Assembly (NCBI GenBank): GCA_964016885.1
Contig: OZ024746.1
Coordinates: 86,862,001-86,926,000 of the forward strand
Origin: Eledone cirrhosa
Taxonomy: Eukaryota
Reading direction: 5' to 3'
Length of the DNA: 64,000 nt
Shown here: piece by piece, positions 1 to 64,000 of the stretch
Numbering within the stretch: the stretch's first letter is position 1
Layout of the letters: the number at the start of each line of letters is the position of its first letter
Position numbers and translations under genes: made by a program
The notes under the pieces: generated by a model
Database searches by the model: none
What the model saw: only the letters and a program-made list of their open reading frames with translations
What the model was told of the DNA's origin: nothing

Positions 1-46
1 TGTTTTATCATTATATATATATATATATATATATAATGATAAAACA
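1..46. repeat. Short perfect palindrome centred on (TA)n
   Basis: tgttttatcat-(ta)n-atgataaaaca; may extend beyond the window edge. Confidence 0.7.
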
Positions 47-2329
47 CAAGTGTCAAGTTAGGTTAGATTTGTTTGGAAAATAGTAACATATCTTCCTCCT
101 CTCACAAATGTGTTGACACGATAGACACCAGTTTGAAAGCACTTATCTTTAGTTATCTATCAATCTATCCGTCTTACTATCTATCCATCTCTCTCTCTTT
201 CTCCGTATATATATACACAAATAGATTAAAAAGTTTGAGAGCAATTTTATTTGAAAAATGTCTAGACTTTTATGTATGCTAATTTGCATGAAATTACACT
301 TCCGAACGATAATCTCATTTGGTTTGGTGTTCCGTCGATCCTGCATGTCAGCGAGAAGTAAAAGACAAAATGCAATTGCTCAACGTTATTATATAAAATG
401 TTATGTCTCATCGGCTGTTTATGCATGAGATCTCTCTTTGAAATTCCTGTGGAAATATTTGATACGCATCAGTAAGTATAAAAAAGCGTTCGTTTTATTT
501 ATGAGTGGGGTTGCAGATTATGTTCCTCTGTGAGAAAGAAAACAGTAGTTTGGTTCGTACTATAATAGTTCTATATGACATTTTCCGGAAAATATTTCCC
601 GTCTTGCACTACCCAAATCTGTTTTCACACCTGAAGACCAAGAGACAAGTGTTGTTTTATAATCCCCACCTCCACTCCTATCAGGTTTCGAACACATTCG
701 TTGTCTTCCATAGAACAATGTCAGCATGCTATTTGTTTTTTTTGTTTGTTTTGGCCATGTAAAATAATGAAGGAAGGTATTGTCAGCCCTATGCTTGTCA
801 TTTTTGTGCTGTTGACAGCGACATCTACATTCTATGAGATGGTTTTTTCTCTAGGCGTTTGTTTTTAGTCGGCAACGATATATAATTCTAAAGTTGTAAA
901 TCGACTTTTTACTTTACTTTAATGTTTGTAATATTTTTGCGTTGTGTATCTTAATGGCTGAAGATATCCTTGGCGGAGATGGAGCATATCTTAATATTAT
1001 TGATCATCTGGGATAGTTAATTACCTTTCGGGAAATGCTTCTGAGTTAGGGAGAGGAACGGTCTTGCAAAGCCACAACAATGTTATATGATGGGTTATAA
1101 GGTATAACAGCTCATTTCACAATATTTTTTATAAAATGATAGATGATGTTGGTAAGGGAACTATTGCTTCTTGTTTAGATTTGCGTTGTAATGCATAACT
1201 GTAATAATGTGCATTACTGCTGCAGGCGTCTATGTTGGAGCATCATGCATTTGTTCTCTTAGTGCTGCTAATTGGGTTATGTTTGTGACATTCGGAGAGT
1301 GGCTGGAATTGGTAGGGATGTACAATGTGGTGTTAAAATACATTGTAACGGGAAATTTTAAATGGAATTTTAGCATACCATGATGATGTTTTCATCAGCA
1401 ATAGACTACCTGGTGCTGACCGAACACTCCTTAAAACTTAACCAATATCTGAATAACACCTCATTAATTCCTCACCAACATCATGTTTTTAGCACCTTTT
1501 AAGATTTCAGAAACGAGAGAGAGGCCGCTACATTTTACAAACATTATTAGGCTAATTTTTAAAAAGCTGAAATTGGGGGAGCATCTTTCATAGAGATTAT
1601 ATCCATTCAGTCTTCGTCAACTTCTTCTGCCATTTTTTTGTTTCTGAGGTGAATCAAATTAAAAGACTGTGGGTAATGTTCTGATAGCAGCATTTAAAAA
1701 ACTGATAATAAAACAGAGAAGTTATATATGAATAAAAATGCAATGGAGAAAATAAAATTTAGAGATATCTTTAATTCTTTCAAAGAAACATGAAAGGTTT
1801 CGACGGAAGATTAAAGAGGTTAAACAAGATACGAATACCAGGAATTAAACTAGAAATAGACGAATATTGGAAATAATTATGCTTAAAAGAAATCCGTTCT
1901 AAAAAAAAGATAGTGCGTATAAAAGATGAAACTCAGCAACATAGAGAATGCAAAGATATTGAAATACATGTCCAATGAAGTGATACAAATAAAAACAAAT
2001 TTAACCTTTAAAATCCACAGCATTGAATGAGAGACAAATTCCTGTCTGAAATAATTTATAACCAAATGCACCTAAACAAAATCTATCAAGAGCTTGCAGA
2101 ATCAACCTAAAATAACATCAAGATATGTGGAAATTCTGAGAACGTAAATAAAAAGAAATTCCTACAGTTGGCTGTGATGCTTTTAGTAACTACCTCTTCT
2201 ACTACTCTAACAAGGTCTTCTACTCTAGTTTTCTCTATTGTTACAAACCGTATTGAGCCTGCTCTAATGGCCTTTTTGCACGTGATACTGCTGCGGGTTG
2301 TGTGTTGGTATTACAGCGGGTTTACGTTC

Positions 2330-2750
2330 TTTTATACCCTGTTTAGGGGAGAAAGACTTTAGATGGCTGTTTGCACCGCATATATAACATCAGAGCCATC
2401 TCCTTTCCACGGCTACAAATAGTTGTGTCATTTGGCAGTTCGATGATATCAGGAATCCTTCGTAGCTTTTCCTGGTTTATTTGGAGCAAAAGCTCCTTCC
2501 CAAATCCGCTCAAGTTTTCCCAACATGATTTCTGAATTTGGAGGACGTTTTCGGAATCCACTTCGTCCTCCAGGATGGCTTCTATGAGCCAGTAGATTTT
2601 TATCCCTGGCAGTAGATTTTTTCCTGTAAACATTGTTACGTATTTCCCCGTGTATATTTGGGTTAGCAGGAAACTCTCCCTCTTAAGCGGTTGGTAGAAT
2701 GAGTCTTCGCTTCGATTTCCGATGTGAATCTCACTTACATCGTCCCGCAT
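2330..2750 (-). pseudogene. Decayed gag-like ORF1 of a non-LTR retrotransposon (L1/Tx1-like) with CCHC zinc knuckle
   Basis: A frameshifted minus-strand reading gives ...QLFVAVERRWL*CYICGANSHLKSFSP (Cx2Cx4Hx4C-like knuckle, 2345-2389) following the ORF 2343..2750 segment RRIPDIIELPND. Confidence 0.6.
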
Positions 2751-3446
2751 TCTCTTTTTCTCAAGACAAAAGTTTTATTTTTTTTGTTGATAACTCCTTT
2801 AAGAGCTGTTGAGCTTCTTGTATAGAGGGTGGTCGCTCCCGGCGCTTACTGCGGTGATTTACGCATTTATAAATGATTATACATTTCTGGACTTAATGTA
2901 CATCTTCCGGTACTGCTATTTGGATGTTGCTGCCGACTCTCTGTATGAAACGTTTTATATTCTGAAGGTAGCCTAATCCAACTTGCTGTCTTTGCTGTGA
3001 CGCTATATTAATTTTCTTCTTTGGCTCCTTGCGTTTGAGTATATAATACTTGCAGAACGAAAGCACAAAGATATAACATAAAGGAAAGAGAAAGGAATAC
3101 ACTGTTTGTTGATATTTGGCATTGGTAGCAGTGTTGCTCTGGTGGATGTTGTTGTTGATTTTGCTTTTGTTGTGTTTGTGGGTACAACTGCTTCTGGCTT
3201 TATTTGCTGCTATCAAAACTGATGTATCATTCTCCTACATTCTTCAGCAGCTTCTAAAAATACTGACTCATCATATTTGCCAATCAAAGAACTGGCCATT
3301 TTTTAATTTTTGGGGAAAATGTTAACAAGATCCCACTTTGGAATCGGCGTTTTAGATGGTTATTAGAAAGACATTTTTCCGGCAGATAGAAAATAGCCTT
3401 ATCTAATCGATTGTGTCAAACCTTTGTAACAATTATCGCATAATAA

Positions 3447-3845
3447 TAATTGTTTCTACTTCTGGTACAAGGCCCGCAATTCCTCCAGTGTATTACTGTT
3501 ACTTCATTTTATCGACCCCGTTAGGATGAAAGGCAAGGGTAACCTCGGCGGGATTTGAACTCAGATCATAAAGGGCCGTAACTCTATGCTGCAAAGCATG
3601 GCGTCCGACCCTCTTCCGATACTGCCAATCCACCGATCTTATAGTATAACAATAATTGTTTCTACTTTAGGCACAAGGCCAGCAATTATCCAGTACATTA
3701 CTGGTACATTATTTTATCGACCCCGTAAGGATGAAAGGCAAAGTTAACCTCGGTGGGATTTGAACTCAGACTATAAAGTGCCGTAACTCTTTGCTGCAAA
3801 GCATGGCGTCAGATTCTCTACCGTTACTGCCAATCCACCACCTTA
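3447..3845 (-). mobile_element. Two tandem copies of a ~190-bp tRNA-derived SINE (family S1)
   Basis: Minus strand: A-box-like tggcagtatcgg, B-box gagttcaaatccc, body gcctttcatccttacggggtcgataaaataaagtaccag, tail ggccttgtgccaaaagtagaaacaattatt; many copies across the window. Confidence 0.9.
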
Positions 3846-3899
3846 TAGTATAACAATAATAAGGGGAAAACAGTCCTGCAGATACAAAGAAAGGATGGT

Positions 3900-5690
3900 A
3901 TTATAAGATACGCACGTATCTCAATAATCAGAGGGGAATTTGAAGGGGACTCCCGATCACCACCACTTTTCTGCCTAGCACTGACACTATTATCTGTGAT
4001 CCTAAAACAGAACTGCATGTGGTATTAATGCTATGACAAGAAACGTGCCCATCTCCAGCATATGGATCATCTAAAGCTATATGTTGCAGGCTAGGGACAA
4101 CTCCAAACACTGGTACCTATTCACAAAAACAGGCATGGATAGCGGAGTAGAAAAAATGCGCAAAGGCAAATTTGACGAGAGAAAATCATTAATACCATGT
4201 TAGATAAATAGACTGCAATAACATAATTAGACCAAAGAAAGAAAATCAAATACTTAGGAATCAATGAACTAGATATGGTTCAATACACACAGACGAAATA
4301 AATAAATGCTATAGACGCTTAGAGTATTACTTAAAACAACTAAATGCAAATAATAAGGTAATTGGCATCAATGCTCTAATGACACCTGTAATAAGCTACA
4401 GTTTTAATACCGCAACATTGGCAATAAAATACGAACCGGAAATAGATGGAAAAGTATAATGACTGCAATTAGAATACACCATAAAATATCAGGTGAAGAA
4501 AGATTATACCGAACATGAACAAAGGGAATAAGGGCTCTTATCCAACTAGAGTACTATTATAGAAAACCTACTGTAGGCCTACAAAAATATCTAATGAAGA
4601 ATATAAGAAAGTTAATAAAATAGCTATGAAACATGTACAAAACAAAAGCAATATTCTCTGTGTTCAAGGAAGCCAATAAATTCAAGACAGATAATTATGA
4701 GGACAATGGAAACAAAGAAAAAACCACAACAGAACTTTTGAGAAACAGAAAATCTAAATTTGAAACATACATCCAGAAAACCATGCTAAAACGATGGCAA
4801 GAAAAACCCTCACATGGCAAATAATCTAAAAAGGTGAATAGAGAGGAATTAGACAAGCAAATCCCACAAAACTGTCTAAAGGCTGATTCGGAAGGATTTC
4901 TAATTGCAGTACAATATGAAAGCCACAACACCAGAAATCATGAGAATTACATAATGAAACAAAACACTGTATGTAACTACAGAATATGGGGAGGGCGAGA
5001 GAGAAAGAGACGGGGGCGATGACAGTGGAAGTTAGATTTTTCTGTGTTCGAACCTGGCGTACATGGGTATGTAATTTCAAATAAATCCAAGAGCAGATTT
5101 TGAATATTTTCGAAACTCTAACGTCTCTTGTGGTGATTGGGAAGACACAATTAACCACATTGTCTCTGACTGCCGAGTCTTAGCGAAAAATAAAATTGGA
5201 ATTTACGTACACTGGGAGTTATGCCAAGACTACGATCTACCAACAGACGAAATGGATTGCAAATATACACAGAAACGTTATCCGAGAATGATATAGCAAC
5301 CATACCCTGGGATATAATATATCAATACACACAGACAGATATATCAAATCCAATCGACCGTATAATATAGTCATATACCACAAAAAATGTATTCTAATTG
5401 ATCTATCTATTCCCACAGACGACAATATATTCATCAAATTAATGGAGAAATTATACAAATTTGGAGATCTGAAAATAAAAAATAACTCGAATGTGGATGA
5501 TGCAAACAAAAACAATTCCTGTAATGATAGGTGCTCTAGGGATGATAAAAGAACATACCGACAAGTATGTAAACATAACCGCCGGACTCACAAATATATA
5601 CAGAATACATAAAATAGCAGTACTGAGACACTGGACATATATTATGGAGAAGCCTCTCAATATAATATCTAAAAACGAAAGTCTATCTTA
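3900..5690 (+). mobile_element. Decayed R4/Dong-like non-LTR retrotransposon, 3' part (RT thumb, zinc-finger region, restriction-like endonuclease)
   Basis: Broken frames give KYLGINE, LNANNKVIGINALMTPVISYSF, RGLIQLE, RWQEKPSHGK, DSEGFLIAVQ, INHIVSDCRVLA, NRPYNIVI, CILIDLSIPTDDNI, MWMMQTKTIPVMIGALGMIK. Confidence 0.8.
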
Positions 5691-5699
5691 AGACATTTA

Positions 5700-5948
5700 A
5701 GGCTCGTTAGCCTGGTGTTTATCTCGGTTTCATGGCCTGACGCGACTGAGAGTAGAAGACTTCCCCCTGGACAGGACAGACGTCCATCAATGGGCTAAAC
5801 ACTCAGCTATTGTTGGTCCTCATATTCCCTGGAGCAACGTGAAATAAAGTGTTTTTCTCAAGAAGACAACACATAACCCAGTGCAAGACTCGAACCAACG
5901 ACATTATGGTCGTAAGTCTAATACCCTTACCATTAGGCCACGTGCGTC
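5700..5948 (-). mobile_element. tRNA-derived SINE, second family (S2)
   Basis: Minus strand head gcacgtggcctaatggtaagg...ggttcgagtc, then gtgttgtcttcttgagaaaaacactttatttcacgttgctccag central domain. Confidence 0.8.
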
Positions 5949-6084
5949 CATCAACAAAAACTATACTGCTTATACAGTATTCTGTGATACAGTGACGGCA
6001 GGCAAAAACCCCCCAAAATTAATGATTTATGATATTAGCACGATCCAAGACATTTATTGGGGGTGAGGTGGGAGTGAACGGAAA

Positions 6085-6582
6085 GTTGATTAAATCGTCC
6101 CCAGTACGTTACTGGTACTTTATTTTATCGACTCTGTAGGATGGAAGGCAAAGCTAACCTCGTCGGGATTTGAACTCGGAAGGTAAAGTGTCGTAACTCT
6201 ATGCCACAAAACATGGTGGTCGACGTTCTACCAATAATAATTGTTTCTATTTTTGGCATAAGGCCATCAATTATCCCAGTGCATTACTGGTACTTTATTT
6301 TATCGACCCCGTAAGGATGAAAGGCAAAGTTAACCTCGGCAGGATTTGAACTCAGACCGTAAAGGGACGTAATTCTACTGATAATAATTGTTTCTACTTT
6401 TGGCACAAGACCAGCAATTACCGAGTGTATTACTGGTACTTTATTTTATCGACCCCGTAAGGATGAAAGGCAAAGTTAACCTCGGCGTGATATGAACTCA
6501 GACCATAAAGGGGTGTAACTCTTTGCTGCAAAGCATGGTGTCCAACCATGGTGTCCTCTACCGATACTACCAATCCACCGCC
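6085..6582 (-). mobile_element. Three tandem SINE S1 copies (partly truncated)
   Basis: Repeated ggtactttattttatcgaccccgtaaggatgaaaggcaaagttaacctcggc..gatttgaactcag blocks at ~6115, ~6290 and ~6435. Confidence 0.9.
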
Positions 6583-6599
6583 CGTTTTCTTCCGATAAT

Positions 6600-6900
6600 A
6601 ATGATTGAAAACAAATCACCAAAATTCCACGCTAAAACGATGACAAGGAAAACACCATTATGGTGAATATACTGAAAATCTGAGTAAAGAAGAGGTACAC
6701 AAACCTGAATAAGGAGGAAATGTAGAGAACATTTCACAAAAGTGGCTAAGATGAACTGGAATAAACGCCGAGACTAAATGATTTCAAATTACAGTGTCAT
6801 GACCACCGCTTCCATACCAGAAACCACAAATTGTACATAAGGAAACAGAACACAGTGAGTAACTGCAATGTATGGAGAATTGATTATGAAAAGCAAGCGA
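6600..6900 (+). mobile_element. Short R4/Dong-like fragment
   Basis: Resembles 4780-4990 (acgatgacaaggaaaacacc...catggt; catacc agaaaccac...tacataaggaaacagaacacag...aactgc). Confidence 0.55.
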
Positions 6901-7059
6901 CAAGAGAGAACACTGGGGATATTTATCATGAGGGTAACGATCCCATAAGTCCTCGTGGAGTCGTAGAGACATCATTATACGGCGTCTCTAGGGCACTTTT
7001 AAAACTGGCAGAATCCAACCCTCTCCAGGTCTGAACACAGTGGATTTTCTCTAAAGAGG

Positions 7060-7190
7060 AAGAATCACCCCCAGTACTAGACAGGTACTTTTTTTCATCG
7101 ACCTCGGGAGGATGAAAGGCAAAGTTGAACTCGACGGAATTTGAACTCAGAGCGCACAATGAAGTGGGACGAGTACCGTAAAGCATTCCA
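7060..7190 (-). mobile_element. SINE related to S1 (variant subfamily)
   Basis: ccagtactag..ggtactttttttcatcgacctcgggaggatgaaaggcaaagttgaactcgacggaatttgaactcagagcgc; a plus-strand relative lies at 24212-24345. Confidence 0.8.
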
Positions 7191-7865
7191 TCAATCGCCT
7201 ATATATTTAACATAGTAGATCGCTAACAGACGGCTATAATCCAAATTGTCTCACAACAGTTAATCACCACACAATCTAACTGAAAACGACAGCCAGAAAT
7301 CTAGACAGAAAAAAACCCCCAAACAAAACATATTTAGTCTGAAATCTATTAGTTGACATCATACAATTAATGTACTAAAATTGTTCGTATTATCCAATTT
7401 TAGATTACCGTCTGTATACAAAATATTGAAATGTTAGAGTGATTCAGTTCTCTTTAAACATAAATGTGACAAACAAAACCAATGAAAGTGTATCTTTCAG
7501 ACATAAGTATGTTTAAAAGGTATCATATACTTTGAATATAATGCATACATTTGTGAAAAGTTTAGCGAGCAAACATTAACATCAACATAAAATATTATAT
7601 CTACACCCGATGAATAGAGGACCAGGCTATAATATTCAAGTCCTACATCACAATACGAGTATTGTGGAGCCAGACATTACACACAAAATGAAATTATACT
7701 TTCCTATAATATCTGGAAAGAAAATAACACTGATCTACAGGTAATGCTGTATCCGAACAGATTGTTAACTACTACTACTACTACTACTTCTTATCCAATG
7801 TCTACTCCTCCCCCTCCTTCTCCTCCTCTTCCTCCTTCTTTTTTCATTAATATCTTATTAATGTT

Positions 7866-7980
7866 GCAGCATAGAGTTACGTCCCTTTACGGTCTGTGTT
7901 CAAATCCCGCCGAGGTCAAATTTGCTAGTAATGCACTGGGATAATTGATGGACTTGTGCTAAAAGTAGAAACAATTATTA
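7866..7980 (+). mobile_element. Internally deleted SINE S1
   Basis: gcagcatagagttacgtccc...gttcaaatcccgccgagg...gcactgggataattg...gtagaaacaattatta. Confidence 0.8.
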
Positions 7981-8014
7981 TTATTGTATTTAAATTGCAG
8001 TATCGGGCGTAATC

Positions 8015-8097
8015 TACTTCATATCTATCTCGAACAAAGTGAAAATATTCAAATTACATATCCAGATTTTATCATAATTGATCTCATCAGTGAAGTA
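8015..8097 (-). ncRNA. Hammerhead ribozyme motif, degenerate (GAGA for GAAA)
   Basis: Minus strand: stem I tacttca/tgaagta (7 bp), CTGATGA, stem II gatcaa/ttgttc, GAGA-tag-ATA. Confidence 0.6.
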
Positions 8098-9778
8098 TTA
8101 AAATGTAGTTATTTATAGTAATAAGTCTAGTTGTCTTTTGTCAGAAGTGTTTTAGTTGTCTAATTCGTAAGGTAAAGAGAGAGGGAGCTAGATAGTTAGA
8201 TATAGAGAGTGAGAGTGTGCGTGTGTGTGTGTGGGGGGGGGGGGGGTAGAATGAGAGAAAGTATGTGAAAGCGAGAGAGTGGGGAGAGAGAGAATGAGAG
8301 GAAGTTTGAGAGAGAGAGAGTGTGAGATATGGTCACATTTTGAGTTGATTTAATCTTCTCGCACTCATTCCTAGAAAGATTGTGGGAGCAGAGTCCTTAA
8401 GTACACCTTTCAGAGGGTCCTATCGAAAGCAGCCGTCAACCATTATTTCCAGCTGGATCCCCACACGGGAGCAACCGAACTCATACTTGGTATCCAACCA
8501 TTTTGCTCGTGGCCTATTTCTTGGTCTCCTGTTAATTTTCTGCCTGTAAAATCTGCCCAGCGATTATTTCCTTGGATTTTCTAACCACATGTTCGTCAGC
8601 TTGCTTGAACTTCATATAACGCTACATCCCTTTGTCAGACGCTTAGCATCAGGGTCTACGAGGGGGGTGGGGGTGGAGCCGGTAGTTTGTTCCGGGGCCC
8701 AAGAGTTAAGAAGGCTCCACAGCAACCATGCAACATTCATTTTGAGAAAAATATTTCCCTGAATGATTTGAACAGGAGATGAGAAACCCGAGGAAAAGGA
8801 GAAAGAGGTAAAAACGGAAAAAGGTCAGCGCAACCTAAAATGCGATCAAAACAAAAGTGCACTGTTAGAAATGAACAAATCCACATTCGTTCAATGCTTG
8901 AACGAGTCCCTGCTAAACTGAATAAATGAGCTGCGATTAATAAGAGATGACAATTTTCTAATTAGTGAAATGGAATTAGATTCAGAATATAGGAAATATA
9001 ATTAACGAGATAAACACTTGATGAAAATATCACCAAAAGTTTATCAGATGTTGAAATAGGAATTTCAGTGGTATGTATTATATTTTTGTTCGTCCTTTTA
9101 CAAAGATGTTAAACGGAAATGCGAGCCTTTGTCAATGTCACCTTTCAACCTCCTTTGGTCGATAGAATAATTTACCAATTAATTGCTGTAATTAATATAG
9201 TTGCCTCTTCTCTTTCCACAAAACCTCTGGCACCCTTCTTATGTAAGAAATAATTAGTATTTCTCTCCTTCACAGGTTTTTCTTCCTGATTCACAAATGC
9301 TACTGCTAACAGAAATAATATCCCTAAAATGAATTTCTAAAATATAATTTTCATTAAAACATTTCTTTATAAAAAGATATTTTAATTAACATTGCTTTGC
9401 TGTCATTTGGACAGTTTTATTCATATGGCATTTATTTGATTTGATTGCAGAAAATAATTAACATCATATAATTATTTAATTTTCTTAATTTCTCCAAATA
9501 TTCATATTATTTCGACTATTTTTCTCCTTTCATATTTGCATCATATTTTATGTCAGGTTAAGGTCAAAATAATTCAAAACATTTTCAGAAACAATAATAT
9601 AATTTCCGATGAAAAACGGTAAATTGTATCATATTTAATTATTTTCACAATTCTATTTTTTTTTCTTACTTTGTTTTAATAAAGTATATATTAGTTTTAT
9701 TAATAGATTTTCCTTGAAGATGTTTATTAATGAAAATTTTCATTAAAGGTTACAACTAATTACCCCACTCATTATGTA

Positions 9779-9828
<50 letters not shown>

Positions 9829-11141
9829 GTGTGTGTGTCTGGGTTTATGTATATACATATATATATATATATATACATATGTATATATATACATACACAC
9901 ACATGCACACCCACCCATATGCACACACACACACACACACACATATATGTATATATTAGATACTTAAGTATATATGTCTAAGTACCTGAATGCCCGTTAT
10001 TTAACGTTTATGAAGCAGTTAATCTTATCTACTTGATTATTATATAAAGAAGTATGTTTGAAATTTAATTATAATTCCGAGATTCTATTGGTACGCACAC
10101 TAACACTCCCAAACAGATAAAGACCGATGTACAAACACATATATACGCAACAAACAGATAAAGAAAGATGTACAAACACATATATACGCAACTGCTTGTG
10201 TGAGAAACCGCGTGTCTAGGTTTAGCGCATAAATACAATCATTTTGTATATATTAGTTCCATCCACGCATGGTCCTGCAACTCCGAATAGAATCCCATGA
10301 AAAATATTAGTAGGAAAATCTCCTACGTCTCATCTAGGAAATACATTTTAACAATGTGACCCATTCCTAAAATTCAGCCCTAATAGTAAGCAAATGCAAA
10401 TAAGAAATTAGCTATAACCCTAGTTCAACAAATGCAAAGAAAACCAGAACCTAAAGAATAATCTTGATCACATCAACTTCCTCACTAAAAGTTAAGTCTA
10501 ACATCGGCAACTATTCCTAGCTCTAGTAGATAAACACTTTCCATATAGCCGTCTTTACAAGAAACTTCAGGGTGACCACAAAAACACTTCTTGATTTCTA
10601 ATAGTTATAATATGAAAATCTAAATGAATATTCTTACAACATTGGTGGCTACGGTTGCATTAACTAACAAAGTTTCATATGGTATTGGGCGATATCATCG
10701 ACTCTCAATGTGTTCTCCTTTTATTGATCAGCAAACATCAATGGGATAATCAAGTTCGGAATGCTTTTGTGGTCACACTGTATTTAGCAATCTCAATCTT
10801 AAATTCAATGCCCAACCAGTCTATTATGACCAACACGCCTCCATTATCCAACATAGCTGTATGCTACTGTAGAATCAGAAATGCATGCCTTCTAGAAGGG
10901 GCATAAAAGACAGAGACTATAGCTTACGAGGCAATAGTGAAATCGAAAAACCTAGACCACACCACCAATCTCAAGTGGAACATCGGTATTCGCCCACGCA
11001 CATGTGTATCAATGTGTGCGCGGGCACAAATGTGGCCGTCAGCACATGTGCACTAACATACACACGTATGTGTGTGGGAGAATACATGTGTGTTTGTAGA
11101 TATATATGGCTGTATGTCCACGTATGTGTGTATGTGTCCCC

Positions 11142-11298
<157 letters not shown>

Positions 11299-11992
11299 CT
11301 TGTATGCGAACACCGCGTGTGTGTGAGTGCGAGTACGGATAAAATCTCTACATGTCTCCGGAAAACAATAATTCTGTATTGGAATGGGCCCATACTTTAC
11401 AAAATACGACTAAGGTTTGAAGCATGATCTAATAAACGTATATCTATACATGTACGCACACATCATAATCTATAATGAAACATTCTCTGCTAATAGGAGA
11501 CATAGTAATTGGTAAGAGGAAGATAGGATTTATGACTGATTAAAATCCCAATTATCTGTATCTATAATTCATACGTTCTATCGCCAAGTATTCCACAGGT
11601 ATTCCAAATACATTACAACATTACAGTTCGTTTAATATTATTTATTCATTTTATTCTCATTTTCTATTATTAAAAGTGTCTGTTGTTTAAAATTCCGTAG
11701 CGTTTGAATCAAAATCATAATTCATATCTTTGTCAAAACAGCAAAAACCACTATAGAATCGATATTGTTATCTGGAATATCTATTTCACTGTTTCACTAC
11801 TAAAATAGTTAAATAAAATGATGTTAATCTCTTATACACACTCAGTGCTAATTAGCTTGAATGTGAAGTAAAGCAATAATGGTGGATGCAATCAAAATAT
11901 GTTCATAATTATATGAGAACTAACATCGAGACCTCATTTGATGATTTTAGTGCATCCACTAAATCCACGGTATTAGTCAGTATATATGCATC

Positions 11993-12350
11993 TCCAAGTA
12001 CAGCTCGCTCTCCGACAGGTTTGCGGTCGTGCCCTTGGCAGTGGAGATTTCTGCTGGCCTTGGCCCTAGGGCTACCTCCCTACTCACCACCATAGGCGGT
12101 GAGCTGGCCAGCCGCAGGTGTGAGCCCCACGATTTGGAGTGGCTCTTACAGCGCATCTCCCTCACCATCCTCCGTGGGAACGCCTTTTCCATTCTGTCCA
12201 CCGGGGCTGTGAGGATGTCAGCACGTTGGACCCCATTAGCTTACCATACAGTGAGATGGGGGAGATCGAGAGAGATGGAGGCGATGACAGTGGGGGTTCG
12301 GCTCTTCCACGTTCGGACCATATACTTGTGGTTGTGTTTATTATTTATAG
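11993..12350 (+). mobile_element. 3' end of a CRE/HERO-type non-LTR retrotransposon (REL endonuclease C-terminus plus 3' UTR)
   Basis: SKYSSLSDRFAVVPLAVEISAGLGPRATSLLTTIGGELASRRCEPHDLEWLLQRISLTILRGNAFSIL matches the P.A.E..G..G...QR.S....RGNA terminus of these elements. Confidence 0.8.
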
Positions 12351-12986
12351 AGTTCATTCTAATACCCAAGGTAGACATTTAAATTGTTTTACTACATTTC
12401 TATTGACAAGACAATATGCTTCAGTTATAGACTCCGGCTATATTTGAATTCACAACCGAGTGACAAAGAAAGCATAAGCAATGAGTTTTAACTAAACTGA
12501 TACTGGTTGCTTTCGCCAATAATACAGAAACACAGTAATTATTTCGTTTTTTTATTTTTATTTCTTAATTCGGGCCAATTCAATTCTCTGTGGAAATGTA
12601 ATATATATGAAACATAGTTTCTAATATGGTATACCAATAATATAATTTCAAATATAGGTCATCCATAAGGGATTGAATGAGAAAAATGATATTCGCTTGC
12701 AAATAGTCATTTCTAAACCATGAGTTTAGATTGTTCTCAGTATAATCGAGACAGAACAATTTCTGCTGAGAATATATTACTGTCAAAGGTATAATTATTT
12801 GTAATTCTTCTATAACCGTGAAAATTTCGGATAATGAATGAATGTATTGATATAGCTTAAAACTACAGGACAATGCTAGAGATGTATCTACTAATATGAT
12901 CTATTGTAAAGCAGTATTGAATCATATTTCTAACATTACAAGGTTTATTATATATATATATAAATAAATATATATATATATATACA

Positions 12987-13040
<54 letters not shown>

Positions 13041-13043
<3 letters not shown>

Positions 13044-14163
13044 AACCAGTAAGACCCCGACAGCTGAGCTCAAGCCGTTTCGACGGCTAATTCTGGACTA
13101 AATGAAAATTTATCCTGGTATTTAAATAGCCGATCTTCTCAAGGGGTAATTCCATATATGGTCAAAGTGATTGTCAAAAATCAGTAGTAATTCTGTGGTT
13201 GCAAATTAGTAGGGGAGATGGTGGCTAAACCTGCCAGTAGGAGAAAGAGGGGAGGGGGTGGAGTAGACCCAATCAAGCGTTGGTAGTGCCAGCTACAGCT
13301 GGGCATGAGGTCAAAGAAGATACAGGGGAGGGGGAGGGGGAGGAAGTCGGAACGGTAGGTAGAACAATGGGGGGTAGAAATATATAGGAAAGAAAAGAAA
13401 AAATACTGAGAGTGAAGAAAAGCAAATAAGTGTAAAGAAAAAAGTAAAGTAAATTAAATTCTACGACCTAGGTCTCAGGCTATTGTAAGGCTAGAATAAA
13501 ATAAATAAAGAAAGAAAGAAAGAAGTAAAGAAATAAATAAATAAAGAAATAACGAAATAAGTAAAAGAACTAGGTGGGACGTAATAGGCAAGGACCCTTT
13601 TAAGAGGTATAAGCACGTAAATGATGCGGTGACGGGTCAACAAAAGGGGCCAAAATACTAAAGAGACTACCACGAAATAAACAATAAAGGTTTCCATCCC
13701 GGGCCAGCTACGACCCAGTGCAGCAAAGTGAACTTGTACGAGATAATAATTCTGAGTCCCGAGAAAAATATATACTAATGCTAACTCTAAAAGATCTAAA
13801 ACAAGCTACATGAAAGTTCGTACGAAATAAAGGTAGAATACGGAGAAATAAATTCAGAATCCACCCCGCCCAGAAGAAAAGCGAAGCAAGAAATACTGAA
13901 ACGAAAAAATAAGGCATAAGTGCCACTAAGAAATATAGAGGGCACAGAGAATAGTGGGAGCGGTCGGAAAAAGGGGGCAAGTATCCGGGGTCTAAGCCAA
14001 CTGCTATAAGGGGCGGAGTCCGCCAAATCTATCATAGACTAGGGGAGGGGGTGGTGGGGGTACTAACCCACTGGTGGTGGGGGTACTAACCCACTCTACT
14101 ACCTCAAGTATTGAGTACTTTGGTGCGTTATGGTCCACCTGGTTCCTTACCACATTTCCTTCG

Positions 14164-14165
<2 letters not shown>
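13041..14165. mobile_element. Non-autonomous family-B element with outward-facing tails inserted in (TA)n
   Basis: Minus-strand HHR plus tail at the left end; plus-strand tail cccactctactacctcaagtattgagtactttggtgcgttatggtccacctggttccttaccacatttccttcg at 14088-14165; (TA)n on both sides. Confidence 0.7.
13054..13147 (-). ncRNA. Hammerhead ribozyme, U3-A8 core variant (element family B)
   Basis: Minus strand: stem I acccc/ggggt, core TTGAGAA, stem II gatcggcta/tagccgtc, GAAAC-ggct-tgagctc-agct-GTC. Confidence 0.8.
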
Positions 14166-14213
<48 letters not shown>

Positions 14214-15011
14214 AATAAACCTTGTAATGTTACAAATATGATTCACTATTGCTTTACAATATTAGTAGATACATCTCTAGCATTGTCCTGTAGTTTTAAG
14301 CTATATCAATACATTCATTCATTATCCGAAATTTTCACGGTTATAGAAGAATTACAAATAATTATACCTTTGACAGTAATATATTCTCAGCAGAAATTGT
14401 TCTGTCTCGATTATACTGAGAACAATCTAAACTCATGGTTTAGAAATGACTATTTGCAAGCGAATATCATTTTTCTCATTCAATCCCTTATGGATGACCT
14501 ATATTTGAAATTATATTATTGGTATACCATATTAGAAACTATTTTTCATATATATTACATTTCCACAGAGAATTGAATTGGCCCGAATTAAGAAATAAAA
14601 ATAAAGGAACGAAATAATTACTGTGTTTCTGTATTATTGGCGAAAGCAACCAGTATTAGTTTAGTTAAAACTCATTGCTTATGCTTTCTTTGTCACTGGG
14701 TTGTGAATTCAAATATAGCCGGAGTCTATAACTGAAGCATATTGTCTTGTCAATAGAAATGTAGTAAAACAATTTAAATGTCTACCTTGGGTATTAGAAT
14801 GAACTCTATAAATAATAAACACAGCCACAAAGATATGGTCCGAACGTGGAAGAGCCGAACCCCCCACTGTCATCGCCTCCATCTCTCTCGCTCTCCCCCA
14901 TCCCTCTGTATGCTGAGCAAATGGGGTTCCACGCGCTGGTCTCCCCAGGGATTGATTGGACATATACATCTATAGCTTTCTCCTTTTACCCCACTCTCTC
15001 TCTCTCTTTCT

Positions 15012-15055
<44 letters not shown>

Positions 15056-15056
15056 G

Positions 15057-15105
<49 letters not shown>

Positions 15106-15557
15106 CATATGTATATGTCCAATCAATCCTCTCTATTGTTTTCTTCATAACAATATCACAATAATTTAACTTACAACGTCAATCTAAATATTAATACTTA
15201 GATATAAATAAAGAAAGCAATGAAAATATATGTATACAGTCAAAGAGGCACTCAGCATAATCAAATTATAAATAGCGACCTATTCGGTATTAGTAATAAA
15301 TATAGAAAGTAAGTGAGTTTCACGCTGGGAAATGAAACATTGGACGATGATGTGATGATAGATGATTCAGAAGGTCGTAAGGTAAGAAGGAGAAGCGTAA
15401 AGCTGGAATAACATTTACAACCTCATCATTTACACAAATATAATTCACTTTTGTCCCTTTCTATAAGCAAAGTTGTGATTTTGTTTAAGACAGGAGGTTA
15501 ATTACTGAACAACAAATCTATAACACTATATATCTATTTCATGCGTTTGTCACTCAC

Positions 15558-15672
<115 letters not shown>

Positions 15673-15704
15673 TACACAATAATCAAAACAATGTTCAAAA
15701 CATT

Positions 15705-15759
15705 TTATTGCTGACAATCGTTTCTTCCAAACTTTCGTTTGGTATCATCGGAGCAATAA
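15705..15759 (-). ncRNA. Hammerhead ribozyme, CCGAUGA (U4C) core variant
   Basis: Minus strand: stem I ttattgct/agcaataa (8 bp), CCGATGA, stem II ccaaac-GAAA-gtttgg, GAAAC-gatt-GTC. Confidence 0.8.
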
Positions 15760-16801
15760 CAAAGTGTAGACATATAATTAACTTCCTATTCGACAGAACA
15801 ATCATACAGATACATAGATATTAATGTTGTCATCAACAGTTTCATATTTACAGAGTGGATTGGATGTGACAGAGTTTACAAGAGAATAGTATAACCTTTA
15901 AAGAGGAATTAAGGCAGAAAGTTACTCGCAAAACGAAGACATTATCAGTACATATGCAAGCGTATAGAGAGTGCAAATTTGTTAGGCATATACAGGATAG
16001 CTAGGTAGGAAACAATCAATGGTACTAGGCATATATATTACAGTATGCCAAAGGTATCACATAATATAACACTGGTTTACAAGCATATTAAGCAGACAAA
16101 GATGTTTGTGTATTAAAAGTAGTTTCTATGAGTTTATGGTGGATGTAGTGTGATAATTGTTTCTGTTATGTACAAATGTGCATGTGTTGAGAGTATTAAT
16201 ATTATTCTGGAAATTAAACCGTTAGAAGAATCACTCTAGAACAACTCGAACCCCGGATAACAGCGTAATAGGACCAATATGCAATCCCTAGCTGTAATTA
16301 CTTATAAACATTCACTAAAATAAATCATAATCAATGTAATGGAAAAGAAATCAATAAATTGCAATACTCCCAACACATGCACATTTGAACATTACAGAAA
16401 CAATTATCACACTACATCCACCATAAACTCATAGAAACTACTTTTAATACACAAACATCTTTGTCTGCTTAATATGCTTGTAAACCTGTGTTATATTATG
16501 AGATACCTTTGCCATACTGTAATATATATGCCTAGTACTATTGCTTGTTTCCTACCTAGCTATCCTGTATATGCCTAACACATTTGCACTCTCTATACGC
16601 TTGCATATGTACTGATAATGTCCTCATTTTGTGAGTAACTTTCTGCCTTAATGCCTCTTTAATTGTTATACTATTCTCTTGTAATCTCTGTCACATCCAA
16701 TCCACTCTGTAAATATGAAACCTTTGATGACAACATTAATATCTATCTATCTATATGATTGTTCTGTCGAATAGGAAGTTAATTATAAGTCTAAACTTTG
16801 C

Positions 16802-16854
16802 TAGTGCTCCGATGATTCTAAAAGAAAGTTTGAAAGAAACGATTGTCAGCAATA
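16802..16854 (+). ncRNA. Hammerhead ribozyme, mirror copy with degraded stem II
   Basis: tagtgct CCGATGA ttctaaaa gaaa gtttgaaa GAAAC gatt GTC agcaata. Confidence 0.6.
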
Positions 16855-17016
16855 AAATGTTTTGAACATAGTTTTGATTATTGTGTAAATTATATTCCTG
16901 ATCTGTAAAACATCTCATGTATTTACATTGAGCTATTTTTCTTACTGGTAATAAGGTAGTATTGAGTTACGAACCTTTCCTGTTTATAATTATATAGTGT
17001 ATATATAAGTATAAAT

Positions 17017-17118
17017 ATTGACTTTGCCTTTCATCCTTACGGGGTCGATAAAATAAAGTACCAGTAATGCACTGGGTTATTGCTGGCCTTGTGCCTAAAG
17101 TAGAAACAATTATTATTA
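17017..17118 (+). mobile_element. 5'-truncated SINE S1
   Basis: actttgcctttcatccttacggggtcgataaaataaagtaccag...gtagaaacaattattatt. Confidence 0.85.
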
Positions 17119-17155
<37 letters not shown>

Positions 17156-17186
17156 AGATCAAAAGATGGTTAAAGGAGTTCAATAT

Positions 17187-17255
17187 ATTTTATTATGCGC
17201 ATTTCAAAAACAAACATCATCAAACAATAATATTTGTGTTTTCATCAGATAAAAC
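17187..17255 (-). ncRNA. Canonical minimal hammerhead ribozyme (mirror of 17383-17451)
   Basis: Exact reverse complement within the palindrome. Confidence 0.85.
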
Positions 17256-17382
17256 AGGAGAACATGATATGAAGGCTAAAAAAAACACTTGTTGATAGTG
17301 CAGTTTTAAATCAACATATCAAGTTGATTTAAAACTGCACTATCAACAAGTGTTTTTTTTAGCCTTCATATCATGTTCTCCT

Positions 17383-17451
17383 GTTTTATCTGATGAAAAC
17401 ACAAATATTATTGTTTGATGATGTTTGTTTTTGAAATGCGCATAATAAAAT
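17383..17451 (+). ncRNA. Canonical minimal hammerhead ribozyme
   Basis: Stem I gttttat/ataaaat, CTGATGA, stem II acaaatattatt/gatgatgtttgt (G-U rich), GAAA-tgcgc-ATA with palindromic stem III atgcgcat. Confidence 0.85.
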
Positions 17452-17603
17452 ATATTGAACTCCTTTAACCATCTTTTGATCTTATATTATGCATACTCCA
17501 GTCCCACAAACTGTAGAGTGCTTCTTATCCGATATCTGCATTGCTTTATTGTACTACAATAAAACTCACCTCCTACATATATATATATATATATATATAT
17601 AAT

Positions 17604-17995
17604 ATAATTGTTTCTACTTTTGGCACAGGGGCAGCCAATTATCCAGTACATTACTGGTACTTTATTTTATCGACCCTCGTAAGGATGAAAGGCAAAGTTA
17701 ACCTTCAGGGGATTTGAACTCAGAACGTAAAGGGACGTAACTATGCTGGTAAGCATGTCCGACCCTCTACCGATACTGCCAATTCAACCCCATATATATA
17801 TAATATAATTATTTCTACGTTAGGAACAAAGCCAGCAATTACGCAGTGCATTACTGGTACTTTATTTTATCGACCCCGTAAGGATGAAGGGCAAAGTTTA
17901 CCTCGGCGGGATTTGAACTCAGAATGGCAAGGGTGTAACTCAATGCGTCAAAGCATGGCGTTCGACCCTCTACCGATACTGCCAATCCACCGCCC
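17604..17995 (-). mobile_element. Two tandem SINE S1 copies
   Basis: Full S1 consensus blocks at 17604-17790 and 17806-17995. Confidence 0.9.
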
Positions 17996-18028
17996 ACATA
18001 TATATAATATAATGTAATATAATATGAT

Positions 18029-18133
<105 letters not shown>

Positions 18134-18211
18134 TTCTCACCGTTAGTACGGCTGTTACTTAAATATAAGTATGTACACGTACATACTTATATGTATACAG
18201 ACGTACAGTAG

Positions 18212-18271
<60 letters not shown>

Positions 18272-18383
18272 CATGCACACATATATATATGTTAGTATGG
18301 ATTCGGGATGTTTGTTTACAAACACTCCGAGCATTATAATACATGTTCGGTGAATCCATACGTACATATATATATATATATGC

Positions 18384-18414
<31 letters not shown>

Positions 18415-18418
<4 letters not shown>

Positions 18419-18612
18419 AACCAGTAAAACCCCGACAGCTGAGCTCAAGCCGTTTCGACGGCTAATTCTGGACGTCCAGAATTAGCCGTCGAAACGGCTT
18501 GAGCTCAGCTGTCGGGGTCTTACTGGTTCCTATTATCCACTCTACTACCTCAAGTATTGAGTACTTTGGTGCGTTATGGTCCACCTGCTTCCTTACCACA
18601 TTTCCTTCGTTA
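18415..18612. mobile_element. Family-B fold-back copy (palindrome 18415-18532 plus tail)
   Basis: Palindrome centred on ctggac|gtccag; carries the GAAAC..GTC half of the family-B HHR in both orientations; (TA)n on both sides. Confidence 0.85.
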
Positions 18613-18616
18613 TATA

Positions 18617-18655
<39 letters not shown>

Positions 18656-18662
18656 TTATCTA

Positions 18663-18720
<58 letters not shown>

Positions 18721-18933
18721 CTACTCTACGTCTGTATACATATATGTATGTACGTATACATACTTATATTTAAGTAACAGCCGTACTAAGAGTGAGAAAT
18801 GAAATTTCGTTTCATTTTTTCCGTTTATCGTTTTCGGTTCCCCGGCCGATTAAGCAAATTAGGCTGCTCAGTCGTTAATATGCATGAGGAAAGTATATAC
18901 TTTCAGATGTTCAACCATCTAGCAGGAAGGTAT

Positions 18934-18976
18934 ACGTTGCTAACGATAGCTAATAAGCTTGAAACTATTACAGCGT
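18934..18976 (+). ncRNA. Hammerhead ribozyme copy with core mutations (CTAACGA, G5A), probably inactive
   Basis: acgttg CTAACGA t agct aata agct t GAAAC ta TTA cagcgt. Confidence 0.7.
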
Positions 18977-19372
18977 TCCTTTATCAGTGTTGAACAAATG
19001 ACCAACGGTGGTTGCTAGACCCTGTACGGCTTAATTCGGGATGTTTGTTTACAAGCACACCGAGCATTATAATAAATGTTCGGTGAATCCATACGTACAT
19101 ATATATATGTGTGCATGTATGTATATATATATATATATATATACATACTACTGTACGTCTGTATACATATATGTATGTACGTATACATACTTATATTTAA
19201 GTAACAGCCGTACTAAGAGTGAGAAGTGAAATTGCGTTTCATTTTTTCCGTTTATCGTTTTCGGTTCCCCGGCCGATTAACTCACTTGATATGCAAATTA
19301 GGCTGCTCAGCCGTTAATATGCATAAGGAAAGTATATACTTTCAGACATTCAACCATCTGGCAGGAAGGTAT

Positions 19373-19415
19373 ACGTTGCTGACGATAGCTAATAAGCTTG
19401 AAACTAGTACAGCGT
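19373..19415 (+). ncRNA. Canonical minimal hammerhead ribozyme
   Basis: Stem I acgttg/cagcgt, CTGACGA, stem II t-agct-aata-agct-t, GAAAC-ta-GTA (palindromic actagt). Confidence 0.9.
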
Positions 19416-19681
19416 TCTTTTGTCAGTGTTGAACAAATGAGCAACGATGGTTGATAGACACTGTACGGCTTAATTCGGGATGTTTGTTTACAAACACACC
19501 GAGCATTATAATAAATGTTCGGTGAATCCATACGTACATATATATATGTGTGTGCATGTATGTATATATATATATATACATACGTACGTCTGTATACATA
19601 TATGTATGTACGTATACATACTTATATATATATATATATATATATGTATATGCTTATACTCATATATAAAAATGCATATGT

Positions 19682-19795
<114 letters not shown>

Positions 19796-20005
19796 CATAC
19801 TTACATATATATGCGTGTATGTCTATGCTTGTGTATGTGTTTGTTGGTGTGTATGGAAAGATGATGTCAGTTTCGTTTTCATAAGTGCGGTATCACGCGT
19901 TCTAGAATCATAATTACCTATTGTACACCGCTTTTAAACTCCTCTAAAAACAATAATGAGAGTATCGTTTTGAATTGAATAAACCAAATGGCGTTGATTC
20001 TTATG

Positions 20006-20177
20006 ACAGTATCGGTAGAGAGTCGGACACCATGCATAGAGTTACGTCTCTTTATGATCTGAGTTCAAATCCCGCCGAGGTTAACTTTGCCTTTCATCCT
20101 TACGGGGTCGATAAAATAAAGTACCAGTAATGTACTGGCTAATTGCTGGCCTTGTGCCAAAAGCAGAAACAATTATT
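20006..20177 (+). mobile_element. SINE S1
   Basis: cagtatcggtagagagtcggac...gagttcaaatcccgccgaggttaactttgcc...gcagaaacaattatta. Confidence 0.9.
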
Positions 20178-20648
20178 ACAATTGTGTGTGTTAACATATA
20201 AACTGTGAGCGACGATGTTGTTTTTCAGACAAGGAAAATGTGGAGGATTACAAAACAATTCTAGATTGTAACCGATCAAAGTTCAGGACTGGTTGTTTGC
20301 GAAACCTTTCTCAGGTGTGATTATGAAGGAAATACGTTAAACTTGAACGCCAACCCTCTTTCTTAATATAAAACCTCCCTGCATATTACGCCGATGACAA
20401 ATAACTTGTTAAATATTAAATATTCAATTTGGGGAAAAAAACATTGTGCGCTCAAACTGTTTATATATATATATAGCGGTGGGAGGGACCGTCATAATGA
20501 AAGCCAGTCAAGCCTGAAATGCATAGGCAGATGTACCTGGTGTTTGCATAGCTACGGCCTCCTAAATCTTTCCTGTAAGCAAACCATGTTTCTTTAGAAA
20601 TACGGAATTTCTATACATATCTGTATAAAACTATGCTTGAAGCGAAAT

Positions 20649-20753
<105 letters not shown>

Positions 20754-20933
20754 ATGTGTGTGTGCGCGTGTGTTTGTTTGTGTGTGTGTGTGGGTGTATG
20801 TACGCCTGTTAAATGTATAGGAAAAACAAACACCAGGCGTGAAGTATAAAAATAAGTGAAGAATTTTATCAAAAGTTCATTCTTCAAAACAGGTTTCAAT
20901 ACAATATAAGTCTACATAATGCTGGTTGCATAA

Positions 20934-20934
<1 letters not shown>

Positions 20935-20993
<59 letters not shown>
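20935..20993. repeat. (ATT)n microsatellite
   Basis: Direct reading. Confidence 0.98.
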
Positions 20994-20996
<3 letters not shown>

Positions 20997-22269
20997 CTAA
21001 CAATACATTAAATATTGTATTTCTTCAGAAATATTTCAAAAAGATTTAACCAAATTTCAAAGTCCGAGGTAAGTTTATCGCTCTGAATATTTATATAAAT
21101 ATAAATATTTATACAAATACATACATATAAATAATTATTATTTATATAAATATATAAATATAAATAATTATTAGAAAAGGTGATTCAATTAAAGAACGAA
21201 GGAATGATAGAATTTGAAACAAAGCGGGATAGGTGCAATAGTAAGTCATGGCAGCTCTCTTTATGGGTGAGGTATGGATTTTAATATATTGGTAACAAAT
21301 ATATGGGAGAGCATATTGATACGGATATACAAATATAAGAACAAATTGGTTATTCGTAAGAGAGTAATTGCCTTCATCTTCCTCAATTAGACATTATTAG
21401 GCATACTTTATATTGAAGCGACACCATGGCGGAGAATTAATGACAAAACAGATTTGAGTAAGATGTTTAGTTAAGAAAACTGATATTATCCTCTATCTGA
21501 AGGGTAGGTAAAAACATTTAGAATGAATAAAACCATAAGTAACAAATTGAGAGCCGAATTCAAATTCGGAAAAGTTATTCGGTTAGTTCTAAATGTAGAA
21601 TGAGCAAACAATTTCAAACACTGAGGTGGCACATTGCGATAGAAAGGTGAAATACGGCCCGCAGTTTCATTGTTTTCGTCAACTAATATCCTGTCTTTTT
21701 CAATCTTTGCTTAGAAACGATAAATTTTATTATATAAAAAAGTGCCTAATTTCTGTGGTAGTCAAAAATAAATCAATGATTTATATTAACATAAAACAAC
21801 AGAAAAACCACTTCACTTAGTAATGAATTAAATTTTGGCCTAGGTGTGAGATTTTCAAAACAAGAAAATGTGTTCGTTTTCCTAATTTAATGGAGCCAAA
21901 AATATATTCAGTTTTGAAAATACATATTTAATTAACCGTCAAAAGCTTTTAATTCATTAATAATTAGATTAATTTAAAAACAAAACAAAAATAAAATTAC
22001 CCCCATATGTATCTATGATAAATTCCACATGTTAATCGTATAGACTCGCATATTAAACAATATTCCTAATCCGGCCGACATTTAAAAGCATTACCGAACT
22101 CTCCATTACAAAATATGGTAACAAACCGTGATCAGTACATCGAAGTTTTAAAAGTATTCATTTCTTTTTTGTTTTAAAAGTTTCAAACAAATTATATAAC
22201 CAGTCTTCTAATCATACTTTAGTAATATGATTTAACTTATAAGCTATAAGTAAAAATGGGACTAGATGA

Positions 22270-22500
22270 CTATGTTGGGTCAAATATTCTGTTGGCGAAG
22301 GAATTAGCCCTTCCATGTTGACAGCTAATAGTTCTATCGTTAACCGGTATAGGTCGTGATAGAGTTATGTAATATGCTTCGGTAAGACAGAGGTCACAAG
22401 AGTTTCTTCGTCCATTGAACGGTTGGACCCTAGCCAAAATATCCCATGATAGTGAGTGTTCAATGTTGGTTAATTTAAGGTTTTTAATGAGCCATTGGCG
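22270..22500 (-). mobile_element. Penelope-like element fragment (GIY-YIG endonuclease C-terminus)
   Basis: LKLTNIEHSLSWDILARVQPFNGRRNSCDLCLTEAYYI...VNDRTISCQH fits the PLE W.I...C.LCL.E..I...N.R...C.H pattern. Confidence 0.8.
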
Positions 22501-22671
22501 GTCATCTTGTAACCCATAGGTAGATCTCACACAATGCAGCCTCGACAGAAGAATACTGCTCGACTATGGCAGGCAATAGATATACCCAGGACACCATAGT
22601 GAAATACCAATATATGGAACATTACATTTATGTAACATTCTTTACTTATTTTAATTTATATTCCTTTTGAA

Positions 22672-22790
22672 GTTCCGATGAGCTGCTCTATGTCTCCCAA
22701 TGTTAATTATTTTCAACTGAACCAGATCAATAATGATATATAATCATTTGATCTAGAAATATTATATGGAGTTACGAAACAATTGTAAAC
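22672..22790 (+). ncRNA. Hammerhead ribozyme, CCGAUGA variant with long stem II
   Basis: gtt CCGATGA gctgctctatgt...(inner hairpin agatcaa..ttgatct)...atatggagttac GAAAC aatt GTA aac. Confidence 0.6.
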
Positions 22791-22796
22791 GGACTT

Positions 22797-23410
22797 AATT
22801 ATCAGGCTAAAATTCCTTTAGTCAAAAATACGGTGAAAGCTATTCTATTTTCTAATTTCAAACCTACTCACTGTTTCAAAACATACTTACTTGCCATTTA
22901 AACTCGCTAAGAATGTAGCTTCTAATTTGAATGGAAAGAGATGGGTGATGTGTTGATGTAATGGTAGCACAGTGGTCGCGATAACCAAAGATGTTGGTTC
23001 GACTCCCATGTACGTCAATACTCATCTTTTTCCATTTATCTGAGGGTTCTAAACCCTATTATCAGGCTAAAATTCCTTTAGACAAAACTACGGTGAAAGC
23101 TATTCTATTTTCTAATTTCAAACCTGCTCACTGTTTCAAAAATACTTACTTGCCATTTAAACTCGCTAAGAATGTAGCTTCTAATTTGAATGGAAAGAGA
23201 TGGGTGATGTGTTGGTGTAATGGTAGCACAGTGGTCGCGATAACCAAAGATGTGGGTTCGACTCCCATGTACGTCAATACTAATCTTTTTCAATTTATCT
23301 GAGGGTTCTAAACCCCATTATCAGGCTAAAATTTCTTTAGTCAAAAATACGGTGAAAGCTATTCTATTTTCTAATTTCAAACCTGCTCACTTTCAAAACA
23401 TACTTACTTT
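22797..23410 (+). repeat. Tandem 259-bp unit (about 2.4 copies) containing a tRNA-like sequence
   Basis: ttatcaggctaaaatt recurs at ~22799, ~23059 and ~23318. Confidence 0.9.
23206..23276 (+). pseudogene. tRNA-like cloverleaf with Pol III A/B boxes (second copy at 22947-23017)
   Basis: A box tggtgtaatgg, D stem gtgt/gcac, anticodon stem tggt-cgcgata-acca (no U33), B box ggttcgactcc, G-U-rich acceptor stem. Confidence 0.75.
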
Positions 23411-23431
23411 ATATATATGTATATCTATATG

Positions 23432-23462
<31 letters not shown>

Positions 23463-23511
23463 GTATATATATATACATGCATACATATACATACATATAT
23501 ACATACATGCA

Positions 23512-23561
<50 letters not shown>

Positions 23562-24211
23562 ACAGTAAATATAATTTCATGATATGTAATTTGATCTTTT
23601 CTTACTTTATACGCTTTCGTCAGAGTAAAAGATAATCAGCTTTTTCAATCGTATAATGACTTAGGTGCTAAAATACTTGTACAATATGGAAAATAGATAA
23701 AAAGTATTGGCGAGATATGAATACTCATGCATTTTAAAAGATAAGAAGATGTGGAGAAGAAAATATCAACCTAGTATTATAAATATATTGATAGATATAC
23801 AAGTGATAGTAGTATCATGGAGATTGTACGATTATCGTATTAAAACATTTGAAATAAATTTTCATATGAAAAATACATTTTATCTGTATGCATGAATATT
23901 GAAGTAATAAACTTTATCTTTGATGTGAATGAATATATGTTTTTCTCCTGGAATATGTTATATTTAGGATCTTTTATCTTTTCAGAGATTAAGCGTAAAT
24001 AAATGAAGAAATAATTACAAACCATATGGCACAGAAAATATATAGAAATAAAATATTTCAAGAAGACATTTTACCTATTTTCATTCCCAACACCTACTTA
24101 AAGAGTGGATTATTTCATAATAATATACAAACATATATCTTAATATGCATATAACATATAACATAATACATATGTATATATACAAGGCGACAAATTAGAA
24201 TAGTCGTTATC

Positions 24212-24345
24212 ACGTCGGATAGAATGCTTTACGGTGTTCGTCCCACCTCAATCCGCGTTCTGAGTTCAAATCCCATCGTGGTCAATTTTAGCTTTCGAGG
24301 TCGATAAAAAAGTACCAGTGCAGTACTGAGGACGATTCTTCCTCT
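24212..24345 (+). mobile_element. SINE (S1 variant subfamily)
   Basis: gaatgctttacggtgttcgtcccac...gagttcaaatccc...gaggtcgataaaaaagtaccag. Confidence 0.75.
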
Positions 24346-24699
24346 ATAGAGAAAATCGGTTGTATTCAGGTTTAAAACTGCCCTAGACACGCCCTATGAC
24401 GATGCCTCTACGAATCCACAAGGAGTTATGGAATCTTTATCCTTTATCCTTATATATAAATAAATACACGGGAGTATATACACGCGTGCACACAAACAGC
24501 CGTAAAATTGAAACAGCTGGCCTGTATGATTGCTTCAATTGTCAAATAACTGCTGACTTTTTATTCTTTGTTCAATTAATGCTTGATATTTCTTTTAAGA
24601 GCCGATGATTATTTACAAGATAAAGGACATAGATGCAGGCATAAGTTTCTACTGGATTGATTGAGTATGTCTGTACAAAAAACTGCTGTACACTACCAC

Positions 24700-25880
24700 A
24701 TAGTTTCAGTCCTGATAAGGACTTACAAACTTTGCAACTCATTGTAGAGGCTGAACTTTTTCGGACGTGGATTTAAGGGATTGGTTTCTGTATATTGTTT
24801 CTGTAAGTATCTGTACAACCTCAAGTTCATAACAAAAAAATATTTTGAAAGACGAGAACTTTCATATGTATCACGTTTCCAGCTCATCATACTTTCTGGC
24901 AATTTCGAAATGGGGGCTTTTATGCAAGGCACGTTTATTTAATATTTTCTTTAATATCCTCGTTTCCAAATGTATTGCATTCATTCTTAATGGAATGCCT
25001 CGAATAATTCCAATTTACTTCTAATCACAGACATTTATCTCTAAGCGTTTAAGATATAATGCAGTCTTTGCATATTTCATATATATATATACAGTCTTTG
25101 TACACTCCTATTGGGCCTTTGTCGTAGACGTTTTCCAATTTCCAGTCCACCATAAAAATCTCTTGGACGCCGTTCATTGTTCATCTGAAGCATTTGCCAT
25201 GAACACGTCTTGAACTTTAGTTGACTGGTGAAACAGTTAGATTTTTGCTGTCAGATATTAGTGTCTGTCGTTCAGTAGTGAGCATGCCCATTTAGACAAA
25301 TTCGGTAGAATACCTCAAGGAATTTGAAGTGTCGTACTTTGTTTATGGCCAGGGAGAATAGCGAAAGACCGTCAAAATATAAATTTTATGGACTATCGAT
25401 TATGGAATATCGCACATTTCAAATATATTTCATTATAAGATCGCTCGTTGAATGTTATCCGATTCTTCGTGTTATCAGGAGGCGCCTTATATATACTATA
25501 TTTTCACACATTTTGTAGAATTATCCAACATTTCAAGAATCTGCAGTGCTTCTCTGCTAACGGTGATAATAAACTCCTTTGTTAAGCAAGGAAACCGTTA
25601 ATTGGCACATTTATTAACCAACTGAACGTTCCTCTAGATAGGTCCTTGGTAACTTACTTCCAAAGTATGATTCCATGAGAAGTAATGCATTTAAATAATT
25701 TAAATATTTTCCGATGTATTTTGAGACAAAACCTCTGTCATTCCAATCTTGTTGTATAGGATTTTCGTCTCAGCTATTTGCTCTCAGATTCGTATGGCGG
25801 ATGCACACATTTTGTACCAAATTTGCTACAATTCTCCTGAGATATGATCTAATCCTGGCATCTTGCCGATATTGATTTTC
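24700..25880 (-). mobile_element. Highly decayed RTE-type LINE reverse-transcriptase region
   Basis: Minus-strand remnants KMPGLDHISGEL, KG....C.N*R.., kaf/ydkgp segment, ILPNLSKWAC and a later INPRPK-like motif in the order expected for an RT; many stops. Confidence 0.55.
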
Positions 25881-27193
25881 TTAATCACCAAAACTACTTT
25901 ATTTGCCGACTTGCAATACATATGATCAAGTATATATTGTTGAAGTAAACTAAGAATAACCACACTGACGACAATGCTTGCGACAAAACTGATACCAACA
26001 TCTATAGCCATTTGCCTTTCCTCTGGAAAACGCCTGCAGCGTGGTGAATGTCGATTTTTATGCATGTGCATCTGATTGCTAACCCTGTACCTTGGAAAGT
26101 AAGCTCCAATTTTCTGATTAGACTTACTTATGACTTCACACTTAAAACCATAAGGAAAATTGCATAATGTTAATGTACTTTTTACTTATTCTAGTAGAAA
26201 TAGCACTCAAATGTACTTGCTTTAAAAAGAATGAAAAGAACACAATAGATAATATAGTTTCAAATACTCTTAAAATGACATTGACAGTAACTTCTTATTG
26301 ATTCAGCTCAGAAAGCGCGTGTATATGTCTTGTATTGTTCACTTCATGAATTTCACTGTGTGCATGTTTGTCAGATTCTTTCTGGCTTTATTTATTCTAT
26401 TTCTGGCTGTTTTTGTCTTTCAATCCATTTATCTATTATTATCAGTACCTCTGTTTCTCCTCATTTCCCTATCTAACCCTCTAGCTATTTGTTTGTAGAT
26501 GGCCTTTTAGTAAACGAACTCTATCTCCAGGTTTATGTTTTTATCTGCCTATCCTTTGCCGGTTATTGTCATTCTGTCCTCTATTTCTCGTCTACATTCC
26601 CCATTTCTGATATTCCACATCTGTTAGACCATTAAATCGAAATATATTCTCCAACACCTAGAATATATAGATCAGTATTTTATCAAAGATTCGAGTTATA
26701 TATTAAGTTGAGTTCTACGTAGCCAAAGAATGTGATAAACTCGTGTGGGTTTACAAAAGGTTAGTAAAGTATATAGCACATTTACACAGTTTTATTACAT
26801 AGAGCTATAAAAAAGCGAAATATACGTATTTCATTGTAAATTGAAACACACTAAACATCTTTAATAGGTTTTCAAGACTAGCTAGGCTTTTATCAGTAGA
26901 CATGTATATTATCTAAACCACCACAAGGAAAAATGTAATTGAGAGGCTTATGTGGATATACTAATTTGCATATAATTAGCATACATTTTGATAGTTAATT
27001 AACATATATATTAGATTATACGCTAAGAAGCCGGTGTGCATATATGAAGATATATATCTGTATATATACTTTTTATATATTGTATGCTTTAAGCTACAAC
27101 ACTTATTTTTCTTACCTACTTCTTATCTTTTTAATCCACATAACGTACACACAGATACTGAAATAACGAGACACAAACACATATAAGCCTGTA

Positions 27194-27200
27194 CACACAC

Positions 27201-27296
<96 letters not shown>
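27194..27296. repeat. (CA)n microsatellite
   Basis: Direct reading. Confidence 0.99.
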
Positions 27297-27299
<3 letters not shown>

Positions 27300-27399
27300 T
27301 ATATATATATATATATATTCATTGAGCCACACCGTGAAAGGTAGCCACACTCATATATGTATCTGTGACTATGTCTAAATATATACATATATCCCTATG

Positions 27400-27471
<72 letters not shown>

Positions 27472-27739
27472 TATTATATATATATATACATTTGCTATTC
27501 TGTCGATACAATAATTACACTGTTTTCATAGCTTAGGTTTCTGGCTGGGAGTGTATTACAATTAGTTCTATGTGTGTGCTCCAAACGAATTTGTTGAGGA
27601 CATTATAAACAACGAGAGCGAAATCATGGGACATACATCTATACACTGATTATTATAGGCAGGCACTGGGGTCGATTTAATCGACTTTCCCTTGCCCCCA
27701 AATTGCTGGCCTTGTGCCTATTTAAGAAACCATTATTAT

Positions 27740-28830
27740 AATTAACTCCAAAGATGTTTCCTTCAATTACAGTCGACTTTACAATATTGGTGAAATCAAG
27801 CTGCTATATTAAGCATTACCGCCAACCCCCAAAATTCGCCACTGCTGCTGTCTATTGCTGACCTACTAGCAGTTAATTCTACAGGTGGGATACCAGTTCC
27901 GATTTAAAAATGTGTATAAGGTCGATCTTCGGAAACCCCTCAGTAGACTGCTGGTCAATGAGAATTCCTTTGTTCGAGATTTGTTGGTTGTCGATTTATT
28001 ATTAATCGACTTCCGGTGGATTTTCCACGTAATTTGAAATAGTACTGTACCAGTTTAAATGTGGATTTTTGTAACTCAAAAAGAACAATAGTAGTCAAAA
28101 TTTAATGTCTGATTTCGTGGAAGGAGCTCATAATGTATAATACCTTTTCAGTCCCACCCGATACAGTGCATTACCTTTCTCGGATACTGTCCAGCTTTTG
28201 GAATGGTTGAAGGTCGTTCATTTCGTTTTTCTCCATTTTTAACACACTATATTGTTGTAAACAATTCGTCTCTCCTCATTCATGATCCTTTTGTTCAAAT
28301 ATAGTTTGTTATTGTTTCGTTTGAGAAGATAATCACAAAGGGAAATGCGTTCTATTAATTTTATTCCCTTTAAATTATGAGATACCCCAACATTATTGCG
28401 GTTCGCGTATCCGGGTGTCTTCAAATACAATGTAAAGTATATCTGTGATACACATCTTGAATTACCTCGATTATATTCTATCAACGATTACAGGCCTGCA
28501 CGAACATATACGGTCTTCGAGATCAACGTTTCTGGCTCAAAACATAGCGAAACACTTGCCAACTGTACTATCAGCTATGGCACCATCTCCATAAACAGAA
28601 GAAATCTTTCTCGATTTATGTGCAGCATGTTTTCCTTTTCGGAAATAAAAGAGCATCAAATAACAAGAATGCATCTCATTTATTTCCATATTAAATTTTA
28701 TGGGGGAAAAAATAGAAGGAAATAATCTGCAAACTATTCAAATAAAAAAATTCGTTGAGTTCTCAATTTTCAGAAAAATTATATATTTCATATTCTTCTG
28801 TAACACGAGCAACTAAATCATGTGACATAC
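27740..28830 (-). mobile_element. Decayed mariner (Tc1/mariner) transposase
   Basis: ORF 28239..28484: GVSHNLKGIKLIERISLCDYLLKRNNNKLYLNKRIMNEERRIVYNN corresponds to mariner WVPHEL...R...C..LL.R....FL.RIVTGDEKWI.YDN; boundaries approximate. Confidence 0.75.
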
Positions 28831-29084
28831 ACACACACACATACACACATATATATATAAGAGGGTGTTAAATTTTGCTTGAAGCATTGAGGAATATGAA
28901 AAATAGACGTTTAGAAATAGACGTGGAATAGAAAAATAGACAATGCTTTGGTGAGGCTTCCAAAACGATATTTTTCACACACACACACGCACGCACGCAC
29001 ACATACACAAACACACACACACGCGCACACACACACACATACACACACGCACACACGCGCACACGCAGACACACACACATACGC

Positions 29085-29154
<70 letters not shown>

Positions 29155-29222
29155 ACTCACATATATATCGAAATTTAATGTTAAAGAAAACAATACCAAA
29201 TTGTGGAACAGATATATTTAAT

Positions 29223-29347
29223 GGCTTACAATTGTTTCAAAAATCATATCAGAATCCAGAAACTACAGATGAAAATTATTTATTATATAATCGATAAGAG
29301 CAAATGATAATATAACGAAACAATGATATGATCTCATCTTCAGAGTC
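29223..29347 (-). ncRNA. Hammerhead ribozyme with long stem II
   Basis: Minus strand: gact CTGAAGA t-gagatcatatca...tgatatgatttt-t GAAAC aatt GTA agcc (12-bp stem II). Confidence 0.8.
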
Positions 29348-29899
29348 GAAAATAAAATAAATATAACATTCAAAAATACATGCCACTGAAGATAGGGACG
29401 ACAATAAATGTAAAATGTGAAGCATCCCATTCAACATATGAATGATGGAAGCAGAATTAGAATACATTTTAAATTCGAAGAATTTAACAGTTTAAAGAGA
29501 TGGTGGAGATATGAAACAGTAAATAATTGTTTTTACTTTTGGCACAAGGCCAATGAGGTTTATATAGCAAGGGGCATAAATATGATAAAAGGGAGACAAT
29601 TTGATAATTAATTAAAAATATGTGTTACTGGAATTACTAAGGAAATCTTTTTTTTTTAAAGGGAAGATAGATGGTAGTATTTTAATTAACGGTAGGATAA
29701 AAAATGAATATAGGTGTGAAAAGAAATAGCGTGCAACATTAATCAGGACGATTAATATAGTAGGAACCATTAAAAATAAAAAAAAGAAATTAGAGGGAGT
29801 GATGTATATTAAGATAATGGATATATATATATATATATATATATAACGGCGATGAATTAGTTTTGCGAGGTTTTTTATATGAAATCGTGTGTCGAAACA

Positions 29900-30030
29900 A
29901 ATATTGTTATACTTGGGGAGGGTCATATTTGTGTAATATTGCCAGAATTAATAACAGAACACACTCACTGTTTGGGTGGTTTTCGCTTTTCGCTTCTGTG
30001 TCTTTTATATCGGTAATCTAATTTATTCGG
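29900..30030 (+). repeat. Dispersed TA-associated repeat (minus-strand copy at 59245-59370, fragment at 40388-40412)
   Basis: ttgttatacttggggagggtcatatttgtgtaatattgccagaattaataacagaacacactca shared between loci. Confidence 0.8.
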
Positions 30031-30429
30031 TCCTCAATGTTGCCATTGACTGACCGGCGGTCAAAAATAATACAGATACAATATAGACACAAACACATAT
30101 ATATAGTTTATCAGAGTTTTTTCGTTGCACATCTGCAACATCGTCAGTGGTGCTATTGTTTCCTGCCGTTGCATTGTATGTCTACGCCATTTTTATTTAG
30201 TCTGTCTATATATTTATTTATTTATTTGTTTGTTTGTTCATTTTATTTTGTCTTCTTTGCGCATGCGTTTGCGTGTGTGTATAGTGTTTTGTTTGATGTG
30301 TGTTCGTGATTTGGTGACTAGTGTGTGTTTATATGTGTTTGTTGTTATTGTGCTTGTGCATGTATTTATTTATATATTTATATATTTATTTATTTATTCA
30401 TACTACTCTTAGGTCAGTGTTGTTTGTTT

Positions 30430-31570
30430 GGGTGTTGTTGTTATTCCATTCATTCTTTCTGTTTAGTCTTGGCCTTCTAAGTTCTATTTCACTGGCCTCT
30501 CTGATTTGCCTATCTGCTGGGTCATTTCTATGTTTAGATATTATTCTAATTTCTATGTTGTCTATGTTACCGTCGTGTTGTTGTCTGGCATGTTCGTATA
30601 GTACTGACCCGTTTTTTCGTCGTTTAGTTCCCCCAGTGTTGGTCTATCCTTTCACCTATGCTACGAGCTGTCTCGTCTATGTATGTTGTTGTCATGTTTC
30701 TGCAAGTACCCTCTGTACATCTTATGCTATAGACTACGTTTCTAGTTTTACAGTTTATCCGGGCGTTTACCTTACATATGATACATTCCCTATTAGTACA
30801 GTAGGTTTTCTTAAAAGGGTAGATTTTGCTGATCAGGGATTGTATGGTGGTTCCTGGCATTTCTACCACCTTAATCTTTAAGTGGGTCTTTCTCAGGGCC
30901 TTTCTACACTGATTAGCTAATTTCCCTCCAGGGGCAGCGTCCACAAAGATGACACTCTGGTATCTCTGGTTGTCGTACCATGAGGTGGCTTTCCCTATCT
31001 TATGTCTAGCCCTATCTAAGCTATTCCGTGATTTGCTCCTGTATAATGGGCAAATTCCTTTCATGTCCAGTTCTATGAGGGTCTTATACTTCTCCATGGC
31101 TCCTTCGTATACTCTGACTCTGTCTCTTTGGTTGTAGCCAGAGAACTGCATGCGGTTGATGAAGTGTTGGATGTGTCTTTCCATTTCTGTTGGGTCGCAC
31201 ATGCGGGACACATTCTTCATCACTCATACCAAATCTGCGATCAGAATATTAAACTTAGCACTACTGGACATTGCTGAGTTTTTGAGTATCAGGTATTTGG
31301 AGACCATGGGTTTAGCATAGTGTGAGTGGAGAATTTGGGCTCTCTCGTCTATAGTGTTAATCCAGAGTTCCGTGTCTAATACAGGTAGTCTATTGTTAGG
31401 GTGTTTGGAAGGGATTAATTCATTTTTTATGTTTAGCCTTAGCCTTCTAAGTTCTATTTCGCTGGCGTCTCTGATTTGCCTATCTGCTGGGTCATTTCTA
31501 TGTTTAGATATTATTCTAATTTCTATGTTGTCTATGTTACGTTGTGTTGTTGTCTGGCATGTTCAGTACT
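30430..31570 (-). mobile_element. Penelope-like element relic (RT thumb, linker, GIY-YIG), Naiad-like, with upstream partial tandem copy of its 3' end
   Basis: LPVLDTELWI..HSHYAKPMVSKYLILKNSAMSSSAKFNILIADLV*VMKNVS; CTNRECIICK...NCKTRNVVYSIRCTEGTC...YIDETARSIGERIDQH; 30446-30602 duplicated at 31415-31570. Confidence 0.85.
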
Positions 31571-31585
31571 ATACGAACACATGTA

Positions 31586-31647
31586 TTTTATCTGACGAGG
31601 AGGTACTGAAAAAACAACCACGTACCTTCAAGAAATATATAATAAAA
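31586..31647 (+). ncRNA. Hammerhead ribozyme (2-nt insertion before GAAA)
   Basis: ttttat CTGACGA ggaggtac...gtaccttc aa GAAA tat ATA ataaaa. Confidence 0.7.
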
Positions 31648-31692
31648 CATATATTTTGATTATGTGAATGTCTTCATTTATTAATATTTTGA

Positions 31693-31797
<105 letters not shown>

Positions 31798-32464
31798 AAT
31801 AAATATATATATTTGACAACATTTTCTTATTTAAGATTGTACTCACATTACCAGATAATGTAACGTATTTGATCTGTAACTTGATTCTCCGCAGAGGCTC
31901 ACTGGAACGTCACTTAAGCTGAACAGAAGATGGTCCATAATATATTCATATATGTTTGCTTCTTTATAAACGTGTGATGTTTGTTACAGGTTAAAATGAA
32001 CATATATATGCTACATCAGCAACTTATCTGATCAAACAGAAGAAAATCGAATGTTAATAACACTTTGATTCCTGACATTCAAATTAGCTGTACATCGAAA
32101 ATAATTTCCGGTTATATATCTTTCCATAAATTTCCTTATTGCAAATTATTGCCTAGTTATATCGCTATGTGAATTTCCGGTTAATGAATAATCGTATATG
32201 AGTAGGATTCCATACGTTTTGAAGTGAGTTCCTAATTATTGATTCATTCACATCCATATCAAATGTAGTATCTTGTACGGATAAGGATATAATTTAGAAA
32301 ATGATGGTATTGTTCAGGTTCTTTGATATCACGAAAGTGTTTATTCATTTCTAATAGAGACTGTATATTTCGGAATCTTTAATGGTATATCTGCTTTCAT
32401 CGTTTCTGTCTTATTTCGTAATGAATTGGAGTCCGAATGAAACTACGTAGATCACACTGAACAA

Positions 32465-32566
32465 GTACAGCTTCAAAGATAATTTCTTTAAAGATTACTG
32501 ATCTAACGATCACTGTTCCAAAGATTACTGCTTCAAAGATTACTGAACCAGAGATTAAAGATCCCA
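32465..32566. repeat. 15-bp periodic minisatellite (aaagattactgnnnn)
   Basis: Six to seven degenerate units; explains the pentapeptide-like ORF 32397..32612. Confidence 0.7.
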
Positions 32567-33046
32567 CATTTATGCCAATAAGTTTTTGCCTTTTCTTATC
32601 ATCATAAAACATGTGACAACGAAGCTAGATCTTAAAGTTTGTTAATTACAACCGTGCTTAATTTATTAAAGTCAATATATGGTTACATGCAAGATACAAA
32701 ATAAGATAGTGGTAATATATTACTCGACATTACTAATGAAGGATGATTCGCATCAGGATTAATTTAAAGATATTTATTAGTTTTCGGTCTACTTTCAATG
32801 GATTTAAATTCAAATATCAATCCATTCTATATCTATATGGGGTTACTACTATACTAGGACCTTTAAGATGTGTCAAATATGACAATTTGCAGTTTGATTT
32901 ACATTATTACATTAGAAGATTAAACGCTTAAATAATAACTTAAGGTCTCTAGTAACGCCCTACGAAAATGTGCGAATTACGTTCTGTCGGTTTTCAATGT
33001 GAATAAAAAGAGCGGCCCACTATACTTTCCCGGCAATGATTAATAT

Positions 33047-33820
33047 AAATAATTGTTTCTACATTTGGCACAAGGCCAGCACTTACCCAGTACATTACTG
33101 GTACTTTATTTTATCGACCCTGTGACGTAAAAAGGCAAAGGTAACGGTGGCGGGATTTGAACACAGAATGACAAGGGCCGTAAGTCTATGCGTCAAAACA
33201 TGGCGTCGACACCCTCTACCGTTACTGCGAATCCAACGCCTCTTACTATAAATAATTGTTTCTACTTTTGGCACAAGATCAGCAATTATCCCAGTGCATT
33301 ACTGGTACTTTATTTTATCGACCCCGTAAGGATGAAAGGCAAGGTTAACCTCGGCGGGATTTGAACTCAGAATGGCAAGGGCCCTAACTCTATGCGTCAA
33401 AGCATAGATACTGCCAATCCAATGGAATCTAATATAGGCAAAGGATCAACAGTTTCCATGCGATATAATTCCCAATTACATCGAGCCTAGTACTTTATTG
33501 GTACATTGATTTATCGAGCTTGAATATAGGCAGTATAAAATAAATTTGCTTCCTGTTGACATTTAGTCATGACAATAATTATAATGATAATAATAATAAT
33601 AATAATAATGGATTTTTAAATAGGCAAAAGGCCAGCAATTTTTTGGGAGGGGTAAGTCGAATAAATCGACCCAGTACGTGACTGGTACTTTATTTTATCG
33701 ACCCCGTAAGGATGAAAGTCATACTTAACCTCAGCGGGATTTGAACTCAGACCGTAAAGGACCATAATTTTATACTGCAATGCATATTGCCTTACGCTCT
33801 GTTGATACTGCCAATCCACC
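33047..33820 (-). mobile_element. Cluster of SINE S1 copies (33047-33240, 33250-33420, 33620-33820)
   Basis: S1 consensus blocks. Confidence 0.9.
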
Positions 33821-34227
33821 ACAATAATAATGACAATAACAATAAACATATCAACCTAATCAAAGCTAAATTAAACAACATAAGTAATTTTGTTAAATGA
33901 GAAAATTTTATATTTAAATATTCTGTGTTTATTATTTATGATGAAATTAGTTTACAAAATTCTGAATTATTTTAAAGAAAAGTTATATATTTTTTGAAAG
34001 AATTAATTCGACGCGGTGAATAGATCCTGTTGAATATTTAATGTAATCTACATTTAAAACTGTTTATGATTTTATTGCCATTAATAAAAAATAAACTTAA
34101 CCAAAAACAACATTCTGAATTTTGTCAGAATCATAATTAATGACTGTGACTTCTTCCGCTTTACTGTAACATTGATATATAAAAACCAAGATAATTATGT
34201 ATCCAACCTTCCATAATTATATAAGTA

Positions 34228-34279
<52 letters not shown>

Positions 34280-34420
34280 CACATGTATATATGTACATAT
34301 ACATATATATATATACTGTATATAAATATTATATATATAAATGTGTATGTGTGTAAAAGACATGAATCGCATACACCATTCACTGTAAAGTATCAAGTAC
34401 GCACAAAAATATAAATATAA

Positions 34421-34612
<192 letters not shown>

Positions 34613-35294
34613 CTCTCTATATATATATTATATTTCACATAGAACATGAATAGTTTCAATAAATTACAGTGGAAATTTACATTATATATTAATTCGGCTT
34701 TATTAATGTCATAATTTACAATTGAAATTAGGAATGAAATTAGATTAAAACCTTTTGTTAATTAATTCATGAAACGATTTTATTTTTTTACTATATGTCC
34801 AATTTAAACATTACGTTGATTAGATAACGAACATATTTCAATAATAAGAGTGAAATGGAGCACAAAATGCTATAATTTTGATAACGGATGTATTTTATTG
34901 GTTAATATGTCGTTTAATGAATAAGCAATTCTATTAAATATAATTTAACACAAAATCTCAGAAAAGAGCACAATATTATGGGTTCACTGATCATACATAC
35001 ATTTGTTAATGTTTTGTAGATTCCTAACGCAGATCTATAATTAATCACGTTGGCTGACCAAGCAGAAGAGAGTATAATGCGTTATGTAGGGAATGTAAAT
35101 GATAAATGTTAAGAGTATCTTTCTATTGACTCGTATTATATTCCGGGTAGAAATTTAAATATAAAGTTATTACTGCAAGTGCCAGTTCAAATTTCATCTT
35201 ACATTTAGACCTGTCTTTTCTGACCCTGACATCTCTTATCGATTGCTATTAGTTTCAACTGGCAGTATATATAGAGCGTCGCACACCCTATTTT

Positions 35295-35410
35295 GTAGCA
35301 TAGAGTTACCACTCTTTACGTTCTAAGTTAGAATCTTGCAGAGGTTACCTTTGCCTTTCATCCTTACTGGGTCGATAAAATAAAGAACCAGTCATACACT
35401 GGGGTGGATT
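35295..35410 (+). mobile_element. SINE S1, diverged
   Basis: gcatagagttacc...ggttacctttgcctttcatccttactgggtcgataaaataaag. Confidence 0.8.
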
Positions 35411-35824
35411 TCATGACATTTCCCCTCTGCCTAAATCAGGAAGCATTACATTCAACATATCAAGGCTGATCGGGTCACTCCTAAATAATTTTCCCCAACA
35501 CTATCCTATATATCACTCTTTTCTCAATGTCCAGCAGAACAGGGTCCTTAAAACCAAATCTATCCTATCAGCTTTGCCGTGTCACACTAATTTGAGTTTA
35601 TCTTCACTGTTGTTAAGCCAATGCGTTCCAGTCACGTACTGAAAAAAAATTCAACAGACTATACACGAAATAGTCCATTCAAACATATCATTTCATTTTA
35701 AGATTTATGGCAAGATTTATCATTTTAATTCACGCAGTGCTAAACAAGTGCTAACATTAATATTTTGTGAAGAAATACATTCATAGATACTTGAGGTGGC
35801 CTTACTCAGTCCTAAATATAGTAT

Positions 35825-36010
35825 TTTTATACTTTTGGCACAAGGCCACCGATTACCCCAGTGCATTACTGCTACTTTATTTTATCGACCTCGTAAGGAC
35901 GAAAGGTAAAGATAACCTCGGCGGATTTGAACTCATAACGCCAAGGGCCATAACTTTATGCTGCAAAGCATGGTGTCTGACACTTTACCGATACTGCCAA
36001 ACTACTGCCC
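35825..36010 (-). mobile_element. SINE S1
   Basis: ttttggcacaaggcc...ttttatcgacctcgtaaggacgaaagg...ccgatactgccaa. Confidence 0.85.
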
Positions 36011-36555
36011 TAATTATAGTATTAATGGAAATTAAGGCTCATAATTTTCAAAAATGTATTAACTGCTAATTTAACGGTATGAGAATATAAACAGACACAC
36101 ATACACTCCCACAAACATACACTTATAAAAAAATACACGCAGACATACATTCATACAAACACACGCATAGAGTTTCACCCACAGACAGACACACGTACAC
36201 TCACACAAACTTATTAAAAAACACACACAAAGCATTTAAAAAAAAGCGAAAACAACAATAAAACAAACAAACCATTATTCATACAATATAGGTACATTAC
36301 CAAGGGGCATCTTGATTCTCCACACAGTACCTAATCTATAATATATAGCTGAAGGGTCTGACAGAATACATTGGGATATTATTTGTGGGGGGAAGAGTTG
36401 AATTACATAGGTTTCAATAATATTTTAGTCGATTAAATCAATTAACACCCTCATTCTCCCTGTCCTGAAAGGTTGTGATTGTATGACAGAATTATGTACA
36501 ACTATTTGAAGTTGCTTTTGTTGTTGACAACCAAATCAGTCTTAAATTATTTAGT

Positions 36556-37604
36556 ACTAGCTGAATGACCGGTTACTGAATGCCTGGTTACTGCTGTTCT
36601 TATTCAGATTAGAAAACAATAAATATGAAGACATATTTTTTGTCATAATTATTTCAAAATATCTATATTTTATGAAAAAATATGAAAATTGTAATGATAA
36701 AAGAATTTCAAAATGAAAATATGTCAATTTTGAAGCACCTCAGTGTAAGAATTATTCATTATGTAACTTTTTGTTGGAGGTCCAAATGAATAAATTGTTG
36801 CTGACTCCAGCTCATGAGCAACTAATATAGAGTTGACCGAGGGAGAAGCATCTAGTAGAGAGATCCAATCCAATTATCTTGAGGGATTGAACCTGAAATT
36901 TGTTAATTGAAATAACAAAACTTAGTTTGACTGGGAACTGAAGCCTCTTAAATTTAGGGTTCACCCACGAACAAACATACATACACTCACACAAACATAC
37001 ACTTATAAAAACACACACAGGCATACATTCATACAAACACACACATATCGTTTCAACCACGAACAGACACACGTACACTCATACAAACTTATAAAATACA
37101 CTCAGCCATATATTCATACAAACACACACAAAGTTTCAACCCAAATGTTTCGTTATGTCAGTCGTCACAGTAATGTATGTATACTCACACACACGTACAC
37201 TCTCACATACTTTCACACACATATGTAAATATATGTGTAGATATGTATGTGTGTGTTTAATTCTCTGTGTATTTGATTAAATATTTACGTGAAGATTTGT
37301 GTATTATCTAACTAAGGCTTAACGTACGTAACAAACGCGCAAAAACACACACTCTCACTGCCACATACACACTCATATACACAATGTAACGTAGTCGTCG
37401 TTATATTATAAAATGTCCATTTACTTATAATTGACTGTAGTATATTATTTTAGATAAAATGTTATATTGTTTTAATCCAAATGAAAATACAAATTACATG
37501 TTGTTAATCTCGTAAAATTTGATTTTATTTTGTCGAGCCATTTTAGAATGCATAAGGAAAAGAAAGACTGACAGACAGAGAAAGAATTTTATATATAGTG
37601 AGAT
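36556..37604. mobile_element. Non-autonomous Helitron/Helentron-type element carrying a PIF1-helicase C-terminal fragment (36790-36960, minus)
   Basis: FKRLQFPVKLSFVISINKFQVQSLKIIGLDLSTRCFSLGQLYISCS matches Helitron helicase motifs V/VI; ends tactagctgaatgaccgg and gactgacagacagagaaagaattttatatatag resemble HINE/DINE-like termini. Confidence 0.7.
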
Positions 37605-39093
37605 ATGGTGAAATGCATTTTCTTCGAAATAATCACAAGCACAATGCATTTAGAACAATATTATTGAACGAGCCTCCTTTTCTAACGCAGTATAATGTGA
37701 TATGAAACATATATGGCAGCACGTTCTAGCAGGTCGATTGCCCACAAGAGGACTCCTCATAATAGTTTGAAGATAGAATATTTGCAACTCGTCTCTTTCA
37801 TAAGAACCATAAGCTACCACGAACCTTTATAGTTTTTGTATAATTGCTATACAACCAAATATTTGTCACTTGCTTGTCTCAGATAAACCAACTTACGTCT
37901 GCTTCCCATTAATTTTCTGTTCTGTATTTGGTTTTATTTGGTTAATGATTTTGTGACAGCCAGTATTATATGTCTTGGCAATGGCAACTGAGAGGCACCG
38001 GCAGCATTATACACATTGTCGACTGAACCAGCTGCATTTCTTTGTATTGGAGAAAGAGTGGGTGCTGTCGAGGTAGAGAATTCAAGTCCTAAGATACACA
38101 ATATAAAAGACTTGCATTCATGAATTCCGAAGAAAGAGTAAACACACTAGTATTTGATTATCTAGGAAAGTATAAGATTGCGTCTTTAGAATAAACCTTA
38201 CAGTTTTGTCATTAATAATAAAGAAAAACGAGATTGTAAGAATGGCCTCAAGGCTATAGTACCAAATTAACCATTCTCCTCTGTCAAGAACGAATCAACT
38301 TTGTTGAACGGGTGAAAATATATTTTCTTTAAATAATTAAATGTGTTTCAATGTGAAATGCCTTCGGCCATAGCGCTTATAGTATTGACCATTACCTTTC
38401 CAATTGAATTCCAAGTATTTTCCTTTTATTCTTCTCTCTATCTATTGACCTATCTACCTTAATGTACTCTCTTTTCTATCGATTTATCTCTCTCTTTTTC
38501 TTAGTATATATTTATATATATATATATATATATGTTTGTGTGTGTGTATTTCTCTCTATCTTTGAATGTGGGTGTACGTGTGTGTAGGTTATATACACAA
38601 TACATGAAAATAACAAAAATTGACAAGCGGCAAGATCGATCTCTGCTAAAATACACATGTTATCAAATTCAATTACCCTGATATATACTGATATATACAA
38701 GACAGGATGCTAATGCAATATTCATCCACACAACCATGTAAGATAATTGTGTTTGCATGAATGTTACTAATACGTCAATATACTCTATCACCGAAGCCTT
38801 CAATGTATTATTTCCTACAAAAGCAATAGTAGCTAGGGGGCTATCGTAAGTTGAATACAGATACCAAAGAAAAAAATCTAAATAACATCGAGAAATAACA
38901 GGCTATAAAATGAGGGCATTCAAAACCCCGTGCATAATTAACTGTATTCCCCGTATAGATTTTAGTTAGTACCAATACGGATAGAAAGGATAAAGCTATA
39001 CTGTCCAAGTAAGTAGTACGTATATTTTATACACACTTAAGTTTGAACGGTTTCAGTTAAATTTTGGTACCTCAGCTTGGTGTATACATGCAC

Positions 39094-39167
<74 letters not shown>

Positions 39168-39173
<6 letters not shown>

Positions 39174-39823
39174 TAAAGTATCTCCATAGAATCATTTGAT
39201 AATATATATATACCATTTCCTCTCCCAATTAGCATAATTAACCACACATAAAATCAATTAGACCAGGCTATAAGATTAAAGGCTCATATGAAGAAATATT
39301 TGATAAATAAACGACTTTGTTTAGTTTGTGTATATGTAAATCTTTATATTTAATAATGTTTCCTGACGAGTTCGAAACTCGAGATTTTATCCTTAATAGG
39401 ATATCTCAAAGCGAACGAAACCCAAGGGTAGAGACATAATCATGGTAAGAGTGTACGCATTTCTTCTAACTTTAATTTTATACCTAATTGTGTATGGTTG
39501 ACGATATATTTAGTCGATTTCTACATGCTGTTGAAATGTTGGGTAAATATTCTATTGCGGTCGGCCGGGAAGAGGCTACTGGCGTTTATTTATCAAATAT
39601 TTCTTCATAGGAGCCCCTGGTCTAATTGATTCTTTTGTCTAATTGATTTTTTTTAATGCTAATTGGCAGAGGAAATGGTGTATATATATTATCAATGATT
39701 CTATGGACATACTTTATGATATATTGCTCTGATTATTTAATTTATTAATTCTTCATTGAGCCACATCGTGAATGGTTGCCACATATATATCTGTGACTTT
39801 GTTTAGTTTGTGTATATGTAAAT

Positions 39824-39830
<7 letters not shown>
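39168..39830 (+). mobile_element. HHR-bearing ~482-nt monomer with terminal direct repeat and 5' inverted segment, flanked by (TA)n
   Basis: gactttgtttagtttgtgtatatgtaaatctttata at 39313 and 39795; 39168-39313 is an inverted copy of 39583-39724. Confidence 0.85.
39356..39437 (+). ncRNA. Canonical hammerhead ribozyme
   Basis: Stem I atgtttc/gagacat (7 bp), CTGACGA, stem II gttcg/cgaac with inner hairpin tatcct-taat-aggata, GAAAC-cc-aa-gg-GTA. Confidence 0.9.
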
Positions 39831-39871
<41 letters not shown>

Positions 39872-39926
39872 GAGCGGAGCAAGCAATTATCAAACAATCT
39901 TTTAAATGAATTAAAAAATTATTTAA

Positions 39927-40005
<79 letters not shown>

Positions 40006-40090
40006 TAACAGATTTATACGGTTGTTATATATTTGATATATATTTATCCTTATCGAGCTCTCTTTGGATTTTAGTCTTCAAATTTATTAT

Positions 40091-40157
<67 letters not shown>

Positions 40158-40286
40158 TACATAGATATCTACATATAAATAAATAAATATATATATATAT
40201 ATTTATTATATGTAGATATATATGTATGTATCTCTCTCTCCCCCTCTCTCTGTCTCTCTCTCTCTCTATTTCTCTCTCTCTCTCTG

Positions 40287-40379
<93 letters not shown>

Positions 40380-40846
40380 TATATTTATTGTTATACTTTG
40401 GGAGGGTCATGTTGCCAATAAAGAATCTTGTTAAACAAATTCAGAAACGATATATATATTTATATACAAATATATATAGTTCAGTATAATATACTTGCTA
40501 TTGAAATCTGCTAGAGTGAATGAGTACTCAATGCTATTGTAGAAATCGATTTATCCAAGTGAAATCAGAGTCACATTTTTCTGATTATTTATAGCCTGAA
40601 TCCAAAGGTCAATATCCTAGGAAACCTGATTGACCTTGATAAATAAAGATATAAACACATATAGATACAAATACTCATACAAACGGACACAATAAGTACG
40701 ATATCCCCTGGCCTCATGAAGTGAATGATTGTCTAATAATTCAGATTTGATGGATATTATATGAATTTTATACACACACTCTCTCACACACACACACACC
40801 GACCCCCCCACACACACGCACACACACACGCACACACACACACACG

Positions 40847-40878
<32 letters not shown>

Positions 40879-40880
<2 letters not shown>

Positions 40881-41106
40881 GGAAAAAGTCAGGACCACGA
40901 CGGCTGAGCTCCGGCCGTTTCGACAGCTAGATCCGAACTAAACCAGTAGTATTCTGAATAATACTGGATTTGTTCTGATCTAGCTGTCGAAACGGCTGGA
41001 AGTTCAGCCGTTGAGGTCCTGACCTTTTTCCTATTACCCACTCTACTACCACAAGTATCGAGTACTCTCGTGCGTTATGGTCCACCTGGTTCCTTATCAC
41101 ACTTTG

Positions 41107-41180
<74 letters not shown>

Positions 41181-41275
41181 CAAAGAGGGTGTGGTAAGAT
41201 ACCAGGTGTAACATGACGCACCAGAGTACTCAATACTTAGGGTAGTAGAGTGGGTAATAGGAAAAGAGTCAGGAT
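40879..41275. mobile_element. Family-B copies: fold-back 40879-41108 and an opposite-facing tail 41180-41275 across (TA)n
   Basis: Imperfect palindrome 40879-41033 centred on the HHR stem II loop; tails converge on the TA array 41108-41178. Confidence 0.85.
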
Positions 41276-42750
41276 AGAACTACATAAAACTAGTTAGACG
41301 ATTACTCAACAGGGTATTCGATACTTGAGATAGTAGAGCATTGCTATTGGAACCGCAAGTATTCAGCCCTCGGGCCCCGACTCAGACTCATTATATAAAC
41401 TGCTGAGTTTAGGTTGGAAATTGTGTATGTGCGTGTTCTAAAGCAAATGGCCATAATAATAGTCGATCATTAGAAATAACAGAATCCCTGGAGACTGAAA
41501 AACTGGACAGAGGTGCCTCGGTACTCTTTTCCGTCTGAGATTTACTTCTGTTTATAAGCATAGAAACACACACGCTGTCTCTCACACGGACATATTTGTG
41601 AGTCTGTTATTTGAATGTGTTCAATTTTATAGGTAGTCAATATATGTATATAATGTAGGATATTAGTTTGTTTTTAAGTGCGTTTCCATTATTTAATTAT
41701 CTCCGTTTATCTATTTATCTGGACCGACAATTCTATACTGAAAATAATTCTTGCCCATCGTCACTTTAAATAATTATCTCGATTTACTTCTTTCGAGAGA
41801 GCATTAAAACCTAACGATCAGTACTTATAATGAATGACTGTGATAGTTCAAAACAGCATCATATATAATTTCTAGTTAAAATCTACTAAAATGACATCGA
41901 TTTTAATGTCTAAAATCGGATGAAAGCTAGATCTTTTAACTGAAAACAGTTCAGCCATGATTCCGGTTGACAGGATTTTGTGCGGGACACGTGGAAGAAA
42001 TTAATACAAATCTGGTGCTACGGCAACTAGTACATAAGCCAATAAATTGGGAGATACCCCACTAAATTTATTGACATTCTCTATTCACAAAGACACCACT
42101 ATGTAAACTGCTTCGTAAATATGAACAGCGATGTTGGACCGAATCACCTGGTTGGATTGTAAAACTAAGTTGTAGATTCTTTACTACCAATGTATAGTTT
42201 CGTTTTCTGCTTTCGATTAACCTGCGAGTAACTATTTCTGTTGTTTGAACCCTTTTTACTATTCCTCATATTTATATAATGTATTCCATAATATGGTTGC
42301 ACCAGTCCAGATGTTAATCTTTGTTGTATATCAAGCTTTGAAAGGCCAGGCTCGACATAAAAAAATCGACAAACTGGGTAACCGGTAAGTACAGTAACCA
42401 ATAACCACTAAGTACAATATCATAAACACCCACACATTCAAGCAAACACTGACACACAACACCCCTATCTATCTATCTATCTATCTCTCTCTCTATATAT
42501 ATATATACAAGTGGAAGCTTAGTAAAATCGAAGCTTTGGCTGTGGGCAAGCAAAGTCGACCTACAATATGAATGAGTTAGCAAATCACTCAATAAGGGTA
42601 GGTCCTTAGAGTAATAACATACATTTAAATTGCTTGACAAATTGAACATTGTGGTAGGCAAAACCTAACACACAATACCAAAGTAACGAAAAAACTAACA
42701 GGTTAATATATATATATATATATAAACCAAAAACACTCCATCTCAATCCT

Positions 42751-42788
42751 ACTTTTGAAAAGCATAACAACTGTGAAACCGGTAAAAT
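42751..42788 (+). ncRNA. Minimal hammerhead ribozyme, U3-A8 variant (weak stems)
   Basis: actt TTGAAAA gca-taacaac-tgt GAAAC cg GTA aaat; tail runs to (TA)n at 42906, and a relative of the tail occurs as a fold-back at 50459-50600. Confidence 0.55.
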
Positions 42789-42901
42789 AAATAAATAAAT
42801 ATTCTTAAAAAGACTCCAGTTGTATTTTCGATTCCCTTTCCTCATACTTTCACTCGTGTAGGACATCGCGTTTTTTTTTTCATAAAAAACCCCCCTCATT
42901 T

Positions 42902-42982
<81 letters not shown>

Positions 42983-43062
42983 TATGTATATCTGTTTGTA
43001 AATAACATTATTCTTTCTTCACCTTCTGTTTAACATGTGCGACACCACACTAATACATTTCA

Positions 43063-43104
43063 CTATCATTTGATAATGCATAAAAATGTTGAAACCGGTA
43101 ATAG
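43063..43104 (+). ncRNA. Minimal hammerhead ribozyme, U3-A8 variant
   Basis: ctatcat TTGATAA t-gcat-aaaa-atgt-t GAAAC cg GTA atag. Confidence 0.6.
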
Positions 43105-43295
43105 ACAATAATTAAATATATAAATAGATAAATAAATGCCATTGTTAAATAATAAATAAATCAACTAATACCTTAACACTTCACACAAAGTAAAACATTT
43201 CGTTTTAATCATTTTCTAACCCAGAACAGAGTGAGAGAGAAACAAAAAGGAAAATAATATATTTTTCTTCCTAATAATCGTCTCTTTCTCCCTGT

Positions 43296-43335
<40 letters not shown>

Positions 43336-43397
43336 CAACTGGAAAGACCAACGGAAACATTGTTTCCTCGGTCCGATTTGACGAAAGTCGATCGATT

Positions 43398-43424
<27 letters not shown>

Positions 43425-43428
<4 letters not shown>

Positions 43429-44154
43429 TATAAATTAGCGAGAATCGTATTTCGGCTTAGGAATTAACGAAAAAAAACTTCAGAGATGTGTGGCAAACGC
43501 TCAATGATTCAGATGAACCAGAGCTACAACATACGTTAAAGGCCAAACACATTGAGACGAGGGTTAAACAATCATCCGCACAGCCATAAAAACGACCAAG
43601 TAATTCGGGTCAAACAAATAAAAATATATGTGATTGAAAATTTACCCGGACCCCTGGATGGTTGGTAAAATCCAGCATTTGGGTTTCTGCAACTCCTAAT
43701 CAAGTACTGTCCGCTTACACAAATAATGTTAGGCTTCTGGTAAGATGATTGAACAAGGAAGCTACTTTTTCAACAGGTTTTAGTTCGAGTGCTAATTTAA
43801 GGAATGACCGTTACCGACCCCACGTGGGGCTAGGCAAGGGAGGCAACCCTTATTTTAGGCGGATTAATTCAGTATGTGTATATTATTGCAAGAATGCAAA
43901 ACATCACAAAACGAATTAAGCTCTCAACAGAATGGTTATAAGTTAACATAAGCTATTCATCAGTCAATAGAATCAACTAAAAAAATCAAGAAAATTAACT
44001 GGTCAATAGCTAGACTCTGGAGATTAATACATATATAAATTAGCGAGAATCGTATTTCGGCTTAGGAATTAACGAAAAACAACTTCCGAGATGTGTGGCA
44101 AGCGCTCAATAATTCAGATGAAACAGAGCTACAACATACGTTAAAGGCCAAAGA

Positions 44155-44156
<2 letters not shown>
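43425..44156. mobile_element. ~605-bp unit with ~125-bp terminal direct repeats between (TA)n tracts
   Basis: aaattagcgagaatcgtatttcggcttagg...ttaaaggccaaa at 43432 and 44037. Confidence 0.8.
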
Positions 44157-44191
<35 letters not shown>

Positions 44192-44232
44192 CGAAACATA
44201 AGTCAATTGCATGAACTTATAATCCTTTATTT

Positions 44233-44288
44233 ACTGCTATATATATTTCGATGATAGCCATTGAATGGCTATGCCCTCATCAGGCAGT
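44233..44288 (-). ncRNA. Canonical minimal hammerhead ribozyme
   Basis: Minus strand: actgc CTGATGA gggc-atagccat..atggctat-catc GAAA tatat ATA gcagt; tail ends at (TA)n 44157-44187. Confidence 0.85.
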
Positions 44289-44929
44289 TAGTCAGTTCAT
44301 AGATATGCTAGCTCTGTGTTTATAGTGTTGATGGTATCAGAGCCTTGGGACATATGAGCTTGTTAGGAATAATTTAATGTTGTCAGCAAGAATAGTTTTG
44401 ATTCTCATTGGTCAGTTTGTAGATGGTAGTAGGGTTGGTATTTGACCTCAAAGAGGCAAGTGGTGTTGTAAAGTTCAAACCGTCTGGGAAGATGACAATA
44501 GTTCCACATGACTGATTTTCACAAAAGGCATTCCTGGTTAGATATATATTCAATTAAGGTTAATAGTATCAAATAGATACTACAGGTCATTCTTAAATTT
44601 ATGAATTTATGTGGAGTGGTGCTACTGAAAATTATGGCTAGAGTAGAAAATTTACAAATAAAAAGACTTATGTGGTTGGCTTGCACTACACTCACACCCA
44701 CCTCCACAGACACACACATCCACACATACAAAATGTTTGGTGGTAATACTTAATATAATGGTTAGAGTCCAATACTTAGATAGTTTAGAAAATTTAGAAA
44801 TAAAAGGTTTATGCTGGTTGACTTTTACATACACTCACACCTACCCCCTCAGACACTCACACATCTACACACACAAATCCATACAGGTGTGTATACATAT
44901 ATATGCATGCATGTACGCACCAGTATACA

Positions 44930-44992
44930 TACTCTTTTACTCTTTTACCTGTTTCAGCCATCCGGCTGAGGCCATGCTGGGGCACCGCCCTT
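44930..44992 (-). mobile_element. 3' tail of an octopus-type SINE
   Basis: tactcttttactcttttacctgtttcagcc...ggccatgctggggcaccgccctt, recalled as a common Octopus SINE end (not database-checked). Confidence 0.6.
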
Positions 44993-45289
44993 GACATATA
45001 TATATATAAAATATATATATGTATACACAGAACACACATATATATAAAATATATACATATAAAAATATAAAAAAAAAATATATATACATAAAATACACAC
45101 ATACATAAAATATATACACACATTAAACATACATACATGTATATATATATAAAATACACATACATATACATATATATATAAAATATATACATACATATAC
45201 ATACATATATATAAAATACACATATATACACACATAAAATATATATATATATACAGATGATATATATACATATATATATAAAAAATGTG

Positions 45290-46380
45290 GTTTAATAAAA
45301 CGTGTTTAGATGACTCCTAACCAGTAGAGGATCCGGTGGACAATCCACCATAGGGACCACAAACAATGGGTGGTTGTTGTTGTCCATTGGTCATTGGTAC
45401 GGGGTGTAGGAGACCTATATTGGGGGGGGGGGGCGTTGCGGGAAGCCGCAACCGGGGTTTATCCATATAGCTTGAGGAAAGTTCCCGTCCTTAGGTGTCT
45501 GCAAGCAGCGAATAAGTCGACCCTTCTGTTTAATAGCTTGGTTCCGCCATGAAGAATCTTGAGTGTCTCACTAAGACAGAGGTTGCAAATACCAGACCCG
45601 CCTCTGTCTGGGGGAACCTTTCTATCCACGGACCAGACCAGAGAGTGCGGGGTCTTTTCAAGTTTGAGCTTCTAGATCAATTCAGAAAGGGCCGTACATT
45701 TCCTCTTATCTATTCTGTTAATGAAATGGCGATGGTTATACCATCGATCTTTGAAGCTCGACGCTGTGGATCCTATGTAGTGGGGCTCCGAGTTAGGGGT
45801 TGTGACCTTGCACCTGTAAACCACGTTTTTCGTCATGCATTCATTACTAAGGGGGCATAGTGATGGGTCTCTGCAATTACATGACTTCTTAAGCCCCACC
45901 ACATGTACCGCGTGGTTACCATCACTCGGGGTTGGCTGGGTATCCTCCGCAATCAGAACAGGGTCGTTGGGTCCAGTGTGCTAGTAGGGCCTCTCCGGGT
46001 TCCGTTGCGTTCCGCGTGCTGGTTCTGTTGGGTGGCTCCGGGGTTTACGGTGGTATTAGAGGCAGTGAGCCTATTCCTATTTATGCCAGCTATGTGCTGG
46101 GCTACGGAGCGTGTGGTTGAGTAGGAAAGTTTCAGCGTGTGCCTGTTGAATATATTATGGTAGTTGTGGTCCCTAGAGAAACATTTATCCAGTACTCTAA
46201 AGAATGTTCTAGCCACGCTGGTACGTAGACCCACCGAGTACGGAGGGTTATACTATGTGACCTTCCTGGTCCTATTCTTGCGGGGTTGTTGGGTGTCCAC
46301 CGTGGGCCATCGCGTGGTTGTGCACATCTCAGATCGAGCTCGATTGGTGTCACTCAGGTGTGCGGAGCGGTCATTATCAT
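45290..46380 (-). mobile_element. Penelope-like element relic (linker plus GIY-YIG endonuclease)
   Basis: TFFRVLDKCFSRDHNYHNIFNRHTLKLSYST; SCNCRDPSLCPLSNECMTKNVVYRCKVTTPNSEPHYIGSTASSFKDRWYNHRH...TALSELI. Confidence 0.9.
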
Positions 46381-46422
46381 ATATATATAGAGAGAGATAA
46401 AGAATAAGGGCTTTATTTAAAG

Positions 46423-46531
46423 TACTGACAATTGTTTCGTTGATCATGTGGGTCTAGAGTTCGCTAATCGCTTGATGTTACGTTATTCGATCTCCAATAC
46501 ATTATTAACCTATGGTCAACACATCAAAGCA
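46423..46531 (-). ncRNA. Degenerate hammerhead ribozyme (core TTGATGT)
   Basis: Minus strand: tgct TTGATGT gttgaccat...atgatcaac GAAAC aatt GTC agta. Confidence 0.6.
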
Positions 46532-47029
46532 TGTAGATATGAAAATAATTCACTCGAGGCAAGATTTATATAGAGAAATAGCGTATAATTAAAACAATAA
46601 CATGAATAATAAAATAGCGTAGAATATAAACAATAACATCAATAATAATACATGTATGGTAAATAGGTAGAGAAGTTACAGATGTAAAACGCAAAAGTAG
46701 AATAAAAGATAGGGTACATAAAAAAGTAAGAAAATGAGAGAATGGAAAATATAAAGAGATAAATAAATAAATAAGTGAGATCGTGTAGGTACATAGTAGT
46801 AGCGCTTGAGTAAGTGTTCTTATAAGGATTCGTTGGTGGGTAACTAGATTTGAGATGTACATAGATACGTGTAGAGGCTCCGATAAAAGAGACAATACAT
46901 TAGAGATTAATTGGTGGATGTATGTATGATGTTTATGGGCTAGGGATGACGGGACATTTGATAAACGCTTGTTGTAAATCTCTAACTGGATTACCTATAA
47001 CGATAACTTATCCCATATATTTATATATA

Positions 47030-47077
<48 letters not shown>

Positions 47078-47121
47078 AATACTGTTAGCTTCTCGCTACA
47101 ACAATTTCTATACTTTTCATT

Positions 47122-47156
<35 letters not shown>

Positions 47157-47439
47157 GTAAATATATATATATATGTTTATATATATATTTGTATATATAT
47201 CTATATCATATTAAACATGAAATATTCGAATGTAATTTGAAAGTGCTTAAAGAAATCGGAGATATCATATCTACGTGGCTAATATATATATATATATCAA
47301 ACCCGATCACAACACCATCTCATGATGAACACTGCATTTCTTTGAGGCTGAAGTCACAAGAGCAATGGAGAGTGAAATTCACCCCGCTGGGGAGAGTGAA
47401 ATTCACCCCGAAGTTTTAAAAAGCCTTATATAGAGAAGG

Positions 47440-48490
47440 TATTCTCTGTTTGATCAGTGTGTTCCAGATGGACTGGATCTCTGGAAAGGCACCCAGTTAT
47501 AGTGTGAAATCTTAGTTAAACCTTCCTGTTAATGATTATGGTAACTCTTTGGCAAAGAGATGTAGAGATCTTACCAAGTTCAAGGTAGCAGTGTGTCCTA
47601 ATTTCTCTTCTTTTTCTGCCTATAATCTTCTCCAGATCACTCCCAGTATTTTGTTAATATCTTGGCTATATTTACTACTATTTTGCTTCTGTTAAATTCT
47701 TAATATAGTCGTTTGTGTTGGAGTAAATCAGCTGATTTTGTTAAGAAGAAATTCGACGTTAAAAAGAAATTGCACTTGCAAATATTTGTTGTTTTAGGCA
47801 TTCCTTGGTCTCCAGGATTTCCTTTTTATTATAGTGTATGTATTTCTTTTGTATTTTAATTTTCTTTCCTATTTCTAGTTTTGTTGTATTCTTTCCTATT
47901 TCGGTTAAGATTGACAGGTCTTTTCTTTCATTTTCCATCCATTTTTGTATCTTTGATTACCATATTGTGTAGGCTTTGTTTTTCCTGCTTGTGTAGATCT
48001 AATTGGGTAGTTACTTCCTTTTATAATAAAAGTGAATGCGGCATACATTATATTATTTAGCTTTGTGATATAAATATTTTATTTAGTCTATGATGGCTAG
48101 ATTAACGATTCTTATAACTGTTGTTATTTTCTTATTAATTTATATTTAGGGTAGCTGTATATTTTGGTCAATAACATGATCGCCTATTGTTTTCAGTTCT
48201 TGGATTATTTCCAGCTTCATATTATTGAGTTGCGTCTTTTGAGTTTCTTTTTCCTACATCTTTCTCCTCAAATTTCTTTTCATCTTGGTTGTGATGTCCT
48301 CTATCGGATTTTAATGTTAAGTACTCTATATATCTTTTATGGTTGGCATGTGTTGCGTTTTGTTGTATACTTTATCTGTTTTGGATATGTTGGTTTTCTT
48401 CATGTTTTAAATTCTCAATATGTTTATGTTCGTTAGATGTGTATTTGTTCTTTTAAGTGCTCTATTGTCATGTCTGATGTATGTTGCTGT
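47440..48490 (-). mobile_element. Decayed R4/Dong-like retrotransposon, pre-RT region
   Basis: Minus-strand remnants of a FHTITGCL (YRPITCL-like) motif and upstream K/E/I-rich coding bias. Confidence 0.5.
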
Positions 48491-48508
48491 TACTATGTAT
48501 CTCCTTAA

Positions 48509-48667
48509 AGGCGGTGGATTGGCAGTATCGGTAGAGGGTCGGACGCCATGCTTTCCAGCATAGTTACGTCCCTTTATGATCTGAGTTCAAATCCCGCCGA
48601 GGTCGATAAAATAAAGTACCAGTAATGCACTGGTAAATTGCTGGCCTTGTGCCTAAAGTAGAAACAA
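48509..48667 (+). mobile_element. SINE S1 with internal deletion and 14-bp target-site duplication
   Basis: ggcggtggattggcagtatcgg...gtagaaaca; ctatgtatctccttaaa flanks both sides (48493, 48668). Confidence 0.9.
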
Positions 48668-49269
48668 CTATGTATCTCCTTAAAATTGCTAGTTTGTTGG
48701 GGTCGAACTTTAGATCAGAGTGTGGCTGGTTTTTACCAGATTTTATATGTGCGTTGTTCTGTTTTCATTTTTCGGGCAAAGTGTTGCCGAAAAATATGCA
48801 TATAGCATCGAATCATACACCTCGCGTGTTTATTTATGTCTTTTTTATTTTATTTGTGATTTGAAGCACTTGAGGAGTAACGTCCGGACCAGCATTTAGA
48901 AAGTTATCATTTTTGTTGGGTATCGGCCTCCTTGCTTTTAGAATTGTATGGTTTTGTGCGCATTGGTCTTCACACACTTGTTTTCTTAAGTTTAAAGAAC
49001 AAACATCCGTACATTTATATGATTCCTTTGTAAACAACTTTCGCTATTTTTATAATACGATCGATACATTTTATGTTATGTAACTTATTATTTTTATTAG
49101 TATTATTATTGAATCTATAGTTTACAGAAGATAGTATATTTGAATTCCTGTAATATATTTCAACATTACATTCCGAGAATTCTCTTAAATTCACATTTGC
49201 AAACAGTAGTAATACAACGTAGGTTTATTATAAAAATTATAATTAATTTCGTAGGAATACTTCGATTCA

Positions 49270-49575
49270 AGAGAGAGTGCGTGGGTGAGTGAGAGAGAGA
49301 GGGAGTGAGATATAGACACACAAAGAAAGTGAGAGAGAAAAAGAGAGTAAGTAATAAAGGGAGAGAGAGAGAAAGAGAGAGAGAGTGAGGGAGAGAGAGA
49401 GTGAGTGAGTGAGAGAGGGAGTGGGATAGAGACGCAAAAAGAGAATGAGAGAGAAAAAGAGAGTAAGTAATAAAGGGAGAGAAAGAGAAAAAGAGAGAGA
49501 TAGAGAAAGAGAGGGAGAGAGTGAGGGAGAGAGAGAGTGAGTGAGAGAGAGAGAGAATGAGTGAGAGAGAGAGAT
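49270..49575. repeat. GA-rich low-complexity tract with internal duplication
   Basis: Direct reading. Confidence 0.9.
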
Positions 49576-49858
49576 GGAAAGGACTAACGTCTCATCTAAC
49601 GTCTCATCCAAAAGAAAACGTAACTTACTTGTAATTATTGATTTGTGAAGAATTCATACTTTTATGAGATTTCCTCGCTTATAGAGGATTACTTTTTTTT
49701 TCAATTAATACTAAATACAGTCTCATTTTATAAGAAAATATTTTCCATTAAATCAAATTAACTAAACATGTACACACACATACACACACACACACTCACA
49801 CATATAGATACATATATACTTATAAATAAACACAGACACACACACACATATATATATG

Positions 49859-49893
<35 letters not shown>

Positions 49894-49957
49894 GTACACA
49901 CATAGATACATACATAATAAATATGATATATACCACGCGAACACTCACGTATATAGG

Positions 49958-49995
<38 letters not shown>

Positions 49996-50610
49996 GAGAG
50001 AGAGAGAAACATAGAGAGATAAAAAATATAGTTATGTCATAAGTGTAGTTATGCAATTTTCAAAGATATTTTCATTAATATCAAATAACGTGATGATTAT
50101 AATATTTTTTGCTATCAGAGAAATTGTTCAAATATTATTAATGAGTAAAATTAAATTATATATATATTTTTAACCAAATATATTAGATATTAATATTTAA
50201 TTCAAATACTTACTGATGAAAAAACGGGAAAATGCTACAGAAAGAAACAAATACAACTCTCTACGTTAGTAATTTAAAAAATTAAACATAATATTTCGCA
50301 TATCATGACTTTTAAATGAAATTTTCCACATATTATGATTTTAATTTATATTCCTACCTATTACAAATTAGTATACAGAGTTAAAATATATAACTTACTG
50401 AACACAAAGACGCATATACTCACATACAAACACACACAGCACACACACATATATATATTCGAAAATGCAACTGGAGTTTTTTAAGAATATTTATTTGTTT
50501 AAAAAACTCCAGTTGCATTTTCGATTTCTTCTCCTTATACTTTCAACCGTGTAGGACATTTAGGTTTTTCTAATACATAAAAAAACTAATTATCTAATAT
50601 ATATATATAC

Positions 50611-50679
<69 letters not shown>

Positions 50680-50967
50680 CAGTATTTTCCGTTGTGTTGT
50701 AATATAAATATTACACACAGTAGATTATCAGCTCACGTAGAGTTTGCTCGACGGTTCCAGTTGTAGTTCCAAAAGTAATCCGGAGAAAAATAGAAAGATT
50801 TGAATGGATACAGTTTAGTTGAAAGGAATTTATTGACACGTGTTTCTATAACAGTTACATAACCTATATATACATACATACATACATACATACATGTATA
50901 TGTATATATGTGTGTGTGTGCTATTAAATTACTGGAGGAAACCTACCTAAGTTATCTAAGTTATATA

Positions 50968-51036
<69 letters not shown>

Positions 51037-51038
<2 letters not shown>

Positions 51039-51195
51039 CGAAGGAAATGTGGTAAGGAACCAGGTGGACCATAACGCACCAAAGTACTCAATACTTAGGG
51101 TAGTAGAGTGGGTAATAGGAACGAGTAGGACCCCGACGGCTGAGCTGAAGCCGTCGAAACAGCTTGAGCTCAACCGTCGGGGTCCTACTCGTTCC

Positions 51196-51197
<2 letters not shown>
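51037..51197 (-). mobile_element. Family-B copy with fold-back end
   Basis: Tail 51037-51115 plus palindrome 51116-51197; (TA)n on both sides. Confidence 0.85.
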
Positions 51198-51232
<35 letters not shown>

Positions 51233-51314
51233 ATAATAATAAAATTGAAGACTAAAATCCAAAGAGGGCTCGATAAGGAAAATATATATCAAATATATAA
51301 GAACCGTAGAGCAA

Positions 51315-52027
51315 ATATTTATTAAAATAACAGATTAAAGTTTAAGCAAAGAATCGCTGCTTTCACCCTTAACGGGATCTTCTGAAACTAACAAAGTCAA
51401 TCTGTAAACGCAGAACTAGATATTTCAAAAAACGTTGCAACCGGAGGAAGACAGGAAGACGATACTTTGGTTCGTGGTAACGTTCGCTGGCAAAGAACGG
51501 GAAAAAACGAATAATACGTCATTAATAGGAGCGGTGAAAAACAATTACGCGCAAAGACAGAACCAAGTTTATGGTATAAAAGAGGTCGTAGACTAATGTT
51601 CTCTTAGGTGGTGCATAGAGACGTTCTCTGGCAATGAACGAAAAAACGAAGATAATAAGTCATATGTGGAGCGTGGAGAACAATAGCACGCAAAGACAAA
51701 ACCACGTAAATGGTATAGCAGAAGTCGTAGACTAAAATTAATCTCCGCTACAGAGTTAAGAACAAAGTAAATAAATACAATACAGAAGTAATAGAAACAA
51801 ATAAATACATACATGCAAACAGATACGTACATACACAAGCATACGCAAAACCTTACCATAGGTATACAAAACCACGCACATATAAATATGTGTGTGTGTG
51901 TGTATGCTTGTGTACAAATAAATAAATAATTATATCAACGTATATAAGTAAATAAATCAGAAGATCCCGTTAAGGGTGAAAGCAGCGATTCTTTGCTTAA
52001 ACTTTAATCTGTTATTTTAATAAATAT
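51315..52027. mobile_element. ~710-bp element with 70-bp terminal inverted repeats (partial relative at 61580-61732)
   Basis: atatttattaaaataacagattaaag...cgggatcttctga at 51315-51384, reverse complement at 51957-52027. Confidence 0.85.
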
Positions 52028-52397
52028 ATATATATATATATATATTTATTTAGGTTTGTTGGTTCACCACCGGATAGAATTATATATGCCTTTGTTAAAA
52101 TATAGGTTCTTTGGAATAACATTTTTCGTGGCGCTTTCTTGCCTGACACTAGTCGGACCCTTGCGCTGACTTTTCTTTTTTCTTTCTTTCTTTCTTTCTT
52201 CTCTTCATTTTATTCTCTGACGGAGAGGTGGTAGTACACTATAAGCCTTCGCCCCTTCACCAGATGGTCATTAGTAGACCGAATAGCCATCACTTGGGGG
52301 GACTGACCGAGGTGAAAACAGCTAGTTGGTCAGTCGTCCTCTCTGTCTCTGATTTTCGGACCCATGGATTTTTATATATTCCTTTGATATATTTCGA

Positions 52398-52455
52398 ATA
52401 CTTGATGATATCACCGGATTCATACGGAATCCGGTCATTGAAATGATCATAGTAT
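52398..52455 (+). ncRNA. Hammerhead ribozyme (C3U), family D
   Basis: atac TTGATGA tatc-accggattc..gaatccggt-catt GAAA tgatc ATA gtat. Confidence 0.7.
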
Positions 52456-53200
52456 AATAAACTTTTCAAGGATTTACACCAGTCCAGCCTCCTGTTATTT
52501 TATTCATAATAATTAACTCCGCATTCGCACCACCAACTACACAAACGAAAACGGGTGAACTGCACTACGTTGAGTACTTTCCATAATATTGCATCAAGAT
52601 TGACCATACGGAAGAACAATTCTATCCGGTGGTGAACCAACAAACCTAAATAAATAATGCTCCGATAACGTTGAGCACTTTTAGATGTAATATTGAACAG
52701 CGGCACTGACTTCATTGTACAGCTATTGCCAGCATGGGATTAACTGATCTACTTACCATTCGGATTTTGGGTGCTCTGTGCTTTGTCTACCGCCAACCCG
52801 ATCCAATGCTACTTCCTTGGGAATATTCGGATTCCGACAAAATTCTACGTATTATACTTAAACATGTATTGTATTGACTGAACTCTCTACTCTATACTTC
52901 AGGACTTTTTGTGATTCACACTGAGTTCTGGGATCCGAACTTACACTAGATACCACTTGATACCGTTCCATCTCTTCCACCCTATATAACTAAATGTATA
53001 ACCTTAAATTATCTTACTGCAACTTGATCTATTTTGTATTTCCCTTTTGCTTTGACTCCTCCGATATGTTCTTATCCGTCTCACTACATCACTACCCTAG
53101 CTATGACGGCGTTTTATTTATTTATGTATTTTACTTTTTACTTTATTAATGTATCTTTGTATCCTGCTTTTATTTATTCCTGTTAGTTTATTCATTCTCT

Positions 53201-53254
<54 letters not shown>

Positions 53255-53255
<1 letters not shown>

Positions 53256-53330
53256 ACGAAGGAAATGTGGTAAGGAACCAGGTGGACCATAACGCACCAA
53301 AGTACTCAATACTTGAGGTAGTAGAGTGGG
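53255..53330 (-). mobile_element. Family-B tail between TA tracts
   Basis: aacgaaggaaatgtggtaaggaaccaggtggaccataacgcaccaaagtactcaatacttgaggtagtagagtggg. Confidence 0.85.
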
Positions 53331-53739
53331 TATATATATATGTATATATTTAAGTATATAGAATCATACATACAGACACATGCATATATATGTGTAAGCA
53401 TTTATATACAAGCACATTCTCTCCTGTCCTGTTTCGAATATTGAATGCTGCCATTCACATATCTCGGTCAGAATCTGTAATTGCAATACATAGCAATAAA
53501 ATAAGGAAATGTTTTAAAATACTCCCACAAATAAGCTTTTCTCTATTTCCTTGTGTTTTCTCGAAGGCAAACATTTATCTACAATTAGCCACAATGTATA
53601 TTGTTGAATATGAATGATGTAAAGCTCCCTTATTTAAAGTACAAGATATACGTCTCTCCTAGACAACTAGATACCAGATGGTAGAGCCGCTTCAGCTCGT
53701 GATCAAGGGCACAATATTTCTCATATAACATTCTGTCTT

Positions 53740-54150
53740 ATAAATTAATGTAACATTAGAATGTTGGACTGTTTTTCATCACCACTGAACAATGGCCATG
53801 CAACATCGAAGATCTTGCTCCAGTTATCCAAATTTCCAACCAGATCTTCTCATATTCATGTTTATTGTGATCCCGCCACCAAAAATGTTTTGAGTTTTCT
53901 CGCTTCATATTGTTTCGGTTATTCCACGATAAGAACCAACTAGGACCGAGGGACCAACATCTTCTGAGCATGTATCTAACCCACCATCACTTTCTATGTG
54001 TTGTCACTATTTCAACACAGATCAGTTGTCTTTGCTATGTTTTTTCACTTCATTGATTGAGAGTAACCTTTTTTGTAGTCTTTAAAGTGACTTCGTACAC
54101 CTCCCTGTCTCTGATCTATACCGAAATTACTTTTGCCTTGATGCGTGGTG
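53740..54150 (-). mobile_element. Decayed RTE-type LINE 3' end
   Basis: RK*WWVRYMLRR...SWNNRNNMKRENSKHFWWRD resembles RRLRWLGHVLR...W.P..KR.RGRP..TW.D. Confidence 0.5.
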
Positions 54151-54699
54151 AGCTCTTTCTACATACTATTCCGTAGAAAGAATATGATAGTAGTTTGCTG
54201 GACCTTGCTAGACCAGCATCAGTCCAATATAGCAATAATATCGGCAGGTGGTCTTAAAATATGCAGGTTTGTAACGAAAAACGATTTGCCATATTACAAC
54301 CTTGTAGCTCCGTGTTATGAGGTATGACGACACACTTGTTATAAAACACAAAAGAGAAATATTAAAGATGCTTCGTTAATGGTATTGTCAAACTTATAGA
54401 ATGAAAGAAGTCATTGTACTAGTTGTGTGATGACGGCTAATTGCACACGGACGTAAATCGGGTTTCCATTCTCCGAATAGGCAGACAAGTTATTGGAAAC
54501 TGATTCCCGAAAATGAATCGAAATAAGCTACTTCTATGACCGACATGTCAGAATTAGTCTAAGCGAATTAGTCTAAGGAATAGCATACACTTATCACAGA
54601 GTATATAAAAAATGTACCGACCGATCTTCTAGCAGGATTCGGATATTTTATCAGGATCCTGGTAAAACAAAGTTTGGCCTTAACAGCACATTGTGAAGA

Positions 54700-55920
54700 A
54701 ATGCCAGTTAAAGAGAACACTGTATGTAATGAAGCCAGTGTAATTACATTCAAAATATAACATCACTTTAAAAGAGTAACACCTAGTAAGTGAGAAGATA
54801 ACTGTCTCTTATCTTATGAGATTCAAAATGACTTTATCAACGTTATCAGAAGAAAATGTGAGAAAGAAAATGGTTAACTAAGGAAAACTGGCTAAATAGT
54901 TTTCAATGAATATTGATAGCACACAGGCTACATCTAACCCGAAACAATTCATTGCATCGTTTAGTTACCTTTTGTTTGAACGATCTATCTAGAGTATGGC
55001 ACACGTATTCGCTGATTTCATAGAAATAAAATAGAAGATGCTAGAGTATATTCGAAATAAGGTTTTAAAGAAACGTATGAAGCAGTTGATTGATATTGCC
55101 AATTGTAGAAATCATGTAGAAACCAGTGCAGCTGTGATGCTTGAAAAGTACACTGGAGTTCTGTAGAGCATAAAGGACATTTATCCAAGAGCTCAACACT
55201 AGGAAACTTTGCTGTGGTGTTCTTCAGATTAAGACAAACACTAAAAATCAGTATAGGTTGTAATAGGTTACTTTGTTAGATCCCGGTCTTCAATGTGAAA
55301 ATCTTTCTCACTCTTCCATCATGGATAACTCTATGGGGCATTCCTTCAAATGACCTGCATTTTATAGAGAGTTAGTAGTTGTTACCGGTTGAATCATTTG
55401 TTTTTGATCTGAAGAGGAGGGCCAGCAATTGTAGTACAGATTTGGTACAGCTGGATACAGTCGGGATAACGATATGTGTTTGTTAGGAGAGTTGAAATCT
55501 AGCGATTATACCGACATTGGCAGCTCAAATTTAGGTAGGAGAATGGAAGATGAAGTGTTCTTGATGTTTCATATACAGAATAGCTGGCTTATTCTGGTAG
55601 AACGATCGAACACGCATATTACACATTCCTAGCTCATGTACCATAAAATGATATAACATCATTGATATAAAAAGGAACATAAATGCTGGGGAATTGATGT
55701 TAGCCGTTAGTTTACAGCTGCGAATTCTATTCTACACAACAGAAAAGCTGCTTAAAATGAATCAGGGGCATGTATCCAGATATATTCGTTGCATCAGTAA
55801 TTACCACGTAGATAATTGTGAATTAGAAAGAAGGATTAGATTAGGATTATGAAAACAGGGTTAGATAATGCTGACATTTCATCACTTGCTTTATAAATGC
55901 TATACCAGGAGACTTTTATG
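54700..55920 (+). mobile_element. Very old L2/CR1-like LINE RT relic
   Basis: Remnants RAQH*ETLL, VTLLD, GIPSNDL, YTD..QL in RT order; heavily broken. Confidence 0.4.
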
Positions 55921-56569
55921 CAGGGCGGAGGGGAGTATATTTCTATATAAGGAAACCATTATGTGAATAAATATACTCTCAACGCATATGAGAAAATTAT
56001 ATTATCTTCGTATTTGATACAATAGAAACCGTATTTCAAACATTATAAGGTTTATGAATACAATCAAAACCAACTCTAAATTAATGGAACCAATATGCAT
56101 AACATAGTAATTGATAATAGAGCGATATTATTATTTATATAGTGATATAATTTAGTATATTTCGGATTTCTCATAGCGCAATAATTAACAGAAGCTGATG
56201 CATTTTATTTGAAATCCGTACACTGTGATATTTCTTATTACATAGAGTCTTCAAAGCATCGGTGCCACTAAAATGAAAATAAAAGACATAATCTACTTTT
56301 TCCAAACAAATACATTGCAGGCTATAACTACTTTATATGCTTCTAACTAACATTCGCATGAAATTGTATGCAATATATGAGAGAGAAAATCCAAACAAAA
56401 CAAAACGAATCACAAGGATATCAAAAGCCCCCAGTTGCCTACGCTTATTTGAACATAGCATATATGAAGTAATAGTTTGTAGCATTAATATGAAAGAAAT
56501 TGGCGAAAGCTTGCTATTCAAACATACACATTTAAACACAGACTCATACACTCATAGATAAAATATGTA

Positions 56570-57740
<1,171 letters not shown>

Positions 57741-58127
57741 AATTTAACTATATATGTGTGTGTGCATGCGTGTGCTTAAATTACATATACGTGAATTTCA
57801 TACATATACATGCAGTTATATTACCAGGCGTACACATATACATAAAAAAATATAATTAACACAAACACAAGCAGTGTCAGAAAAATGCCCTAAAGCATAT
57901 ATACCTAAATATATATTTACAAAATGAGGATGAGGAAATGAGAGATGAAGAGAAAGAGAAAAAGGAGAGAGAGACAAATAGGTAAAGAATCTTATATCTT
58001 TTATTCAACAACAATTTTTTTTAAATTTAAAATTTGTATTGCATTTTTTAATGAGAATCATAAATGCATAATATAACCATCCAATAACAATTGTTCGATT
58101 TCTGAGAAATAATAAGATGAAAAGATG

Positions 58128-58193
<66 letters not shown>

Positions 58194-58232
58194 GCATGTA
58201 TATATTTATATACATATATATGTAAGTATAAT

Positions 58233-58355
<123 letters not shown>

Positions 58356-58383
58356 GCACACACACATATATATACATATATAT

Positions 58384-58456
<73 letters not shown>

Positions 58457-58800
58457 CGTGTATATATATATATAATGTCAACAGCTTCCGAACAATAGAT
58501 AAAGGAAAAAGAGCGTATTGAATGTTAAATACAGAGATAGGTATATCATTATAAATATATTCTTAACACATTTGCATGCTACCTAAGATTACAAAGCCTA
58601 CATTAGCATAAGTCTTAAAGGCATTCGCTAGAGTACGCCTTGAATCTTTAGGTAGTTTGCAATTGTGCCGAGAGTTTGTTTAATAATACATAACTCTATA
58701 TGTATATATATATATATATCAGTTAAAACAATGAAATAAAAAATCAAATCATTCGAGATATACTTCACTGCTTTAAGATCGTTTCTAGATGATGATAATA

Positions 58801-58840
<40 letters not shown>

Positions 58841-58850
58841 CTTAATTTAA

Positions 58851-58895
58851 TTTGGTGCGTTATGGTCCACCTGGTTCCTTACCACATATCCTTCG

Positions 58896-58963
<68 letters not shown>

Positions 58964-59100
58964 CGAAAGGAAATGTGGTACGGAATCAGATGGATGATAA
59001 CGCACCAAAGTACTCAATACTTAGGGTAGTAGAGTGGGTAATAGGAATGAGTGGGACCCCGACGGATGAGCTCAAGCCGTTTCGACGGCTAATTCTAGTC
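58851..59100. mobile_element. Two family-B tails facing each other across (TA)n
   Basis: Plus tail 58851-58896, (TA)n, minus copy 58962-59100 reaching into HHR stem II. Confidence 0.85.
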
Positions 59101-59364
59101 CCGAAACTAATACGAAATGTTAATTCAGATCCCGAAAATGAATACTAATACGATATATAAGAGTGCCGCTACAATACATAAATTCTAATGCAAACTACAT
59201 AAATGCTCGTACGATATATAAGAAAAAATTAATACGAAAAATTAATTCAGAATAAATTAAATTAAGCGATATAAAAGACACAGAAGCGAAAACCAACCAA
59301 ACTGAGTGTGTTCTGTTATTAATTCTGGCAATATTATTACACAAATATGACCCTCCCCAAGTAT

Positions 59365-59453
<89 letters not shown>

Positions 59454-59471
59454 CATGTATATATATATATA

Positions 59472-59960
59472 TGGTAACCATGTAACCCAGTACAACCTGT
59501 CTCATGGTCGGGTCGTTGGCGACTAAACTGGCAACCCCACCAAGGTTTCTTGGTGAGGAGGGTGGCTTTGGACATCCTGCAGGACTAAAAACAAAACCTG
59601 TCAAAGGGCAAAGGAGCTCTTAAGAGTCAATGGCCATCCAAAATCACCGGGAGAGCTGACCCCTTAGCCTTTGTCAAGGCAGAATTCTAGGAGAAGGAAA
59701 ACTCTGATATAACACCTGCAACCCTGATGGTATCCAATGATGTTGACTTGTTCTTCTTTTTGGTAAATATCATCTTGGTTAAGAGAGTGGGACTGGCTTT
59801 GTGCAATGCCTTTGCTCACTATAAAAGCTTCACGGCACAGGCATTGCTTTATATCTGGAGATCTCTCTGCACTTGTCCTCACATGGTACCATGGGCCCAG
59901 CACTATGTGTCAATAATTGTCACAAGTGTAGTGTTTGTACCAGAGTTTTCAAGTCGCTGG
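59472..59960. mobile_element. Probable RTE-type LINE 5' UTR plus inverted internal fragment
   Basis: GC-richer segment with ctaggagaaggaaaactctga, resembling RTE-type 5' UTRs (from recall); unverified. Confidence 0.4.
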
Positions 59961-60082
59961 CTGGACTAAAAAGTCACAATCGTTCAGCGCATCGGTAGGG
60001 GTTCTCCTACATGGATATAAAGTAGTGGCCGTACTCGAAAACGAGTTGGCAGCCACCATATATATATATATATATATATATA

Positions 60083-61508
60083 TACTAACTGAGGTACCCT
60101 GCTTCGCCAAGGTTAACAAATGATAAAAGAAGACCGGCAGATTGAAACGTCTGTATTGAATGCATTGTCTTATTTACAGTGTGTGTGTATTGTGTGTGTC
60201 TGTGTGTATGTTTGTGTGTGTTTGTGTCTAGATATGTGTGTGTGTGTGTGGAGGTGTTCGTGTGTGTATATATATATATATATGCGTGTGTGTGTGTTTA
60301 TATATATATGTGTGTTTGTGAGCCTGTGTGAGTGTTCGTGTGTGTGTGCGGGTACGTGTGTCGCGTGTGTGTGTAAACCACTGTTGGAATAAGCGACATA
60401 GGCCGCGAAACACGACCATCTGATAACGAACTCGCAGAGAGAATCCCTTATGCTTGATTGCCAACCTGCTAGAAATAGGAGTCAGATTGGTTAGATAAGT
60501 GGTATGTCTTTCTTCTTCTTTGGTGTTATAAAATTAGTATCAATAAACTTTCCTGGATAAACTCTTATCCCAATCCTGTAGATACTTTCCGATTGTCACT
60601 TTTCGTCTTTTTTGTGTGATACGCGAAGGAACCAACCAACAAAAACATCTCTCTTTTATATCTCTTTTATTTGTTTATTCAAAATATTTTTCACCTAATT
60701 CTGCATACTATATACATCAGCAATCGTTATCAAATGTTTAAAACATATGAATAGCTGCGATATATGCACCATATCAATTAAAAACGATATGAGAATTGAA
60801 TACCATACTAAAGCTCCAGTAAGCTTGCTAAGAACCTGCAGAGAGAAATGTTAATAAATACAACATTTGGCTTGGGTAAACTTTAAGATGTTCTTTCATT
60901 GTAGGTTTCTTTTCTCAGCCAGCACGTTAAAGAAAATTGATAGTTACAAAAATAAAGGTTGAACAGAGAATACATTTTTTAACAAACTTTACAATAATTT
61001 GTACAACCATAATTGAAAATAAATAAATTACATTGTCAGAGCCACAGAGTATACAATATTTTTTTGTTCGGCCTTCGGGAACAAAGATGAAGAGATTGTT
61101 TGGCGAGCTCACCCTCGAGCACCCTACATACAATTGACCATGGTTTTCCCAGATGAAGGCCAGCCACTTTTAAGGTTTGACCCTGAGCTTTGTTGATGCT
61201 TAGTCTCTCTGTTGATCTAGTAACATTTTTTCTTCTGGAAAATCTGATCTTGCGGCCAGGCTAGGACTTTTTGGGTGAAAATATCGGCAGTAACAATGCC
61301 TATAAGCCGTCTGGGTTTTCGTGAAATAAATATGTTTGTTATAACATTTTTTCTTCTGGAAAATCTGATCTTGCGGCCAAGCTAGGACTTTTTGGGTGGC
61401 ATATCGGCAGTAACAATGACGATAAGCCGTCTGACCATTCGTGAAATAAATAGGTTTGTTTATATTTTGTTTTTGTGCATGCAAAATTATCTGTACACGA
61501 ATATATAA

Positions 61509-61581
<73 letters not shown>

Positions 61582-61954
61582 AGTAATAGATTAAAGTTAA
61601 AGCATAGAATCGCTGCTTTCACCCTTAACGGGATCTTTTGAAACTAAAAAAAATCAATCTGTGAACGCAGAAGTAAATATTTCGAAAAACGTTGCAACCG
61701 AAAGAAAAAAGGAAGATGATACTTTGGTTCGTGAAGATGTTAGGAATGTCGTATAACTGGAAGTGTTGACATTTGAAAATTTTAAAGAAGTGAAAATTTA
61801 AATAATGTCTTTAATCTTTTAACAAATTTCAGTAGACGAAAATATCCTCACATTTTTTCTTAGAAAATGTTACATCTATGGTGCAAATTTGGTGGTGTTT
61901 GGGCCAGCCGCTTGGCGGAAAGTTTGTTACCTACATACGGCCGCCAGCTTTATA

Positions 61955-61955
<1 letters not shown>
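60083..61955. mobile_element. Non-autonomous Helitron/Helentron-type element(s) with helicase fragment (61040-61200, minus) and internal ~121-bp tandem duplication (61221-61460)
   Basis: INKAQGQTLKVAGLHL...QLYVGCSRVSSPNNLFIFVPEGRTK; termini tactaactgaggtaccctgcttcgcc and gtgcaaatttggt...gctttatagtatata. Confidence 0.7.
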
Positions 61956-62044
<89 letters not shown>

Positions 62045-62399
62045 GTAATAAATGAAAGATAGATACATTACAACATCTCTATTTATTTTGTTATGTACAT
62101 TTCGAAGATGTAAAGTTTTGCCGATCAGCATATCATATAAAACTTCACATATTCGAAATATATATAATGAAATAAATAGAGATGATATAAAGTATATATC
62201 TTTCGTTTATTACTATTATTATTATAATAATACTCTGGATAAATGTATACCGCATGAGTTATATATATGAATCAGTTGATTACAAATCAAATAACTTTTT
62301 TTTATTGATTCATATATATATATATATATATAATATTAATAATAATAAAGTATAAGTCAACAGATTAGAATTTACCTCATTTATTCATTATACAATTGC

Positions 62400-62460
62400 T
62401 ATATTATATATATATTTCGATGGTATCTGGTATGCAATAGTTATGACCTCATCAGTCTGT
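62400..62460 (-). ncRNA. Decayed HHR related to 44233-44288 (core intact, stem I lost)
   Basis: Minus strand: CTGATGA ggtcata...accatc GAAA tatat ATA; flanks share ataagtcaa and tttatt with the 44.2-kb copy. Confidence 0.5.
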
Positions 62461-62797
62461 TATTAGTTGAACAGGGTGCCTAAGGAAGCTAGCGTTCACG
62501 GGTGCAGTTCCAGGCTTGTTGTCCCCGTCATGAATATGTTGGATTCTTCCAGATGCCATAAGAATTCCATTAGGCACACAGTGGAGCTCAGCACGTAACC
62601 CAGCGCATAGCTAGCATCAATAGTAATAGGTTAAGGCGATTAAAATCAATAGGGAAACTCAAAGCAGGTTTTGTTTACAAACGGCTAGCAAATTTAAAAA
62701 TTAGGTAGTAGTATGTGCGTACGCCACATCTGACTAAATAGAATTAGGCTGTTAGTTGGGATTTAAAAAAAAACTATGAATTGAAAAAAAAGGATGC

Positions 62798-62904
62798 GTA
62801 TTGACGTACACGGGACACGAACCTACATCTTTGGTTTGCCGGACCAATGTGTTACCATTACACAAAAACCCCACCCCTGCTTCCTTCCATTCAATTAGAA
62901 GCTA
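62798..62904 (-). pseudogene. tRNA-like sequence of the same family as the 23-kb tandem unit
   Basis: Minus strand: tagcttctaattgaatggaa...gtgtaatggtaacacattggtccggcaaaccaaagatgtaggttcgtgtcccgtgtacgtcaatac. Confidence 0.75.
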
Positions 62905-62974
62905 TAAAATTATAACAGGTATTCATATATATTATATTATATTATATTATATTATATTATATTATATATATATT

Positions 62975-63245
62975 AATGTAATCTGAGTTTTTCGAATATT
63001 AATAATAACATTCGATTCGTTTGCAATTATGCAATCAAGACTCAATTTTATAGCCATGACAGTAGAATGAACACTTCCTTCTTGCTCTTGTATTGGCATT
63101 AGTGTCTGCAGTTCTGTTCGCATGCCAACAGAGAACAAGAAGGAAGTGTTCTTTCTACTGTCATGGCTATAAAATTGAGGCTCGTTTGCATAATTGCTAA
63201 CGAATCGAATGTTATTATTAATATTCGAAAAACTCAGATTACATT
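62975..63245. repeat. Imperfect palindrome, ~124-bp arms
   Basis: aatgtaatctgagtttttcg...ttggcat / atgccaac...cgaaaaactcagattacatt. Confidence 0.9.
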
Positions 63246-63651
63246 TATTGTATTCGGCCATGTAGAGCGAAATTTTCTTTTATGTATATATATATATATA
63301 TATATATATACAATTACAGTGTTTATTACTACATATATTACTATATAATGCTCAGTATTTATACTGAGCATTATATATATATATATATATATATATATCT
63401 ATATATATATATATTTAAAATAGAGGGAACATAGGGAGAGACAAAAAACAAATACATAGGAATGTGGGCAGACCCATCTTCTCAGTGTGTGTGATAGGTA
63501 ATTCCGAAGGAAAAACAAATGAAGGAGTGCTCTGTGTATAGAACAGAGCTATTTAATGGAGTAGTTATATTTTGTGTTGTTCACTGTCTAACTATATATA
63601 TAAATGAAATAACAGAAGGCTGGACTGGTGTAAATCCTTGAAAGGTTTATT

Positions 63652-63709
63652 ATACTATGATCATTTCAATGACCGGGTTCCATATGAATCTGGTGATATC
63701 ATCAGGTAT
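63652..63709 (-). ncRNA. Canonical hammerhead ribozyme, family D
   Basis: Minus strand: atac CTGATGA tatc-accagattc..gaacccggt-catt GAAA tgatc ATA gtat; element spans ~63600-63762 between TA tracts. Confidence 0.8.
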
Positions 63710-63763
63710 TTGAATATAACAAAGGAATAAGTTCTATCCAGTGGTGAACCAACAAACCTTAAG

Positions 63764-63918
<155 letters not shown>

Positions 63919-64000
63919 AAAATTTTGTATATCTAACGATATACGGTACGTTTTATAAATAAAAATTTTGAAAGCCTCAGCTGTCGGCCTTCTATTCATA

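Follow-up and report, generated by a model that had tools for sequence, protein, structure and literature searches.

A short insertion between two TA tracts in the Eledone cirrhosa genome raises the question of what kind of element could leave a hammerhead ribozyme motif, a terminal direct repeat and an inverted 5' end at a single place. The insertion lies in the 64,000-nt stretch of DNA that was analysed as a whole (hereafter the window, to which all positions refer). An earlier note on this DNA had regarded it as a permuted copy of a 482-nt hammerhead monomer, reverse transcribed from a circular or multimeric RNA primed in a TA tract and completed by a fold-back template switch. The locus is a damaged, partly deleted copy of a large protein-free family whose RNA is predicted to cut itself. 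We consider it quite probable that this is a deleted copy of an ORF-less hammerhead non-LTR retrozyme with a unit of about 673 nt, made of two fixed-end arms in (TA)n and likely written by the borrowed RT/GIY-YIG enzyme of a Penelope-like element (PLE).

Layout of the insertion and its 482-nt spacing

The insertion consists of two arms joined head to head, and its outer boundaries correspond to two sites of the family unit, S1 and S2. On the left lies a (TA)n target tract (39095-39171), of which about the last 6 nt also belong to the inverted arm, at its S1 end. This arm (39166-39313, minus strand) covers unit positions 422-571, is 94% identical to the natural unit L003 and has the fixed site S1, the untailed end, as its outer end. 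The junction of the two arms falls at 39313, where one G is shared in pairwise alignments. The direct arm, on the plus strand, starts 5'-truncated at 39313-39356 with unit positions 642-673 followed by positions 1-12 of the next unit, a segment that holds a 36-nt repeat. At 39356/39357 unit positions 13-195 are gone, a 183-nt deletion with 1-nt microhomology at its junction. The body of the direct arm (39357-39826) covers positions 196-673 with 2.8% substitutions relative to the nearest fetched copies. It reads through S1 (unit 571, at 39724), which is the commonest 3' end of the family, and continues in a 102-nt tail from S1 to S2 (39725-39830), which ends at S2 and merges with the right (TA)n target tract (39827-39868).

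The repeat and the inversion reported earlier are largely present. Positions 39313-39348 recur exactly at 39795-39830, at an offset of 482 nt and against (TA)n (E = 1e-13). The segment 39166-39313 is an inverted match to 39583-39724 (E = 2e-36), although it is not an exact copy (125 of 156 columns, with 22 gaps); outside the rearranged stretch, the two arms differ in 4 of 97 columns.

On the other hand, the 482-nt spacing, which had been taken as the length of the monomer, proved to be a peculiarity of this copy. Of 16 spacings measured in the family, 12 give a unit length of 671-682 nt, and 482 nt was encountered once, in the window copy (393, 594 and 637 nt are likewise single instances). 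Mapped on L003, a natural full unit of 673 nt, the window copy reads 642-673 and 1-12 and then jumps to 196-673; a 24-letter pattern across the deletion junction has a single match in the genome, namely the window copy itself. Since the 183-nt loss is unique to this copy, 482 nt is not the length of the monomer. A true 482-nt circular monomer, permuted at random, is therefore extremely improbable: the spacing itself is real, and the sequence folded as a circle is predicted to keep the hammerhead, but besides the single occurrence of the junction, no other top-scoring copy (40 of 4754 candidates were scored) aligns over it, and contigs of three sequencing runs of unrecorded kind (X1-X3, one sample) carry the missing family sequence as loose ends flanking 39357 on both sides. 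When aligned to the element, these contigs represent mostly paralogous copies, and no listed contig covers the whole stretch. The 482-nt variant is thus refuted as a family, while a one-off deleted RNA template may have existed. Similarly, the 36-nt redundancy is not a meaningful feature of the element, as the 5' starts of 70 hammerhead-anchored copies are scattered across the whole unit. It marks the place where the long arm stops by 5' truncation, just inside the previous unit.

A protein-free family and its hammerhead

A search of the species' own genome yielded 4754 first-look candidates, 40 of which were scored; the best copies are 85-92% identical, and these other copies align to the window query from position 45 or later, never from position 1. 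Two family motifs have 704 and 322 exact matches in the genome, compared with 1 and 0 for the controls. The family thus comprises hundreds of copies at least. Its unit of about 673 nt has a GC content of 36.6% and contains no protein ORF, the longest frame being 59 aa from an ATG and 81 aa from stop to stop, and a tblastn comparison of two PLE proteins with the window returned nothing at E<=1e-5. The window copy has a single hammerhead, and tandem copies with at least two complete hammerheads were found at L009, L029 and L164. A young sister family, 70% identical and with a 690-nt unit, includes a trimer (L202). Moreover, at least four sister lineages of the unit were observed at 70-78% identity (L101:2101-3507, L110:1404-2212, L111:5789-6994 and L130), indicating that the ORF-less unit has long persisted and diversified.

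An intron-like GT...AG stretch (positions 286-469 of the L003 unit, about 39446-39612 in the window) occupies the same position in two families that are 70% identical. It is 184 nt long in this family and 179 nt in the sister family, and its acceptor has been lost from the direct arm of the window copy. An exact pattern for the spliced junction had 0 matches, which is uninformative because PLE copies retain introns.

The hammerhead of the window copy (39356-39437, plus strand) is of type I. Its core is formed by CTGACGA (39363-39369), GAAA (39417-39420) and GTA (39428-39430), with a stem I of 7 bp (39356-39362/39431-39437), a long stem II of 47 nt (39370-39416) and a stem III of 3 bp (39420-39429). 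The minimum free energy (MFE) fold gives the three-way junction, and self-cleavage after A39430 is predicted from this fold. The description of the motif as canonical was only partly upheld, as the type I hammerhead is present but the Rfam hammerhead families gave no match at the gathering score or at E<=10. Across 23 sequences of this and sister families, the core is conserved and 99.3% of the positions in proximal stem I can pair, 2 of the pairs being compensatory, whereas pairing in distal stem I and inner stem II is weaker (about 70%); kinship among the sequences inflates such scores. The distal half of stem I, present in family copies, had one strand removed by the deletion in the window copy, whose ribozyme is therefore predicted to be weaker. 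In the sister family, the MFE structure of the hammerhead is not the active shape.

Several other features were observed in the window. At 27318-27377, between microsatellites, there is a short and diverged piece of the tail region of a related family. A loose motif scan marked minimal hammerhead-like candidate cores at 31592 (plus), 44283, 62455 and 63705 (all minus). A 199-aa open frame at 30627-31223 (minus) has the appearance of a retroelement-protein-like fragment, and two weak tRNA-like matches at 23206-23276 (plus) and 62802-62872 (minus) are possibly SINE heads.

Copy ends and the pairing of arms

The ends of the family were mapped in the first 70 of 322 listed matches to the hammerhead motif, which served as the anchor of each copy. 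At the 3' side, 59 copies end at S1 (unit 564-572), 3 at S2 (670-673) and 8 elsewhere. The two sites are 102 nt apart, lie 300 and 402 nt downstream of the cleavage site and both end in TATAT. Several expectations of the earlier note were borne out by this map. Ends lie away from the cleavage site, with just 2 of 70 copies having any end within 10 nt of it, and the TA setting recurs, the 3' flank adjoining TA in 55 of 70. The unit junction is crossed in 39 of 70 copies and one unit is exceeded in 28, so the template must have been multimeric or circular, as had been proposed. Free permutation, however, does not agree with the concentration of 3' ends at one main and one minor site. The mapping of copy ends that the note had suggested therefore gave a divided answer: the 3' ends are fixed, contrary to its expectation, and the 5' ends are variable, in keeping with it.

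A pooled set of 126 distinct insertions was obtained from three samples after dropping duplicates, edge-cut copies and clusters under 80%. Among the 91 single-arm insertions, 76 end at S1, 6 at S2 and 9 at other positions. The remaining 35 are head-to-head insertions, of which 25 combine S1 with S2 and 10 have one other end; S1/S1 and S2/S2 pairs number 0 each. The sister family gave a similar result (17 of 22 S1+S2, again with 0 S1/S1 and 0 S2/S2). Both flanks are TA-like in 23 of 25 two-arm insertions, although target-site duplications are unreadable inside TA tracts. The sister-family sample, like two of the three family samples, was chosen on S2-containing sequence, which biases against S1/S1 but does not force the absence of S2/S2. 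In the unbiased sample, 4 of 8 inversions are clearly S1+S2 and 4 have one imprecise end; the direct arm ends at S1 in 5 inversions, in which the inverted arm ends at 673, 673, 673, 639 and 545, none of them S1. The window copy is a regular S1+S2 two-arm insertion in a TA microsatellite.

These features suggest a route in which a PLE-like enzyme would cut both strands of a TA tract and both DNA ends would then serve as primers inside the element RNA, one starting reverse transcription at S1 and the other at S2, as a rule on RNA of a single lineage. The resulting cDNAs would stop at variable points and join head to head via little or no microhomology. The template RNA could be multimeric or circular, the two being about equally probable. 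At the window locus, the S2 arm would have run for 705 unit positions, of which 183 nt were either skipped or lost afterwards, and would have stopped 32 nt into the previous unit, leaving the 36-nt repeat, and the S1 arm would have run for 150 nt.

Under the fold-back switch to which the earlier note had attributed the inversion, an S2-primed cDNA would fold back and copy itself, and either the endonuclease or annealing of TATAT would resolve the product at S1; a self-priming model has been proposed for PLEs (in the available part of PMC3846280). Formally, 34 of 42 two-arm insertions are compatible with fold-back, and 31 of the 42 have their S1 arm contained in the S2 arm (window copy included in both counts), but containment is inflated because the samples were picked for long S2 arms. 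Near-symmetric junctions, with inner ends within 15 nt, make up 7 of 57, and fold-back may act in some insertions; a perfect palindromic junction is found in another hammerhead element of the window (17150-17580). However, self-priming requires one arm to lie inside the other, and in 8 of the 42 neither arm is contained, so it is not the sole mechanism. As a general source of inversions it is further contradicted by the outer end of the inverted arm, which is the main 3' start site and, on its own, the commonest 3' end of single-arm copies. In L191 and L189, lineage markers distinguish one arm from the other. In the window copy, alignment of the arms shows that the inverted one retains a 13-nt stretch missing from the direct arm (which later deletion could explain) and is free of the duplication present there. 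Fold-back is therefore unlikely to account for the pattern, and independent priming of the two arms at S1 and S2 is preferred.

The nature of the template was approached through lineage markers. In the sister family, 52 of 1643 comparisons differ within loci versus 20506 of 52589 between loci; units within an insertion thus nearly always share markers, which fits one template or one homogeneous source. A circle test identified 18 locus-private markers common to all units and 33 recurring differences between units of one insertion, some of the latter being alignment noise near positions 226-230. Not every insertion can be derived from a single monomeric circle, since the markers are mixed in L191, L208, L189 and L209. 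RNA reads spanning the unit junction would look alike for a circle and for a tandem transcript, as this junction also exists in the tandems of the genome. A more specific model, which we offer tentatively as possible, is that a dimeric Penelope enzyme copied one retrozyme RNA circle into both ends of the TA break simultaneously, starting at two fixed sites of the same molecule that are separated by 102 nt. If this were true, the strict pairing of tailed and untailed arms would preserve in the genome an intermediate of PLE integration, and the ORF-less hammerhead circle would represent a minimal PLE substrate.

Penelope-like elements and retrozymes

Autonomous PLEs are abundant in the same genome, in which 10,596 GIY-YIG candidates were counted. 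Many near-identical intact frames of about 900 aa belong to a young family observed at L118:934-4091 (minus) and also at L143-L157. This family has RVT_1 and GIY-YIG domains in a 3158-nt unit, a 40-nt tail, TA flanks and a minimal hammerhead. In 15 hand-picked stretches (three near-identical loci being counted once), both ends could be seen in 8 distinct two-arm insertions, every one of which combines one tailed and one untailed arm, and the young PLE thus shows the same insertion anatomy as the hammerhead family. It is a natural candidate enzyme for in vitro work.

The unit could alternatively be the terminal repeat of a yet-unfound autonomous PLE, with the copies representing its 5'-truncated ends. 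The anatomy is indeed that of PLE ends, and the hammerhead and the conserved intron-like stretch resemble PLE terminal repeats. However, the 39 of 70 copies that cross the unit junction pass from unit end to unit start directly with no ORF between, dimers and trimers of the bare unit exist, and RT/endonuclease ORFs near copies are set apart by TA tracts or unrelated sequence, which makes this explanation very unlikely. Apparent ORF linkage at L101, L110, L111 and L027 was ascribed to independent insertions within or close to TA tracts. No homologous terminal repeat occurred in 50 GIY-YIG loci, which are few of the over 10,000 candidates, and none of 30 compared PLE 3' ends resembled S1 or S2. 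The terminal region of the young PLE matches the unit no better than shuffles (64 of 300 score as high), and high z-scores of L069 and L071 in the PLE-partner comparison were discounted as TA/TG-repeat matches.

The different hammerhead element at 17150-17580 has cores at 17248 (minus) and 17390 (plus). Its two arms, flanked by TA tracts, meet head to head in a near-perfect palindrome, and one of them is longer than the other by about 90 nt. Its hammerhead also occurs near PLE ORFs in L096 and L102.

The best reading of the hammerhead family is that it belongs to a known kind, the non-LTR retrozymes or non-autonomous PLE-type elements (comparisons below refer to the available parts of the cited accounts). 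Metazoan non-LTR retrozymes are ORF-less tandem repeats with type I hammerheads, for which PLEs have been proposed as mobilisers (Cervera and de la Pena 2020, PMC7229834; Li, Clavereau and Pollet 2026, bioRxiv 10.64898/2026.07.22.740005). As in both accounts, the units are ORF-less, low in GC (<45%) and arranged head to tail with one type I hammerhead each, and thousands of dispersed copies co-exist with autonomous PLEs. The unit of 673 nt is above the 170-400 nt given in PMC7229834 and within the 51-972 bp given in the bioRxiv account. The family differs from the described retrozymes in the 47-nt length of its stem II, and a PLE terminal repeat homologous to it was not found. The two fixed ends and head-to-head arms of this family have no description in the available parts of these two accounts, and strict pairing of tailed and untailed arms in retrozymes was absent from the titles and abstracts of the openly accessible literature searched.

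Insertions of EN+ PLEs form partial tandems next to which a 5'-truncated copy lies in inverse orientation; they occur at (TA)n targets and carry a tail of 30-40 bp, in many cases at a single end (Craig et al. 2021, PMC8557442; Arkhipova et al. 2013, PMC3846280). The hammerhead family shares the 5'-truncated partial tandems, the adjacent inverted copy, the one-end tail and the (TA)n bias, but has no RT/GIY-YIG ORF and a longer tail (102 nt, and about 119 nt in the sister family). Hammerheads also occur in PLE terminal repeats, some as opposite-strand pairs 100-700 bp apart (PMC4209133). Non-autonomous Chlamys elements such as MRC1 are likewise PLE-type and form multicopy head-to-tail insertions; their 3' end generally resembles that of an autonomous family (PMC8557442), whereas no such partner was found for the hammerhead family. 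Moreover, the purified Poseidon enzyme PAc of Anolis cuts and extends both strands in vitro and starts at two internal RNA sites (Frangieh et al. 2024, PMC11167929). The two systems have in common two start sites downstream of the hammerhead, AT-rich targets and ends off the ribozyme cut, which in our case are read from genome copies. They differ in that PAc is autonomous and its start sites are without target homology, while S1 and S2 end in TATAT.

So far, the proposal that PLEs mobilise animal retrozymes has been based on their co-occurrence and on homology between terminal repeats, and has left the mechanism open. In the present genome, the footprint of the ORF-less hammerhead family matches that of an autonomous PLE, each of the two arms having its own fixed 3' end in a TA tract. 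The family also supplies a 673-nt substrate and two predicted start positions that are testable in a published assay format. Although its importance is modest, the insertion footprint of this family is a useful clue to how retrozymes are mobilised by PLE enzymes.
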